Below, piece by piece: positions 1 to 64,000 of a DNA stretch of 64,000 bases. Source of the DNA: Armatimonadota bacterium (lineage in GTDB: Bacteria; Sysuimicrobiota; Sysuimicrobiia; Sysuimicrobiales; Humicultoraceae); NCBI GenBank assembly GCA_037443565.1, contig JBBIOB010000005.1:25019-89018 (forward strand), read 5' to 3'. The translations under genes were made by a program, and so were the position numbers. Position 1 is the first letter of the stretch; every line of letters begins with the position of its first letter. Below the pieces are notes generated by a model. The model saw only the letters and a program-made list of their open reading frames with translations, was not told the DNA's origin and searched no databases.

Positions 1-6
1 GCACCG

Positions 7-1191
7 ATGATCGAACACCTGTTCGCTATCTTGGAGTCTCAACAGAGTTCGCTGGCAGACATCAGGAGGGACGTCCACGCCCATCCAGAGCTGGCATTTG
101 CCGAAACCCGGACGGCAGGGATCGTGGCGGAGCGTCTCGACCGGGCAGGGCTCGACGTACAGATCGGGGTGGCGCAGACCGGGGTCGTGGGTATCCTCCG
201 GGGTGACAGGCCCGGTCGAACGGTGCTGATCCGGGCAGATATCGATGCGCTTCCCATCCAGGAAGCCAACGACGTGACGTACAGGAGCACGGTCCCAGGG
301 GTGATGCATGCGTGCGGGCACGACGGCCACACGGCGGTCGCCCTCGTGGTCGCCGAGGCACTCGCCGGGATGCGCTCGCAGCTTTCCGGCGCGCTGGTCT
401 TCGCGTTTCAACCCGCCGAAGAGATCGCAGCCGGGGCTCGTCCGATGATCGACGCGGGCGTCATGGACAATCCCAAGGTCGACGCGGTGGTGGGCCTGCA
501 CCTGTGGAACGACCTCCCGGCCGGTGTGGTGGCGATGCGGCCCGGCCCGGCCTTCGCTTCTATGGATGAACTCATCATTCGCATCGAGGGTCGGGGCGGG
601 CACGGGGCGATCACACACCAGAGCGCGGATCCCATCGTCGCCGCGGCGCAGGTCATCACCGCTCTCCAGACCGTTGTGAGCCGCGAGACGGCGCCTTTCG
701 ACACGGTGGTCGTAACCGTCGGGACCGTCTGGGGCGGCAGCGCGTTCAACATCATCCCCGACCACGTCGAGATGCGGGGAACCGTGCGGGCGTTCACCGA
801 GGAACTGCGCCTCCGAACATTGCGACGGATCGAAGAGATCGTGACCGGAGTCGCCAGCGCCATGCGCACGAAGGCCGCGGTGACCGTGCGGCATGGATGT
901 CCTCCGGTGGTCAACGATCCGAGTGTGACCCGGGTTGTTCGGGAGGTCGCGGAGCTGGCGGTGGGGCCCGGGCGCGTGTGGGAGATGGCCCCCACGACGG
1001 GCAGCGACGACATGGCCTGCTTCCTCGATCGCGCCCCCGGGTGCTACTTTGTCGTCGGTTCGCAGAACACGGCCCTAGGGCTCGACAGTCCGCACCACAA
1101 CGCGCGCTTTGACTTCGACGAAGGCGCGCTGCTCGTTGCCGCCAGGGTCTTGGGGGGCGCTGCCCTGAGGCTGCTCGAGCCGCGCGCGTGA
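7..1191 (+). CDS. M20D family amidohydrolase
   Basis: HAHPELAF, RADIDALP, MHACGHDGH, FQPAEE and HHNARFDFDE motifs. Confidence 0.92.
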   Translation: MIEHLFAILESQQSSLADIRRDVHAHPELAFAETRTAGIVAERLDRAGLDVQIGVAQTGVVGILRGDRPGRTVLIRADIDALPIQEANDVTYRSTVPGVMHACGHDGHTAVALVVAEALAGMRSQLSGALVFAFQPAEEIAAGARPMIDAGVMDNPKVDAVVGLHLWNDLPAGVVAMRPGPAFASMDELIIRIEGRGGHGAITHQSADPIVAAAQVITALQTVVSRETAPFDTVVVTVGTVWGGSAFNIIPDHVEMRGTVRAFTEELRLRTLRRIEEIVTGVASAMRTKAAVTVRHGCPPVVNDPSVTRVVREVAELAVGPGRVWEMAPTTGSDDMACFLDRAPGCYFVVGSQNTALGLDSPHHNARFDFDEGALLVAARVLGGAALRLLEPRA

Positions 1192-1205
1192 CGAGGGTGA
1201 GAGCG

Positions 1206-1994
1206 TCAGATCCCCCCGGGCAGCACTGAGGCCACGAACACCTGCAACGCCCGCGGGGCCGGTAGGCCGGCGGCGAGGAACGCATGCCACGCCTGGTGGA
1301 TCTCGTCGAGCATCGCGGCGGGGAGCATCGGGTCGAGCGGCGGCTCGATCCACGGGAGCGCGTCGACTTCGAGGGCGGCCTCGTCGCTGTAATCGATCAC
1401 GGCGGCCAGAAATGCATCCAGCCGGCGGCCTGCGAGCTCGGGAATCGGTGGGAGGGTACCCCACCGGTCCGCGTAGGCCGCGGAAAGGATCGTGACCAGC
1501 GCGCCCAGGGCGCCCAGCGCGCGCGCGCCCTCCCACCGTGCCTGGATGCTCTGGGCCGCATCCCCGGTGGTGCTGGCGCTTAGCATCGACGCCTCATGCA
1601 CTGTCGCGGCCAGCAGGGAACGGATCGCCTCGAACACGCGGTCCCGTGGTGCCGGACCGCGGTTGGCGCGTGAGATGATGGCCACCGCGGCCTCCGACGC
1701 CGACCGGCCGTGCCTCGGCGGGCAGATGCGTGGGAGTGTCACCGCGGTGACCGCCAGGTCACGGATCACCAGTGGCATATATGATGGATGCTCGTAGCGG
1801 AGCGGATCCGCTGCAATCCGCGCGACGAGCGCGCGGCGCGCGCGTGCCCCCAGGACGTCTGCGGACGCGATCAGGATACGGAGCGGCATGAAGATCACAG
1901 CCGTCCAGATCAGCAACGCGAAGATCCAGCGGTCGGGCCCATAGCCCAGCCCTGCCAGGACCGCCAGCGACGCGACGAACCCGGTGGCGCACAC
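1206..1994 (-). CDS. hypothetical membrane protein (start uncertain; frame stays open to about 2105)
   Basis: Long ORF with two N-terminal hydrophobic helices, filling the gap between convergent and divergent genes. Confidence 0.65.
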   Translation of the reverse strand: MCATGFVASLAVLAGLGYGPDRWIFALLIWTAVIFMPLRILIASADVLGARARRALVARIAADPLRYEHPSYMPLVIRDLAVTAVTLPRICPPRHGRSASEAAVAIISRANRGPAPRDRVFEAIRSLLAATVHEASMLSASTTGDAAQSIQARWEGARALGALGALVTILSAAYADRWGTLPPIPELAGRRLDAFLAAVIDYSDEAALEVDALPWIEPPLDPMLPAAMLDEIHQAWHAFLAAGLPAPRALQVFVASVLPGGI

Positions 1995-2269
1995 CGCCAG
2001 CAGCCACCGCCCCGCGGCCCGCCGGGTGTCGGGATCGGCCAGGGAGCTCAGGAGCAGACGCGCGCGGATTGCCAGACACCTCCTGCCGGTTGAGGCCGGC
2101 GCCCCATCACCTCATCACGGATGTTCACCATGGGGCCTCAGGGAGTTCGACAGCCAGCCCTACCGGTTCCTTGGGCGTCGGAGTGGCCGTGGGGCGGGGT
2201 CAGGGTCGCGGAACAGGGCGCGTCCCATGGGCCGTTAGCAGTGTACACGACTGCGTAGGGGGCGCGAGG

Positions 2270-2845
2270 ATGCGTGGTGGAAGCTTGCTGGCCGGGGCGG
2301 TGCTGATCCTGCAGTCACTTACGCTTCTGCCCATCGGGGCCTTTCGCATCGCCCCGCCCGAGAGCCGTGTGGAGTTCGTCATGCGAGACAACCGCGGCGG
2401 GTTTGTCGGCATGACCGATCAGGTCGACGGCACGGTGACCGTTACTCAGGCTGCTCCCGACACCTTCACCGCGATGGTCGAGGCGCGGATCGACGCGCGG
2501 ACCCTCGACACGGGCAACGGGCTGCGTAACGGCCAGATGCGGCGCGACTTCCTCCAGACCGACCGCCATCCGTTCATCGTATTCAGAGGGAGGGCGACAA
2601 GCGACGGCCGGTTGACCGGCGGGACCATCCGCGCGGTGCTGCGGGGATCGCTGGCAATCCGGGAGACGACGAGGGAGATCGAGATGCCCCTGTCGGTAAC
2701 GGCGCTGGCCGACGAGTACCGGGCGACCGGCGAAGTCACCATCAGGCTCAGTGAGTATGGGATTCCTATCCCAAGGTTTCTCGTGTTCGCAGCTGAAGAT
2801 CCGGTGACCGTCCGTCTCCGTGTCCTCCTGCGGCGGTCTCCGTAG
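2270..2845 (+). CDS. YceI family lipid/polyisoprenoid-binding protein
   Basis: Signal peptide; SRVEF, LDTGNGLRN..M, and YGI motifs. Confidence 0.85.
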   Translation: MRGGSLLAGAVLILQSLTLLPIGAFRIAPPESRVEFVMRDNRGGFVGMTDQVDGTVTVTQAAPDTFTAMVEARIDARTLDTGNGLRNGQMRRDFLQTDRHPFIVFRGRATSDGRLTGGTIRAVLRGSLAIRETTREIEMPLSVTALADEYRATGEVTIRLSEYGIPIPRFLVFAAEDPVTVRLRVLLRRSP

Positions 2846-2916
2846 GGCCCGCGGCCGCCTCCGCGGGGCCGCCCGCCAAGGACGGAGTCCTGGACCGTCG
2901 AATAGTCTTCCATATT

Positions 2917-4278
2917 ATGGATCAGGCGCTCGCCTACGCGCGTGAGCACCGCGCACGGTTCGTCTCGGAGCTCATCGACCTCGTTAGGATCCCCAGTGTA
3001 TCCACCGTTCCGGAGCGGGCCGGGGATGTCGTCCGGGCGGCGCGGTGGCTGGCAGATCATCTCGCCGCCCTCGGATTCCGGACCCGACTCGATGCCACGG
3101 AGCGACATCCGATCGTACGGGCGGACTGGTTGGGCGCCGAGGGCCGGCCGACGGTGCTGTGCTACGGCCACTTCGACGTGCAGCCGGCGGACCCCCTGGA
3201 GGAGTGGATCCACCCGCCGTTCGAGCCGGCCGTGGTGGATGATGTGCTCTACGCGCGGGGGGCCTCGGACGACAAGGGGCAGCTGTTCGTCCACATCAAG
3301 GCGGTGGAGTCCATCCTCCGCACGGCCGGAGCGCTGCCCGTGAACGTGAAGTTCCTGCTCGAAGGCGAAGAAGAGATCGGAAGCCCCTCGCTGATGACCT
3401 ATGTGCCGCGCTATCGCCGCCAGCTCGCGGCCGACGCGGCGCTGGTGAGCGACGGCGCGCTGTTTGCCCCAGACCTTCCCACGATCACGACCGGTCTGCG
3501 CGGTCTGCTCTACACCGAGATCGCCGTCACCGGCGCGCGGCGGGATCTCCACTCAGGGCAGTACGGCGGGGCCGCGCCCAACGCCGCGACCGAGCTGGTG
3601 CAGATCATCGCCGGGCTGAAGGACAAGAGGGGCCGCATCCGGGTTCCGGGATTCTACACGCGTGTGCGCCAGCCGGAGGCCGCGGAGCGCGAGACATGGG
3701 AACGGCTGCCGTTTGACGAGCGCGGCTTTCTCGCCGAGATCGGCACGGAGGTCGCGCCGGGCGAGCGCGGCTACTCGATCCTCGACCGGCTGTGGGCGCG
3801 CCCGACGCTCGACGTGAACGGCATCTCGGGAGGATTCACCGGCGAAGGCATGAAGACCGTGATCCCCTCGCGTGCGACGGCCAAAGTCAGCATGCGCCTG
3901 GTGCCCGACCAGCGGCCTGATCGGATCTTCAAGCAGTTTGCCCGGGCGGTCGGCCGGTTGGCACGGCCCGGCGTGACCGTCGAGGCACGGCATCTCGCCT
4001 CGGCGCCACCCGTGCTCGTTCCGTCCGATGCGCCCGCGGTCCGTGCCGCGGCTGCGGCGCTCGAAGCCGCCTTTGGCACCGCGCCGGTCTACGTGCGCAG
4101 CGGCGGCACCATCCCGGTCATCGCGGCGTTCTCCCAGACGCTGCGCATCCCATCGGTGCTGATGGGGTTCGGTCTCCCCGACGACAACCTGCACGCGCCC
4201 AATGAGAAGTTCGCGCTGGCCAACTTCCACCGCGGCGTGGAGGCGGTCATCCGGTTCTGCGACCTCTACGGACGATGA
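2917..4278 (+). CDS. M20 family dipeptidase
   Basis: YGHFDVQP, ARGASDDKGQ, EGEEE, DLHSG and HAPNE motifs. Confidence 0.92.
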   Translation: MDQALAYAREHRARFVSELIDLVRIPSVSTVPERAGDVVRAARWLADHLAALGFRTRLDATERHPIVRADWLGAEGRPTVLCYGHFDVQPADPLEEWIHPPFEPAVVDDVLYARGASDDKGQLFVHIKAVESILRTAGALPVNVKFLLEGEEEIGSPSLMTYVPRYRRQLAADAALVSDGALFAPDLPTITTGLRGLLYTEIAVTGARRDLHSGQYGGAAPNAATELVQIIAGLKDKRGRIRVPGFYTRVRQPEAAERETWERLPFDERGFLAEIGTEVAPGERGYSILDRLWARPTLDVNGISGGFTGEGMKTVIPSRATAKVSMRLVPDQRPDRIFKQFARAVGRLARPGVTVEARHLASAPPVLVPSDAPAVRAAAAALEAAFGTAPVYVRSGGTIPVIAAFSQTLRIPSVLMGFGLPDDNLHAPNEKFALANFHRGVEAVIRFCDLYGR

Positions 4279-4327
4279 TGCGCGCCGTCGAGGACTGCGT
4301 CGGCACCTGGGGCATCGGGGCAATCCT

Positions 4328-5596
4328 GTGCCGGCGCTGACAATCACCTACCCCGCGCGATACCGCCAGCTCGCCGCGGTGGTCGGGGCCCTCGGTGCGA
4401 CAGTCGCTGCCGTTGCCATATCCACGGTACCGGCCCTTTCGCGCGATCTCTGGATCCTATTCGGCCTGCTCTCCATCATCTCAGCAACGATCGTGTTCGA
4501 GCTCCCCATGGGCATTCACTACAACCCACAGAGCGGGATCTCGCTCGCCGCGCTCTTCCTGTTCGGCTGGCAGTTCGCGGTGATCCTGAGCGTGCTCAGC
4601 CTGGCGGTCTTCTGGATTCGCGTGCAGCGGCCGTTCTGGCGGGGGGCGTTCGATCTGGGCAACGTCACCCTCAGCCTGCTGGCCGCCGGGCTTGCGGCGC
4701 CGGTGGGGGTTGATGCGTTGTCTCCGGCGGTACTCGGTCAGTTCGCGGCCGCCGGCGTCCTGTACGCGCTCGCGAACACCGCCTTCACCTTCGGGGGCCG
4801 GAGGGTCCAGATCGAGGCCTCGCCGCTCGTTGAGCCTCCGAGCGTCGCCCGCGCATTGCTCCTCTCCGCGAGTATGGCACCGGTCGGCTTCATCATCGCG
4901 CTGCTGTTCCAAGCGTTCGGCAGCAGCGGCGCGCTGCTGGGGTTCAGCACATGGCTCTTCGCCAGTCTCGCGCTTCGGGGGACCTACGCGGCGGTGGCGG
5001 CGCAGCGGCGGCTGATCGAGACCAACAAGCGGCTCGAGGAGGCCCTGGTTGCAGTGGAGCGGCTTTCGATCACCGATCCCCTGACCGGTCTGTACAACCG
5101 ACGCCACTTTCGCGTGCGGCTCGAGGAGGAGTTCAAGCGCGAGTTGCGCGGCGCGACGCCCTTCTCGCTCATCCTGCTCGATCTCGTGAACTTCAAGTCG
5201 GTGAACGACCGGTGGGGACATCTCGCGGGTGATGTCGTGCTCCAGCAGTTCGCCAGGCTGCTCGACGGTGCCGTGCGGCCGGGCGACCTCGTCTTTCGCT
5301 ACGGGGGGGACGAGTTCACGATCATCCTCCCGCGTACGGACAGGGCCGGCGGCGTCGCGATTGCGGCCCGGCTGGTGAGCCTGGTCGGGTCTGCAACCTT
5401 CGCGGTGGGTGCCGAGCGCGTCTCGCTGGGGGTGGAGACCGGCATTGCCACGGCGCCTACCGATGCGACCGGTCCCGACGCGCTCATCGGGGCGGCGGAC
5501 CGCGCCATGTATCGCGCGCACGACCGGCGTCGGGGTGCCGACGCCGGGCCGGCGGGCCAGCTCGGCGCGCAGCCCCAGCCCCAGTCGCAGTCGTGA
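4328..5596 (+). CDS. membrane-bound diguanylate cyclase (GGDEF)
   Basis: Multiple TM helices, then TDPLTGLYNRR, FKSVND..GH..GD, an RPGD I-site and RYGGDEF. Confidence 0.9.
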   Translation: MPALTITYPARYRQLAAVVGALGATVAAVAISTVPALSRDLWILFGLLSIISATIVFELPMGIHYNPQSGISLAALFLFGWQFAVILSVLSLAVFWIRVQRPFWRGAFDLGNVTLSLLAAGLAAPVGVDALSPAVLGQFAAAGVLYALANTAFTFGGRRVQIEASPLVEPPSVARALLLSASMAPVGFIIALLFQAFGSSGALLGFSTWLFASLALRGTYAAVAAQRRLIETNKRLEEALVAVERLSITDPLTGLYNRRHFRVRLEEEFKRELRGATPFSLILLDLVNFKSVNDRWGHLAGDVVLQQFARLLDGAVRPGDLVFRYGGDEFTIILPRTDRAGGVAIAARLVSLVGSATFAVGAERVSLGVETGIATAPTDATGPDALIGAADRAMYRAHDRRRGADAGPAGQLGAQPQPQSQS

Positions 5597-6108
5597 CCAG
5601 CCCGTCCGGAATGCTCGACGCCGCGCGGCTCTGGCTGAGCGGTCTCTCGCCCGCTGAGCAGGCGGTGGGGATCATCGGGCTGACCCTCATTCCCTGGATC
5701 GAACTGCGCGGCTCGATCCCCCTTGCGATCGCGTTGGGCTGGCACCCCCTGGCGGCCGGGGTGCTGGGCATCGCGGCCAACTGGCTGATCATCGTGCCGG
5801 GGTATGTCTTCCTCGAGCTGTTCTACCACCGATGGCTCTCGCGGCATGCGCTGTGGCGGCGGATCGTTGAGCGGGTGCGGGCGCGGGGTGCCACCATGGT
5901 TGAGCGCTACGAACTGTTAGGTCTGGCGCTCTTCGTCGCGGTCCCCCTGCCCGGCACCGGCGCGTACTCGGGCACGCTGCTGGCGTGGCTGCTCGGGCTC
6001 AACAGGGGGAAGGCGCTCGGCGCGGTGGCCCTGGGGGTGGCGCTGGCCGGGGTCGCGATCACGCTAGTGGCATCGGGTGCGGCGGCGGCGCTCCGGAGGA
6101 TCCTCTAG
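5593..6108 (+). CDS. COG2426 small multidrug export-like membrane protein
   Basis: PWIELRGSIP and FVAVPLPGTGAYSG motifs. Confidence 0.85.
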   Translation: MTSPSGMLDAARLWLSGLSPAEQAVGIIGLTLIPWIELRGSIPLAIALGWHPLAAGVLGIAANWLIIVPGYVFLELFYHRWLSRHALWRRIVERVRARGATMVERYELLGLALFVAVPLPGTGAYSGTLLAWLLGLNRGKALGAVALGVALAGVAITLVASGAAAALRRIL

Positions 6109-6236
6109 CCCGGAACGTGATTTTGGCCTCTGTCGTAGGTTTGAATACGGTGCGGTCGTGCTAGAATACAATGTCAGGGACCGCCCGGACTCCAGAAGAC
6201 GATGACGTGGCTCGACCCGATGAGAGGAGGCTGAGG

Positions 6237-7811
6237 ATGCAGAGGGTGATGCACATCGCAATTGCCGTGGTGGTGGGCCTGGCGCTCGCCTACGGGGGGA
6301 TGAGCCCGGCCAGCGGCGCTCCGGCGCCAACGCGCGGTGGCACACTGGTCATCGCGCAGGGCACGGACGCCACCACCCTGGACGGGCATATGTACACCGA
6401 TTCGCCCACCGCCAGCATCATGGAGCACATGGTGGAGCCCTTGTTCAACTTCACGCCGGAGGGCAGGATCGAGCCCAAGCTGGCGACCGCGTTCACGGTA
6501 TCCCCGGACGGCCGGACCTGGACCATCCGGCTGCGCACCGGCGTCCGGTTCCACGACGGCACGCCGTTCAACGCCGAGGCGGTGAAGTTCAACCTGGAGC
6601 GGGTGCTCAACCCCGATACCAGGGCGCCGTGGCGGTTCCTCATCGACCGCATCACCAGCGTCACCGCCGTCGACGACAGCACGGTCCGGCTGGTAACCAA
6701 CGCGCCGTTTGCGCCGATGATTGCCCACCTGGCGCACAGCGGCACCGGAATCCAGAGCCCCACCGCCATCCGCCGGCTGGGCGCCGACTACTCCCGCAGC
6801 CCGGTGGGCACAGGACCGTTCAGGTTCAAGGAGTGGGTGCGGGGCGACCGCGTGGCTATGACCCGCTTCGACGACTACTGGGGTGACAAGGCCCTGCTGG
6901 ACGAGGTGGTCTTCCGGGCCATCCCCGAGGACGGCGCCCGCGTGCTGGCGATGGAAGGCGGTTCGGTGCACGTGGCCGTGCGGGTCCCGCCGCGCGACAT
7001 CGAGCGGCTGGAGCGGATCCCCGCGGTCCGCGTGGACAGGACCACGTCGGTCCGGACGATCTTCGTGGCGTTCAATACCCAGCGGCCGCCGTTCAACGAC
7101 AGGCGTGTACGCCAGGCGTTCAACTATGCCGTGAACAAGAGTGCCATCGTCGGTCGGTCCTCCCCGCCCACCGGCGCGCTTGCCGGGACCGCCCGGATCT
7201 CCGACGCGCCGATCGCGCCCAACGTGCAGGGGTACAGTCCGATCAGGACCTACGACGCCGACCTCGACCGCGCGAGGGCGCTGCTGGCCGAGGCGGGGCA
7301 TGCCCGCGGCTTGACAGTCACCTTCCACCATCCCACCGGGCGGTATGTGCGCGATGCCGAAATCTCGGCGGGCATCCAGGCGCTGCTGCGCCGCGTGGGG
7401 GTGGAGGCCAGGCTCGTGACCATGGAGTTCGGGACCTACGTGGCCACCCTCCGTGGCCCCAAGGCGATCGACGAGATCCAGATGAGCATGTTGGGCTGGG
7501 GTACGATCACCGGCGATGCGGACTACGGCCTGTACGCGCTGTTCCACTCGTCGCAGTGGCCGCCGCAGTTCAACACCGCGTTCTACAAGAACGAGCGCGT
7601 GGACGCGCTGCTAGAGCAGGGGCGCACCACCATGGACCAGAGCGCGCGCAACCGCATCTACCGCGAGGCGATGACGATCATCATGGACGACGCGCCGTGG
7701 CTGTTCCTCCACAGCGAGTCGCAGGTGACCGGGATCCGCGCCGAGGCGCAGGACGTCATCGTGCACCCGACTGAGCGCATCGTGGCCACCAAGGCCTGGA
7801 TCCGGCGGTAG
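6237..7811 (+). CDS. peptide/glutathione ABC transporter substrate-binding protein (family 5)
   Basis: Signal peptide; LRTGVRFHDGTPFNAEAVKF and PVGTGPF motifs; followed by two permeases. Confidence 0.92.
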   Translation: MQRVMHIAIAVVVGLALAYGGMSPASGAPAPTRGGTLVIAQGTDATTLDGHMYTDSPTASIMEHMVEPLFNFTPEGRIEPKLATAFTVSPDGRTWTIRLRTGVRFHDGTPFNAEAVKFNLERVLNPDTRAPWRFLIDRITSVTAVDDSTVRLVTNAPFAPMIAHLAHSGTGIQSPTAIRRLGADYSRSPVGTGPFRFKEWVRGDRVAMTRFDDYWGDKALLDEVVFRAIPEDGARVLAMEGGSVHVAVRVPPRDIERLERIPAVRVDRTTSVRTIFVAFNTQRPPFNDRRVRQAFNYAVNKSAIVGRSSPPTGALAGTARISDAPIAPNVQGYSPIRTYDADLDRARALLAEAGHARGLTVTFHHPTGRYVRDAEISAGIQALLRRVGVEARLVTMEFGTYVATLRGPKAIDEIQMSMLGWGTITGDADYGLYALFHSSQWPPQFNTAFYKNERVDALLEQGRTTMDQSARNRIYREAMTIIMDDAPWLFLHSESQVTGIRAEAQDVIVHPTERIVATKAWIRR

Positions 7812-7850
7812 GTCGCGTGGCGATGCGTACGTGAACGTCGTGAGCGCTCG

Positions 7851-7885
7851 CGGGGGGAGGGCCGACGCGGCTCTCCCCCCGTTTT
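7851..7885 (+). terminator. stem-loop between SBP and permease genes (partial terminator or mRNA stabiliser)
   Basis: CGGGGGGAGGGCCG-ACG-CGGCTCTCCCCCCG followed by TTTT. Confidence 0.65.
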
Positions 7886-7909
7886 GTGTGGGGGTCTGAA
7901 CCCAGAACC

Positions 7910-8830
7910 ATGTGGGCGTATATCGCCAAGCGGCTGCTGCTCGCGGTGCCGGTCATGCTCGGCGTGGCATTTATCGTCTTCGCGATGGTCCGGCTCATTC
8001 CGGGCGACCCGGCGATGGTGATCGCCGGGCAGGCGGCCACCCCTGACTACATCGCCGCTATCCGCCGTGATCTGGGTCTGGATCGCCCCGTCGTCGTGCA
8101 GTTCGGCGTGTACCTGACGAAGATGGCCCAGGGCGACCTGGGTCGGTCGATCCGCTCGCACGCTCCAGTGTGGGAGGAGCTGTGGGCGCGATTACCCAAT
8201 ACGATCCAGCTTGCGGCGGCCAGCATGGCGGTGGCGACGTTCGTCGGGGTGGGGGCGGGCATTATCTCCGCGGTGCGACCCTACTCGCTGGTGGACGCGG
8301 CCGTCATGGTGATCGCGCTGACGGGTCTCTCCATCCCCATCTTCTGGTCGGGCCTGATGATGATCCTCGTCTTCTCGGTGATCCTGGGATGGTTCCCCTC
8401 CTTCGGGACCGGCTCACTGGCGCACCTCGTCCTGCCGTCGGTCACGCTGGGGATGACTTCTGCCGCCATCATCGCGCGCATGACCCGCTCGAGCATGCTG
8501 GAGGTACTGCGCACCGACTACATCCGGACCGCCCGGGCCAAGGGCCAGGTCGAGGGGATCGTGATCGGACGCCATGCCTTCAAGAACGCGCTCATCCCAG
8601 TCATCACGGTCATCGGGCTGCAGACCGGCATTCTGCTGAGCGGCGCGGTGCTCACCGAGAGTGTCTTCGCCTGGCCCGGCGTAGGACGCTTGCTCGTCGA
8701 GGGTATCCTCACCCGAGACTACCCGGTGGTGCAGGGGGCGGTGCTCGTTGTCGCCCTGACGTTCGTCATGGTGAATCTGCTTGTGGACATTCTGTACGCG
8801 GCGGTTGACCCGCGTATCCACTACCGGTAG
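7910..8830 (+). CDS. peptide ABC permease (DppB/GsiC-like)
   Basis: PGDPA, DYIRTARAKG EAA loop and RDYPVVQG motifs. Confidence 0.92.
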   Translation: MWAYIAKRLLLAVPVMLGVAFIVFAMVRLIPGDPAMVIAGQAATPDYIAAIRRDLGLDRPVVVQFGVYLTKMAQGDLGRSIRSHAPVWEELWARLPNTIQLAAASMAVATFVGVGAGIISAVRPYSLVDAAVMVIALTGLSIPIFWSGLMMILVFSVILGWFPSFGTGSLAHLVLPSVTLGMTSAAIIARMTRSSMLEVLRTDYIRTARAKGQVEGIVIGRHAFKNALIPVITVIGLQTGILLSGAVLTESVFAWPGVGRLLVEGILTRDYPVVQGAVLVVALTFVMVNLLVDILYAAVDPRIHYR

Positions 8831-8839
8831 GAGCCTGCG

Positions 8840-9727
8840 GTGCGCGAAGGCACGTTGATCGCAGCGCAGGAGGTCCCTGCCGTCCGGGCGGGGCGTATGG
8901 TGCTGGCCTGGCGCCAGTTCCGCCGGAACCGGGCCGGGCTGATCGGCCTCGGCATCATCGTCATGTTTCTTCTCGTCGGCCTGCTGGCTCCCGTGCTCTC
9001 GCCATACGACCCTTACGACGTGGACTTCGAGCGCAGCCTGCACGGGCCGAGCCGCGAGAGCTGGTTCGGGTGGGATGAGCTCGGGCGGGACGTGTTCAGC
9101 CGCGTCATCTACGGCGCGCGCGTCTCGCTGGTTATCGGGTTGATCGCGGTTGCGATCGGGGTCTCGGTCGGCGTGCCGCTTGGCGCGCTGTCGGGCTACT
9201 ACGGCGGGGTGGCAGACCTCTTCACGCAGCGCTTCGTGGACATCATGATGGCCTTTCCCGGCATCCTGCTCGCCATCGTGATCGTGGCGGTGTTGGGTGT
9301 AGGGTTGGTTCAGGCCATGATTGCCATAGGCATCGTGTCGATTCCGGTCTACGCGCGGCTGGTCCGCGGCCAGACCCTGTCGCTTCGCAACCAAGAGTTC
9401 GTGGAGGCGGCGCGCGCCATGGGGGCAGATGTGGGCCGCATCGTGCTCCGGCATGTCCTGCCGAACACCCTGGCGGTCATCATCGTGCAGTCCACGCTGC
9501 AGATCGCTTCCGCGATCCTGACCGCCGCGGCCCTTGGCTTCCTGGGTCTCGGTGCCCAGCCCCCAACCGCCGAGTGGGGCGCGATGCTGAGTGGCGCGCG
9601 TCAGTACCTGCGCTTGGCACCGCACGCGGTGACGTTCCCCGGACTGGCCATCATGACCACCGTCCTCGGGTTCAACTTGCTCGGCGATGCCATCCGTGAC
9701 GCGCTCGATCCGCGCATGCGCATCTGA
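8840..9727 (+). CDS. peptide ABC permease (DppC/GsiD-like)
   Basis: GRDVFSRVIYG, EFVEAARAMG and GDAIRDALDP motifs. Confidence 0.92.
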   Translation: MREGTLIAAQEVPAVRAGRMVLAWRQFRRNRAGLIGLGIIVMFLLVGLLAPVLSPYDPYDVDFERSLHGPSRESWFGWDELGRDVFSRVIYGARVSLVIGLIAVAIGVSVGVPLGALSGYYGGVADLFTQRFVDIMMAFPGILLAIVIVAVLGVGLVQAMIAIGIVSIPVYARLVRGQTLSLRNQEFVEAARAMGADVGRIVLRHVLPNTLAVIIVQSTLQIASAILTAAALGFLGLGAQPPTAEWGAMLSGARQYLRLAPHAVTFPGLAIMTTVLGFNLLGDAIRDALDPRMRI

Positions 9728-9827
9728 CGCCGCCCGGTCCGTCGCGGCATGCGTTGACACGCCCCATGTCGAACAGTAGGATGTGGACTTGTGGCCGCAG
9801 TGAGTGCGGTCCCCGGGGAGGTGGGAG

Positions 9828-10304
9828 ATGGAGCCAGTCGGGCACCACTACATCGCCGAGGCCTCGGGATGCGACCCCGACATCATCGGCAGGGTTGAGA
9901 CCGTCGAGCAGATCCTCGTGCGCGCCGCCGAGATCGCGGGCGTTACCGTCTGGTCGATCTCCTTTCATCGGTTCTCCCCCAACGGCGTCTCCGGCGTCGT
10001 CGTCATCTCAGAGTCGCACCTGTCGGTGCACACGTGGCCCGAGTACGGGTACGTCGCCCTCGACATCTTCACGTGCGGGAACGAGGCCAAGCCCGAGGCG
10101 GCGGTGCATCACGCGCTGAAGGCGTTCGGCGCGTCCTCGATGCACATCACCGAGGTCACCCGCGGTCTGGAGGAGGGCGACCGCCAGTTCTTCCACAGCA
10201 TCGTGACGTGGGAGGAGTCGCTGTCCGGGCGGAACGGGCAGACGCGGGCGAAGCCCGCAAAGCCCGCGCGCAAGTCGACCCGCCGGCCGACGCATTCGCG
10301 CTGA
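9828..10304 (+). CDS. speD: S-adenosylmethionine decarboxylase proenzyme (pyruvoyl type)
   Basis: GVSGVVVISE|SHLSVHTWPE cleavage motif and DIFTCG. Confidence 0.88.
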   Translation: MEPVGHHYIAEASGCDPDIIGRVETVEQILVRAAEIAGVTVWSISFHRFSPNGVSGVVVISESHLSVHTWPEYGYVALDIFTCGNEAKPEAAVHHALKAFGASSMHITEVTRGLEEGDRQFFHSIVTWEESLSGRNGQTRAKPAKPARKSTRRPTHSR

Positions 10305-10345
10305 GCGAGGTGGTCACGCCCTCCGAAGGGCGGTAGGCAGTCGTC

Positions 10346-11239
10346 GTGGCCCTGCTCTCGGTCATCCTGCCGATCATCATCCTGATCGCAGCGGGCGCGG
10401 CGCTGGCGCGCTACACCGCGGTCGAGACGCGATCACTCTCGCAGGTCACTATCTACCTGCTCACGCCGAGCCTGGTGTTCACCGCGCTGGTGAAGACAGA
10501 CTGGCAGGCCGCGGGCGGCCACCGTCTGATCACGCTGATGGTGGTCCACTTCGTCCTGCTGCTTGTTCTCGCCCACCTGGCTGGCCGGCTGCTCCGGTTG
10601 CCCAGGGAGGAGCGCAGCGGCCTGTCGCTCGCCCTGGGGTTCTACAACGCGGGCAACTACGGGCTGCCGGTTGCGCTCTTCACCTTCGGGCAGGAGGGGT
10701 TCCGCCTGGCCACGGTGATCTTCGTGATCCAGGCAATCGTGACACAGTCGGTGGGCGTCTATCTGGCGTCGGCCGGGCGCAACGCGCCGTGGAGGGCGGC
10801 GACCGATGTGTTTCGCCTGCCGTTGATCTACGCGGCGATCTTCGGGCTCCTGATCGGCCAGATCCACTGGTCGATCCCCGACCCGGTGTGGCGGCCACTC
10901 GAGCTGATGGGGCAGGGGGCGATTCCCATGCTGCTCATCGCGCTGGGCGCGCAACTGGCCCAGACCAGGGCCACGGTCGTCACTCCGCCGCTCGGCATCG
11001 CCACGGCGCTGCGCCTGGTCGGCTCGCCGTTGCTGACGCTGGCGCTCCTGCCGATCTTCGGCCTGGCCGGTCTGCCCGCGCGCGTCGCGCTGCTCTCGAC
11101 GTCGATGCCGACCGCGGTCAACGCGTTCCTGCTGGCCGCGCAGTTCCAGACCGCTCCGAGGTTCGTGGCGAGCGCCGTGTTCCTCTCGACGCTCGTGAGC
11201 TTCGTGACGGTCTCGGTGATCGTGGCGCTGGTCCGATGA
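10346..11239 (+). CDS. AEC (auxin efflux carrier) family transporter
   Basis: About 10 TM helices; NAGNYGLP and MPTAVN motifs. Confidence 0.88.
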   Translation: MALLSVILPIIILIAAGAALARYTAVETRSLSQVTIYLLTPSLVFTALVKTDWQAAGGHRLITLMVVHFVLLLVLAHLAGRLLRLPREERSGLSLALGFYNAGNYGLPVALFTFGQEGFRLATVIFVIQAIVTQSVGVYLASAGRNAPWRAATDVFRLPLIYAAIFGLLIGQIHWSIPDPVWRPLELMGQGAIPMLLIALGAQLAQTRATVVTPPLGIATALRLVGSPLLTLALLPIFGLAGLPARVALLSTSMPTAVNAFLLAAQFQTAPRFVASAVFLSTLVSFVTVSVIVALVR

Positions 11240-12477
11240 CCGGCGACCGCGTGACGACCCCGGGCGACGCCCGGCCGGTCGCCGGGCAAGATCTGGCCGC
11301 CTACTCGGCGGCGGCGAGGGTAAGGATCCGGGCGCCCATCTGGCTCCGCATGGCGGTGATGGCGCTCGCGCACTTCACCAACGACCTCTACGCGGCGTTC
11401 CTGTCGCCGCTGCTGCCCCTGGTCGTGGTGCGGTTCGACCTCTCGCTCGCGCTGGCCGGCCTGCTGGGGACGAGCTTCAACTTGGCCGCGGCGTTCTCGC
11501 AACCGCTCTTCGGGGTGGCGGCCGACCGCATCTCCCGGCCGGTCTTCACCGTCGCGGGCCCGCTGATCACCGTCCTGATGATGGGCCTGCTGGGTGTCGC
11601 CCCATCGTATGAGGCGATGCTGGTGGTATTGCTCGTGGCCGGCATCGGCACCGCGGCGTTTCACCCGCAGTCGTTTGCGCTCGCGGGCGCGGTCAGCGGG
11701 GATCGCCGCGGCACCGGGGTGTCGGTCTTCGTGGCGGGCGGTGAATTGGGGTACGCCCTGGGCCCGCTGTACGTGGCGAGTGTCGTGACGGCGCTCGGGC
11801 TGCGGGGGACGATGGTCGCCGTGGTGCCGGGGCTCGTGGCCTGCTTCATCGGCTGGTGGCACGTCCGCTCCTGGCAGGTCGTACAGCGGCGTCCCGACGT
11901 GGGGTGGCGCAGCGACGCGCGCCGCCATGGCAAGGTCTTTGTCCTCCTCTGGTTCATTGTCGTGCTCCGGAGTGTCATCGCCCTCGCGCACATTCTCTTC
12001 CTGCCGCTGCTGCTCCGACAGCAGGGCGAGTCGCTGATCCTGGGCGGGGCCGCGGTGTTCCTGTTCGGCGGGATCGGGTCGATCGGCGGGCTGGTCGGCG
12101 GTGCGCTCTCCGACCGGATCGGTCGGCGTGCCGTGATGGCCATCTCGCTGATCGGCGCCGGGCCGCTGCTCCTACTGTTCGGCATGGTGCAGGGCCCCTG
12201 GACGCTGCTACCGCTCGCGCTCGGCGGGTTCGTCCTCTACCTGGGGGCGCCGGTGAACATCGTGATGGCGCAGGAGATGCTGCCGCGGCGGGCCAGTCTG
12301 GCCAGCAGCCTGGTGACGGGTATGGCCTGGGGCGTCGCGGGCCTCTCGCTCACCGCGATCGGAGCCATCGCCGACCGCATCGGGCTCTCGGCCACGCTGA
12401 TGGCGTCGGTGGCCCTGGTCGTGCCGGCGCTCGTGGCGGTCTGGGCCCTGCCGGCGAAATCTCGGTCCGAGCCCTGA
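11236..12477 (+). CDS. MFS transporter (Fsr-like)
   Basis: HFTND, QPLFG..ADR, AAFHP and LSDRIGRR motifs. Confidence 0.88.
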   Translation: MTGDRVTTPGDARPVAGQDLAAYSAAARVRIRAPIWLRMAVMALAHFTNDLYAAFLSPLLPLVVVRFDLSLALAGLLGTSFNLAAAFSQPLFGVAADRISRPVFTVAGPLITVLMMGLLGVAPSYEAMLVVLLVAGIGTAAFHPQSFALAGAVSGDRRGTGVSVFVAGGELGYALGPLYVASVVTALGLRGTMVAVVPGLVACFIGWWHVRSWQVVQRRPDVGWRSDARRHGKVFVLLWFIVVLRSVIALAHILFLPLLLRQQGESLILGGAAVFLFGGIGSIGGLVGGALSDRIGRRAVMAISLIGAGPLLLLFGMVQGPWTLLPLALGGFVLYLGAPVNIVMAQEMLPRRASLASSLVTGMAWGVAGLSLTAIGAIADRIGLSATLMASVALVVPALVAVWALPAKSRSEP

Positions 12478-12483
12478 TTCCGG

Positions 12484-12726
12484 CTAACCGCCGCTGACCG
12501 GCGTCACCACGCAGGTTGTCGTCCGCGTGACGCCCGGCGTCTCCTGAAACCGGGACACGATCAGCCGGCCCAACGTGTCCATGCTCTCGGTCTCAACGTA
12601 GGCGATGATGTCGGTGGGTCCGGTGACCGCATGGGCCATCTTCACGCCGGGCGTCCGCTGGATCTGCGTGAGCGCCTCGGAGAGCTTGCCGGGCAGGATG
12701 CGGATCAGCACGTACGCCTGGACCAC
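12484..12726 (-). CDS. stand-alone Lrp/AsnC ligand-binding domain protein
   Basis: AYVLI...VTGPTDII...GVTRTTTC pattern, 80 aa. Confidence 0.85.
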   Translation of the reverse strand: MVQAYVLIRILPGKLSEALTQIQRTPGVKMAHAVTGPTDIIAYVETESMDTLGRLIVSRFQETPGVTRTTTCVVTPVSGG

Positions 12727-12763
12727 GGTCGTCTCCTCCGGTTCGGGGTGCCTTCGCTGCGAC

Positions 12764-13027
12764 TCACAACGACGCCAGGACGCCGACGAGCAAGTTCCCC
12801 ACCATCTGTAGGAGCAGGATGGCGATGATCGGCGAGAGATCGAGTCCGCCGACCGGCGGCATCACACGTCGGATCGGATCGAGCACCGGAGCGGTGATCT
12901 GGTGCACGATCTGGACGAGCGGGTGGCCGTAGCCCAGTCCGGGAACCCACGAGAGGATCACCCGGACCAGGATGAGTAGGCTGAGCACCCTGATGATGAG
13001 TCGCACGAGCTCGGCGAGTTCCAGCAT
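12764..13027 (-). CDS. YggT family membrane protein
   Basis: RVILSW...ITAPVLDPIRR..PP.GGLDLSPI motif. Confidence 0.9.
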   Translation of the reverse strand: MLELAELVRLIIRVLSLLILVRVILSWVPGLGYGHPLVQIVHQITAPVLDPIRRVMPPVGGLDLSPIIAILLLQMVGNLLVGVLASL

Positions 13028-13213
13028 CGGCCTCCCCCTGCAGGAACGGATGCCGCGCACGCCATATCGGGCGTTACAGAGATATTCTGCATCCGGTAGG
13101 GGCGACCCTGGCGTCACCTGGGGCCGATCGCGGTCCGGGTACGACGTGGGCCCGAAGGGTGGCGATGGACCCCGTGTCGAACTGGCACGCAGGTCTGGCG
13201 GTCCCGAGGATCT

Positions 13214-14422
13214 ATGCCGCGCAAGTTGTACCACGCCGACAGCTACCTGCGCTCCTGCGATGCGGTCGTCACGGCGGTCAGGGACCACGTGGGATCGGGC
13301 GGCGCGGTGGCGCTGGACCAGACCGTCTTCTACCCGGCCTCGGGCGGGCAGCCCGCGGATCACGGCACCATCAGCGGCACCTCGGTGACAGATGTACAGG
13401 AGGAGGATGGGGACATCTGGCACGTCCTCCAGATTCCGGCTGTTGAGGTTGGTGCGCGGGTCGTGGCCGCCATTGACTGGGACCGCCGGTTCGACCACAT
13501 GCAGCAGCACACCGGCCAGCACATCCTATCCGCCGCCTTCCTGCACGCCCTCGGCGCCCAGACCCTCTCGGTGCACATGAACCGCACCTGTACGCTCGAC
13601 CTGGCCGTTCCTACGATCGATCCCGATGCCTTCGCGCGCGTTGAGCACATAGCCAACACCGTCGTCATGGAGAACCGGCCGGTTACTACCCGGGAGGTTG
13701 ATGACGACGAAGCAGCCGCCCTGGACCTGCGCCGCCCGCCCAAGCAGACCGGCCTGATCAGGGTCATCGAGGTGGGGGACTTCGACCGGTCGGCATGCGG
13801 GGGGACCCACGTCCGGGCCACCGCAGAGGTGGGGCCGATCGTGATCCGCGGATGGGAGCGGTACAAGGCCGGGGTGCGCGTCGAGTTCCTCTGCGGGTGG
13901 CGCGCGCTTGCGGATTACCGCCGGATGCGCGCGCTGATGCGTGACGTGACCGGACGCCTGACAACCGGTGAGGACGACGCGACGGACGCGATCGGACGGC
14001 TGCAGGAGCGTGCGCGCAGACTCGAGCGGGATCTCGAGGCGGCGCGGCGGGCGCTGCTGGAGCGTGAGGCCGAATCGCTCGTTGCCGCGGCCGCGCCACA
14101 CGGCGCGGCCGCGATGAGGGTCGTCGTGCAGGCGTTCGCCGGCCGCTCCGTGGAGGACCTGCGCGCGCTCGCGCGGGCCATCACCGCCCTGCCGGACGCC
14201 GTGGCCATCCTGGCCGCCGATCCCGACCGCCGCCTGATCGTCGCGCGGGGCCGCGGCGTGGAGATGGACAGCTCCGATGTGCTCCGCGCGGCCCTGGCCC
14301 TGTTCGGCGGCCGCGGGGGCGGCCGCGCCGATGTCGCCGAGGGCGCCGCGCCCGCGGCGCCCTCGGCTGAGCATCTCGTAGACGCGGCGCACGCCGCCGC
14401 GCTCGCGCGCCTCGTGCCGTGA
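13214..14422 (+). CDS. AlaX-type trans-editing enzyme with DHHA1 domain
   Basis: DQTVFYP.SGGQP.D, MQQHTGQH, ACGGTH and C-terminal GRGGG. Confidence 0.9.
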   Translation: MPRKLYHADSYLRSCDAVVTAVRDHVGSGGAVALDQTVFYPASGGQPADHGTISGTSVTDVQEEDGDIWHVLQIPAVEVGARVVAAIDWDRRFDHMQQHTGQHILSAAFLHALGAQTLSVHMNRTCTLDLAVPTIDPDAFARVEHIANTVVMENRPVTTREVDDDEAAALDLRRPPKQTGLIRVIEVGDFDRSACGGTHVRATAEVGPIVIRGWERYKAGVRVEFLCGWRALADYRRMRALMRDVTGRLTTGEDDATDAIGRLQERARRLERDLEAARRALLEREAESLVAAAAPHGAAAMRVVVQAFAGRSVEDLRALARAITALPDAVAILAADPDRRLIVARGRGVEMDSSDVLRAALALFGGRGGGRADVAEGAAPAAPSAEHLVDAAHAAALARLVP

Positions 14423-15591
14423 AGCGCGCCGACCCGCACGCCCTGGCCGATCTCCTCCAGCGTCTCGTGGCCATCGATTCCACGAACCCCTCGCTCGTTC
14501 CGGGCGCGCCGGGCGAGGGTGAGGCCGCGGCATTGCTCGCGCGCGAGTGCCGCGCCGCCGGCCTCGAGGTGCACCTCGAGGAAGCGGCGTCCGGCCGGCC
14601 CAACGTCGTGGCCCGACTGCGCGGCCGCAAGCCAGGCCGCCGGCTGCTCCTGAATGGCCACACGGACACGGTCGGCGTCGAAGGCATGCGCGAGCCCTTC
14701 GCGGGCGTCGTTCTCGGTCGCCAGCTCTTCGGCCGCGGAGCCTATGACATGAAGGGCAGTCTGGCCGCCATGGTCGAAGCTGGCCGCCTGCTCGCCGCCG
14801 AAGGCCTCCAGGCCGGAGAGCTCATCCTGGCATTTGTGGTGGATGAGGAGTACGCGAGCCTCGGCGCGACCGATCTGGTGCGGCGGCACGCCGCAGCCGA
14901 GCTGGCCGACGCGGCGATCGTCACCGAGCCGACCGGGCTGGAGGTGTGCGTTGCCCACAAGGGCTTCGTGTGGGCGCGCATCGAGACAACCGGGCGCGCC
15001 GCGCACGGCAGCCGGTATCTCGAGGGCGATGACGCCATCGCCCGCATGGGCCATGTCCTCATGGCCCTCGACCGGTTCGATCGTGAGACCCTTGCGCAGA
15101 GGACACACCCGCTGCTGGGCCGGGCATCGATGCACGCCTCGACCATCAGCGGCGGCCTCGGCCTCAGCACCTACCCCGATCGCTGCACGCTGGAGATCGA
15201 GCGGCGCACTCTGCCGGGCGAAGCCGATGCACAGGTCGCCAGCGAACTCGAGGGTCTCCTCGAAGAGGCCCGGCGCTCATCACCCGGCCTCACGGGGCAT
15301 ATGACGCTGCTGCTCACCAGGCCGCCGTTCGAGGTCCCCGTCAACACGTCGGTGGTGCAGACGTTGCTCGCCAGCATCCGTCACGTCCGCGGACAAGAGC
15401 CCGCGATCATCGGCGATTCGCCGTGGTTCGACGCGGCGCTGCTCGGCGCAGCCGGCATTCCCACCGCGATGTTCGGCCCGGCGGGCGCCGGCGCCCACGC
15501 GGCCGAGGAATGGGTGGATTTGTGGTCGGTCGCGACCTGCGCCGACGTGTTGGTCGAGACCGCGCGGCGGTTCTGCACAGCCACGCTGTGA
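14419..15591 (+). CDS. ArgE/DapE family M20 deacylase
   Basis: NGHTDTV, GRGAYDMKG, DEE, EPT and GRAAHGS motifs. Confidence 0.9.
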   Translation: MKRADPHALADLLQRLVAIDSTNPSLVPGAPGEGEAAALLARECRAAGLEVHLEEAASGRPNVVARLRGRKPGRRLLLNGHTDTVGVEGMREPFAGVVLGRQLFGRGAYDMKGSLAAMVEAGRLLAAEGLQAGELILAFVVDEEYASLGATDLVRRHAAAELADAAIVTEPTGLEVCVAHKGFVWARIETTGRAAHGSRYLEGDDAIARMGHVLMALDRFDRETLAQRTHPLLGRASMHASTISGGLGLSTYPDRCTLEIERRTLPGEADAQVASELEGLLEEARRSSPGLTGHMTLLLTRPPFEVPVNTSVVQTLLASIRHVRGQEPAIIGDSPWFDAALLGAAGIPTAMFGPAGAGAHAAEEWVDLWSVATCADVLVETARRFCTATL

Positions 15592-15734
15592 GGATCACGC
15601 GGAGGCCGCGGTCGCGCAACCAGGCGTAGGGCGTCGGAACAGAGGCGGCGGCTGCGCCGTTGTCGATGTCAGGCGCCCTCATGGCAGCACGCCGGGGCGA
15701 CCTCAAATGTGGCATAATAGCGGAGTGTCCGCCG

Positions 15735-16463
15735 ATGGATGATGTGACTTTCGTTCTGGCGTTTGCCGCAGGCGTCTTGGGGTTCTTGAGCCCCTGCGTC
15801 GTGCCGCTGATTCCGGGCTATCTGTCGTTTGTCTCCGGGCTGTCGCTGGCCGAGATGTCGCTCGCCGAGCGCCGGCAGCATCTCGGGCGCGTGCTGGTGG
15901 CCACGAGCCTCTTTGTCTTGGGATTCGCCTCTGTCTTCACCGCGCTGGGTGCCTCCGCGTCGGCGTTCGGCGGGCTGATCCTTGACAATCGGCTCCTGCT
16001 GACGCGGATAGGCGGCGCTCTGGTCATCCTCCTGGGGCTGGCGGTGCTGGGGATCATCAAGGTGCCGGGACTCTACCGCGAGCGCCGTTTCCACATGGAG
16101 CGCCGTCCCCTGGGCCTGCTCGGCGCCTTTCCGGTCGGCATGGCCTTCGGGTTCGCGTGGACGCCGTGCGTCGGCCCGGTGCTGACCGCGGTGCTGACGC
16201 TGGCCGCCGCCTCGCAGACTGCGGCTACCGGAGCGGGGCTGCTCTTCGCCTACTCCCTGGGTCTGGGGCTGCCCTTCCTGGCCGCGGCCGTCCTGCTGTC
16301 CTCGGCCTTCGACACCATCGGATGGCTGCGCCGGAACGCGCGTCCGGTCACCGCGGTGAGCGGGGTCTTCCTGCTCGTCATGGGCGTGGCGATGGTGACC
16401 GACCTGCTGTTCAGCCTGAACGCGTGGATCCTCCGGCTAGTGCCCTTCCGGCCGGTCATCTGA
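15735..16463 (+). CDS. ccdA: cytochrome c biogenesis / thiol-disulfide transporter CcdA
   Basis: FLSPCVVPLIP and WTPCVGP cysteine motifs. Confidence 0.9.
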   Translation: MDDVTFVLAFAAGVLGFLSPCVVPLIPGYLSFVSGLSLAEMSLAERRQHLGRVLVATSLFVLGFASVFTALGASASAFGGLILDNRLLLTRIGGALVILLGLAVLGIIKVPGLYRERRFHMERRPLGLLGAFPVGMAFGFAWTPCVGPVLTAVLTLAAASQTAATGAGLLFAYSLGLGLPFLAAAVLLSSAFDTIGWLRRNARPVTAVSGVFLLVMGVAMVTDLLFSLNAWILRLVPFRPVI

Positions 16464-16497
16464 GACGCTGCGGCATCTCATGCGGAGAGAACGGATC

Positions 16498-17880
16498 ATG
16501 AGACGAACGCTCGCCGACCTGCGTGGCCGGTTCCTGCCGGTGGCGCTGCTGCTGCTCGCGGTCACGGTGCTTCCCCTGGCGGTCACGCCGCCGGCGCAGG
16601 CATCGGACGCAGGAGTGGTCCTCGAGGCGCTCACGATCCTGCGCGACCGCTATGTCGATCCCGTGGATACCGTCACGCTGCTCAACGGCGCCGTCGCCGG
16701 GCTCCGTGCCACCCTGTCCGCGGCCGGTGTGCAGGTGGAGCTGGCGGACATCGCGCCGGGGACGCCAGTTGCCCAGGGCGAGGCCGCGTTCCGGGCCCGC
16801 TTCGCATCGGCGCTTGCCGCCGGGGGAGGCCGCGTGCAGACAGCGGCGCTCGCCCACAACGCGATCCGCGGAATGACGGCGCCGCTCAACGACTCACACA
16901 CCGCCTTCATCACCCCTGAGCAGAACAGCGAGCGGCAGGCGCGCCAGCGCCGCCAGGCCGCGTTCTCCGGAATCGGCGTGGTGCTCATGCCGCGCGAGGG
17001 CCGGTTCTACATCCGCGATGTGATCCCCGGTACCCCAGCGGAAGCCGCGGGCGTCCAGGCGCTCGACCGCATCGTGCGCATCGACAACGTGCCGACCTCA
17101 GGTCTCCAGACCGACCAGGTGGCGGGCCTGATCCGCGGGCCAGCCGGAACCTCGGTGTTCCTGATGCTCGACCGGCCGGGGCGCACGGAGGCGGTTGGCG
17201 TCTCGGTCACCCGGGCGCCGATCGAGGTCCCGGCCATCTTCCAGGCGCGCGTGCTCGAGGACGGGGTCGGCTACCTGCAGCTCTACCAGTTCGTCAGCCG
17301 GACAGGCGCGGACTTCCGCCAGGCCCTCGACCGCATGCTGAGCGCCCGGATGCGGGCGCTCGTCCTGGACCTCCGCGGGAACAGCGGCGGGTTCCTGCAC
17401 GAGCTCAACGCCGTGCTCAACGCGCTGCTGCCGCCGGGTCGGCCCGTCTACCAGGAGACCACCCGTGGAGGGCAGACGCGCACCGTCCGGACGTCGGGAG
17501 TGTCGGTGCTGCCGTCGCACGTCCCGACGGTGATCCTCATCGACGAGGGCAGCGCCTCGGCCGCGGAGTTACTCGCCGCGGCCCTCCAGGAACAGGGCCG
17601 CGCTACGCTGGTCGGCGCTCGGACCAGCGGCGCGGTTGAGGCCAGCGTCGTCATCGATCTGTCGGATGGCTCCGCGCTCAGCGTGACGACGATCCGGCTC
17701 GCCTCCGGCCAGGGCCGGCGCCTGGAGGGCGTGGGCGTGTCACCAGATATCGCGGTGGCCACGAGCGTGGCCGAGCTCGACAGGGGTCGGGATGCGCAGG
17801 TCCAGCGCGCCTTCGAGCTTGCGCGTCAGCGTCTCGGCCTGAGCCAGAGCCAGCCCGTGCGTCCAGCAGCAGTGCGGTAA
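16498..17880 (+). CDS. S41 C-terminal processing peptidase with PDZ domain
   Basis: Signal peptide; FSGIG PDZ, LDLRGNSGG and SASAAE motifs. Confidence 0.9.
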   Translation: MRRTLADLRGRFLPVALLLLAVTVLPLAVTPPAQASDAGVVLEALTILRDRYVDPVDTVTLLNGAVAGLRATLSAAGVQVELADIAPGTPVAQGEAAFRARFASALAAGGGRVQTAALAHNAIRGMTAPLNDSHTAFITPEQNSERQARQRRQAAFSGIGVVLMPREGRFYIRDVIPGTPAEAAGVQALDRIVRIDNVPTSGLQTDQVAGLIRGPAGTSVFLMLDRPGRTEAVGVSVTRAPIEVPAIFQARVLEDGVGYLQLYQFVSRTGADFRQALDRMLSARMRALVLDLRGNSGGFLHELNAVLNALLPPGRPVYQETTRGGQTRTVRTSGVSVLPSHVPTVILIDEGSASAAELLAAALQEQGRATLVGARTSGAVEASVVIDLSDGSALSVTTIRLASGQGRRLEGVGVSPDIAVATSVAELDRGRDAQVQRAFELARQRLGLSQSQPVRPAAVR

Positions 17881-17888
17881 GCGGATCC

Positions 17889-19772
17889 ATGCTCCCGGCA
17901 GGACGGCTGCGCGACAAACTCATCGTGTCCAACGGCAAGGGCGTCCAGGTCTACCGCGACCTGGCAGGCGCCTATCGGTTCGATCGGTTTGAGCTGTACC
18001 TCGATGCCATCCACCCCGATCCCGCCTTCCCGTCGGCGCGGGCGCGGGTCCGGGTCGACCAGGCCGAAACCCAGATCCCTCGGGTGCTGTGGGAGCGGCC
18101 GACATCGCGCCTGGCCGCCCAGGACTTTCTGGCGCGCGCATTCCGCAACGCCTTGAGCCGCCACAGCCGGACGCGGTGGTCGGGACGCGTGACGCCGCTT
18201 GTGGTGGACGCCGGCGGTCAGGAGATCCTGCCTCGCACCTGCTGCACGATCGAAGAGGAGTTCGTCGAGATCCGCTTCACCGTCGCCCTGCCGGCCGAGG
18301 GCCGCAAGGTCCTGGCGAGACCGGCACAGGCGATGCTCCTCGAAGAGCTGTCGGCCGCGGTGGAGGCCGGGCTCCTGTGGGCGAACCTGGACCAGGCCGC
18401 CGGCCACCGCCACTGCGAGACCTATGAGGACTACCTCGCCCTGCGCGAGGCGCTGCCCGGGCTCGGCCTCGTGGCCTTTGTTGCCGATGGGTCCATTCTC
18501 GGGCGCGACACCGGGCCGGGCGACCGACCGCTGCGCGGCGGCCGCGCCGTCGCCACCCGCGCGCCAGAGGAGCTCGCGGTGACCGTGACGCTGCCCCACC
18601 GCGGGCCGGTCAGGGGGCTTGGGATCCCGCGGGGGGTCACCATGATCGTCGGAGGCCTCTACAGCGGCAAGTCCACCCTGCTGGCGGCTCTCGCCAGCGG
18701 CGTCTACCCGCACGTCCCAGGCGACGGCCGCGAAATGGTGGCCACGGTCCGCGACGCGGTGGCGGTGCGCGCCGATGTCGGCCGCCGCATTGAGCGCGTG
18801 GACGTCAGCGCGTTCGTCCACGCGCTGCCGCACAGCCACGACGTCACGTCACTGTCGATGGAGCGCGCCACCGGGACGCTCTCGATGGCCGCCGCGGTCG
18901 CCGAAGCCCTCGAGGTGGGCACCGGCCTGCTCCTGTTCGACGAAGACGACAGCGCGATCGCGTTTGTGGCCCGCGACGCCGTCATGCAGCGCCTCATCCC
19001 CGGATCCCGCGACGCCTTCACGCCGCTGGTCGAACGTGTGCGGACTCTCTGGGCGCAGCACGGCGTCTCGTCGGTCATGGCGACCGGAGGATTGGGAGAG
19101 TACCTGGACGTCGCGGACACGGTGATCATTGTCGAAGGCTTTCAGCTGAGCGCCGCGACGGCCCGCGCGCGGGAGCTGGTGGCCGAGCATCCCGTCCTCG
19201 ACCGGACCGCGCCTCTGCCGTTCCGCCCGCCGCTGGCGCGCTGTCCGCTGACCCGCGGGCTCGGCGGGACGAAGGGGCGCGGGCTGCGGGCGGAGATGCG
19301 GGGCCGCGATGCGCTGGGCATCGGGCGCGATGTGGTCGACCTCGGCGCGCTGGGACAGCTCGTCGACCACGCGCAGGCGCGCGCCGCCGGGGACGCGGTC
19401 CTCCATGCCGTGGAGAAGGACTACGTGAACGGGCAGGCCTCGGTGGCCGAGGTGCTCGATCGGGTCTTCGCCGACATCGACGCGTCGGGGCTCGGCGTGC
19501 TGGCCACGCGGAAGGGTGAGGAGGCCGACTACGCCCTCCCGCGCCGCCACGAGGTTGCTGCGGTGCTCAACCGCATGCGCTCGCTGCAGGTCCGGGTGCG
19601 CCGCCCGGCGGACGAGCGCGCAACCCCGGCGGCGACGGAAGGGCCCGTGGACCTGAATCCGCTCCCCGCGCACACGGACCCCGCACCGACGGATCCCGCC
19701 CCTGCGGATCCGGCCACGAGCTCCGCACTCACGAATCCCCCGCCGATCTCCGCACCCAGCGAGCCCGTCTAA
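17889..19772 (+). CDS. ABC-class ATPase domain protein (ABC_ATPase family), divergent
   Basis: GIPRGVTMIVGGLYSGKST, GVYPHVPGDGRE, LLFDED and PRRHEVAAVLNR motifs; Pro-rich tail with xDPAP repeats. Confidence 0.82.
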   Translation: MLPAGRLRDKLIVSNGKGVQVYRDLAGAYRFDRFELYLDAIHPDPAFPSARARVRVDQAETQIPRVLWERPTSRLAAQDFLARAFRNALSRHSRTRWSGRVTPLVVDAGGQEILPRTCCTIEEEFVEIRFTVALPAEGRKVLARPAQAMLLEELSAAVEAGLLWANLDQAAGHRHCETYEDYLALREALPGLGLVAFVADGSILGRDTGPGDRPLRGGRAVATRAPEELAVTVTLPHRGPVRGLGIPRGVTMIVGGLYSGKSTLLAALASGVYPHVPGDGREMVATVRDAVAVRADVGRRIERVDVSAFVHALPHSHDVTSLSMERATGTLSMAAAVAEALEVGTGLLLFDEDDSAIAFVARDAVMQRLIPGSRDAFTPLVERVRTLWAQHGVSSVMATGGLGEYLDVADTVIIVEGFQLSAATARARELVAEHPVLDRTAPLPFRPPLARCPLTRGLGGTKGRGLRAEMRGRDALGIGRDVVDLGALGQLVDHAQARAAGDAVLHAVEKDYVNGQASVAEVLDRVFADIDASGLGVLATRKGEEADYALPRRHEVAAVLNRMRSLQVRVRRPADERATPAATEGPVDLNPLPAHTDPAPTDPAPADPATSSALTNPPPISAPSEPV

Positions 19773-19826
19773 GTCTACACGCGTCCGGTGACCTGCGGCG
19801 GCCAGAGGGTGCGGAGCCCGACGGAA
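19773..19826 (+). pseudogene. possible remnant of the integron integrase (intI) 3' end
   Basis: Translates as VYTRPVTCGGQRVRSPTE, in register with the typical IntI C-terminus (I)YTHVLNRGGRGVRSP(LD). Confidence 0.45.
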
Positions 19827-19836
19827 GGGGTACCGC

Positions 19837-20530
19837 CGGGTGGTGGACTCCTCGAGCATCGAGGTGAACCGACACCAGCGGCGGGCGAAGTCCGACAAGC
19901 TGGACGCGCGCAAACTGCTGGGGATGCTGGTGCGGCACCATGTGGGGGAGCCGAAGGTGTGGAGCGTGGTGCGGGTTCCCACCGTGGATGAGGAGGATCG
20001 GCGGCAACTGCATCGTGAGTTGCGGACGCTGAAGCAGGAGCGGGCGCGGGTGACGAACCGGATCAAAGGGCTCTTGGCGAACCAGGGGATTCGGTTGGCG
20101 AAGAGCGGCGATCTGGGCGCCGCCCTCGAGAGGCATTGCGCACGACCACGGTCCTGCGATCGAGAAAGTCCGCCAGTTGCTGCGCCTGCGGGCGATCGGG
20201 CCGGGTGGAGCGTGGGTGTAAAGGGATCAGCAAGGCAGGGAGCCGGCACCTCCGGGCGGTGGCCATCGAGATGGCGTGGTGGGGTGCGTGCGCGGAAGGT
20301 AGGCATCGTGGCACTGGCGCGGAAGCTGTTGATTGCGCTATGGCGGTTCCTGGAGTTCGGAGTGTCAGTCTGAGGTGCTTGGCCGGAAGGGGTCAGCACG
20401 GATAGAAGGTCGTTCGAGGCCTTCGGGCCCGGACGCGCGAGGCAGGCCGCCAGCGACACGCCGCAAGGCAAAGAGTCGTATGACGCCAAGGTTGCGCGCG
20501 GGGCTTGACAGCAGAGCCTTCATAGAAGGC
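19837..20530 (+). mobile_element. IS110-family element remnant (5'-truncated, internally deleted, frameshifted transposase) with its right non-coding end
   Basis: VVDSSSIEVNR..RRAKSDKLDA and R..L..ER.R..NRIKGLL; GISKAG..HLR in another frame; IVALARKLLIALWR; end sequence CTTGACA...CATAGAAG. Confidence 0.85.
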
Positions 20531-20545
20531 TGACGTAGGTGGGGT

Positions 20546-20579
20546 GTTAGATCGGTCAGCCTAATCAGGAGTTAGCGGT
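20546..20579 (+). other. attI-like integron recombination site
   Basis: CCTAA-TCAGGA-GTT has the same spacing as attI1 CCTAA-AACAAA-GTT; upstream GTTAGAT repeat; GTTAGCGGT is the reverse complement of ACCGCTAAC at the start of the first attC. Confidence 0.65.
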
Positions 20580-20627
20580 ACATTGAAGGCGGTTGCAGGA
20601 GAGACGGTGATGGAGGATACTGGTGCC

Positions 20628-20855
20628 ATGCGGAGCACGCAGTTCGACTTCAGCAAGCTCTCGGTTGCTGAGCGCATCCAACTGGCCGAGGATCTCTGGG
20701 ACAGTATCCCGGAGGCGGCCCAGATCCCGCTCACCGAAGCTCAGAAGGCCGAGCTCGATCGGCGCCTTGAGGATCTCGAGCGGGATCCCGATGCCGGAGA
20801 ACCCTGGGAGGTAGTTCGGGCCCGTCTCTATGGGCGTTTGGCGCGTGGCGAGTGA
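20628..20855 (+). CDS. addiction module antitoxin (TIGR02574-type), cassette-borne
   Basis: LSVAERIQLAEDLWDSI...AELDRR...PWEVVRARL motif; overlaps the toxin gene. Confidence 0.88.
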   Translation: MRSTQFDFSKLSVAERIQLAEDLWDSIPEAAQIPLTEAQKAELDRRLEDLERDPDAGEPWEVVRARLYGRLARGE

Positions 20856-21154
20856 CGCTGCGGTTCGTAGTCCGGCCGGCCGCCGATGCGGACATCGCAG
20901 AGGCGGCGCTGTGGTACGAGGCTCGTTCAATCGGCCTGGGTGCGGAATTCCTTCGAGCGGTCGATACCTGCTTCGAGGAGATCCGTCGAAATCCCGAGCA
21001 CTTCCCCCAGATCTACAAGAGCAGTTGCAGGGCGCTCCTTCGACGATTCCCGTACGCTGTGTATTTCGTCTCAACAGCTGGCGGCATACGAGTTGTCGCC
21101 TGTATGCACGTGAAGAGGGATCCGCGGCGTTGGCAACGGCGTGTCGACCGCTAA
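20852..21154 (+). CDS. RelE/ParE family toxin, cassette-borne
   Basis: A..DI.EA..WY....GLG.EF, RFPYAVYF and H.KR.P..W motifs; stop codon lies in the attC R'' box. Confidence 0.88.
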   Translation: MTLRFVVRPAADADIAEAALWYEARSIGLGAEFLRAVDTCFEEIRRNPEHFPQIYKSSCRALLRRFPYAVYFVSTAGGIRVVACMHVKRDPRRWQRRVDR

Positions 21155-21206
21155 CCTCGCGCTTGAACGGACGCGCTTCGCGCGCCGCTCACCGCAACCG
21201 TTAGGC
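21149..21206 (+). other. attC site 1
   Basis: CGCTAAC-N5-GCTTGAAC-GGACGCGC-TTC-GCGCGCC-GCTCACC-N6-GTTAGGC, an imperfect palindrome of 58 bp. Confidence 0.85.
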
Positions 21207-21247
21207 CTCACACCCAATTCCGAAACTCACACCCGGAGGACCGAACG

Positions 21248-21589
21248 ATGACGAAGTACCTTATCTCCTTCCCCGGATCGGCGATGGACATCTCCGACGA
21301 AGACATGGCTGCCGTCGGCGAAGCGGCACACGCGGTCATACGCGAGGCGAAGGATGCCGGCGTCTATGTGTTCGCCGGTGGTATCAACGAGGACGTCGCG
21401 CCGCTGATGGTCGCCGCCGACGGCACCGTCACGAACGAGACCTACCCGCAGACCAAGGAGTTCGACGGCGGCTTCTGTGTCCTGGAACTCCCGTCGCGCG
21501 AAGCCGCCGTCCAATGGGCCGCGAAGATCGCCAAAGCCTGCCGCTGCTCGCAGGAACTCCGCGAGTTCGGGTGCGACCCCGAGAGCTGA
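21248..21589 (+). CDS. YciI-like protein, cassette-borne
   Basis: AG.YVFAGG, DGTVT...YP.TKE..GGF and EA..WA.K motifs. Confidence 0.8.
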   Translation: MTKYLISFPGSAMDISDEDMAAVGEAAHAVIREAKDAGVYVFAGGINEDVAPLMVAADGTVTNETYPQTKEFDGGFCVLELPSREAAVQWAAKIAKACRCSQELREFGCDPES

Positions 21590-21700
21590 CCGGCGAGGTC
21601 GCAGCCCGAAGCGAACGAGGAGGTCCTTCTGCATCTACTTTGTTCATTGCCAGAAACTCGGACAGGCAACACGCCCAAGCGCCTCGCTACATCCGTGAGG

Positions 21701-21718
21701 CCCAAACATGAGTTAGAC
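21701..21718 (+). other. second attI-like simple site, or truncated recombination site
   Basis: CCCAA-ACATGA-GTTAGAC, a perfect GTTRRRY with no upstream attC hairpin. Confidence 0.45.
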
Positions 21719-21761
21719 GGCCAGGCGATCTCGCGCTAAGATGGGCGCGGAGGTGAGCGGT

Positions 21762-21959
21762 GTGAAATACAGGGTCGTGCTGAGGGAATCGGAGGAAGGC
21801 TTCAGCGTTTCCTGTCCAGGCTTGCCCGGGTGCTGGTCGCAAGGGAGGACCGAGGAGGAAGCGCTGGCCAACATTCGGGATGCTATTCGCGAGTATCTTG
21901 AAGCCCGAGACGCCTCCTTGAACGACGAGGAGACCCGTGAGGTCGAGGTTCTGGTCTAG
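21762..21959 (+). CDS. HicB family antitoxin
   Basis: GFSVSCPGLPGCWSQG.T.EEA..NI.DAI..YL motif. Confidence 0.9.
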   Translation: MKYRVVLRESEEGFSVSCPGLPGCWSQGRTEEEALANIRDAIREYLEARDASLNDEETREVEVLV

Positions 21960-21961
21960 TC

Positions 21962-22100
21962 TTGCCCGAGCTACCCGGTGTCAACCACCTCCACGCAGTT
22001 CGGGCATTTGAGAAGGCCGAGTTCCGTGTCGTTCGTCACGGTAAGCACATCGTGATGTCGGACGGGATACGCATCATCACGATCCCGCGGCATGTAAAGA
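21962..22100 (+). pseudogene. HicA family toxin, C-terminally truncated
   Basis: LPGVNH..AVRAFEK..F..VR.GKHIVM.DG...ITIPRH; the usual C-terminal helix is absent before the attC. Confidence 0.75.
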
Positions 22101-22106
22101 GGATAC

Positions 22107-22169
22107 GCCTAACAAATCGTTCCAGCGGATGCGGGATAGAGCCCCGCACCGCTGACTCAATCGTTAGGA
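22107..22169 (+). other. attC site 2
   Basis: GCCTAAC-N5-GTTCCAGC-GG(A)TGCGGG-loop-CCCGCACC-GCTGACT-N5-GTTAGGA, 63 bp with an extrahelical base. Confidence 0.88.
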
Positions 22170-22207
22170 CGCCAGCGAGTTCACACGAGACCTCAGGGGA
22201 CGCGACA

Positions 22208-22828
22208 TTGGAACGGATCAACCAGCTGAGCCCAGCAGCCATGGGCCGGGCAATAATCACACTCGAGCGCGCGTTCGCGAGCGATCCGATGTTCACGTGG
22301 ATCTTTCCGGATCCAGACAAGCGCTGCAAGTCTCTTCGCATGATGAATCGGGTCCTGCTTCAGTACGGTTTTCGCTACGGCCACGTGACTGAATTGAACG
22401 GGGGCATGGCCGTCGCGATTTGGATTCCTCCGGGCCGCGCCATTACGATCGGCGGGATGCTCCGGTGCGGGATGCTGGCCGTGCCGTTCGGCATCGGATT
22501 TCGAGCGTTTGCCAAGTTCATGGACGCGAATGACATCATGGGGAAGTTCCACAAGAAGTACGTTCCCGAGCCGCATTGGTACCTTCTGATCGTCGGTGTG
22601 GATCCGGATCTCCAAGGGCGTGGTCTTGGTTCGACGCTGGTCAGGGAGGGGTTGGCACGGGCTGACGAGGCGAACTGCCCCTGCTATTTGGAGACCAGCG
22701 AGGAGCGCAATCTGGCCCTTTACGAGCGCTATGGCTTCGTGGTCGTAGGAACCGCGCCGCTGGGCAGCGGTGGGCCTCCCGGATGGGCGATGCGGCGGGA
22801 CCCACGGCGCTCGTGGAGTTCTAGATGA
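22208..22828 (+). CDS. GNAT N-acetyltransferase (puromycin acetyltransferase-like), cassette-borne
   Basis: AF..DP, PHWYL..VGVDP..QGRGLGS, CYLETS..RN...YER.GF; TTG start after GGGGA. Confidence 0.85.
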   Translation: MERINQLSPAAMGRAIITLERAFASDPMFTWIFPDPDKRCKSLRMMNRVLLQYGFRYGHVTELNGGMAVAIWIPPGRAITIGGMLRCGMLAVPFGIGFRAFAKFMDANDIMGKFHKKYVPEPHWYLLIVGVDPDLQGRGLGSTLVREGLARADEANCPCYLETSEERNLALYERYGFVVVGTAPLGSGGPPGWAMRRDPRRSWSSR

Positions 22829-23175
22829 AGACCTACCCCTACTCGGAAGCGCGCCAGCGGCTCGCGAGGCTGCTGGATCAAGCCCGGCGTGAGGGCCGGG
22901 TCCAGATCCGTCGGCAGGATGGGTCGACCTTCGTCCTCCAGCCGGTGACGCCAGCTGAGTCACCGCTCGACGTACCCGGCGTTCGGAGCAGGCTACGCCC
23001 GGGGGAACTCGTGGGGCTAATCCGCGCAGAGCGCGCACGCGCCGGGGAAGCGACCGTTGAGGCGCTCTCTCGCAGGCGTTCGCAGCGGACGACGGCGCGA
23101 CTCGAGTCCCGGTTCAGACCGGTTCAGAAGAAGCAACCGCAGGGCACAGAGGGTTTGAGAGGCCGGCCGCGCTAG
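22825..23175 (+). CDS. Phd/YefM-type antitoxin (orphan)
   Basis: Y.YSEARQ.LA.LLD.A...G.V.I.R.DG..F and SPLDVPGV motifs. Confidence 0.75.
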
Positions 23176-24134
23176 GCTCGCACCTCCTGTCGCTGGAACC
23201 GGATGTAGGCGTAGGCGAAGAGCAGGATCACGGCCGCGACGAGCCCGGTGAACTGGGGCCAGACCAGCAGCAGGCTCTGGGAGAGCGGCAGCAGGGTGCC
23301 CCGCACCGCGCCCTCGAGCTGCACCATGAACACCGGTCCGAGCGCCCGGACCTCGGGGTTGAGCAGCGCCAGGACCGTCTCCGAGTACAGGGTGTTGGGC
23401 GACAGCCGCGACAGGAAGAGCCGGAACTGCAGGAGGCCGAGCTCCGCGTCGGGGTTCGCGCCCGCGAAGACGTTGACGACGTTGAAGACCATCCCGGCCA
23501 GGATCTCCCAGAAGACCGCGAAGAACAGCCACACGGCTAGTGTGGCCAGCGCGGACGTGGCCGGCTGTCGGAAGACCACCGAGAACACCATCGCCAATGC
23601 GAGCCAGACGCCGCCATACGCCAGCGTCGCCAGGAGGAAGAAGAGGCCCCGGCCGATCTCTGGGCCCTCGGGGACGACGCCGAGCCGGAAGATGCTCAGG
23701 CCGGTGACCAGCAGCCACAGCGCCACCAGGGTGGTGGCCAGCGTGGCCAGCCCGGCGAGGAACTTGCCCATCAGCACGGCGTCGCGGTAGATGGGCTGCG
23801 CGAGCACCCGGCTCATCGTCCGACGCATGTACTCGCCGTTGACCGAGTCGAAGGCGAGCGCGATGCTGATGAGCGGGATCAGGAACCCGAGGAACGCCAC
23901 GAACGAGAGCTCGGTGTCGCCGACGCGGTAGGGCAGCGCGAAGACGCGCAGGTAGATAAAGGGGTCTTCGCCGACCGCGGTGCGCAAGGTCTGCGTGGCG
24001 GCGAACACCGTCGCCACCGCGGTCAGCAGCATGATGAACTCGAGCACACGCATGCGCACGCTCGACAGATGGTCGGCGAACTCCTTGAAGACGACGGCCC
24101 ACAGCCCGGTCCAGGGCGACCCTTCACGCCTCAC
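23172..24134 (-). CDS. ABC-2 type transporter permease
   Basis: KEFADH, FDSVNGE...RT..R.LAQPI.R and GKF motifs. Confidence 0.88.
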
Positions 24135-25059
24135 GGCGGGCCTCCTGGAAGTACCGCGCGTAGACCTCATCCAGGCTGGCGCGCTCGAGGCTCAACTCGA
24201 ACAACTGCGCACCTTGCGCGACCACGCGGCGCGCCACTTCGGCGCGGCAGTCCTGTTGCGCTTCGAGATGGTAGCGGCCCGGCCGCACGGTGGTGACCTG
24301 CACCACGCCGGGCACGGTCTGCAGCACACGCTCGAGGCTGTCGGGTGAGGTCTCGACCTGAATGCGGTAGGCGCCGCCGAGCACGCGCCCGCTGAGCGTC
24401 TCGAACGTGCCCTCGAGCACCATCCGGCCGCTGCTGAACAGCCCGACGCGGTCGCAGACCGCCTGCACCTGGTGCAGCAGGTGCGAGGAGAGGAGCACAG
24501 TGAGCCCGTCGGCTTTGAGGCCCCGGATCATGTCGAGGAGCTCGGCGGCGGCTTCGGGATCGAGGCCGACCGTCGGCTCGTCGAGGATGGCGATCTGGGG
24601 CCGCTTGAGCAGGACGTCGGCCAGCCCGAGCCGCTGGCGCATGCCCCGGGAGAAGGTCCCCACCGGCCGCTCCATCACGTCGGCCAGGCCCAGCCTGTCC
24701 AACACCTCGGTGATCGTCGTCTCGGCGTCCCGCTTCGGGATGGCGTTGAGCCGCGCGGTGTAGCGCAGGTTGTCGCGCGCCGACAGCTCATCGTAGAAGC
24801 CGACCGAGTCCGGGAGGTAGCCGACCCGGCGCTTCACCTCGAGCGGGTTGCGGAGCGGATCGAAGCCCAGGACCCGCGCTTCCCCGGCCGTCGGCTCGGT
24901 CAGCCCCAGGATCATCAGGATCGTCGTGGTCTTGCCCGAGCCGTTGGGCCCCAGCAGCCCGAAGACCTCGCCGGCCTGCAGCCGCAGATTCAGATTGTCC
25001 ACGGCGACGACGTCGTCGTAGCGTTTGGTGAGCCCTTGGGTCTCGATGACGGTGCTCAT
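24124..25059 (-). CDS. ABC transporter ATP-binding protein
   Basis: [17 protein letters not shown] and LDEPT motifs. Confidence 0.93.
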
Positions 25060-26237
25060 CGGCGGCCGTAGCGCGAGACGACCAGTCCCAGCACACCCAG
25101 CGCTACCGCGACCACGATGACGCCGACGATGCCCCACAGCGTCGAGGTCAGCACCGTGACCCGGTAGTCAGCCGAGGTGGACGAATCGGCGGCGCTGGCG
25201 CGCAGGGTCAGCATGTAGTCGCCTGCGATCGCCTTCGGCGCCGGCTTGATGGTCGCGGTGACCTCGCGCTCGCCCCGAGCCGGGATCTCGTCCACCTGCT
25301 TGGGGTCGAAGGTCACCGACCAGCCGGTCGGCTCGAACGCCGACACCTCGACGTTGCGGGCCGGGGCGCTGCCGCGGTTGCGCACGACAACCTTGATCGT
25401 GGTCTCCTGGCCGGCGTACGCGCGGCCCGACAGGCGGCCGTCGGGCGTGCTGACCGACAGATCGGGCCGGCCGATGGCCTCGAGGGTCAGCTTGGTCTCC
25501 GCGCGGGCCTCGCCTGACCCGGCGCGAACCGTGACCGCATAGTTGCCGGCTGCGACGTCCTGAGGGGGCGAGACCTCGGTGTCGAGATCGCGGGACTCTC
25601 CGGCCTTTAGCGGCAGGCTCGTGACCTGCTGGGCGCCGAACGCGGGGGTGAAGGTCACCTGGAATCCGCGGGGCGCCTGCGCCTCGAGGTTCACGAGCAG
25701 GTCCTGGTCGCTGTCGTTGCGCAACGTGAGCCGGTAGCGGAAGCTGCTGCCGACGGTGCCACGGATCACGGGCAGCTCGGCCTGCAGGTCCAGCCGTCCG
25801 GGCGACACCTGTCCGAACGTGAGCGCCACCGGCAGCGTGGCCTCCGCGGTCTGGCCCCGGGCCCGCAGCACGAACCGGAACGTGCCGGCCCTCGCGGCAT
25901 CCGGCGGATCGAAGCGCGCACTCAGCGTGGCATCCTGATCCGTGCCCACATAGACCGAGCCGATTGCGCGCCCGATGCCCAGAAAGGTCACCCTCCAGCC
26001 CGGGCTCGCCTGCGTGACGCTGAGATCCACCACCTGCGGTGGCAGCCCGTAGTTGCGCACCGTCAGGTTGAGCGTGACCGGTTCGCCCTGACGCACGGTC
26101 TGATTGGGGTACGGCGTCGAGAGGCTCAATCCGCGATAGGCCGGGCCAGGGGTCGGGCTCTGTGCGGCCGCCGGAACCATTGCGACCGGCGCAACCACGA
26201 GGACCGCGACCACCACGAGCACCGCAACACGGGGCAT
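25056..26237 (-). CDS. NEW3-domain (COG1470) membrane-anchored protein
   Basis: Signal peptide, three Ig-like repeats (P.GW.V.F), C-terminal TM ending YGRR; upstream of the ABC genes. Confidence 0.82.
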
Positions 26238-26430
26238 TCCACCACCTCCAGTGAGTTTCATGACACCAGTCTCCGTAGTCCATACACGCATGCGGACCGC
26301 ACTTTCGGTTCCGGGAATCTATTTAGCGGGTTTGCGGCCCGAAATGCAAGAGGCGCGGACGATGCGCCCACGCCTCTTAGCCTACCATGCCCGGACTTGC
26401 GGGCCCAGCAGGACGGGTGAGCCCCGCGCG

Positions 26431-27519
26431 TTATTGGGCGAGAATCGTCATCACGGTGCTCTTCACCCTGGCCCGCACGACCCACTCCTGCTCCCACGCC
26501 ACGCGCGGATCGGTCGGCCGCGGAGGGTGGACCAGGATCAACTCCTGCGCGTAGGCGATCATGCGGGCCATTGCGCCGTCGGCGCCCGCAAAGATCCCCT
26601 TCGGCACCGCGCACTGCGTGGCGGAGGCGGGCAGCAGCACCCGGTCGGCGGTCCAGCGCTCGACGTTTGCGTTGGACAGGTAGTCGAACAGGCCCATGCC
26701 CGCATCGGGTAGCTCCGACGAACTCCAGATGATGAAATCGTTGCCCTTGGCGCCGAACGCGTTGATGAAGTAGGCGCGGGCCGCTGGGATCTGTCTCCAC
26801 CGCAGCCCGATGCTTGCCTGCGGCTCGCCCTGCGTCGACAGCTCGATTGCGGGCATCAGATCCTGGTTCGCGCCAATGGCGAAGCGCAGGCCCGCCGGGA
26901 CGCCCTCGCCGGTCACCGCGTGGTCGCCCTGCAGCGACGCTCCGTCCGGCAGCATCCGGCGGTCGCGCTCGTTGGGCCAGACCGAGTAGCCGGGTTGGGC
27001 GCGGGCGCCGCCTTCAGGGGCGAAGCGGCCCTGCCAGACCGACGCCCACTCCTGGGGCGATGCCCTCGAGAAGTCCACCACGCGGGGCTGTCCGGCGCGG
27101 ACCTCGGCGCTGCAGCCCCAGTAGAAGAGCAGCCGGCCCTTGGGCTGCTCGACCCCGCCCGGATCGCTGTCCTCGGGCCCCGCGGCCGCGGGCCGCTCGG
27201 CTCTGACGGGTTCGAGCGGCAGGCTCGCGCCCATGCGCATCGCCGCCGGGATGGCCTGCGTGGCCTGGATCCCCTGGGGACGCGTGCGGACGAAGAGCGC
27301 GACGTCCATGAAGCGTCCGAATCCATGGCGAGTATTGCCAAACTCGTTCTGTCCTCTCATGCCGGGCATCATCGGTATCCCGGCGAGGGTGTTGGTTGCC
27401 ACATCGATCCAGAACTGCGCAACGGGCGGTCTGACCACTTGCTGCTGCGCGCCGGCCGCGGTCGCCATGATGAGGAGCGAAGCCACGATCGCAAGCGCGC
27501 GACGGAACGGGATGCGCAT
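26431..27519 (-). CDS. hypothetical secreted protein
   Basis: Signal peptide (AAGA|QQQ), AGGAGG SD upstream, 362 aa ORF. Confidence 0.75.
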   Translation of the reverse strand: MRIPFRRALAIVASLLIMATAAGAQQQVVRPPVAQFWIDVATNTLAGIPMMPGMRGQNEFGNTRHGFGRFMDVALFVRTRPQGIQATQAIPAAMRMGASLPLEPVRAERPAAAGPEDSDPGGVEQPKGRLLFYWGCSAEVRAGQPRVVDFSRASPQEWASVWQGRFAPEGGARAQPGYSVWPNERDRRMLPDGASLQGDHAVTGEGVPAGLRFAIGANQDLMPAIELSTQGEPQASIGLRWRQIPAARAYFINAFGAKGNDFIIWSSSELPDAGMGLFDYLSNANVERWTADRVLLPASATQCAVPKGIFAGADGAMARMIAYAQELILVHPPRPTDPRVAWEQEWVVRARVKSTVMTILAQ

Positions 27520-27794
27520 CACAGTGCCTCCTAATCAGTTGACCAAACGTTACTCCATACGCGATACGCGGTGCGTGCGCACTTCTCCTCTGTTGGGCAT
27601 CGACTTTGGGGTGTTTGGTGGGCTCTGCAAGCAGGACCTGACTCATGGGCTATCCGGAGGGACGACCCCGCAGGGACAGCGGACATCAGGCGCCGCGGCC
27701 GCGCCCCGCCGTCCCTGCTTCCGGACCGCACCGGCATGATCAGGCACCGCCCTCTCAGCGGCCTCTCAGGGGAGTTCCTGACCTTGAGGGGGTG

Positions 27795-28466
27795 CTAGGC
27801 GGTCGGCCGCACGCGCACCCGTTGCGCGACATCGCGGCCGATGGCGCGGATCTGCTGTTCGATCTGCACCGTGATCGGCCCGTTGAGCGGTCCCACCTCG
27901 CGGACGAGCACCTCGGCGCCGGGCAGCACGCCTACTTGAACCAGATACCGCACGACCGCTTCAGCTTCTTCCGGGATGCTCACAACAGTGACACGATCCC
28001 ACACCTCGAGGCTCTCAAGGGTCGGTAGAGCCTCCAGGCTTGGCTCGGCGTCGTCCGGAATCGGCAGCCCATGCGGACACGTTGAAGGATGCCCCAGCAC
28101 ATCGTCCAGGCGAGCCTCTACCTCGGGGCTGATGACGTGCTCGAGCTTGCACGCTTCGGCATACACCAGCGGCAGGTCCAGATGGAGGAGGTCGGTGAGC
28201 AGGCGCTCGGCCAGGCGCAGCCGGCGGACCACGTGCCGCGCGGTCTGCATCCCGCGCGTGGTCAGCTTGTAGCCTTCGTCTGCATGGGAGCGCAGGAGAC
28301 CCTGGGACTCCAGGCGCTTCAACATCTCATACGAAGAGGGCGCAGAGACCCCCATGTACTCGGCGACCTTCGAGATCGTGACCGGCGGCGTCGACTGCGC
28401 GACCGTGTACACCGCCTTCAGGTACATCTCGGTGCGTTCCGTCCTGGAGATGTCGTGGACCGTCAT
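27795..28466 (-). CDS. DtxR/IdeR/MntR family metal-dependent regulator with FeoA/SH3 domain
   Basis: EMYLKAVY, RLAER.L, EACKLEH, P.TCPHG.PIP and a C-terminal FeoA-like domain. Confidence 0.92.
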   Translation of the reverse strand: MTVHDISRTERTEMYLKAVYTVAQSTPPVTISKVAEYMGVSAPSSYEMLKRLESQGLLRSHADEGYKLTTRGMQTARHVVRRLRLAERLLTDLLHLDLPLVYAEACKLEHVISPEVEARLDDVLGHPSTCPHGLPIPDDAEPSLEALPTLESLEVWDRVTVVSIPEEAEAVVRYLVQVGVLPGAEVLVREVGPLNGPITVQIEQQIRAIGRDVAQRVRVRPTA

Positions 28467-28882
28467 CCCCTGCACTCCTGGCAGACTCCCCTGAAGATGA
28501 GATCCACGCTCCGCACCCTGAATCCCTGCTGCTGGTCAGCTGGCAGGACGACGGCCGGAGCGTCTACCCGGACGTCCAGCACCCGGCCGCACCGGGCGCA
28601 GACCGCGTGGTGATGCGGTCGGGGGTTCGGATCGTACCGGGTGCTCCCAGTCCCCAGGTCCAGGGTTTGGACCGCCCCGATCGCGGCGAGCTCGTGGAGG
28701 ATGGCGTAGACCGTTCGCAGAGAGAGGGTGGGCATCTCGACCAGCCCCCGCCGGTGGAGCGCTTCGGCCGATGGGTGCTGGCCGTCCCCCTCAAGGAGCC
28801 GGCAGATCAACGCTCGCTGTGGCGTCAGCCGGCGGCGGTGGTGCTTGAGCTGCAAGGCCAGAAGACCTCTGGTCTCGCGCAT
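28463..28882 (-). CDS. Fur family regulator
   Basis: RLTPQR, HPSAE, SL.TVY..L, HHHAVCARC and CQEC motifs. Confidence 0.92.
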   Translation of the reverse strand: MRETRGLLALQLKHHRRRLTPQRALICRLLEGDGQHPSAEALHRRGLVEMPTLSLRTVYAILHELAAIGAVQTLDLGTGSTRYDPNPRPHHHAVCARCGRVLDVRVDAPAVVLPADQQQGFRVRSVDLIFRGVCQECRG

Positions 28883-28909
28883 CCCCTCACCCAACTGCGA
28901 CGTGTGTTA

Positions 28910-28928
28910 CCCAACAGCAATTGTTGGG
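28910..28928. promoter_or_regulatory. inverted repeat, candidate operator
   Basis: CCCAACA-GCAAT-TGTTGGG in the divergent fur / iron-ABC promoter. Confidence 0.45.
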
Positions 28929-28964
28929 ACATCGGTTCCAGAATGGATTGCCTCAAGTCAAGAA

Positions 28965-28983
28965 TAAGGATAGCCTAAATCCG
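28965..28983. promoter_or_regulatory. DtxR/IdeR-like box
   Basis: TAAGGATAGCCTAA matches 13 of the first 14 positions of consensus TWAGGTWAGSCTWACCTWA; the last 5 positions do not match. Confidence 0.55.
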
Positions 28984-29056
28984 GAGCAGGCTCAATGGTG
29001 GCTCGATGGCCGAGACACCCCGTCGGGATACCGGATGCGGCTCTAGGGAGGTCTGC

Positions 29057-30079
29057 ATGATGCTGGGCAGGATGGTGCTCATTCTGGCAGCCATCGGCGT
29101 GCTGCTCGTCGGGATGCTCCCGGCGTCGGCTCAGCCGGCAGCGATCGTCGTGTATTCCGGGAGGCGGGAGCCGCTGATCCTGCCCCTAATCGAACGCTTC
29201 CGGAGTGGGGCGCGGATCCCGGTGACGGTTCGCTCCGGCGGCATCGGCGAACTGGCCAACCTGGTCCTCGAGGAGCGCAGCCGGCCCCGGGCCGATGCCT
29301 TAGTCTCCAACGAAGTGTCGGTCCTAGAGGTCCTGCGGCGAGAGGGTGTGCTCGACCCGTACCTGGGGGCCGCGGTGCGGCATGTGCCGCGGGAGTTCCG
29401 GGCACACGACGGGACCTGGATCGGTCTCTCCCTGCGGGCCCACGTGCTCATGGTCAACCGGGACCGGCTGCGGGAGCTCGGCCTGGAGCCGCCGGCGTCG
29501 ATGACCGACCTGGGCGATCCCAGATGGCGCGGCCGGATCGTGATGCCGGTCCTGACCAACGAGTATGTTGTCGCCTGGCTGTCCGCGCTGCGCCTGGCGC
29601 GCGGCGACGGCTGGACCGAGGAGTTCCTCCGGAGACTGCGCGAGAACCGGCCGATCCACGTGGCTGGCGGCACTCAAGTTCGGCAGGCCGTGGCCCGCGG
29701 CGAAGCCGCCGTCGGCGTGGCCAACCACTATTACTATCATCTCCAAGTTGCCGAGGGGAGCCGGAACATCGACATCGTCTACCCTGATCAAGCGCCCGAC
29801 GGGATGGGCGTGCTGGTCTCCCCGACAGGGGTCGCGATCATCATGGGCGGGCCGAATCCAGCCGGGGCCCGCAGGCTCGTCGACTTCCTCGCCGGCGACC
29901 GCACCGCGCAGGGGTTCTACGCGCGCGCCAACTACGAGTACCCGATCATCGACGGCATCCCGGTGCATCCCGACGTCCGGCCGCTGGCCCGCGTGAAGCG
30001 GATGACCGTGACCTACCAGCAGCTCGGCGAACTGCGGGACAGCACGCTGCGGCTGATCCGTGAGGGTGCCTTCCGCTAG
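29057..30079 (+). CDS. Fe(III) ABC transporter substrate-binding protein (FbpA/FutA-like)
   Basis: VYSGR, ANHYYY (Tyr iron ligands) and NYEYP motifs. Confidence 0.88.
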   Translation: MMLGRMVLILAAIGVLLVGMLPASAQPAAIVVYSGRREPLILPLIERFRSGARIPVTVRSGGIGELANLVLEERSRPRADALVSNEVSVLEVLRREGVLDPYLGAAVRHVPREFRAHDGTWIGLSLRAHVLMVNRDRLRELGLEPPASMTDLGDPRWRGRIVMPVLTNEYVVAWLSALRLARGDGWTEEFLRRLRENRPIHVAGGTQVRQAVARGEAAVGVANHYYYHLQVAEGSRNIDIVYPDQAPDGMGVLVSPTGVAIIMGGPNPAGARRLVDFLAGDRTAQGFYARANYEYPIIDGIPVHPDVRPLARVKRMTVTYQQLGELRDSTLRLIREGAFR

Positions 30080-31700
30080 CGCGGGGACCCTGATCACCGC
30101 GCGGCCGCCAGCCGGGCGCCGTGCGGTTCCCTGGGCCCTGCTGCTGTCGTCGGCGGCCGTTGCTGCCGTCATCGCCGGCCCGATGGTCTTCCTCATCGCG
30201 CGGGCCCTTGCCGGCGGCCAGACGACGCTGGCGGTACTGCTGGCCCCGCGCACGCTACACCTGCTGCTGTCCACCCTTGCGCTGGCCGCGGCCGCGAGTG
30301 CGCTGTCTCTGGCGCTCGGCGCGGCCCTGGCGTTCGTGGTGGAGCGGACCGACCTGCCGCGGAAGGGGTTCTGGCGGGTGGCCCTGGCGCTGCCGCTGGC
30401 CATCCCCCCGTACATCGGCGCGATCGTCTACCTCGATCTGCTCAGCCGCGGGGGCCTCCTCGACCGGGTCGCCGGGATTGCTCTGCCGCCGACAGGCCTG
30501 GCCGGCGCGGCGTGCGTGGTCGGGCTCTTCACCTATCCGTACAGCTTCCTGTTGACCTCGGCGGCGCTGCGGCGGATCAACCGTAGTCTTGAAGAAGTCG
30601 CGCGCACGACCGGTCTGGGGCCGCTGCGCATCTTCTGGACGGTCACCCTGCCGCTGATCCGTCCGGCGATCGGGGCGGGCATCTTCTTCCCGTCGCTGTA
30701 CGCCCTTTCCGACTTCGGCACGATGGTGCTGCTCCGGTACGACACTCTGGCCACCGAGCTCTTCTATCAGCTCACCGCGCTGTTCGACCGGTCGGCCGCC
30801 GCGGCGCTCGGCGCCGCCGCCATCGCCCTCACCCTGGGCTTTCTCTGGTTGGAGGCCCGGCTGCGCGGCCGGGGCCGCCACTACCAGACCGACGCGTCAT
30901 GGCGGCCGCCTGCGCCACTTCGTTTGGGGCGCCGTCGCGCGGCTGCACTGGCCCTGGTGGGCGGCGTGGCAGGTCTCGCTCTGGCCGTGCCTGCCGGGGC
31001 CCTGGCGGCATGGGCGCTTCAGGGCGCCTTCTACCCATCGCCCGCAGAGCAGATGTGGATGTCGAGTGCCGCCAGTCCGTGGCGGGCTGCGTGGGAGAGC
31101 CTCAGCATCAGCGGCGTTGCGGCGACGGTGATCGTCGCGCTGGCGCTCCCGCTGGCCTACCTGCGCACGAGGTTCCCCGGCGCCGAGGCCTGGGCCATCT
31201 GGGTCATGGGACAGACGGGATACGCGCTGCCGGGCATCGTCGTGGTCCTCGGCGTGGCCTTCCTGACCAACACCGTGGCGCCGTGGCTCTACGGTACCCT
31301 GGTGGTGATGGTGGGGGCGTTCATGGTGCGCTACATGTCGCAGGCGCTGCGGGCGGTCGAGTCCGGGCTCTCACAGGTCCCACCCCGGCTCGGCGAGGCC
31401 GCCAGAGGGCTGGGCGAGCGGCCGGCAGGCGTGTTCCGCCGGATCGAGATGCCACTGCTGCGCTCGAGCCTCGTCGCGGGATGGGCGCTGGTGTTCCTCA
31501 ATGTCCTCAAGGATTTGCCGGTGAATCTCTTGTTGCGGCCCGCGGGCTTTGATACGCTGCCGGTACGCACCTGGCTGTCGGCCACCGACGGCATCTACAC
31601 GCAGGCTGCGCTGCCGGGCCTGCTGTTGATCGTGTGCGCGGCGGTGCCCCTGGTGCTGCTGCTCCGCGGCGAGGCTGCCCAACGGTTGGAGATCACATGA
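30060..31700 (+). CDS. Fe(III) ABC transporter permease (FbpB-like)
   Basis: Duplicated permease with two EAA loops (LEEVAR..G, LGEAAR.LG). Confidence 0.9.
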   Translation: MRVPSASAGTLITARPPAGRRAVPWALLLSSAAVAAVIAGPMVFLIARALAGGQTTLAVLLAPRTLHLLLSTLALAAAASALSLALGAALAFVVERTDLPRKGFWRVALALPLAIPPYIGAIVYLDLLSRGGLLDRVAGIALPPTGLAGAACVVGLFTYPYSFLLTSAALRRINRSLEEVARTTGLGPLRIFWTVTLPLIRPAIGAGIFFPSLYALSDFGTMVLLRYDTLATELFYQLTALFDRSAAAALGAAAIALTLGFLWLEARLRGRGRHYQTDASWRPPAPLRLGRRRAAALALVGGVAGLALAVPAGALAAWALQGAFYPSPAEQMWMSSAASPWRAAWESLSISGVAATVIVALALPLAYLRTRFPGAEAWAIWVMGQTGYALPGIVVVLGVAFLTNTVAPWLYGTLVVMVGAFMVRYMSQALRAVESGLSQVPPRLGEAARGLGERPAGVFRRIEMPLLRSSLVAGWALVFLNVLKDLPVNLLLRPAGFDTLPVRTWLSATDGIYTQAALPGLLLIVCAAVPLVLLLRGEAAQRLEIT

Positions 31701-32860
31701 GGAACACGCCGCCGAACCCTCGGGTGGTCGTCATCCAGGACGTCGTCCGCCGATTCGACGACGGCGCGGCCGCGGTCGACGGCTTCTCCCTCGAGGTCGC
31801 CCAGGGTGAGATCCTCGCGCTGCTCGGGCCCAGCGGCAGTGGGAAGACCACGGTCCTGCGCCTCGTCGCCGGCTTCGAGAGGCCGGACGCCGGCGCGATC
31901 TGGATCGCCGGCCGGCAGGTCGCCGGCGGAGGAGTGTGGATCCCACCGGAGGCGCGCGGCGTCGGCATGGTCTTCCAGGACTACGCGCTCTTTCCCCACC
32001 TCACCGTCGCCGAGAACGTCGCGTTCGGGCTGCGGTGCCTGCTGGCGATTGATCGGGGCCCGCGCACCCAGGAGGTGCTCTCGCTCGTCGGCATGGAAGG
32101 GTTCGCGGTGCGGTATCCGCACGAGCTGTCGGGCGGGCAGCAGCAGCGCGTGGCGCTCGCACGCGCCATGGCGCCGCGGCCGTTTGCCGTGTTGCTCGAC
32201 GAGCCGTTCTCGAACCTCGATGCCGACCTGCGCGGGCAGTTGCGCGAGGAGGTCCGCGCCATCCTCAAAGCCACCGGCACCAGCGCCATCTTCGTCACGC
32301 ACGATCAAGAAGAAGCCCTGTTGCTTGGGGATCGTGTCGCCGTGATCAACCACGGTCGGCTCGAGCAGGTCGGCACGCCGGAAGGGATCTTCCACGCTCC
32401 GCAGACGCGGTTCGTGGCCGCGTTCTTCGGCCGCGCGGACTTCTTGCCCGCCGCAGCAACCAGTCACGGGCTTCTGACCGAGGCGGGGCTCGTCGCCCAG
32501 CGGATGGCACCCGCCAACGGCGAGCCCATCGCCGAGCAGGTCGAGATTCTCGTGCGTCCCGACGACGTGGAGATCGAGCCCTCGGCTGATGGCCAGGGCA
32601 CCGTGGTGGCCCGGCTGTTTGTCGGATCCGAGATCATCTATCGAGTTCAGCTTCCCTCGGGACGTGTCGTGCACAGCCGGCAGCCGCATACCGCCGGGGT
32701 GATGCAGGGCGACCGGGTGGCCGTGCGGATTGCCCCCGGGCATTCACTGGTCTGTTTCAAGGACGGCCGCGCGGTGCCGACGCCCAGGCCACCTTCCGAC
32801 GGCGAGGGGTCCGCGGATGGAATGATCTCGCGCCGCACGATGGTTTCAGGGGACGGATGA
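31697..32860 (+). CDS. Fe(III) ABC transporter ATP-binding protein (FbpC-like)
   Basis: GPSGSGKTT, FQDYALFPH, LSGGQQQR and a C-terminal TOBE region. Confidence 0.92.
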   Translation: MRNTPPNPRVVVIQDVVRRFDDGAAAVDGFSLEVAQGEILALLGPSGSGKTTVLRLVAGFERPDAGAIWIAGRQVAGGGVWIPPEARGVGMVFQDYALFPHLTVAENVAFGLRCLLAIDRGPRTQEVLSLVGMEGFAVRYPHELSGGQQQRVALARAMAPRPFAVLLDEPFSNLDADLRGQLREEVRAILKATGTSAIFVTHDQEEALLLGDRVAVINHGRLEQVGTPEGIFHAPQTRFVAAFFGRADFLPAAATSHGLLTEAGLVAQRMAPANGEPIAEQVEILVRPDDVEIEPSADGQGTVVARLFVGSEIIYRVQLPSGRVVHSRQPHTAGVMQGDRVAVRIAPGHSLVCFKDGRAVPTPRPPSDGEGSADGMISRRTMVSGDG

Positions 32861-33597
32861 ACGCGCAGCGCCGTGGTTGGCTGGGCACAGCCCTCACCGC
32901 CCGATCGAGTGGGTGGCTCCTCGATCTACGCGGGGGCGCGCTGCCCTACGGCGAGGTCTGGGTGTGGCAGCGCGAGCTGCTGCGGGCGCGGCAGAACGGC
33001 GCCATCCCTGACGTGCTGCTCCTCCTGGAGCACCTGCCGGTCGTGACGCTCGGCCGCAGTACCCAGCGGTCGCACCTGCTGCTCGACCGTCAGGCGCTCG
33101 CCGCGCGGAGCATCGAGGTGTACGAGATCGAGCGCGGAGGGAGTGTCACCTACCATGGGCCGGGCCAGCTCATCGGGTACCCGATTCTCGATCTTCGCCG
33201 GTGGCGTGACGATGTCGGGTGGTTCGTGCGGACGCTCGAAGCGACGATCATCGAGACCCTGGCGGCCTTTGGCATCGACGCCGGCCGACGACCCGGCTTC
33301 CCTGGCGTCTGGGTCGGGGAGGCCAAGATCTGCGCGCTGGGCGTTGCCGTCAGACGCCATGTCACCATGCACGGGTTTGCCCTGAACGTGACCACCGACC
33401 TCGACGGATTCGGGGTCATCAACCCATGCGGTCTCGGCCTCCCGGTCACGTCCATGGCCGCGGTGCTCGGTCGCCCTGTGGATCTCGAAACCGTCCGACG
33501 GGTATGCGCCGAGCGATTCGCCGACCTCTTCGGCCTACGGTTCGATCGGATCACGCTCGATGCGGCGCGGGCCGCCGCCGGGGCGGTGGGGGTGTAG
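32857..33597 (+). CDS. lipB: octanoyltransferase
   Basis: LEH.PV.TLG, RGGSVTYHGPGQ, KICALG, HGFALN and NPCG motifs. Confidence 0.93.
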   Translation: MNAQRRGWLGTALTARSSGWLLDLRGGALPYGEVWVWQRELLRARQNGAIPDVLLLLEHLPVVTLGRSTQRSHLLLDRQALAARSIEVYEIERGGSVTYHGPGQLIGYPILDLRRWRDDVGWFVRTLEATIIETLAAFGIDAGRRPGFPGVWVGEAKICALGVAVRRHVTMHGFALNVTTDLDGFGVINPCGLGLPVTSMAAVLGRPVDLETVRRVCAERFADLFGLRFDRITLDAARAAAGAVGV

Positions 33598-33603
33598 CCG
33601 GCG

Positions 33604-33897
33604 GTGGCGACGGTGCTGATTCCCGCCCCCCTGCGGCAGTTGACCGGCGGACGGTCGCGCGTCGAGATCGCGGCGACGTCGGTCGGTGAAGTGCTCGACC
33701 GTCTGGACGCTGAGCACCCGGGCGTGCGCAGCTACCTGTGCGACGAGACCGGGCAGGTGAGAGCGTACATCAACGTGTTCGTGAACCAGACCGAAATCCG
33801 TCAGGCCGGCGGCCTGCAGGCGCCGGTAGGTCCGGCCGATGAGGTTGCGATCATCCCCGCGATGGCCGGGGGTGGCTCGGCCCTCGCGGCAAGGTGA
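33604..33897 (+). CDS. MoaD/ThiS/CysO-like ubiquitin-fold sulfur carrier with C-terminal extension
   Basis: V.IP.PLR.LTGG, INVFVN and IIPAMAGG followed by GSALAAR. Confidence 0.88.
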   Translation: MATVLIPAPLRQLTGGRSRVEIAATSVGEVLDRLDAEHPGVRSYLCDETGQVRAYINVFVNQTEIRQAGGLQAPVGPADEVAIIPAMAGGGSALAAR

Positions 33898-34739
33898 TGG
33901 CTACGACGTCGCCGGCCTCGGCTGATCCGACCACTCCCTCCGCCCCACGGCTGCCCACGCTGAGAATCGTTCCGTCATCCGCGGTCCTGCTGCACGAGGA
34001 CAGCGACCCGCTGCGGGTTGAGCGGCTGGTGCAGGTCCTGGCGGCCGACGGCGTACTGCGCAATCCGCCGGTGGCCGCGGCATTGGAACATGGGGAGTAC
34101 GTGATTCTCGACGGCGCCAATCGGGTCACCGCGCTCGCCCGGGCCGGCTATCCGGACCAGCTCATTCAACTGGTCGAGTACGATGATGCGCGTGTGGCTC
34201 TGGAGGTCTGGGCGCACCTACTGAATGACGAAGCGGTCCTGCCGTCCGGCGGTGACTGGGAACGCCTGCCGGCGGACGCAGTCCACGCCGGGTTGACCGA
34301 CGGCAGGCTCTCGTGCGGCATCATCACGCACGCGGGCGCCCGAGGGCTGCCCTCGCCGCCCGATCTGGCCGGGCGCATCGCCGCGATCAGCAACGTGGTG
34401 GCGCACTACGCGGGCCGAACCCAGATCTACCGCGTGCCCCCCGCACCACTGGAGGCGCTCGGGCAGGAGTTCGGCCGGGCCGGGGGGCTTGTGGTGTTTC
34501 CGCGGTTGACGAAGGCCGACATCCGCGACACCGCGCGTCTCCCGATCAAGCTGCCCAGTGGGATCAGCCGGCACATCGTGCAAGACCGCGCGTTGCGCGT
34601 CAATGTCGATCTGGCGCTGCTGCGCAGCGACACGCCCCTCGCCGACAAGCAGGCACGGCTGGATGCGATGATCCGAGACCGAGTCGCTCAGCACCGCGTG
34701 CGCCGGTATCCGGAGTCCACCGTGCTCTTCGATGACTGA
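33894..34739 (+). CDS. ParB/Srx-fold protein, SbnI/SerK-like free L-serine kinase
   Basis: LLHE..DP.R..RL......G.LRNP and YVILDGANR motifs; C-terminal LP.GISRH. Confidence 0.7.
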   Translation: MMATTSPASADPTTPSAPRLPTLRIVPSSAVLLHEDSDPLRVERLVQVLAADGVLRNPPVAAALEHGEYVILDGANRVTALARAGYPDQLIQLVEYDDARVALEVWAHLLNDEAVLPSGGDWERLPADAVHAGLTDGRLSCGIITHAGARGLPSPPDLAGRIAAISNVVAHYAGRTQIYRVPPAPLEALGQEFGRAGGLVVFPRLTKADIRDTARLPIKLPSGISRHIVQDRALRVNVDLALLRSDTPLADKQARLDAMIRDRVAQHRVRRYPESTVLFDD

Positions 34740-35710
34740 TGTCCGACGACTTCGTGTACGGGCCGTCCCGTCAGATCGGAACGACGCTCCTGGAGCAGAT
34801 TGGTCATACACCGCTGGTGCGGATCAGGCGCATCGGCGACCTGCCGCCCGCCGTCGAGCTGTACGCGAAACTGGAGGGCTTCAACCCCGGTGGATCCGTG
34901 AAGGACCGTCCGGTCCTACGCATGATCGAAGACGCCGAGCGGGCCGGCCTCCTGCCGGAGTCGGGGGACACGCCGACTCTCCTCGATTCGTCGAGCGGTA
35001 ATGCGGGCATCGCCTACGCGATGATCGGCGTGGTCAAGGGGTACCGCGTCACCCTGGTCGTACCGGCGAACGTCACGCAGGAGCGGCTGGGGATCCTGCG
35101 CGCCTACGGCGCAGAGCTGGTGCTCTCCGACCCCCTCGAAGGGTCTGACGGCGCAATGCGGATCGCCCAGCGCATGGTCGAGGAGCAGCCCGATCGGTAT
35201 CTCTATCTCAACCAGTACGCCAACCCAGGGAACTGGCGCGCCCACTACGACGGCACCGGACCGGAGGTTCTCGTCCAGACGCATGGCCGCGTTACGCACT
35301 TCGTGGCAGGGGTGGGAACGACCGGGACCCTGGTGGGCGCGGGGCGGCGGCTGCGGGAAGCCAATCCGACGGTTGAAGTGATCGCCGCAGAACCCGACGG
35401 CGCCCTGCACGGCATCGAGGGGTGGAAGCATCTGCCGACCGCGATCACGCCCGCCATCTACGATCCCGGTGTTGCACACCGGATCGTCCGGGTCACGACC
35501 GAAGACGCCTACGGCATGACCCGACGACTCGCCACGTGTGAAGGCCTGTTCGTGGGGATTTCCTCAGGCGCCGCCCTCGTGGCCGGGCTCCACGTGGCGC
35601 GGGACCTGACCGACGGGGTCGTCGTCGTGATCTTTCCCGATGCAGGGGATCGATATCTGTCCACCCCGGTCTGGCGCGGGGGTCCCGCCGGCGCATCCGA
35701 CCGTGTATAA
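34739..35710 (+). CDS. PLP-dependent cysteine synthase family (CysM / O-phosphoserine sulfhydrylase-like)
   Basis: IGHTPLV, KLEG.NP.GSVKDR, SSGNAG, NQY.N, GTTGT and GISSGA motifs. Confidence 0.9.
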   Translation: MSDDFVYGPSRQIGTTLLEQIGHTPLVRIRRIGDLPPAVELYAKLEGFNPGGSVKDRPVLRMIEDAERAGLLPESGDTPTLLDSSSGNAGIAYAMIGVVKGYRVTLVVPANVTQERLGILRAYGAELVLSDPLEGSDGAMRIAQRMVEEQPDRYLYLNQYANPGNWRAHYDGTGPEVLVQTHGRVTHFVAGVGTTGTLVGAGRRLREANPTVEVIAAEPDGALHGIEGWKHLPTAITPAIYDPGVAHRIVRVTTEDAYGMTRRLATCEGLFVGISSGAALVAGLHVARDLTDGVVVVIFPDAGDRYLSTPVWRGGPAGASDRV

Positions 35711-35718
35711 TTGAGTAA

Positions 35719-36132
35719 ATGGGTCTAGAATTGCCGAAGGCGGCGGTGACGGCCATCGTCGGGCACGCCCGGGACGAGTACCCAAACGAGTGCTGCGGCT
35801 TGCTGGCCGGCCGCGGCACCAGGGTCGAACGGCTGTTCCGCGGACGGAACGTCGACCGGAGCCCGTACACCTATCGGCTCGACCCGCAGGAGCAGCTGCA
35901 GTTCTTCAAGGCGATCGAGGCCGAGGGGTTGGAGCTGCTGGGCATCTACCACTCGCACACGCAGTCGCCGGCGTACCCGTCGCGGACGGACGTGGCCCGG
36001 GCCTTCTATCCCGACGCCGCGTACGTGATCGTGTCGCTGCGGAACCAGACGTCGGATCCCGGCGATCCCGAGATCCGGGCGTTTCGCATCAGGGACGGCC
36101 AGGTGACCGAAGAGGAGCTGGTCGAAGTATGA
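35719..36132 (+). CDS. M67/JAMM metallopeptidase (Mec+-like)
   Basis: P.ECCG and YHSHT...AYPS.TD JAMM motif. Confidence 0.92.
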   Translation: MGLELPKAAVTAIVGHARDEYPNECCGLLAGRGTRVERLFRGRNVDRSPYTYRLDPQEQLQFFKAIEAEGLELLGIYHSHTQSPAYPSRTDVARAFYPDAAYVIVSLRNQTSDPGDPEIRAFRIRDGQVTEEELVEV

Positions 36133-36560
36133 AGGTGTCCACGCGGGCCGAGTACGGCATCCGCGCGCTGCTCGAACTGGCTGCCCACTATGGGCAGGGG
36201 CCGATGCAGACACACGTGATCGCCCAGCGGCGGGGTCTGCCTGAACCCTATCTCAACCAGCTGATGAGCACGCTGCGGCAGGCGGGACTGGTGACGAGCA
36301 AGCGCGGCCCAACGGGTGGGCACGCGCTGGCCCGGCCGCCGGAGGCCATCAGCTTGCGTGAAGCCTTCAGTGTGCTGGAAGGCACCACGTCGCCGTGGTG
36401 GTGTGTCGAAGTGGACGATCCCGACTGCGACTACGCCGCTGGCTGCGGGCTGCGGCCGGTGTGGCGGGCCCTCCAGGCCGCCGCCGAAGGCGTACTCGAC
36501 CGGCTCACGCTGGCTGACCTGCGCGCTGAACGCGATCGCCAGCCAGCGGCCCGCCGGTAG
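36129..36560 (+). CDS. Rrf2 family regulator (IscR/CymR-like, three Cys)
   Basis: STRAEYG, YL.Q....L, S.RG..GG..L and C-x7-C-x5-C. Confidence 0.9.
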   Translation: MKVSTRAEYGIRALLELAAHYGQGPMQTHVIAQRRGLPEPYLNQLMSTLRQAGLVTSKRGPTGGHALARPPEAISLREAFSVLEGTTSPWWCVEVDDPDCDYAAGCGLRPVWRALQAAAEGVLDRLTLADLRAERDRQPAARR

Positions 36561-36569
36561 CGGGCGCAA

Positions 36570-36597
36570 GGAAATACCGGGGCGCCGTCTCGCGTTG
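36570..36597 (+). promoter_or_regulatory. candidate SigR/SigH-type promoter
   Basis: GGAAAT-N18-GTTG just upstream of the ECF sigma gene; consensus is GGAAT-N18-GTT. Confidence 0.5.
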
Positions 36598-36611
36598 ACC
36601 ATGGCGGCGCT

Positions 36612-37262
36612 ATGGGTGCGTGTGCGGTGAACGCTGATTACAGAGGCGCGACCCTGACCGACGAGGAGCGCGACCGCTTCGAGGCGATCGTCAACGAGCA
36701 CCTCGATGGGCTGTACGGGACCGCCCTGCGCCTGACGCGCAATCGTGCGACGGCCGAGGACCTGGTCCAGGACACATTTCTGAAAGCCTGGCGATCGTTT
36801 CGCACCTTCCAGGCCGGCACGAATGCCCGCGCGTGGCTGTACAAGATCCTCATGAACGCGTACATCGATAGCTACCGGCGGTCGAGCCGCGCGCCCGACA
36901 TCGTGGACCACGAGGACGTGGGGGACTTCTACCTCTACGCCAAGGCGCAGGAGAGCGAGGACCTGAAGCGCGCCGGCGATCCCGAGGAGATCCTGCTCTC
37001 AAAGATCATGGACGCCGATGTCAAGGACGCGCTCGAGCAGGTGCCCGAGCCGTTCCGGGCGGCGGTCATCCTGGCCGACCTCCAGGACTTCTCCTACCGG
37101 GAGATCGCCGACATCCTGGAGATCCCGATCGGCACGGTCATGTCGAGGCTCTACCGAGGCCGGCGCCACCTGCAGCGCCTGCTGTGGGACTACGCAAAGC
37201 GGGCCGGGTACACCAACGGGGAAACGTCGCCCCCGTCGACGCCATCTCCCGTGGTGCCATGA
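36612..37262 (+). CDS. ECF sigma factor (SigR/SigH-like)
   Basis: AEDLVQDT..KA, GTN.RAWL..IL.N and YREIA.IL.IPIGTVMSRL.RGR motifs. Confidence 0.92.
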   Translation: MGACAVNADYRGATLTDEERDRFEAIVNEHLDGLYGTALRLTRNRATAEDLVQDTFLKAWRSFRTFQAGTNARAWLYKILMNAYIDSYRRSSRAPDIVDHEDVGDFYLYAKAQESEDLKRAGDPEEILLSKIMDADVKDALEQVPEPFRAAVILADLQDFSYREIADILEIPIGTVMSRLYRGRRHLQRLLWDYAKRAGYTNGETSPPSTPSPVVP

Positions 37263-37495
37263 GCGAGATCGACTGCAACGAAGTGCTCCGGCGCCTCTGG
37301 GCGTATCTCGACGGCGAAGCCGACGAGGCCGCCTGCCAGGACCTCGAGGTGCACATCGCGCGCTGCCTGGGGTGTCGGCACCAAGTCGACTTCGAAGTCC
37401 GCCTGCGGCAGATCATCCAGAGCAAGTGCCGGAGCGAGCCCGCGCCTCAGAAGCTCCGCGAGGACTTGCGGCGACTGCTGGGTAACTCTCCTTAG
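37259..37495 (+). CDS. zinc anti-sigma factor (RsrA/RshA-like)
   Basis: C..V...L..YLDGE and HxxxCxxC (HIARCLGC); ATGA overlap with the sigma gene. Confidence 0.9.
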
Positions 37496-37527
37496 GCACG
37501 AGCCCCATCCCGTCCAAGGAGGGTCCC

Positions 37528-37908
37528 ATGTCCAAAGAGGTCATTCGCAGCGATCAGGCGCCGCTGCCCATCGGCCCATACTCGCAGGCGATCCGCGCCG
37601 GAGGCCTGCTGTACCTGGCCGGGCAGATCCCCCTTGACCCGGCGACCGGGCAGATCGTGGGCGCCGACATCAAGGCGCAGACACGCCAGGTGCTGGCGAA
37701 CCTGTCGGCGGTCCTCGGCGCCGCCGGCTCCTCGTTCGACCGCGTCGTGAAGACCACGATCTTCCTCAAGGACATGAACGACTTCGGGGCGATGAACGAG
37801 GAGTACGCGAGCGCGTTCCGCGAGTTGCCCCCGGCCCGCACCACGGTGCAGGTCGCACGGCTGCCCCGCGACGCGCTGGTGGAGATCGACTGCATCGCGC
37901 TGGCGTAG
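37528..37908 (+). CDS. ridA: RidA/YjgF enamine deaminase
   Basis: [22 protein letters not shown] and VEI motifs. Confidence 0.93.
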
Positions 37909-38050
37909 CACCTGCCGGCGACTTACGCGCTGTGGCTCATTGGGACCGTTCTGGTCCCATCCTACTGTGGTACTATCAGGATGATCTGTCCGCCGGAGCG
38001 TCAGGGTGAACCATCGCATCGGCGGATGGATCCAGGGGCTTGCGACGCAC

Positions 38051-38124
38051 TGGGGGGTCGGCTAACGGCAAGCCGGCGGTCTTTGGAACCGCAGATTCAG
38101 GTTCGAGTCCTGGCCCCCCAGCCA
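38051..38124 (+). tRNA. tRNA-Gln (anticodon TTG), CCA encoded
   Basis: TGGGGGG/CCCCCCA acceptor stem, GCGGT-CTTTGGA-ACCGC anticodon arm, GGTTCGAGTCC T-arm. Confidence 0.95.
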
Positions 38125-38128
38125 CCTC

Positions 38129-39121
38129 TCAGCGCAGCGCCTCAGCGAAACTGTCCCGATACGCAAAGAGCGCCGGTACCCCGCCCGTGTGGATGAACAC
38201 CACCGACTGGTCCTTCGCGAACAGGCCCTGCTGCACCAGGTCGATCAGGCCCGCCATCGCCTTGCCCGTGTAGACCGGGTCGAGCAGGATGCCCTCGGTG
38301 CGGGCGACCAGGCGCACCGCCTCCACCATCGCGGCATTCGGCACGCCGTACCCTTCTCGTGAGTACTCGTCGTGGACGACGATCTCGTCCGCGGAGAAGC
38401 TCAGCGGCGCCCCAAGCACCTGCACGGCCTCGCGGGCGACGCGCAGCACCATCTCAACCAGTTCATCCCTGGGCTCACCGTCGCTGATGCCGATCAATCG
38501 GGCGTTGCTATGCAGGAGCTTCGCCCCCGCGACCAGGCCGCCGTGCGTTCCGCCGCTGCCCGAGGCGAATACCACCGCGTCAACCGCGATGCCCATGGCA
38601 TTCGCCTGGGTCTCCATCTCGTGGAGCGCGTTGACGTAGCCCAGCGCGCCCACGCCGTTGGAGCCGCCCGTCGGAATGATGTAGGGAGTCCTCCCCCCGG
38701 CCCGAAGGTCGCGCGCGACCTGCTCCATCACCGGTTTGCGGTCCGCCCCTGCCTCGACGAGCACCACCTCCGCGCCCAAGATCTGATAGAGTAGCAGGTT
38801 GCCCGTGACCTCGGCGTTGGGGGCGCGGCTCAACACCAGGACGCACCGCATTCCGGCCTTGACCGCCGCCGCCGCGGCCTGGCGGCAGTGATTCGACTGC
38901 AGGCCGCCCTCGGTGATGAGCGCGTCCGAACCCTTCGCGCGCGCATCGCCGATCAGGAACTCCAGTTTGCGGGTCTTGTTGCCGCCCGTGGCCAGGCCCG
39001 TGCAGTCGTCGCGCTTGATGAACAGCCTGGGGCCGCCGAGGGTCTTCGTCAGCGCCGGCATGAACTCGAGCGGCGTGGGAAGATGGGCGAGCGAAACGCG
39101 GGGCAGGTGTGGCGGTAGCAT
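38129..39121 (-). CDS. D-cysteine desulfhydrase / ACC deaminase family PLP enzyme
   Basis: KRDD.TG...GGNK.RKLE, QSNH, SGGT.GG, LDPVYTGK and HTGG motifs. Confidence 0.92.
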   Translation of the reverse strand: MLPPHLPRVSLAHLPTPLEFMPALTKTLGGPRLFIKRDDCTGLATGGNKTRKLEFLIGDARAKGSDALITEGGLQSNHCRQAAAAAVKAGMRCVLVLSRAPNAEVTGNLLLYQILGAEVVLVEAGADRKPVMEQVARDLRAGGRTPYIIPTGGSNGVGALGYVNALHEMETQANAMGIAVDAVVFASGSGGTHGGLVAGAKLLHSNARLIGISDGEPRDELVEMVLRVAREAVQVLGAPLSFSADEIVVHDEYSREGYGVPNAAMVEAVRLVARTEGILLDPVYTGKAMAGLIDLVQQGLFAKDQSVVFIHTGGVPALFAYRDSFAEALR

Positions 39122-39259
39122 CGAAGGGCCCTTCGTGTAGATCTGGGGGATGTCCTCTCCAGGCACACGAGGCCTCCCGCGTGCGCCCCGTAGGGGAAGT
39201 GCGATCGAGGCTACCTCCTCCCGATCGTCGCCACGCAGCGACCCGATCTCCTCCGGGAC

Positions 39260-39541
39260 GCCCCGCCCGGCCTGGGTCTGCTCATCGCGGGGAGTTTGAT
39301 CTTCAGTGTGGGCTACATCCTGTTGGCCGTCGCCGCGGCCAGGACGGGCGTGCTGCCGCGGGCTGCGGGTGTGCTGCTCGCCGTGGGGGCGCCGATTCTG
39401 GCGTTCTCGCCGCCGATCGGCATCAGGGTCGTGGCGATCGTCGGCTACCTCCTCTTCGGGTCCGGCCTGATCTGGCTGGGAAGCTGGTTCGCATCGGCGT
39501 CTCCAAACCTTGCGCACGCCCCCGCGGTTACACGCATGTGA
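39260..39541 (+). pseudogene. fragment of a membrane protein gene (C-terminal helices only)
   Basis: Three hydrophobic helices (G.IL.AVA..R.GVLPR.A..LL..G) with no convincing start or SD. Confidence 0.4.
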
Positions 39542-39668
39542 ACAATCGGTGGTACGAACCCTGTGGATGAGGACCGCGTACAAGTGGGGACGGGGGTGGA
39601 CACATGGCTCTGCGATGCCCGCGGTTCTGGAGACGCCGGTGAGCGCGGGGATCTCCGGCGTCGCCTCG

Positions 39669-40262
39669 ATGGCGACCGACGACGACCGCGCCCGGTTCGA
39701 GGCGCTGGTCACCGCCCATCTCGACGAGCTCTACGGGACGGGGCTGCGCCTGACGCGCAACCGGGCGGCCGCCGAGGACCTCGTGCAGGAGACGTTCCTC
39801 AAAGCCTGGCGGTCGTTTCGTACATTTCAGACGGGCTCCAACGGGCGCGCATGGCTCTACCGGATCCTCATGAACGCCCACATCGACAGCCATCGCCGCG
39901 CGTCCAGAACCCCCGAGATTCTGGCGGACGATGAGGGAGGAAACTTCTCCCTCTACGCCAGGGCCCGCGAGGGTGCCACGGCGGCACGCGAGGGCAACCC
40001 CGAAGAGATCCTGCTGGCCAAGATCATGGATGCCGACGTCGCCTCAGCGTTGGAGCAGATTCCTGAGATGTTCAGGGCCGCGGTGATTCTGGCCGACCTG
40101 CAGGAGTTCTCCTATCGGGAGATCGCCGAGATCCTCGATATTCCGATCGGCACGGTGATGTCGCGTCTGTACCGGGGGCGGCGGCTTCTCCAGCGGCTGC
40201 TGTGGGACCGCGCGCGGCGCGGCGGTTACGGGAACGGCGCGATGGCCGGGGCGCAGGACTAG
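39669..40262 (+). CDS. ECF sigma factor, close paralog of 36612-37262, no adjacent anti-sigma
   Basis: Near-identical blocks such as LRLTRNRA.AEDLVQ.TFLKAWRSFRTFQ and PEEILL.KIMDADV. Confidence 0.9.
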   Translation: MATDDDRARFEALVTAHLDELYGTGLRLTRNRAAAEDLVQETFLKAWRSFRTFQTGSNGRAWLYRILMNAHIDSHRRASRTPEILADDEGGNFSLYARAREGATAAREGNPEEILLAKIMDADVASALEQIPEMFRAAVILADLQEFSYREIAEILDIPIGTVMSRLYRGRRLLQRLLWDRARRGGYGNGAMAGAQD

Positions 40263-40894
40263 CCGGCCGTCGATCGAGCCCGCGCGCGCCTGGCGCGGGG
40301 CAGCGTGCGCCGCCGGGCCTTTCCCGCGTGCGGAGGCGGGTACTCCAGCGTCCGCTCCGCGTACCGGGCGATCTCTTCACCGAAATGCTCGCGGACGATG
40401 TCCAGCGCCAGGTCGATCCCGGCGCTGATCCCCCCTGAGGTCGCGACGTTGCCGTCGCGTGTGAACCGCGCACTGTTCACCACCCGCACGTCCGGGTACT
40501 GCCGCAGCAGTTCCAACGCCGTCTGGTGGGTGGTGGCCCGGCGCCCGCGGAGCAGACCGGCGGCGGCCAGGATCAACGAGCCCGTGCACACCGAGGCGAC
40601 CGGCGCCCGATCGGCGTGGTCGCGGACGAACGCGAGCATCCCTTCGTCGAACCGCACGCGTTCCCGGGCACCCCTCCCGCCTGGGACCACGAGCAAGTCC
40701 AGCCGCGGGCAGGTCTCGAAACTACAGTCGGGGGTCACCTGGAGGCCGTAGCGCGCTCGAATGGGCCCGCCGTCGTGCGAGATTGTGACTACCTGGAGGC
40801 TGCCCGACAGGCGTGCGGCGACCCCGAAGACTTCGAGGGGGCCGACGAAGTCGAGCTCTTCAACGTCGTCGAAGATCAGGATCCCGACTCGCAT
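40259..40894 (-). CDS. DJ-1/PfpI family protein
   Basis: EELDFVGP.EVF, VPGG, SVCTG and TSGGISAGID motifs. Confidence 0.9.
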   Translation of the reverse strand: MRVGILIFDDVEELDFVGPLEVFGVAARLSGSLQVVTISHDGGPIRARYGLQVTPDCSFETCPRLDLLVVPGGRGARERVRFDEGMLAFVRDHADRAPVASVCTGSLILAAAGLLRGRRATTHQTALELLRQYPDVRVVNSARFTRDGNVATSGGISAGIDLALDIVREHFGEEIARYAERTLEYPPPHAGKARRRTLPRARRARARSTAG

Positions 40895-40984
40895 CTCAAC
40901 TCCCAGGAAGACTTACCCGTGCGAGGGGTGCAGTCCTCCCGATAGAGAGAGCGCAGGCGACTCGACCTGCCGGTGGGCCTCCGG

Positions 40985-41116
40985 ACCTGCGAGCGCGACC
41001 ACAAATGCGTCCACGACGCAGGGATCAAACTGCGGGCGTGAATCATCGCGGCGTATTGCGCCACGCGCAGCGAGTGGTCCCCCGTGTACGCGTCCCTGGC
41101 GTCGATCGCCGCGGCC
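40985..41116 (-). pseudogene. internally deleted HD-GYP domain remnant
   Basis: AIDARDAYTGDHSLRVAQYA (domain start) joined out of frame to QFDPCVVDAF (domain end). Confidence 0.7.
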
Positions 41117-41178
41117 GGAGGAATCCCCCAGACGAGCCCGAATCCCCTGGCTGGAGCCCACCCGAGTGGAGTTGCGTA

Positions 41179-42555
41179 ATGCGTGAGATCGAAGCGGTCG
41201 TCCTGGCCGCCGGGAAGGGCAAGCGGATGGTCTCCGCGCTGCCCAAAGTCCTCCACACGATCTGCGGCCGGCCGATGATCGCCTATGTCCTCCAGACGCT
41301 GGCACAGGTCGGCATCGCGTCGCCGGTGGTCGTCGTCGGGCACGGCGCCGCGCAGGTGCGGGCCGCCCTGGCTGACGGCGTCCGCTACGCGGTCCAGGAG
41401 GAGCAGCTGGGCACCGGACACGCCGTGATGCAGGCGATGCCCCTCCTGGAGGGCTATGCCGGCACCGTCGTCATCGTCTACGGCGATGTGCCGTTCCTGC
41501 GCGCCGAGACGATCGAGACCCTGCTGGCCCACCACCGCGAGCAGGGCGCCGCGGCCACGATCCTCACCGATCTGCGCGATGACCCCAGGGGCTACGGCCG
41601 CGTGCTCCGCGACGCCCGCGGCAACGTCCGCCGGATCGTCGAGGAACCCGACGCGTCGCCCGAAGAGCGCGAGGTGCGGGAGATCAACGCCGGCATGTAC
41701 GCGATCGAAGCCGGGGCGCTGCGCGATGCGCTGCGCGCGCTGCAGCCGGCCAACGTCCAGGGCGAGTACTACCTGACCGATGCGGTGCAGACGCTGCTCG
41801 ACCGCGGGCACACTGTGGCCGCGGTCGTCGTGTCGTCGAGTCAGGAGGCCAGCGGCATCAACAGCCGCCTGGAGCTCGCGGCGGCCGAGGCCGCGATGCG
41901 GACCCGGCTGCTCGACGCCCTGATGCAGTCCGGGGTCACCGTGGTCGATCCCGGCGCCACGTACGTCCACGCCGGGGTGCGGGTCGGCAGCGACACGATC
42001 CTGCATCCGGCGACGTTCCTCGAAGGCGATACGGTGATCGGGGAGGCCTGCGTGATCGGCCCTCACGCCCGCCTGATTGACACGCAGATCGGCGACCGCG
42101 TCACCATCGTCGCCTCGACCGTGGAGGGGAGCACGGTGGCCGACGGCGCCACCATCGGCCCGTACAGCCATCTGCGGCCCGGCGTCAGGCTTGGGCGAAT
42201 GGTGGAGGTCGGCAACTTCGCCGAGATCAAGAACACCACGATCGGCGACGGCACAAAGGTGCACCACATGAGTTACCTCGGCGACGCCACCATCGGCGCC
42301 GGCGTCAACATCGGCGCCGGGACCATCACCTGCAACTACGACGGCCGCGCCAAGCACCGGACGGTCATCGAGGACCGCGCGTTCATCGGGAGCGACACGA
42401 TGCTCATCGCGCCGGTGGTCATCGGCGAGGGCGCGATCACCGGTGCCGGCGCGGTTGTCAGGCGCAACGTGCCGCCCGGCGGGGTCGCGGTCGGCATGCC
42501 GGCCCGCGTGATCCGGCGCGTGCTGCAGCAAGGGCCTCAGGAGCCGACGCCGTAA
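41179..42555 (+). CDS. glmU: bifunctional UDP-GlcNAc pyrophosphorylase / GlcN-1-P acetyltransferase
   Basis: LAAGKGKRM.S.LPKVLH, QLGTGHA, EYYLTD, H.SYLGD and CNYDG motifs. Confidence 0.97.
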   Translation: MREIEAVVLAAGKGKRMVSALPKVLHTICGRPMIAYVLQTLAQVGIASPVVVVGHGAAQVRAALADGVRYAVQEEQLGTGHAVMQAMPLLEGYAGTVVIVYGDVPFLRAETIETLLAHHREQGAAATILTDLRDDPRGYGRVLRDARGNVRRIVEEPDASPEEREVREINAGMYAIEAGALRDALRALQPANVQGEYYLTDAVQTLLDRGHTVAAVVVSSSQEASGINSRLELAAAEAAMRTRLLDALMQSGVTVVDPGATYVHAGVRVGSDTILHPATFLEGDTVIGEACVIGPHARLIDTQIGDRVTIVASTVEGSTVADGATIGPYSHLRPGVRLGRMVEVGNFAEIKNTTIGDGTKVHHMSYLGDATIGAGVNIGAGTITCNYDGRAKHRTVIEDRAFIGSDTMLIAPVVIGEGAITGAGAVVRRNVPPGGVAVGMPARVIRRVLQQGPQEPTP

Positions 42556-42581
42556 GGCCGGCGCGCCTGCGGCGATCCAGG

Positions 42582-43526
42582 ATGAAGATCTTCAGCGGAT
42601 CGGCCAATCCCGGGCTCTCCGAAGAGATCGCCGAGCTGCTCGGCGTCCCCCTGGGCGAGATGGAGACGTACCGGTTCGCCGACGGCGAGGTGAGCGTGCG
42701 GATCGCCGAGAGCGTGCGGGGCGAGGACGTCTTCGTGATCCAGCCCACCAGCCCGCCGGTGAACGAGCACCTCATCGAGCTGCTGGTCATCCTCGACGCG
42801 CTGCGCCGCGCATCCGCCGGCCGCATCACCGCGGTGATTCCCTACCTGGGCTATGCCCGGCAGGATCGCAAGACGCGCCCGCGCGAGCCGATCACCTCGA
42901 AGCTCGTGGCCAACCTACTGACGTCGGCAGGCGCCAACCGCATCCTGACCGTCGACCTGCACGCCGGGCAGATCTGGGGGTTCTTCGACATCCCGCTCGA
43001 TCATCTCCCGTCGCGCGTGTTGCTCTCGGCGCACTTCCGCGACAAGGGCCTGAAGAATGTGGTGGTCGTCTCGCCCGACATCGGCGGCACAGCCAGGGCG
43101 CGGGAGTTTGCGGCCGAGATGGGCGTGCCGATCGCCATCATCGACAAGCGGCGCGACAAGCCCAACCAGGTGAAGGAGGTCACGCACGTCATCGGCAAAG
43201 TCTACCGCCGGACCGCCATCCTGGTCGACGACATCGTGGACACGGCCGGGACCCTGACCGCGGCGGCCACGGCGCTCACCGCGCGCGGGGTAGAGGCGGT
43301 CTACGCGTGCTGCGCGCACCCGATCCTGTCGGGGCCGGCCATCGAACGGCTCGCGCAGAGCCCGATCCGGGAGCTGGTGGCGACCAACACCGTGCCTGTC
43401 TCGCAGGCCAAGCGCATCGACAAGGTGCGCATCGTCTCCATCGCGCCGATGCTCGCCGAGGCGATCCGGCGCGTGCACGAGGACCGGTCGGTCAGCACGC
43501 TGTTCGCGGTTCCATCTGCGCCGTAG
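42582..43526 (+). CDS. prs: ribose-phosphate pyrophosphokinase
   Basis: FADGE, YARQDRK, DLHA.QI and DDIVDTAGT motifs. Confidence 0.97.
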   Translation: MKIFSGSANPGLSEEIAELLGVPLGEMETYRFADGEVSVRIAESVRGEDVFVIQPTSPPVNEHLIELLVILDALRRASAGRITAVIPYLGYARQDRKTRPREPITSKLVANLLTSAGANRILTVDLHAGQIWGFFDIPLDHLPSRVLLSAHFRDKGLKNVVVVSPDIGGTARAREFAAEMGVPIAIIDKRRDKPNQVKEVTHVIGKVYRRTAILVDDIVDTAGTLTAAATALTARGVEAVYACCAHPILSGPAIERLAQSPIRELVATNTVPVSQAKRIDKVRIVSIAPMLAEAIRRVHEDRSVSTLFAVPSAP

Positions 43527-43547
43527 AGGGGGTACCCGCCCAGACCG

Positions 43548-44633
43548 ATGATCATCTCGGCTCCACTCCTGGCCGGCCTGGTCGCCCTGCTGGTGACCAA
43601 TGCGCTGACCCCGCCGATTCGGCGGGTCGCCCGTCGCCTCGGCGCCATCGACTATCCGGGAGGCCGACGGGTCAACACGCGGCCGACACCCCGGTTGGGC
43701 GGGATGGCCATCTACCTGGGGTTCCTGGCCGCGGCGATCGCGGCCATGGTCGTGACCCGTCCCATCGACTTGGTCCGGACCGCCACCGAGACGTTCATCC
43801 GGATCCCGATCGCGGTGCGGACGGACCAGGCCATCCTCGGCATCATGCTCGGCGGCACGTTTCTGCTGCTCGTCGGCATCTACGACGATACCCGCGGGAT
43901 GCACCCCGGTCTCAAGTTCCTGGCCATGGTGGCCGCGGCCGCGGTCCTGATCCCCTTCGGCCTGGCGACCCAGTTCATCACGCATCCGCTGACCGGCGGG
44001 ATCATCCCGCTGGGACCGTGGGGGGCGGGCTTCACGATCCTCTGGGTTGTGGCGATCGTCAACGTCATCAACTTCATCGACGGTCTTGATGGACTGGCGG
44101 CCGGAATCGTCGCCATCGCCGGGGTCACCCTCCTGCTCACCGCGGCGGCCAAGGGCGATGTCGTGTCGGTGACGCTCGCCGCGGCGCTGGTGGGGAGCGC
44201 GCTCGGGTTCCTGCGCCACAACTTCAATCCTGCCCGCATCTTCATGGGCGACTCGGGTTCGATGTTCCTGGGCTATGTGTTGGGTGGGCTCTCGGTGATG
44301 GGGCTGTACAAGTCGTACACCGCGATCTCGCTCATCGTACCGATCCTGGCCCTGGGCGTGCCGATCGCCGACACCGCGTTTGCCATCGTGCGGCGCTGGC
44401 GCGGGGGCCGGCCCATCTACCTGCCCGACCGCGGCCACCTGCACCACCGGCTTCTCGACCGCGGGCTCACGCAGCGTCAGACCGTGGTGTTGCTCTATCT
44501 CATCAGCGCCCTGCTGGGGCTCGGCGCGCTCGCGCTCGCCGATGTGAACCGCCCGGCGGCGGTGGTCACGCTGGGCATCATCGCCGCGGCCCTGCTCGTC
44601 GGCGCACAGCGCATGGGGCTGCTCGCGCGGTGA
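43548..44633 (+). CDS. undecaprenyl-phosphate GlcNAc-1-phosphate transferase (WecA/TagO)
   Basis: P.LGG, DD, N.IDGLDGLA, FMGDSGS and HLHH motifs. Confidence 0.92.
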   Translation: MIISAPLLAGLVALLVTNALTPPIRRVARRLGAIDYPGGRRVNTRPTPRLGGMAIYLGFLAAAIAAMVVTRPIDLVRTATETFIRIPIAVRTDQAILGIMLGGTFLLLVGIYDDTRGMHPGLKFLAMVAAAAVLIPFGLATQFITHPLTGGIIPLGPWGAGFTILWVVAIVNVINFIDGLDGLAAGIVAIAGVTLLLTAAAKGDVVSVTLAAALVGSALGFLRHNFNPARIFMGDSGSMFLGYVLGGLSVMGLYKSYTAISLIVPILALGVPIADTAFAIVRRWRGGRPIYLPDRGHLHHRLLDRGLTQRQTVVLLYLISALLGLGALALADVNRPAAVVTLGIIAAALLVGAQRMGLLAR

Positions 44634-45817
44634 GGGGCCCCCGGCTCCCGATCATGGCCGTGTTCGGGACCCGTCCCGAGGCGGTGAAGATGGCCCCGGT
44701 CATCACGGGCCTGCGGCACAGCCAGGACTTCGAGCCGATCGTCGTCGTGACCGCCCAGCACCGCGAGATGCTCGATCAGGTGCTGCGCCTCTTTGACATC
44801 ACCCCCGACCGCGATCTCGACATCATGCTGCCCGCGCAGTCGCTGGCGGACATCACGACGCGGGGTCTGGGACGCCTCGATCCCGTGATGGCTGACCTGC
44901 GGCCGGCGATGGTGCTCGTCCAGGGCGACGCCTCATCCACACTGCTCGGGGCCCTGGCCGCGTTCTACCACAAGATCCCGATCGGCCACGTCGAGGCCGG
45001 GCTCCGCACACACGACAAGTACCGGCCGTTCCCCGAGGAGATGAACCGCCGGCTGACGTCGGCGCTGGCCGACCTGCATTTTCCACCGACTCCGCAGGCC
45101 AGGGCGAACCTGCTCGCCGAGGGGACGCCGCCGGAGCGGATCTTCGTCACCGGCAACACGGTGATCGACGCCCTGCACAGTGTCATCCGGCGGCCTGATG
45201 TGACACTGCCGCCCGACCTTCCTCCCCTGGATGGACGCCGCGTCCTGCTCGTGACCACGCATCGCCGGGAGAACTGGGGCGAGCCGCTCCGGCGGATCCA
45301 CCTGGCGCTGCTCGACGTGCTGGAGCGATTTCCCGATCTGGTCGTGGTGTTCTCGATGCACCGGAATCCGGCCGTCCGGCGGGTGGCCCTCGAGGTGCTG
45401 GGGGGGCATGCCCGCGTGTCCATCATCGATCCTCCAGACTATGGACCGTGGGTCCGCCTGATGGAGCGCGCCCACCTGATTCTCACGGACTCCGGGGGTA
45501 TCCAGGAAGAAGCGCCCGCGCTGGGCGTCCCGGTGCTCGTTGCGCGCGACGTCACGGAGCGCCCCGAAGGGGTGCAGGCTGGGACCGTCGAGCTCGTCGG
45601 CACGTCCCGCGAGACCATCGTGGCGCGCGCCTCGCGGCTGCTGGCTGACCCCGCGGCCCGTGCCGCGATGGCCTCGGTGCGCAATCCCTATGGCGATGGC
45701 CGGGCGGCGTCCCGCATTGTGGAGGCCCTCAGGCTGTGGTTCGGCCGCACGGACGCCCGTCCCGATGAATTCGGCCCAGGATCAGAACCCCTGGGATCGA
45801 ACATCCGTATGGTATAA
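44630..45817 (+). CDS. wecB: UDP-GlcNAc 2-epimerase (non-hydrolysing)
   Basis: FGTRPEA.KMAP, HVEAGLRT, PEE.NR, DSGGIQEE and NPYGDG motifs. Confidence 0.95.
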   Translation: MRGPRLPIMAVFGTRPEAVKMAPVITGLRHSQDFEPIVVVTAQHREMLDQVLRLFDITPDRDLDIMLPAQSLADITTRGLGRLDPVMADLRPAMVLVQGDASSTLLGALAAFYHKIPIGHVEAGLRTHDKYRPFPEEMNRRLTSALADLHFPPTPQARANLLAEGTPPERIFVTGNTVIDALHSVIRRPDVTLPPDLPPLDGRRVLLVTTHRRENWGEPLRRIHLALLDVLERFPDLVVVFSMHRNPAVRRVALEVLGGHARVSIIDPPDYGPWVRLMERAHLILTDSGGIQEEAPALGVPVLVARDVTERPEGVQAGTVELVGTSRETIVARASRLLADPAARAAMASVRNPYGDGRAASRIVEALRLWFGRTDARPDEFGPGSEPLGSNIRMV

Positions 45818-45843
45818 TTGGGTGACGTGCCATGCGCACAGGC

Positions 45844-46143
45844 ATGATGAGGGGCCTCGCGGCTGGTGGGATCATCGCGGCGGTGGCCGCCGTGGCGATC
45901 GGGGCCCCGGCACAGCTCGTGGACGTCAAGGCCACCCTGCGCGGCGAGGTCCTGCCCGAAGACCTCGTGCGGGCAGGTGACGACGTGTCCGAGGGCGCGC
46001 CGCTGGTCTACGTCAGGACGCAGACCGGCCGCGGCGTGGCGGCGCGCGCGCCGACCGATGGTCGCGTCGTCGAGGTCCTTGTCAGACCCGGTACGGTGAT
46101 TCGCGAGCTTGGCACCGTGGTCGCCCGCCTCGATCCGAAATAG
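45844..46143 (+). CDS. small secreted biotin/lipoyl-like (barrel-sandwich) domain protein
   Basis: Signal peptide; V..GD.V.EG..L and AP.DG.V..V.V..G patterns; no attachment lysine. Confidence 0.7.
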   Translation: MMRGLAAGGIIAAVAAVAIGAPAQLVDVKATLRGEVLPEDLVRAGDDVSEGAPLVYVRTQTGRGVAARAPTDGRVVEVLVRPGTVIRELGTVVARLDPK

Positions 46144-46249
46144 GCTCCCACTCGAGCCCGGTTCTCTCTATGCGTGCATGCGCGGCGGGGTGTGCCGCGC
46201 CGCGCGTGCGTTCGTCCCACCACCCGCCTCCGCGAAAGGGGGACGCCGT

Positions 46250-48031
46250 GTGAGACGCATGTGGATCGCGCTGACGCTGATCCTGGTGCTTGGTCTGCCG
46301 GTCGGCCATCAGGCCGCCGCGCAGCCGGCGACCATGCCGGTCGCCGAGATCAGGCCCGGGATGCGAGGGATCGGCAAGACGGTGATCGCAGGCCAGCGGA
46401 TCGACGAGTTCGGATTTGAAGTGATGGACGTGTTGCAGTCGGGCGGCGGGCCGATCGGCGCCGACCGGTTGATCATGTTCCGGATGTTCGGCCCGCTGGT
46501 CGACCAGACCGGCGGATCCGCGGCCGGCATGAGCGGCAGCCCGATGTACATCAACGGCCGGCTGATCGGCGCGCTGTCCGCGGCGTTCATCTGGCAGACT
46601 CCCCGGCGGGACATCGCGCTGGCCACACCCATTCACGAGATGCTGAAGGTCCTCGAGCGCCGATCTTCCGGCGCGCCGGCCCCCGTGTATCGCGCGACGC
46701 GGCCCCACGTCATCGGCGGCCGGGTCGTCGACCAGGTGGTGGTGGCGCCCGATCCGCTGCTGGTCCGGCCCATCGTGGCAGCGCTCCCTCCCGGCGTGGC
46801 GGTGGCCGCCCCCGCGACCATCGCGTTCTCCCGGGGGCTGAGTCCGCGCGCCAACCGCATCCTTGCTGATACACTGGCCCCAGCAGGATACGAGATCCTG
46901 CAGGGGCACGGCGGCCGCGCCGACTTTGCGGCGCAGCCGATTGAGCCCGGGAGTTCGATCGGCATCCAGCAGGTCCGGGGCGACGTGGACTTCGGCGGGA
47001 TCTGCACGGTGACCACGCGTGTCGCCAACCGGATCCTCGTGTGCGGCCATCCCTGGGAGAACACCGGGGATGTGGAGTACATTCTCACGGCGTCGGAAGT
47101 CGTGACCGTGGTGCGGACCATGCCGCGGCCGTTCAAGGTGGGCAACCTGGGCGAGATCATCGGTGTGATCGACCAGGACCGGGGCGCGGCGGTGGCCGCG
47201 ACCCTGGGGCGCCTGCCCCGCCTGTTCAACGTGCGCGTGGTCGTGACCGACCAGGACACCGGATCCCGCGTCGAGGTCGGCGCGCAGATGGTCCGGCGCC
47301 GCGACATGGCCCGGCTGTTCGCGCCGCTCGTGGCGTTGTCGGCGATCGAGCGGGCGCGAAACCAGGCCCGAGGCGAGGGCACGGCGATCACCAAGCTGAC
47401 GCTGCGGGCGCGGGGGCTGCCCTCGCCGATCGTGCGGGAGAACACATTCTACAGTACGCAGGATGTGGCCACGGCCGCGGTGCTCGACATCGTCGACGCG
47501 ATGGAGCTCGCCTTCTACAACGACCTGCGCGCACTTGTCCCCTATGACCTCACGGTCGAGACTGTGCTCACCGCGAAGCGGCAGACCGCCTCGATCGTGG
47601 ACGCCGAGGTGTTCTCGCGCGAGGTCGCGCCGGGAAGCGTGCTGCGCGTGCGCGTCACGCTGCGGCCCTACCTCTCGGAGACCCCGGTCACCCGGATCGT
47701 CGAAGTGCCTGTGCCCCGGGACTTCCCCCGCGGTCCGGCGTTTGTCGCGGTGCGGTCGGCGGGCGTGGACGCGCCCGGCATTCCCGTCGAAGCGCAGCTC
47801 GGCCGCGCGCTGAGCGGAGAGCCGGTGCCGTGGGGCGTCAACAGCCTCGAGACGGCCCTGCGGCTGTTCGAGAACTTCGGCAAGAACACCGACCTGTTCG
47901 TGCGGATCCAGCCGTTCGGCCTGCCGACCACGGCCACGGACTTCACCCAGTTCGATGTGCCGGCCGGTCGGACGCTGCCGACCGACTGGGTGATCCAGGG
48001 CGCCGAGCGGATTCCGATCGTTGTGCGGTGA
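46250..48031 (+). CDS. SpoIVB-like S55 peptidase 1
   Basis: Signal peptide; IRPGM.G...TV, AAGMSGSP...GRLIGA and GHP motifs. Confidence 0.88.
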   Translation: MRRMWIALTLILVLGLPVGHQAAAQPATMPVAEIRPGMRGIGKTVIAGQRIDEFGFEVMDVLQSGGGPIGADRLIMFRMFGPLVDQTGGSAAGMSGSPMYINGRLIGALSAAFIWQTPRRDIALATPIHEMLKVLERRSSGAPAPVYRATRPHVIGGRVVDQVVVAPDPLLVRPIVAALPPGVAVAAPATIAFSRGLSPRANRILADTLAPAGYEILQGHGGRADFAAQPIEPGSSIGIQQVRGDVDFGGICTVTTRVANRILVCGHPWENTGDVEYILTASEVVTVVRTMPRPFKVGNLGEIIGVIDQDRGAAVAATLGRLPRLFNVRVVVTDQDTGSRVEVGAQMVRRRDMARLFAPLVALSAIERARNQARGEGTAITKLTLRARGLPSPIVRENTFYSTQDVATAAVLDIVDAMELAFYNDLRALVPYDLTVETVLTAKRQTASIVDAEVFSREVAPGSVLRVRVTLRPYLSETPVTRIVEVPVPRDFPRGPAFVAVRSAGVDAPGIPVEAQLGRALSGEPVPWGVNSLETALRLFENFGKNTDLFVRIQPFGLPTTATDFTQFDVPAGRTLPTDWVIQGAERIPIVVR

Positions 48032-48084
48032 CGCGCGCCGCGGGTGCGGGTTGATTGAGAGGACCCTCGGGGAGTGAAGCGCGT

Positions 48085-49866
48085 ATGACGAAGGGCGTCG
48101 TCCTGGGCTGGCTGGTGATCGTGGCGATCGCGCTGGCGCCGGCGGGTTTGGCCGCCGGGCCCGCCGAGTTCATGCCGCTCTCCGAGGTGCGCCCCGGCAT
48201 GCGCGGCGAGGCGCGCACGGTGGTGCGCGGCACGACGGTCGAGCGGTTCGACGTCGAGGTGCTGTCCGTCGTCCCTGGGTCGGGACCGGTCGGCGACCTC
48301 ATCCTCATCCGGGCGTCGGGACCGGTGATCCAGCGCACGGGCGGGATCGCAGCCGGCATGAGTGGGAGCCCGGTCTACCTCCAGGGGCGGCTTGCCGGCG
48401 CGATCGGTTTCGGATGGGCGTTCTCCGAACACTCGCTGGGCCTGGTGACGCCCATCGCCTACATGCTGCGGGCCCTGCCCGGTGCGCGCGCCGGAGCCGA
48501 CCGCGCAGTCGTGCACCAGGCGTCGGGCGACGACCGGATTCTGCCATCACCTGTGACTGTAGGAGGCCGGACGATCACCCGTGTGGCGATCGCGCCGAGC
48601 GCCGGTGCGGCTGCGACGACGGCGACGCGGACTCCCGGGGTCGCGGTGATGGTGCCGCTCGCAAGGCCCCTCCTGGTGTCCGGGATGAGCCCGCGGGTGC
48701 TGCAACTCCTCCGCGGTGAGCTCGATCCGCTCGGGCTGACCCTGGTCGAGGGCGCGGCTGGCGCGTCGACAGACGCGCGCCCCACGCTTGTTCCCGGCAG
48801 CGCGGTCGGCGTGCAGCTCATGCGGGGAGACCTGAACGCGGTGGCCATCGGAACGCTGACCTACCGGCAGGGTAACGCGATTGTCGCGTTCGGCCACCCG
48901 CTGCTCAACCGGGGATCGACGGGCTACCTGCTGACGCCGGCGGTGATCCACGAGGTCGTCAGGAGCACGGCGTTTCCATTCAAAGTGGGATCGGCCGGTG
49001 CGCCCGTCGGCATCGTGACCGAGGACCGGCGGGCCGCTATCGGCGGCCGGATCGGCGTGCTGCCGCCGCTGGTGGCGGTCCGCGTGAGCGTGACCGACCG
49101 TGACCGCGGGCGAACGGCCATGATGGGCACGCGCGTCATCAACGACCGGCAGCTGGGACCGCTGCTGGCGGTCGCGGCGGCGATGGAGGCCGTGGATCGC
49201 GTGCTCGACCGCATCGGCGAAGGCACGGCGCACGTCCGGCTGACGCTGCGGGCACGGGGTCTCGCCGGGCCCGTCGTGCGCGAGAACACGTTCTACCATG
49301 CCCGCGACATCGGCTCGGCCGGGCTGCTTGAACTGCCCGAAGCGCTGCGCCTGCTCTTCGCCAACGAGTTTGTCGAGACCGGGCCGGTGGACGTGCTCGT
49401 CGAGGCCGAGATCGAGCGGACCCGCCAGACAGCGAGCATCACCGAGGCCACCGTTGATACCCCCCGCGTCCGCCGCGGAGGGACCGTCGTGGTCGGTGCC
49501 ATCTTGCGGCCGTTCCAGGGTCCCGCGATCACGCGCACCATCGACGTGAGGGTTCCCGAGGGATTCCCCGCCGGCCCGGCGACGGTGCTCGTCAGGGCGG
49601 GCGGCCGGCCGATGCCGGAGCAGGGGCTCGCCGCGCTCCTGGCCGCCGAGCCGGTTGAATCCCCGGCGGCGTCCATGTCCGCGCAGCTGGCCGGCTTCAG
49701 CGAGCGCGACCGGAATACCGACCTGATTGTCGAACTGATTCCTGGTGCCGCCCGTATTCCGGGGGGATCAGGGGATCAGGCAGTGCAGACCGTCCGGGTC
49801 CGGACGGCGACCTCGTGGGTGGTCCGCGGCCGCACGCAGCTTGCCGTGACCGTGGATCCCCAGTAA
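48085..49866 (+). CDS. SpoIVB-like S55 peptidase 2
   Basis: Signal peptide; VRPGM.G...TV, GIAAGMSGSP and FGHP motifs. Confidence 0.88.
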   Translation: MTKGVVLGWLVIVAIALAPAGLAAGPAEFMPLSEVRPGMRGEARTVVRGTTVERFDVEVLSVVPGSGPVGDLILIRASGPVIQRTGGIAAGMSGSPVYLQGRLAGAIGFGWAFSEHSLGLVTPIAYMLRALPGARAGADRAVVHQASGDDRILPSPVTVGGRTITRVAIAPSAGAAATTATRTPGVAVMVPLARPLLVSGMSPRVLQLLRGELDPLGLTLVEGAAGASTDARPTLVPGSAVGVQLMRGDLNAVAIGTLTYRQGNAIVAFGHPLLNRGSTGYLLTPAVIHEVVRSTAFPFKVGSAGAPVGIVTEDRRAAIGGRIGVLPPLVAVRVSVTDRDRGRTAMMGTRVINDRQLGPLLAVAAAMEAVDRVLDRIGEGTAHVRLTLRARGLAGPVVRENTFYHARDIGSAGLLELPEALRLLFANEFVETGPVDVLVEAEIERTRQTASITEATVDTPRVRRGGTVVVGAILRPFQGPAITRTIDVRVPEGFPAGPATVLVRAGGRPMPEQGLAALLAAEPVESPAASMSAQLAGFSERDRNTDLIVELIPGAARIPGGSGDQAVQTVRVRTATSWVVRGRTQLAVTVDPQ

Positions 49867-49888
49867 CTGCTTGCAGGAGGAGCTCCTG

Positions 49889-52800
49889 GTGCGCGGACGC
49901 GCGGGCGCCGCGACGGCCCTCATCGCCGCCCTTATCGTGCTCCTGGCTGTCGCCGGTGCCGGCGTTTGGCTGGTCGGCGCGGCGGCGCAGCGGATGCGCG
50001 AGATGGCCACGGTGGCGCTGACCGCTGCGGTGCAGCGCGATGTGTCCATCGGAAGCGTCTCCGGCGACCCCTGGCGCGGACTGGTCTTCGAGGACGTGCG
50101 CCTCGCGCCCCGGCCGCCTGAGGATGCGGTGCCGATCCAGGCCCGCCGCATCACAGTCCACCTGGACCTTCGGGCGGCGGTCGCCGGTGTGTTGGGCCGG
50201 CGCGGAGTCGGCCCCAGCGTGGCGGCCAGCATCAGTCAGATCGTCGTGGACGATCCCGTGCTGCGCCTCATGCGCGACGAGGCAGGCGCGTGGAGCGTCG
50301 GCCGCCTCCTGCCTCCGCAACCCACCGGCGCGGCCCCGGCAGGATTCGCCGGACGGATCATCATCCTCAACGGGACGGTGCTCTTCACCGACCGGCATCA
50401 CGTGGCCCCGCGCGTCTTCGCAGCCCGGTTTGCGGACGTGAACGGGACCGCGGAGTTCTCTGCCGGTCGGCTGACCCTGCGCGCAGCGTTCGTGGAGGAG
50501 CGCGGAAACCAGCGCACGGCCGGGCGTGCGACCGGCGCCTATCTGCTCGACCGACAGCTCCTCGATCTCGATCTCGACATCTCGGGGGTCGATGCCGCGG
50601 CGTGGGGATCGTACCTGCTTGCCACCCCGACGTTCCGCATCACGGGCGGGGTGGCCGACGGGCAGGTGCACCTCCTGCGCGCGCCCACCGGATCCGCGGT
50701 CGACTTCTCAGGCCGTCTCGTGGTCCGCGACGGCGCCGCGTCGTTCCCCGGACGCCCGGCGTCCGTGTCGCGTGTGAGCGGTGAGATTCGGTTCAGCAAC
50801 CGCCTGATCAGCACTCCGGGTCTGCGCGGAGTGCTCAACGGGTCCTGGGTAGACGTTCGCGGGGAGGTGAGCTTCCACGGCGAGCCGCGGATGGACATCG
50901 CCGCCCGCTCAGGCGCGGCGAGCCTGAGCGCCCTGGGCCGGCTGTTCTTCCCGGCCCTCGTGCCGAGGTTGTCGGGGACGGTTCGGGGGGAGGTCCGGAT
51001 CACCGGGACGGCCAGCACGCCTCGGATTCAGGGCCGCATCGACCATGCCGCGGGGCAGTTCGACCGCCAGGACTTCGAGCAGGCCTCGGCCGACGTGGCG
51101 ATGTATGGCGGTCTGTTCAGCCTGACCGGCGGGCGCGGCCGCGTGGCAGGCGCTCGGATCGCCGGCGATGGCCTCTGGACGCTGGGGGAGCCGGACTACT
51201 TCCTGTCAGTTGATGTCCAGGGGGCGGAGGCATCCCTGGTCCGGCGATGGGTGCCGGCTGATGTGCCGGCCTTTGATGGACGCGTCAGCGGGACGCTGGT
51301 CGCGGCGCAGCGGCCGGCAGGACTCGGCGTCGCCGGTCACGCCTCGCTGGCCGGCGGCCGGGTGGGCGGCGCATCGCTGGAGTCGTTCGATGCCTCATTC
51401 CGGTACGATCCGTCGGGCCTGGCCGTGGATTACGTCCGGGTCCGGTCCGGTGACATGAAGGCGTCGGCGACCGGGCGCCTCGGATCGGACGGGCGGCTGC
51501 ACCTCGACATCCTGGCCAGGGTCCCCCGTGTGGACGCGCTGCCGCTGCCGCCCCGCCTCGGCGAGGTCAGCGGATGGGTCGATGTCGCCGGGCGCGTGTC
51601 CGGGACGATGGCCGCCCCCGAACTCCGCGGATTTGCCCAGGCCGGCGACGTCCGCGTGGCAGGGCTGTCCTTCAACTCGGCGTCCTCACCCTTCATCGCC
51701 CGGACAGACGGGGTCCGCCTCGACGGGGCGCGGGCCCGGTCGGGGTACGCGCGCTACGGGGCTTCCGGCGACATCGCCTGGGGGGGTGCCGGTCGGCTCG
51801 CGCTCGACCTCGACGCCGGGCGCGTGCCGATCGCGGACCTCTCCAGGCTCTCCGGCGCCGAGGTGTCTGCCACGGGCCTGTTGGATGCGCATGTCCGTCT
51901 CGAGGGGTCGTTGGCGAGTCCGTTGGCGGGCGGCTCGCTGGCCGCGCGCGATGCCGCGGCATTCGGTCAGGCGATTGACGAAGCCCGGGCCGCGTTCCAG
52001 TGGGACGGCCGCCGCCTGGTCATCGCCGGTGCCTCCGCGAGGCGTGACGATTCGGTGGTGCGTCTTGCCGGGACCTTCGACCGGGTGAGCGGGTTCAACC
52101 TCGATCTGCTGGCGCAGGACGTCGATGTGCGGGACCTCGCGCTGCCACCGATCGGCCCGACGCGCATCGACGGCCGCGTCGACGCGATCGGTCGGATCAC
52201 AGGTCCGCTGGCATCGCCCGCGGTCACGATCGAAGCCGCCTCGTCCAGCATGCGGATCAACTTCCTGCGGTTCGACCGCGTCGCGGGCGCCATGCGGTGG
52301 GAGGGTCGGACGCTCACGTTCGACCCGCTGGCGCTGCGCGTCAACGGTGAACAGTACGACCTCAGGGGGAGCGTCGTCCTTGGGGCTGATCCCACGCTGT
52401 CCCTGGTCTCCACGGTCGCGGACGGCCGGTTGTCGACGCTGCTGGGCCTGGCGGGCACGCGCCTCGGGATTCCCTTCGACGGGATCATCACCGGGACGGC
52501 ATCCCTCGACGGGCCCATCGCCAACCCACGCGCGCGGCTGGACCTCGCGCTGTCGTCGGGACGCCTGGGCACCATGCCGGCCTCCGGACGCGTCGACCTG
52601 TCCCTGGCTGAGGGCAGCGTCACGATCCAGGACCTGGAGTTCTCGATCGACCGGGGCCGGATCGCGGCCACGGGCCGGTACGACCTCGGCGGCACGAGTC
52701 AGATCGAGGTGAGCGGCGCAGAGCTGCCGGTCGATGTGCTGCGGCCCCTGCTGCGGCTGCGCCGTCCCCTGCTCGGCCGGATGGATTTCACCGTGCAGCT

Positions 52801-54280
52801 CGGCGGGACGCTCGCGGCCCCTGACCTCGGCCTCGATCTCGAGGTGACCAGAGGGGGGGTGGAAGGCGCCGTGTTTGACTCGCTCGTCGCGGCCGCCTTC
52901 TACCGCGAGGGTCTGTTGGAGCTCGTGCAGGGCTTGCTGGTCCAGGACGGCCACAAGCTGCGGGCATCCGGCACCATGCCGTTCAACCCCAAAGCGCTCC
53001 GCTTCGACGACCACGCGCCCCTCAACTTCCGCCTGACGCTCGCGGACGTCAACCTCGGCCTGCTCAGACTGTTCACCGACCGCATCGCTGAGGCCCGAGG
53101 CGCTGTGGAAGGCGCACTCACCCTTACCGGCACCGTTGAGGCGCCACGGCTGTCGGGCAGCCTGCGCGTCGACGATGGATCCATCCGCCTCCGGGACGTC
53201 CTCACGCCGATCGAGGCGATCGCGCTCGCCGTGCGCGTGGACGAGAACGCGGCGCGTATCACCGAGGGGTCGGCGCGCGCGGGCGGAGGCCAGGTTCGAC
53301 TCGAAGGCGCGATGCGGTTCAATCTGGCACCGGCGGCCGGGCCGTGGATCGACATCAGGCCGGAGACCCCGCTCGTCCTGCAGGCCTCGCCCATGCACGT
53401 TCAGGCGCCGCCGCTCCTGGACGCTCGGATTGAAGGGGCGCTGCGGGTGTGGGGGACGCTCGGCGACCGGGCTCGGCCCGCCACGCTGGAGGGCCGCATC
53501 GCGGTGTCCGAGGGCACGGTCGGAACGGCGGTCACCTTGCCGTCCGGGAACGGCGAGGCGAGGTTCCCCCTGGTCTTCCAGCGACTCTCGCTTGAGGTTG
53601 GTCGTGACCTTGCGGTCCGTGTTGGTGACGCCCGTGTCGTGCTTCAGCCGCAGGGGGTCCTGGTGCTGACGGGCACGCTCGCGGCTCCGCAACTCGAGGG
53701 TGCTCTCCAGGCACAGCGCGGCGCGATCGTGGCCCTGGGCAATACCTTCGACCTGCAGGAGGGTGTGGCGACCTTCAGGCCTGCGCTCGGTGTCCGACCG
53801 CAGGTCTCAGGGCGGGCGGTCACCCGTGTCGGCCGCAATGTCATCACCTTGGCCGTCCGCGGCGTGGCGCCCGACGCGCTCTCCCTGGACCTGGAGTCCG
53901 ATCCGCCGCTGCAGCAGTCCGAGATCGCGGTGCTGCTGGGCCAGCAGGCCGGCCTCACGCACCTGCTCACCGGCGACATCACCGCGCTGCTCCGCGCCGA
54001 GATCACGCGGCGCCTGTTCGCGCCGGTGACGCTGGCGATCGGCCGCGCGCTCGGCTTGAGTGAGCTGACCATCGAGTATGACTTCGAACAGCCCCTGCGC
54101 CTGCGAGCTGGCCGGCTGCTGCTGCGGGACCTGTACCTCACCGTGACGACGACGTTCGCCGAGATCCAGCAGTGGTGGTGGGCCCTGGAATATCGGTTTG
54201 CCCCCGGGTGGCAGCTCGCGCTCCAGCTCGATCCTCAAGGGCGCGCGCAGGCCATCATCTGGTACGCGACGCGGTTCTAA
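49889..54280 (+). CDS. tamB: TamB/AsmA-like translocation and assembly module protein
   Basis: About 1460 aa, N-terminal TM, repetitive beta-taco pattern (G.L..P...G), C-terminal L.SDPPL...EI..LL; upstream of bamA. Confidence 0.85.
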   Translation: MRGRAGAATALIAALIVLLAVAGAGVWLVGAAAQRMREMATVALTAAVQRDVSIGSVSGDPWRGLVFEDVRLAPRPPEDAVPIQARRITVHLDLRAAVAGVLGRRGVGPSVAASISQIVVDDPVLRLMRDEAGAWSVGRLLPPQPTGAAPAGFAGRIIILNGTVLFTDRHHVAPRVFAARFADVNGTAEFSAGRLTLRAAFVEERGNQRTAGRATGAYLLDRQLLDLDLDISGVDAAAWGSYLLATPTFRITGGVADGQVHLLRAPTGSAVDFSGRLVVRDGAASFPGRPASVSRVSGEIRFSNRLISTPGLRGVLNGSWVDVRGEVSFHGEPRMDIAARSGAASLSALGRLFFPALVPRLSGTVRGEVRITGTASTPRIQGRIDHAAGQFDRQDFEQASADVAMYGGLFSLTGGRGRVAGARIAGDGLWTLGEPDYFLSVDVQGAEASLVRRWVPADVPAFDGRVSGTLVAAQRPAGLGVAGHASLAGGRVGGASLESFDASFRYDPSGLAVDYVRVRSGDMKASATGRLGSDGRLHLDILARVPRVDALPLPPRLGEVSGWVDVAGRVSGTMAAPELRGFAQAGDVRVAGLSFNSASSPFIARTDGVRLDGARARSGYARYGASGDIAWGGAGRLALDLDAGRVPIADLSRLSGAEVSATGLLDAHVRLEGSLASPLAGGSLAARDAAAFGQAIDEARAAFQWDGRRLVIAGASARRDDSVVRLAGTFDRVSGFNLDLLAQDVDVRDLALPPIGPTRIDGRVDAIGRITGPLASPAVTIEAASSSMRINFLRFDRVAGAMRWEGRTLTFDPLALRVNGEQYDLRGSVVLGADPTLSLVSTVADGRLSTLLGLAGTRLGIPFDGIITGTASLDGPIANPRARLDLALSSGRLGTMPASGRVDLSLAEGSVTIQDLEFSIDRGRIAATGRYDLGGTSQIEVSGAELPVDVLRPLLRLRRPLLGRMDFTVQLGGTLAAPDLGLDLEVTRGGVEGAVFDSLVAAAFYREGLLELVQGLLVQDGHKLRASGTMPFNPKALRFDDHAPLNFRLTLADVNLGLLRLFTDRIAEARGAVEGALTLTGTVEAPRLSGSLRVDDGSIRLRDVLTPIEAIALAVRVDENAARITEGSARAGGGQVRLEGAMRFNLAPAAGPWIDIRPETPLVLQASPMHVQAPPLLDARIEGALRVWGTLGDRARPATLEGRIAVSEGTVGTAVTLPSGNGEARFPLVFQRLSLEVGRDLAVRVGDARVVLQPQGVLVLTGTLAAPQLEGALQAQRGAIVALGNTFDLQEGVATFRPALGVRPQVSGRAVTRVGRNVITLAVRGVAPDALSLDLESDPPLQQSEIAVLLGQQAGLTHLLTGDITALLRAEITRRLFAPVTLAIGRALGLSELTIEYDFEQPLRLRAGRLLLRDLYLTVTTTFAEIQQWWWALEYRFAPGWQLALQLDPQGRAQAIIWYATRF

Positions 54281-54413
54281 CGCGGGGGCACCCGTGTGCG
54301 CCCGCGGCCTTGGGGCTGTGCGGTAACCGCTTGATAGGACTTGGAGTGCGTAGACCGAATTCTATATGGATAGGGCCGGTATCCCGCCGTATCCCGCCGG
54401 AGGGTCCAGCGGC

Positions 54414-55064
54414 ATGTTCGACGACTACGTCCGCGAACTGCAGAGGGTTGCACTGCTCGAGCCGGCCCAGGAAGCCGCGCTGTGGTATGGCTACCGCCAC
54501 GGTGGCGACACGGGGTGCCGTCAGCGGCTCATTGAAGCCTATCAACCGCTCGTCTTCAAGATCGTCATGGGGCTGCGGCCGCCCGCCCCGCTCCTCATGG
54601 ATCTCATCCAAGAAGGCGCGGTCGGGCTCATCGAGTCCGTGGAGCGCTTCGATCCCGGTCGGGGGGTCCGGTTCTCTACCTTTGCCTCGTACCGCATTCG
54701 CGGTCGGGTGCTCAACGCACTCGATCGGGTGCGGGCCGATCTCTCGCTCGATCAGGTGCTGGCATCCCTCGATGAGCAGGCCCTGCTGCACTCGTTTACC
54801 GATCCGGCGGCCGCCAGGGTGCTGGCAGGGGTCGAGGACCGTGCCGTGGTCGAGCACGTGCTGGCCACGATCGAACAGTTGCCCCCCCGCGAGCGGACGG
54901 TGCTCCGCGCCATCGTCGGCGCACAACCCCCGCGCCGCGTCGCCAGTGAACTCCGCATCAGCTTGTCGCACTTCTACCGGTTGCAGAAGCAGGCGACGGC
55001 GCACCTCCGAGCGTTGTTGGGTCTCGATGAGATGCACCGGCCGGAACGCGCGTCCGGATACTAG
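54414..55064 (+). CDS. sigma-70 family alternative sigma factor (regions 1.2, 2 and 4)
   Basis: DLIQEG.VGLI..VERFDP.RGVRFSTFA..RIRG and C-terminal LP.RER..L HTH. Confidence 0.88.
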   Translation: MFDDYVRELQRVALLEPAQEAALWYGYRHGGDTGCRQRLIEAYQPLVFKIVMGLRPPAPLLMDLIQEGAVGLIESVERFDPGRGVRFSTFASYRIRGRVLNALDRVRADLSLDQVLASLDEQALLHSFTDPAAARVLAGVEDRAVVEHVLATIEQLPPRERTVLRAIVGAQPPRRVASELRISLSHFYRLQKQATAHLRALLGLDEMHRPERASGY

Positions 55065-55099
55065 AACTAGAACTAGGGATACGGGTGGAGGAGGAAGCC

Positions 55100-55765
55100 A
55101 TGGACGAGCGTAGCGCGAGCCTGACCGAGCGGATCGCTCTCGCTGAGGGCTGGCTGGACCGGGCCCGCTGCCAGATCCGAGACGGGCAGGTGGTCCGCGG
55201 CGCGCTGACAATGCTGCTGGCCGAGGCCGAGCTGCAATGCGCGCGGGATTCCGGACTGGCGCGCGCTGTCGCGGCGCGCAGGTCGCCCGGCCGCCCCTGG
55301 ACCACCTGGACAGCGATCGCGGCCCTCGTTCTTGCGGCTGCCACCGCGCTGGCCATCTCGCTGGCGAACGTCGATCCCGGGGTGGCGGGAGAGGGTCTGA
55401 TCTCAACGACCCCGATTGTGACCTTGTCCGCCGGCTCAGGCGAGATCCTCCGGCTGGTCGTTGTGCCCGAGCCCGTCGTGGAGCCGACCGTCGTCGAGCG
55501 GATGGTCGTCACGTCCAGAATCGTGCGAGTTTCTGTTCCTGTGCCGGCTCCAACCAGCCCCGAGCCACCGCGCGAGATGACCGGCCCGCCACCGGCGACC
55601 GTGCCCGTCCAGGTTCTGCCGGCCACAGCACCGCCGGTGCAGGCTCCGGCTGCGCCGCACGTCGTTGCCGCGGCCCCCGCCGCGCCGGTCTTGCTCACGG
55701 AGGCCGAGGTCGTCGATATGGTGCTGGCGGCGGAGCGCTCGCTTCGCCGGACGGGCAATCAATAG
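55100..55765 (+). CDS. hypothetical single-pass membrane protein with Pro-rich periplasmic region
   Basis: Strong SD; helical N-terminus (L.L.LAEAE), one TM, P/A/V-rich linker and terminal helix. Confidence 0.7.
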   Translation: MDERSASLTERIALAEGWLDRARCQIRDGQVVRGALTMLLAEAELQCARDSGLARAVAARRSPGRPWTTWTAIAALVLAAATALAISLANVDPGVAGEGLISTTPIVTLSAGSGEILRLVVVPEPVVEPTVVERMVVTSRIVRVSVPVPAPTSPEPPREMTGPPPATVPVQVLPATAPPVQAPAAPHVVAAAPAAPVLLTEAEVVDMVLAAERSLRRTGNQ

Positions 55766-55809
55766 CGCCGCCACTTCGGGCGGTCTCTCTGTAACGAAGG
55801 AGGAAGCGA

Positions 55810-57711
55810 GTGCCGCATTGTGTTCACGCGCGCCCAAGGCTGATCGCCTGCGTGGTCGCGCTCATCCTCTCCATGACATCCGTTTCGGCACCCGCCGCCT
55901 GGGCGCAGACGCCCACGCCGGGTCCGGGCCAGACGCCGGCGCCTGTGCCCTCACCCACGCCGGCCCCTTCACCGGTCCCGACACCGTTGCCTGTGCCGGC
56001 TCCCTCGCCGACTCCTGGGCCGCCTCCCACGATCGTGGAGGTCGTGGTGCGCGGGCTTGAGCGTGTGCCCGAGTCGGTGGTCCTGGACTCGGTCGGGGTC
56101 CGGGCGGGCGAACTGCTGTCGGAGGAGCGTCTTCGCGCCGACATCGCGGCGATCATCGGCACCGGGTGGTTCGCCGATGCGAATGTGCGGCTCGAGCCGT
56201 TGCGCGAGGGGGTTCGGGTCAGCTTCCTGGTCGTCGAGAACCCCGTGATCGATCAGATTGTGGTCGAGGGCAATGCCACCATCCCGACGGCGGAGGTCCT
56301 GCAGGCTCTCAACGTCCCGACCGGTCAGGTGCTCAACATCATCCGCCTGCGCGATGGGGCCCGGGCCGTCGAGAAGCTCTACGAGGACCGGGGATACGTG
56401 CTGGCACGGGTGGCGGACATCGGTGTCGTCGCCAACGATGTCACGCGCCTCCGGGTGCGGGTGTCCGAAGGCCGCGTCGAAGCCATCGAGTACAAGGGTC
56501 TGACCAAGACCCGGCCCTTCGTGCTGGCGCGGGGCCGCCGGGTCCAGGTCGGCCAACCGCTCAACATCAATCTGCTCAACCAGGACCTCCAGGCGCTGGT
56601 CAACCTTGATCTGTTCGAAAACGTGCAGGCCCGGCCCGTGCCCGGATCCGCGCCTGACGCCGTGATCATCGAGATCGAGGTGCGGGAGCAGCGCACCCAG
56701 TCGGCGCGGTTCGGGTTGGGATACAGCGACCGGACGGGCCTCGTGGGACTGATTGAGTACTCTGAGAAGAACTGGAGGGGTCGTCACCAGACCATCGCGG
56801 TCCGGTTCGAGCGGGGGCTGACTGACCGCGGCCCGGCGTCGGTGAGCGAGGCGCCTGCGACGAACTTCCAGTTGAGCTTCCGCGAGCCGTATCTCGACGC
56901 GCGCCGGACGGCCCTCGACCTGGTCCTCTATCAGACCACGACCACAGAGGCCGAGTACACGTCCGGCGGCGTTTCCTCGCGATTCACCCTTGAACGCCTG
57001 GGCAGCGCCATCTCGCTTTCCCGGCCGATCGATGCCGCGACGCAGGTGAGCCTCCGCCTGCGGTCGGAGCGGGCCCTGTTTACGCCGCTCCCGCTCGATC
57101 CCACCACGCCCCCATGTGACGTAGACCCGGACGACCCACTCTGTCCCAAGCCTCCGCCCAGCTTCCTCTCTCCCGGGAGGACGGTGGCGCTGGCGCTCAA
57201 CGCCGTCAGGGACCGGCGCGACAGCGCCACGGCGCCGACACGCGGCGACCGCCTGTCGCTCACCAACGAACTCGGTCTGAACGTCCTGGGCAGCGACTTC
57301 GGATTCGGGAAGCACGTGGTGGAGTACGCGCGATACTTCCAGGCAGGGGACGGCGTCATCGTCGGCCGAGGGCTCGTGGGGTTCAGCTACGGGACGCTGC
57401 CCTTGCAGGAGCAGTTCGTGATGGGTGGGCCGACAACGCTCCGGGGATACCCTACCGCCCGGCTGCGCGGCACGAGCGCGGCCATCTTCAACGTTGAGTA
57501 CCGCGTGCCGCTGGGCTTCATCATGCGGCAGCTTCGTGACTTCACGGGGATCGCCTATGTCGACGTGGGCGCGGCGCCGATCTCGACGAGCGTGCTCTTC
57601 GGCTATGGGCTCGGCGTGTCCGTTAACACGGTTGTCGGAGCGATTCGGATCGACTACGCGATAGGTTCGGAGGGGCCGCAGACCTGGCTAACCATCGGCC
57701 AACCGTTCTAG
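55810..57711 (+). CDS. bamA: BamA/Omp85 family protein with about 3 POTRA domains
   Basis: Signal peptide, PT-rich linker, POTRA repeats, E.N.RG, GG..TLRGY and C-terminal IGQPF. Confidence 0.9.
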   Translation: MPHCVHARPRLIACVVALILSMTSVSAPAAWAQTPTPGPGQTPAPVPSPTPAPSPVPTPLPVPAPSPTPGPPPTIVEVVVRGLERVPESVVLDSVGVRAGELLSEERLRADIAAIIGTGWFADANVRLEPLREGVRVSFLVVENPVIDQIVVEGNATIPTAEVLQALNVPTGQVLNIIRLRDGARAVEKLYEDRGYVLARVADIGVVANDVTRLRVRVSEGRVEAIEYKGLTKTRPFVLARGRRVQVGQPLNINLLNQDLQALVNLDLFENVQARPVPGSAPDAVIIEIEVREQRTQSARFGLGYSDRTGLVGLIEYSEKNWRGRHQTIAVRFERGLTDRGPASVSEAPATNFQLSFREPYLDARRTALDLVLYQTTTTEAEYTSGGVSSRFTLERLGSAISLSRPIDAATQVSLRLRSERALFTPLPLDPTTPPCDVDPDDPLCPKPPPSFLSPGRTVALALNAVRDRRDSATAPTRGDRLSLTNELGLNVLGSDFGFGKHVVEYARYFQAGDGVIVGRGLVGFSYGTLPLQEQFVMGGPTTLRGYPTARLRGTSAAIFNVEYRVPLGFIMRQLRDFTGIAYVDVGAAPISTSVLFGYGLGVSVNTVVGAIRIDYAIGSEGPQTWLTIGQPF

Positions 57712-57773
57712 CCCGGCCTGTCCGGGCCCGTCAGGCCCTGCGCGTCTGCTGGGGCCTGCTTGCGGCCGCCGTC

Positions 57774-59012
57774 GTGCTGGTCGTGGCGGCCACCGCTGCA
57801 CGGGCCGCAGATCCCATCCAGCGCGTCGAGGTCTCGCTGACGGTTGAGGGCGGGGAACCCCACCCGCTTGTCGTGCGACGCATGGTCGAATCCATCGGTT
57901 CTGGCGCCGAACGGCTCCTGCTCGGCCGGGACAGCGACCTCGTCGCGCGCCAGCAGGCGACGCTGGCCGGTGTGCTGCGCGAGGTCCTCGACCGGGTCGT
58001 CGGCGGATACCGCGTCGCAGACCTCGGCTTCCAGGCCGGCGTCACAACGGTGGTCCGCGTGCGCGTTGAGCCCCGGGGGCCGATCCTCGGCGATCTCCAT
58101 GTGGACGTCGATCTGCCGGGGGTGCACGTCGACGCCCAGCCGCTGGTGCGCGCGGTGCTCGAGCCGGCGACTGCCGATCTGCGGCACCTGGGCGTGCGGC
58201 TGCCGGCGGAGGCGCTCGAGTGGGCCGGTCCGCTGCTGGAGCGACAGGCCGCTGAGATCGTGGAGGCCGCAGCCGGGGGATTTACAGGCCGGGCGCGCAT
58301 TCAGCCCGCGCGGTCGCGCCTCGTCGTCGTGGTTGGTCCGAGAGATTCGCGGGTGATCCGCGATGTGGGCGTGCGATTCCGCTCCACGTCGATTCCTTAC
58401 GTGCTGCTGGCGGACCACGGACCGCATGTGGCCTCGATGGCGGAGCCGCTTCGGGGGTTGCCGGTGGTCTTCGCGGCGGCGCACCGCGCGCGTCTCGAGG
58501 CGCTCCTCGTCCAGCGGCTCCGCGCGTATCCGCCGGTCCGCGAGTTTGCCATCGAGGCGCGGCCGGTGCTGCAGGTGGCCGAGGTCACCTACGTGACCGT
58601 CCTGGCGGAGTCCACGCTGTACCGCGGACGCATCGAGGCCAGGTTGAACTTCGGGACCGAGGCTCCGCCCCCTGATGTTCGGGCGACGCTGGGGAGGTTG
58701 TTTGGCTCGATCGAGCCGTTCGTGGAGTTCACGATCGTCCCCTCGAATCTGGCGTTCCGGACCGCGGTGGGCGTGCGGCTCGAACTCGGCACGCACGTCT
58801 CGATCGGCGCACTGACCGGATTCGATGAAGCCGGCGTCACGGCGTTCGCCGCCTACCGGCTCTCGCCCGACCTCGAGGTCCGGGGCCGGTACGCGCTGCG
58901 TACCAGGGCGTTGGAGACCACGCTCTCGTACCGCATGAACGAGTTCCTGTCCTGGGAGGGCGTGACGACCTCCACCGGGTTCATATGGCTGCGGCTGGTG
59001 AGCAACCTGTGA
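57774..59012 (+). CDS. hypothetical envelope protein with C-terminal amphipathic beta-strands
   Basis: ORF between bamA and skp; alternating hydrophobic strands ending WLRLVSNL. Confidence 0.7.
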   Translation: MLVVAATAARAADPIQRVEVSLTVEGGEPHPLVVRRMVESIGSGAERLLLGRDSDLVARQQATLAGVLREVLDRVVGGYRVADLGFQAGVTTVVRVRVEPRGPILGDLHVDVDLPGVHVDAQPLVRAVLEPATADLRHLGVRLPAEALEWAGPLLERQAAEIVEAAAGGFTGRARIQPARSRLVVVVGPRDSRVIRDVGVRFRSTSIPYVLLADHGPHVASMAEPLRGLPVVFAAAHRARLEALLVQRLRAYPPVREFAIEARPVLQVAEVTYVTVLAESTLYRGRIEARLNFGTEAPPPDVRATLGRLFGSIEPFVEFTIVPSNLAFRTAVGVRLELGTHVSIGALTGFDEAGVTAFAAYRLSPDLEVRGRYALRTRALETTLSYRMNEFLSWEGVTTSTGFIWLRLVSNL

Positions 59013-59115
59013 CCCCGCCGTGGCCGGGTCGCGTTGGCACGAGACGTGCGATAGAATGAGCCATGGCCGACTGCCGGCACCCATCAGCCGGAGGCCACGT
59101 GAAGGAGGTCGTCGC

Positions 59116-59586
59116 ATGCGGTTCGACACACGGAAGGTGGTCGTCGCCCTCGGTGTGATTGTCGTTGTGGCGGTCGCAGGGGTGCTCCTCTGGCCTCGAG
59201 TGACCCCTGTGCTCGGCCAGTCGCTCCCGCTCGGCCAGCCGTTCTCGATCGGGTACGTGGACATGCAGCGGGCGCTGGATAGCCATCCGCGGCGGGCCAG
59301 TTCCGAGCGCGCCCTGCAGGAGTTCTTCCAGGCCAAGCAGCGCGAGTTTCAAGAGCGCAGCAAGAACATGACCGCCTTCCAGCGGCAGGAGCTTGACCGG
59401 CAGCTCCAGCAGCAGATTGTCGAGAAACGCAACGAACTGCTGGGCGGGCTCGACCGAGAGATCCGATCAGCCGTGGAGCACGCGGCCCAGGAGGCCGGCA
59501 TGTCGGTCGTGCTCGACCGATCGGTCGTTCTCTACGGCGGTACCGACCTGACCGAGGCGGTCATCACGAAGATCAAGGGCAGGTAG
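59116..59586 (+). CDS. OmpH/Skp family chaperone 1
   Basis: IGYVDM, coiled coil and VVL....V.YGGTDLT..V motifs. Confidence 0.88.
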   Translation: MRFDTRKVVVALGVIVVVAVAGVLLWPRVTPVLGQSLPLGQPFSIGYVDMQRALDSHPRRASSERALQEFFQAKQREFQERSKNMTAFQRQELDRQLQQQIVEKRNELLGGLDREIRSAVEHAAQEAGMSVVLDRSVVLYGGTDLTEAVITKIKGR

Positions 59587-59588
59587 CC

Positions 59589-60716
59589 GTGCGGCGATCT
59601 GGGATTGCCGGAGTCCTGCTGATCGGGGTCGCCCTCGCGGGCTGTCGGCCGCAGGCGGGTGCCGTCTCGCCGACGCCGGCCCCGACGCCGGTCGTCACGC
59701 CGAGCCCCCCCGCTTACCGCGTCGCGACCGTCGATCTCGGGGCGCTCATCCGTGCCCACCGTCGGTGGCCGGAATTCGAGGCCCTGACCAAGCGCATCAG
59801 CACACTGGAGATCCAGCTCATGAGTCCGCCGGCCCCCCCGGAGTCGCCGCGGCAGGCGGCCAGTCCCGACCTGCAGGCGGAGGCCGACCGGCTATCGGCC
59901 GCGCTCCACGCAGAGATCGGTGAGCTCCGCGAGCAGCTCCAGCGACGCATCGACGCCTACGGACGCGACTTACAGGCCGAACACGAGGCGAAGGCGGCTG
60001 ACCGGCAGCGGGAGCTCAATGCCGGGCTGTCCAAAGCGCTGGAAGCGCGGCGCGACGAGTTGCAGCGCGACCTGGAGAGGTTCGAGCTGGCCACGATGGC
60101 CGAGTACCGCGTGCCGCTGGCCAACCTTCGGGTGAAGGCCGACGTCGTCGGTATCACCAGCGAGGAGGAGGCGGCCAAGATCCAGGCCGAGGGCGAGCGG
60201 ATCGCCAAGGAGCGCGACGAGAAGGTCCGCGCGCACGCCCAGGGGCTGGAGAAACAGATGCAGGAGTTCACGCAGGCCAAGACGGCGGAGGCTGAGGCGA
60301 CGTTCAACGCGTACATTGCCGCGCTTGAGGCCGAGGCTCGCGAGATGCTCGCGGCCAAGAATCAGGAGGCTGAAGCTGAGCTCAAGGCGGCCATCCGCGT
60401 CAGGGAGCAGACCTTCCAGCAGTCGATGGAGGAGCGCCGCAAGCTGGCCGTGGAGGGCGTCGAGACTCAACTGCGCGCGGCCCAGGAGCGATACATCAGG
60501 CAGTGGGAAGCCGAGCGTGTGCGCATGCGCGCCGAATTGCAGGATGTGACTGCGCAGCGGATCCGGCTCGAGGACAGCATGCTGGCGGAGATCAAGATCG
60601 AGGTGGCCACGGTGGCGCAGGAGCGCCGCGTGGACGCCGTGCTGACCCAGACCCTCGTCCATCCTGGGGCCGTGGACCTGACGCCCGAGGTGATCGAGCG
60701 GCTGCGGCGATCGTAA
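59589..60716 (+). CDS. OmpH/Skp-like lipoprotein with a long coiled coil
   Basis: LAGC lipobox, VATVDL..L..H, about 280 aa coiled coil, AVDLT.EV end. Confidence 0.75.
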   Translation: MRRSGIAGVLLIGVALAGCRPQAGAVSPTPAPTPVVTPSPPAYRVATVDLGALIRAHRRWPEFEALTKRISTLEIQLMSPPAPPESPRQAASPDLQAEADRLSAALHAEIGELREQLQRRIDAYGRDLQAEHEAKAADRQRELNAGLSKALEARRDELQRDLERFELATMAEYRVPLANLRVKADVVGITSEEEAAKIQAEGERIAKERDEKVRAHAQGLEKQMQEFTQAKTAEAEATFNAYIAALEAEAREMLAAKNQEAEAELKAAIRVREQTFQQSMEERRKLAVEGVETQLRAAQERYIRQWEAERVRMRAELQDVTAQRIRLEDSMLAEIKIEVATVAQERRVDAVLTQTLVHPGAVDLTPEVIERLRRS

Positions 60717-60736
60717 TCAATGGGGGACGGGCACGG

Positions 60737-61162
60737 ATGACGAACTGGCGGTGGACTGGGACGATCTTGCTGGCGGCGCTGGTGGCGCTGACCACCGCAG
60801 GGTGCATGGGTGGACAGGTGGGGCTGATCGACAACCAGCGCATCCTGACCGAGAGCGCCAAGGCCTTGCGGTATCAGAAGGAACTGGACGATCGAGAGCG
60901 GGCCATGACCACTGATCTCCAGTTGCTGGTCAGCCAGCTATCGCGGGAGGACCTGGAGGCGCGCCGCCTCCAGTACTTCAGGGAGCTGCAGGGGCTACGG
61001 GTCGAGCTGGAAGATACCCTGAATCGCGAGGTCCGGGAAGCCATCCAGCAGGTGGTTCGGGAGAGGCGCCTGAGGGGCGTGCTCGCGAAGGGACCAGTGG
61101 TCTACACGCAGCCCGGCGTCACAGTGGACATCACTCAGGACATCATCGACCGCCTCAGGTAG
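60737..61162 (+). CDS. OmpH/Skp-like lipoprotein 3
   Basis: TAGC lipobox, VGLID.QRI..ES and VDITQDII motifs. Confidence 0.8.
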
Positions 61163-61187
61163 CGCCGGGCGTCCAGCAGGAGCGGTG

Positions 61188-62210
61188 ATGCGGCTCGCGG
61201 ATCTGGCTGAACACGCGGGCGCTGACTTGGCCGGGCCGGGGGACGTTGAGATCCTGGCGGTCACCGACCTCGACAGGGCTCATCTCCACGCGCTTGTGAT
61301 GATTGCCGATGCCAGGCGGCTGCCACAGGCCGAGGCATCGGCGGCCGGCGCCCTGCTCGTCGGCGTCGGGGCTCCTCAGACGCGGAAGCCGGCGCTGCGG
61401 GCCCGCAACCTGCGCGCCGCGTTCGCGCGGGTGCTCGCCACCCTCGCGCCCACGGCGCAGCCGGCACCCGGCGCGCACGCGTCTGCCGTCGTGGCGCCCG
61501 ACGCCCAGGTGAGCGCAGAGGCGACGCTCGGCCCCTATGTCGTGGTCTCCGCTGGCGCAGTCGTCGACGCGCGCACCGTCGTCGGCGCGGGCGTGGTCAT
61601 CGGCGCCCGCGCCCGGGTGGGCGTCGATTGCCTGATCCATCCTCACGTGACGATCTATCCTGACTGTGTGATCGGCGATCGGGTCATCCTGCACAGCGGC
61701 GTGGTCATCGGCAGCGACGGGTTCGGGTATGCCGCTGAGGAGGGCGTGCACGTGAAGATCCCGCACCTGGGGCGCGTGGTCATCGAGGACGACGTCGAGA
61801 TCGGCGCGAACACCACGATCGACCGGGGCACGCTTGGCGAGACCCGGATCGGCCGGGGGACGAAGATCGACAACCTGGTTCAGGTGGCACACAACGTGAC
61901 GGTCGGGCCGCACAGCATCATCGTGGCCCAGGTTGGCATCTCGGGCAGCGCGACCATCGGCGAGGGCGCGCTGCTGGCCGGGCAGGCCGGCGTTCGCGAC
62001 CATGTGACGATCGGCGCCGGCGCCGTCGTGCTGGGCCAGGCCGGTGTGACCAAGCACGTGCCGCCCGGTGCCACCGTCTCCGGGTATCCGGCGCGTGAGC
62101 ACCGCGCCCAACTCCGCCTCGAGGCCACGGTCCTCCGGTTGCCGGACATTCTGCGGCGCCTGGAGGCGCTCGAGGCCCGGCTGGCAGTGGACCCTGCGGG
62201 TCGGGACTGA
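61188..62210 (+). CDS. lpxD: UDP-3-O-acylglucosamine N-acyltransferase
   Basis: [30 protein letters not shown] and AQVGISGS motifs. Confidence 0.95.
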
Positions 62211-62214
62211 GCAG

Positions 62215-63060
62215 ATGCCCGCGACGCCATCCCAGCAAACCATCGGCCGGACTGTCACGGTGTCAGGCCTCGGCCTGCACACCGGCGGGGCGGCAACCGC
62301 CAGGCTGGCCCCCGCGCCTCCCGACGAGGGTGTAACGTTCCGCCGGGTGGACCTTCCGGATGTCCCGGTGGTGCCCGCCTCGCTTGGGGAGGTCGTGGCC
62401 ACCTCTCGCGGCGTCGCGCTGGGACGCCGCGCGCGTGTCGCCACGGTGGAACACTTGCTCTCCGCGGCCAGGGGGATGGGGATCGACAACATGCGCGTGG
62501 ACCTCGATGGCGAGGAGCTGCCCTGCGGGGACGGTAGCGCGCAGATCTACGTGGAAGCGCTCCTGCGGGCGGGGCTCGTGGCGCAGGAGGCGCCCCGGCT
62601 CCCGATCGTGCTCGACGGGCCGGTCTGGGCCGGCAACGGCCACAGCATGATCGTTGCCGTGCCCGCCACCGACCTCCGCATCACGTACGTCGTCACCGCG
62701 GACGGCGCAATGCTGGCCCCGCAGATCGCCGAGTTCCGCGAGGAGGCAGACGCGTACGCCGACGCCATTGCGCCGGCGCGCACCTGGGGTCTGGCGACCG
62801 AGGTCGAGGCCCTGCGCGCTCAGGGCCTCGCGCGGGGCGCCTCGCTGGCCACCACCCTGGTGATCGGCCCCGGGGGGTTCCTCAACGAGCCGCGCTTCGC
62901 CAATGAGATGGCCCGTCACAAGATCCTGGACGCCATCGGCGACCTCGCGCTGCTGGGCCGCCCGCTGTGCGCGCACGTCGTGGCCGTGCGCGCGGGCCAC
63001 GGACTGCACATCGCGCTGGCCCGCGAGATCGCCGGCCGCCTGGCCTCGACACAGCGATGA
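62215..63060 (+). CDS. lpxC: UDP-3-O-acyl-GlcNAc deacetylase
   Basis: G.GLHTG, TVEHLLSA, DGSA, ART and HKILD.IGDL motifs. Confidence 0.95.
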   Translation: MPATPSQQTIGRTVTVSGLGLHTGGAATARLAPAPPDEGVTFRRVDLPDVPVVPASLGEVVATSRGVALGRRARVATVEHLLSAARGMGIDNMRVDLDGEELPCGDGSAQIYVEALLRAGLVAQEAPRLPIVLDGPVWAGNGHSMIVAVPATDLRITYVVTADGAMLAPQIAEFREEADAYADAIAPARTWGLATEVEALRAQGLARGASLATTLVIGPGGFLNEPRFANEMARHKILDAIGDLALLGRPLCAHVVAVRAGHGLHIALAREIAGRLASTQR

Positions 63061-63887
63061 GGGACGTGGAACCACAGATGCGCCCCCCGACTGTCCACCC
63101 GACGGCAGTGGTGCATCCGTCCGCCGAACTCGGGCACGGGGTGCAGATCGGCCCCTATGCGGTGATCGAGGCGGACGTGACCATCGGGGACGGCACAGAG
63201 ATCGGCCCGCACTGTGTGGTTCACGCCCACGTCTCTATCGGCCGCGGCAACCGCCTCTCCGCCCACGTGGTGATCGGCGGCCGGCCGCAGGACCGGACCT
63301 ACCGCGGCGAGCCCACCCGCATCGCGATCGGGGACGACAACCTGTTCAGCGAGTTCAGCAGCGTGGACCGCGCAACCCGCGAGGGCCACGAGACCCGGAT
63401 CGGAAACGGCGTCTACGTCATGTCCTTCGCGAAGATCAGCCACAACTGCGTCATCGGCAACGGGGCGACGATCGTGAGCGGCGTGCAACTCGGCGGGTGG
63501 GTCCACGTGGACGATCACGCGTACATCGGCGGGCTGGGCGGGGTGCACCAGTTCGTGCACATCGGCCGTCTGGTGATGGTCGCCGGCCTCTCAGGCGTCG
63601 TGCAGGATGTCCCCCCCTATGTGATGGTGGCCGGGTTTCGCGGCCGGGCGGTCGGGCTCAATACGGTCGGGCTGCGGCGGCAGGGTGTATCGGCCTCCGA
63701 CCGGCTCGCGCTGCGCCGGGCGTTCAAGACGTTCTTCCTCTCGGGGCTGCCTCAAGCCGCGGCCGTCGAGGCGCTCGAGGACCTGGCCAGGGAGAGCGAA
63801 CCGGTCCAGCACTTTGTGTCATTCATTCGCGCAGCCAGAGCGCGCAATCGGGGGATCGTGCGGTGGCAAACCGAGACGGAGTTGTAG
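63057..63887 (+). CDS. lpxA: acyl-ACP--UDP-GlcNAc O-acyltransferase (atypical active-site residues)
   Basis: HPTAVV hexapeptide repeats, PQD, HNC, VHQF, QDVPPY and GLN.VGLRR motifs. Confidence 0.9.
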   Translation: MRDVEPQMRPPTVHPTAVVHPSAELGHGVQIGPYAVIEADVTIGDGTEIGPHCVVHAHVSIGRGNRLSAHVVIGGRPQDRTYRGEPTRIAIGDDNLFSEFSSVDRATREGHETRIGNGVYVMSFAKISHNCVIGNGATIVSGVQLGGWVHVDDHAYIGGLGGVHQFVHIGRLVMVAGLSGVVQDVPPYVMVAGFRGRAVGLNTVGLRRQGVSASDRLALRRAFKTFFLSGLPQAAAVEALEDLARESEPVQHFVSFIRAARARNRGIVRWQTETEL

Positions 63888-64000
63888 GGCTTGTGGCCGG
63901 GGTCGGCGTGTTTCCGGAGGTTATTGCCCGGGCGGTGAAGTCACGCGGCCGCGATCTGGTGTGCATTCAGGTGTCCGGGGACTCGCCGTCGCTGCCGAAG
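63863..64000 (+). CDS. lpxI: LpxI family UDP-2,3-diacylglucosamine hydrolase, 5' part (runs off the window)
   Basis: MANRDGVVGLVAGVGVFP resembles the LpxI N-terminal GLIAG.G.FP; follows lpxA. Confidence 0.7.
   Translation, partial: MANRDGVVGLVAGVGVFPEVIARAVKSRGRDLVCIQVSGDSPSLPK

Follow-up and report, generated by a model that had tools for sequence, protein, structure and literature searches.

In textbook bacterial cysteine synthesis, serine is first activated by serine acetyltransferase. A carrier-based route is known from Mycobacterium tuberculosis, whose CysO-CysM-Mec operon (Rv1335, Rv1336, Rv1334) encodes, like the locus analysed here, a ThiS-fold Gly-Gly carrier, a CysM-type enzyme and a JAMM peptidase, with a MoeZ-type E1-rhodanese encoded outside the operon; this route draws phosphoserine from the serine pathway (SerA/SerC), and the operon is under oxidative-stress control. 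Staphylococcus SbnI and Thermococcus SerK are ParB/Srx-fold kinases that phosphorylate free L-serine, and to our knowledge no other free-serine kinases are known, the former serving siderophore synthesis in staphylococci and the latter occurring in a few hyperthermophilic archaea. In the S. aureus staphyloferrin B system, SbnI, which also binds heme and acts as a transcriptional regulator, stands beside the fold-type-II PLP beta-replacement enzyme SbnA of the diaminopropionate pathway, while in T. kodakarensis the ADP-dependent SerK and a sulfide-using cysteine synthase are proposed to convert serine via O-phosphoserine to cysteine without a carrier protein. Clear-cut SerK homologs were not found in bacteria, according to Makino 2016 (PMC5120207). 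A kinase-like DUF1015 protein, 'SerBK', which is remotely similar to SbnI in structure and encoded with serA and serC, has been proposed to interconvert serine and phosphoserine (PMC13759103).

A locus from an uncultured member of the phylum CSP1-3/Sysuimicrobiota combines parts of these systems. An ORF check of the window, i.e. the whole 64-kb stretch of DNA analysed, confirmed five ORFs at 33604-36560 in the following order:

33604..33897, + strand, ubiquitin-like sulfur carrier (CysO-like, ThiS/MoaD fold), 97 aa (PF02597, E 2e-13)
33894..34739, + strand, SbnI/SerK-like two-domain ParB/Srx-fold protein, predicted free L-serine kinase, 281 aa (NF033589, PDB 5uje, Foldseek)
34739..35710, + strand, CysM-type fold-type-II PLP beta-replacement enzyme, 323 aa (PALP 3e-66; TIGR01138 cysM 356 bits, under the cut-off of 394)
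35719..36132, + strand, JAMM/MPN+ zinc peptidase (Mec-like), 137 aa (Prok-JAB 3.3e-26)
36129..36560, + strand, Rrf2-family transcriptional regulator, 143 aa (PF02082 2.5e-36)

The successive junctions read GTGA/TGATG, TGATG, an 8-nt gap and ATGA; the five genes are translationally coupled, and the coordinates and junctions bear out the tight coupling described in the initial annotation. An alternative ATG start of the 281-aa protein lies at 33897, its first ~20 residues being disordered and not conserved. The operon departs from that of M. tuberculosis in that a gene for an SbnI-like kinase separates those of the carrier and CysM, a tail follows the Gly-Gly of the carrier, and an Rrf2 gene comes last. 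The neighbouring pair of a ParB/Srx-fold protein and a fold-type-II PLP enzyme recalls SbnI-SbnA, but the client here is a predicted cysteine synthase. Unlike the T. kodakarensis system of the same fold, which is archaeal, the operon is bacterial and includes a carrier. SerBK differs from the 281-aa protein in belonging to the DUF1015 family and in being proposed for serine synthesis or utilisation, not cysteine, with no link to a sulfur carrier. A search of article texts found no description of a free-serine kinase with a carrier-based cysteine pathway; the gene tables of two CSP1-3 papers may list cysteine genes. The parts of the operon are known, and their combination is new.

A promoter scan of 32500-38200 found no promoter-like site, and the two terminator-like sites in the same interval did not stand out from the shuffled expectation of 1.3. 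Beside the operon, profile search placed a SigH/RsrA-type thiol-stress sigma/anti-sigma pair. The Rrf2 protein, which probably regulates the operon, scored over the cut-off of TIGR00738 (115.9 bits) and under those of its best NCBIfam equivalog, CymR (98 bits), and of IscR (71 bits); it holds three cysteines, C92, C100 and C106. The ABC transporter upstream best matched 2-aminoethylphosphonate, polyamine and ferric-type systems, all under cut-off, so no sulfur role is claimed for it; import of sulfate or thiosulfate was considered and dropped on these matches.

No Pfam family matched the 281-aa protein. SbnI was its best match in both sequence and structure, yet at about 20-23% identity. The NCBIfam SbnI model NF033589 aligned residues 22-275 with model positions 7-248 of 254 (E 1.7e-15) with a score of 57.1 bits (cut-off 350), and the SerK model NF053625 matched marginally (E 0.006, 15.8 bits, cut-off 380). 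Both are narrow equivalog models whose curated cut-offs the protein did not reach, and, judged by its sequence, it is a distant relative and a member of neither equivalog; with the SbnI score this far below the cut-off, function is transferred across that low identity. A PDB sequence search returned the SbnI structures 5uje over the full length (E 1.3e-17) and 6nr6 (E 2.4e-09). With the AlphaFold (AF2) model (pLDDT 92.5), the top nine Foldseek matches were SbnI (5uje, 6nr6, 5ujd), 1vk1 and SerK (5x0k, 5x0b, 5x0g, 5x0e, 5x0j), which were the sole whole-length matches, with 231-264 aligned columns and target-normalised TM of 0.70-0.82 (0.70-0.81 for SerK). ParB, Noc and sulfiredoxin structures matched only ~80 residues, at a query-normalised TM of about 0.25. 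The model thus has both the N-terminal ParB/Srx fold and the family-specific C-terminal domain.

The LLHE and LDGxxR motifs noticed earlier were present. Alignment to 6nr6_A paired SbnI E20 (DLHE) with E35 and SbnI D58 (DGVHR) with D73 (DGANR here), SbnI Glu20 and Asp58 being the residues that we take to be catalytic, and H34, E35, D73, G74 and R77 were invariant in 20 homologs. On HMM, sequence and fold comparison alike, the protein sided with SbnI/SerK rather than DNA-binding ParB, an identity rejected on fold coverage, with ParB and Noc covering only the N-domain. A sulfiredoxin-like function was rejected because DGANR lacks the catalytic Cys. As the initial annotation had foreseen, named homologs carry labels such as 'hypothetical protein', 'ParB N-terminal domain-containing protein' or 'ParB-like chromosome segregation protein Spo0J'.

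The carrier and the peptidase agree with the mycobacterial scheme. The PF02597 (ThiS) match spans carrier residues 4-90, and SAMP1/MoaD-type NCBIfam models matched under their cut-offs. The conserved stretch ...IIPAMAGG runs up to G90; beyond it lie seven more residues, GSALAAR, a tail that must come off to free the Gly-Gly. Across 18 carrier orthologs, P85-A86-M87-A88-G89-G90 was invariant and the tails after it varied. Since the invariant AMAGG is followed by either a variable tail or an in-frame fusion to the next gene, a peptidase is required for the carrier. The JAMM motif, read from the translation, is intact (E24 ... H78-x-H80-x7-S88-x2-D91), the desampylase model NF041370 gave 98.8 bits, under its cut-off, and tblastn of the genome with the JAMM query returned the operon gene as the single match.

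The best PDB match of the CysM-type enzyme was E. coli CysM (243.6 bits), an O-acetylserine enzyme that accepts free sulfide or thiosulfate, and M. tuberculosis CysM scored lower, at 212.6 bits. A conserved basic loop, H224-G225-x2-G228-x-K230-H231, aligned where E. coli CysM has R210-R211, with Lys instead of Arg at the R210 position, which, going by the E. coli alignment, probably corresponds to R220 of M. tuberculosis CysM. The enzyme is predicted to be a cysteine synthase dependent on O-phosphoserine and carrier thiocarboxylate, to which the basic loop and the lack of a cysE for making O-acetylserine point indirectly. Neither tblastn nor profile search found a second CysK/CysM/CBS-family gene in the genome; the other 12 PALP matches are of threonine synthase/dehydratase, TrpB and D-Cys desulfhydrase types. 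A predicted complex of the enzyme with the mature carrier (residues 1-90) scored 0.59 ('weak support'; best of three controls 0.00), its runs sharing at least 53% of contacts with a partner pLDDT of at least 86. Of 80 solved complexes, 58 passed the mark applied, as did 2 of 110 mismatched pairs; at scores of 0.60 or under, the passes were only seven solved complexes and both of these mismatches. A solved structure exists for the similar M. tuberculosis CysM-CysO complex, which the predictor may have memorised; the prediction was not counted as evidence.

Elsewhere in this 98.7%-complete genome, the profile search for cysE, a check proposed at the outset, found no gene (best match 35 bits, cut-off 210), so that, unlike in M. 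tuberculosis, there is no parallel cysE/CysK route. The companion check for moeB/moeZ was positive. Two MoeZ-type E1-rhodanese genes lie outside the operon, at C8:2895-4073 and C10:10944-12119, and would supply the E1-like adenylyltransferase and rhodanese of the carrier pathway; they scored 407 and 393 bits with MoeZ NF005902, under its equivalog cut-off of 647, and 279 and 274 bits with ThiF, with rhodanese matches at the C-terminus. The claim that free sulfide is bypassed is not supported, as charging of the carrier by MoeZ still needs some source of reduced sulfur.

Most likely, the SbnI/SerK relative makes phosphoserine consumed by the cysteine route of the operon, because cysE is lacking and the gene sits between those of the carrier and the cysteine synthase. 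In the reading that we consider probable, a carrier-thiocarboxylate-dependent CysM receives its O-phosphoserine from a free-serine kinase, and the JAMM peptidase has two tasks, trimming the carrier tail and releasing cysteine. The operon would then be a self-contained serine-to-cysteine route in an organism without serine acetyltransferase. From its fold, catalytic residues and context, the 281-aa enzyme would phosphorylate free L-serine to O-phospho-L-serine with ATP or ADP as the donor. The carrier would be made with its short C-terminal tail and cut by the JAMM peptidase to expose Gly-Gly, after which one of the two MoeZ-type enzymes would, as in M. tuberculosis, adenylate it and convert it to the thiocarboxylate. 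CysM would form the aminoacrylate from phosphoserine for attack by the carrier thiocarboxylate; an S-to-N acyl shift and, as with Mec, release of cysteine by the JAMM peptidase would follow. The Rrf2 protein would regulate the operon.

The phylum-wide distribution was in line with such a role. The kinase was present in 88 of 94 CSP1-3/Sysuimicrobiota genomes (53 of the 54 high-quality ones), and cysE scored over cut-off in one of the 94 and in none of the 54; related genomes are not independent, and the pattern may reflect a single ancestral event. Kinase homologs occurred in at least 356 species-level genomes, and neighbourhoods were read at the best 80 of 356 loci. There, a CysM-type gene adjoined the kinase in 47/80, a CBS-type gene in 33/80 and either one in 57/80, a carrier was found in 44/80, a JAMM gene in 52/80, and Rrf2 beside JAMM in 45/80. 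The conserved synteny proposed by the initial annotation was thus recovered in most of these loci, while 23/80 had neither CysM nor CBS beside the kinase, 13 of these with unrelated neighbours. Among Chloroflexota, the kinase domain forms a fusion with a SerA-like dehydrogenase (TIGR01327, 401 bits) or adjoins cystathionine beta-synthase, and another fusion joins it to a serine/threonine dehydratase and a PGDH-like domain; these fusions are an independent link of the kinase to serine/phosphoserine metabolism. In a sample of 251 Chloroflexota genomes, cysE was present in 37 of 104 with the kinase vs. 99 of 147 without it; the lower share among kinase bearers favours the proposed route, and the 37 genomes with both genes count against it.

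A wider reading, which we regard as doubtful, is that the SbnI-like kinase serves as a general serine/phosphoserine gateway in CSP1-3/Sysuimicrobiota and many Chloroflexota, replacing both serine acetyltransferase and SerB, with O-phosphoserine as the substrate of all local beta-replacement enzymes, CBS included. The CBS beside the kinase in 33 of the best 80 loci would then be O-phosphoserine-dependent, an activity of which we know no description.

It is unlikely that the protein interconverts serine and phosphoserine mainly as the last step of serine synthesis in place of SerB, or in serine catabolism towards 3-phosphoglycerate, with CysM drawing on a SerA/SerC-type pathway and the operon position reflecting a shared phosphoserine pool. 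Candidate genes for such a supply exist. The proposed check for serA/serC found no canonical SerC in the genome (25.8 bits), but three short PGDH-like dehydrogenases and an AGT-type class-V aminotransferase, 36% identical to the one beside Chloroflexota SerA-kinase fusions (directly upstream of one such fusion), are encoded. Phosphoserine could also come from 3-phosphoglycerate through these enzymes, and in that case cysteine synthesis could do without the kinase; the earlier claim that phosphoserine is made directly from serine agrees with the fold, motif and synteny checks. No SerB of the TIGR00338 type scored over cut-off in the genome or in any of 60 phylum genomes of at least 90% completeness, but this absence carries little weight, since the model recovered SerB in only 8 of the 14 genomes used as controls. 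The SerA-kinase fusions in Chloroflexota, the GapMind 2026 case that a kinase-like protein can replace serB (PMC13759103) and the tie of SerK to serine assimilation (Makino 2016; PMC5120207) favour a role in serine metabolism, whereas the reverse kinase reaction is thermodynamically unfavourable according to the GapMind authors (PMC13759103). Moreover, the gene lies between carrier and CysM and not beside serA/serC, its homologs are CysM-adjacent in most of the best loci, and the phylum-wide lack of cysE would be left unexplained.

Returning to cysteine synthesis fed by the kinase, it is quite improbable that CysM joins phosphoserine to free sulfide or thiosulfate, while the carrier and JAMM peptidase serve another sulfur transfer. 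E. coli CysM is the closest solved structure, and a second carrier encoded beside a ThrC-like gene implies that carriers have other clients. Against this, carrier, CysM and JAMM genes are coupled here and co-occur in most related loci, relatives carry in-frame CysM-JAMM and carrier-enzyme fusions, and no sulfite reductase domain was found in the genome to turn sulfate into sulfide.

That the 281-aa protein mainly regulates the operon in a nucleotide-dependent way or binds its DNA, instead of being a metabolic enzyme, would suit the NCBIfam name of SbnI, 'bifunctional transcriptional regulator/O-phospho-L-serine synthase', and the wide use of the ParB fold as an NTP switch (PMC12704722), but is very improbable: the catalytic Glu and Asp, together with about 35 further positions spread over both domains, stay invariant even between distant phyla, the protein lacks a helix-turn-helix domain, DNA-binding ParB/Noc align with its N-domain alone, the operon already has its Rrf2 regulator, and the fusions to metabolic enzymes fit an enzyme. 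Action on the carrier, by phosphorylating its C-terminal carboxylate instead of E1 adenylation or by sulfiredoxin-like repair of oxidised sulfur, is scarcely plausible: eight of the 120 listed kinase homologs contain PF02597 as in-frame carrier-kinase fusions (the five read keep AMAGG with a linker of ~20 residues) and the operon has no E1 gene, but the same carrier also occurs as an in-frame fusion with CBS elsewhere, which looks more like a cleavable precursor made by read-through than a functional pairing, two complete MoeZ genes exist, the sulfiredoxin Cys is missing, and the whole-length similarity is to serine kinases.

If the kinase-fed carrier route is true, a phylum widespread in soil, aquifers and hot springs activates serine by direct phosphorylation, and needs serine, a nucleotide and a protein thiocarboxylate to build cysteine. 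This would explain why pathway-prediction tools likely find no cysE step in these genomes, and would give a function to an unannotated family that reaches into at least 356 genomes at the species level. Further testable cases are the arrangements SerA-kinase and CBS-kinase, and free-serine kinases would extend into core bacterial amino-acid metabolism.

The five-gene row that the initial annotation had placed at 33604-36560 was borne out as five + strand ORFs in the order noted:

Carrier, +: 97 aa, ThiS family (E 2e-13)
33894-34739, +: predicted kinase, 281 aa, no Pfam family
CysM-type enzyme, +: PALP 3e-66; best NCBIfam model cysM TIGR01138, 356 bits, under the 394 cut-off
JAMM peptidase, +: Prok-JAB 3.3e-26
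36129-36560, +: Rrf2 regulator (E 2.5e-36)

The successive gene junctions are GTGA/TGATG, TGATG, an 8-nt gap and ATGA, no promoter- or terminator-like signals above chance were found inside the operon region, and only 6 nt separate the carrier gene from the end of the upstream lipB. The Rrf2 regulator carries three cysteines (positions 92, 100, and 106) with a spacing like that of Rrf2 proteins that bind Fe-S clusters, IscR among them, although its best-scoring named model was CymR, which is cluster-less.

The NCBIfam SbnI model spanned the 281-aa protein end to end (residues 22-275 vs. model positions 7-248 of 254, E 1.7e-15) with a score of 57 bits, far under the equivalog cut-off of 350, and the SerK model matched it at E 0.006. 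The sole real matches in a PDB sequence search were three SbnI entries (5uje, 1.3e-17; 6nr6, 2.4e-09; 5ujd, 5.4e-09). In the 6nr6 alignment, SbnI E20 (DLHE) and D58 (DGVHR), which we take to be the residues reported as required for SbnI kinase activity, corresponded to E35 and D73, respectively. When 20 homologs with identities as low as 33% were aligned, 35 positions across both domains proved invariant, among them H34, E35, R41, D73, G74, R77, W106, H108, Y172, R180, G223, R226, H227, R232, R270, Y272, and E274, and the AlphaFold2 model built from this alignment had a mean pLDDT of 92.5. When this model was compared with the PDB by Foldseek, ranks 1-9 were occupied by SbnI (three entries), the P. 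furiosus homolog 1vk1, and the T. kodakarensis free serine kinase (five entries), with 231-264 aligned columns and target-normalised TM of 0.70-0.82, while ParB, Noc, and sulfiredoxin appeared after rank 9 with ~80-100 residues in most rows and query-normalised TM of ~0.25. DNA-binding ParB is therefore not the best structural match, an outcome that would have spoken against the initial annotation.

The cysteine, sulfur, and serine genes were then surveyed in the window's assembly (3.09 Mb, rated 98.7% complete). No cysE was found in this genome, the best match being a hexapeptide-repeat protein at 35 bits vs. a cut-off of 210.65. The operon CysM is its sole CysK/CysM/CBS-family gene, tblastn giving otherwise weak partial matches to other PLP enzymes; the 12 further PALP matches, typed from their sequences and NCBIfam scans of three, appear to be of the threonine synthase or dehydratase, TrpB, and D-cysteine-desulfhydrase types. 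Two ThiF-family genes encode an E1 domain with a C-terminal rhodanese (MoeZ NF005902, 407 and 393 bits, under the equivalog cut-off). No NIR_SIR domain was found in the genome and PAPS_reduct gave a single weak match (32.9 bits), so sulfate assimilation looks absent. Canonical SerC (25.8 bits), SerB (best 30.5 bits), and full-length PGDH (best 268 bits vs. 454) were not found in the genome, which encodes two AGT-type class-V aminotransferases and three short 2-hydroxyacid dehydrogenases. Another sulfur-amino-acid enzyme, a PLP enzyme of the D-cysteine desulfhydrase/ACC-deaminase family, lies near the operon at 38129-39148 (-); its top model was the D-cysteate sulfo-lyase CuyA (431 bits, just under the 450 cut-off), and a paralog is located at C30:7292-8281 of the same genome.

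Within the phylum CSP1-3/Sysuimicrobiota, counting two unpublished genomes (G016 and G024), the kinase was present in 88 of 94 genomes (53 of the 54 high-quality ones) and cysE over the cut-off in one of 94 (none of the 54); the lone cysE-positive genome is 89% complete with 3% contamination. SerB was detected in none of the 60 phylum genomes at least 90% complete, by a model that was positive in just 8 of 14 control genomes. Among 251 Chloroflexota genomes at least 90% complete, with cysE matches taken at E 1e-40 or better, 104 encoded the kinase and 136 encoded cysE (both, 37; kinase only, 67; cysE only, 99; neither, 48), and the odds ratio of 0.27 is a tendency of the two genes to avoid each other rather than a test, because related genomes are not independent. 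cysE is still present in a third of the Chloroflexota genomes that carry the kinase. Spot checks of three genomes fit this pattern, as two with CBS-kinase pairs lacked cysE and one whose kinase gene has unrelated surroundings had it.

A protein search with the 281-aa protein returned 129 homologs, nearly all from uncultured bacteria and named hypothetical or ParB-like at source, and scanning one genome per prokaryotic species gave 356 stretches encoding a kinase relative. Neighborhoods were evaluated in the best 80 of these 356 loci, a sample biased toward close relatives that comprises CSP1-3/Sysuimicrobiota (many labelled Armatimonadota), Chloroflexota, and a few Eisenbacteria, Bacillota, and Proteobacteria. 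A CysM-type gene adjoins the kinase in 47 of the 80 loci and a ~465-aa PALP+CBS-domain gene is the immediate neighbor of the kinase in 33, so that either occurs in 57 and both in 23. The carrier was found within 2.5 kb of the kinase in 44 of the 80, JAMM within 3 kb in 52, and Rrf2 in 45. Two of the PALP+CBS-domain genes were scanned and proved to be cystathionine beta-synthases by TIGR01137 (513 and 535 bits vs. a 510 cut-off). Ten loci, mostly of Anaerolineae, have CBS directly upstream of the kinase and no CysM beside it (L062, L087, L090, L092, L094, L096, L102, L103, L106, and L118); for such CBS-kinase pairs one may ask whether O-phosphoserine is a substrate of the CBS. Further upstream, 26 other loci encode a Cys_Met_Meta_PP enzyme (CGL/CGS type).

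The remaining 23 of the 80 loci contain neither CysM nor CBS. Five of them (L047, L050, L051, L053, and L061) carry a variant operon, lipB-kinase-JAMM-Rrf2, in which both CysM and an intervening carrier are missing; in three a carrier follows downstream, two contain JAMM or MoeZ in the vicinity, and thirteen, some with short flanks, have no carrier, JAMM, or MoeZ, with unrelated neighbors in the ones scanned. Two variant-operon genomes have a second, more divergent kinase copy beside CBS (L102 with L047; L062 with L053).

In Chloroflexota, the kinase domain also forms the C-terminus of larger proteins (loci L132-L134 and L135-L137; genomes G139, G176, G187, G141, G209, and G264). Fusions of 585-590 aa start with a phosphoglycerate-dehydrogenase catalytic region (TIGR01327, 401 bits, model positions 1-315), and those of 913-918 aa consist of a serine/threonine dehydratase, a PGDH-like domain, and the kinase domain. 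Their kinase domains scored 108 bits vs. SbnI and 57 bits vs. SerK, which links the 281-aa protein with the characterised enzymes. A class-V aminotransferase is encoded directly upstream of one SerA-kinase fusion (L132), and HAD hydrolases downstream of the triple fusions at L135 and L136. Independently of the operon, these domain arrangements tie the kinase family to serine and phosphoserine. The evidence works in both directions: an aminotransferase of the window's genome is 36% identical to that at L132, so this genome possibly encodes a non-canonical SerC; further SerC families are listed in GapMind 2026 (PMC13759103).

In-frame fusions also join other pathway parts: carrier-CBS in 10 and CysM-JAMM in 8 of the 80 loci; 8 of the 120 listed homologs of the kinase are 370-376 aa proteins with a ThiS domain. 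The five carrier-kinase fusions read keep ...IIPAMAGG followed by a ~20-residue linker, and stand-alone carriers show an invariant PAMAGG followed by non-conserved tails of 1 to ~25 residues, GSALAAR after the Gly-Gly in the window's carrier. These tails and linkers point to a cysteine-operon carrier that is synthesised in precursor form, for which the JAMM peptidase would be the obvious maturase, besides being the predicted cysteine-releasing enzyme. At locus L013 (G000 C3:22110-23666, -), the genome has a second ThiS-type carrier of 92 aa that terminates exactly at ...IIPAMAGG, with a ThrC-like PLP enzyme (TIGR00260, 270 bits) encoded immediately upstream of it. The pair looks like the MetM/MetO thiocarboxylate-dependent homocysteine route, which GapMind 2026 (PMC13759103) lists for Streptomyces. 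As tblastn of the genome with the operon's JAMM protein detected no second JAMM gene, that of the operon may serve both carriers.

The genes flanking the operon include the following:

Within 27795-32860, -: DtxR/MntR-like and PerR/Fur-like regulators
Within 27795-32860, +: ABC transporter (binding protein, fused double permease of 546 aa, ATPase with TOBE domain)
36612-37262, +: SigH-like ECF sigma factor, directly downstream of the operon (TIGR02947, 198 bits, under cut-off)
37184-37495, +: ZAS anti-sigma factor with H-x3-C-x2-C (RsrA TIGR03988, 70.3 bits, over the 62.5 cut-off)
37528-37908, +: RidA-family enamine/imine deaminase (TIGR00004, 166.6 bits, above cut-off)
39675-40259: second SigH-like sigma gene

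The sigma/anti-sigma pair hints at control by thiol-oxidative stress next to the cysteine operon; ORF clusters matching the two by length and position only occur in 41 and 18 of the 80 loci, respectively. RidA is plausibly a clean-up enzyme for aminoacrylate released by PLP enzymes, and an ORF cluster of its length (126 aa) and position was found in 20 of the 80. The top matches of the ABC transporter were 2-aminoethylphosphonate, polyamine, and ferric-type systems, all under cut-off, and 7 to 18 of the related loci have ORF clusters for its three parts on the upstream side of the operon.

In the most likely scheme, serine would be phosphorylated by the predicted SbnI-like kinase, the CysM-type enzyme would convert phosphoserine to an aminoacrylate intermediate, the MoeZ-charged carrier thiocarboxylate would attack this intermediate, and cysteine would be released by the JAMM peptidase. 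From phosphoserine onward, we take this scheme to be the M. tuberculosis carrier-protein cysteine pathway; in contrast to it, a dedicated phosphoserine supply would be added here. A loop, H224-G225-x2-G228-x-K230-H231, is invariant or nearly invariant among the CysM orthologs and aligns where E. coli CysM carries R210-R211; Arg220, the phosphate-binding residue of M. tuberculosis CysM, presumably belongs to this loop as well.

No description of the carrier-protein cysteine pathway (CysO) joined to a serine kinase was found in the literature searched, which largely excludes subscription journals. GapMind 2026 (PMC13759103) treats the thiocarboxylate route (MetO/MetM) and the serine kinase (DUF1015 SerBK) as separate items, a ParB-CTPase survey (PMC12704722) mentions SerK and SbnI only as known examples, and Makino 2016 (PMC5120207) reports that no clear-cut SerK homologs had been found in bacteria. 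The other matches were an unrelated CysK study and a silage metabolomics paper. The main text of one CSP1-3 genome paper is silent on cysteine or serine, and the other carries a single remark, on a gain of cysteine biosynthesis. Taken together, the operon is real and every part of it has a known relative; what appears to be new is the combination of a predicted free-serine kinase with the carrier-protein route to cysteine in one operon, in a phylum that lacks cysE.
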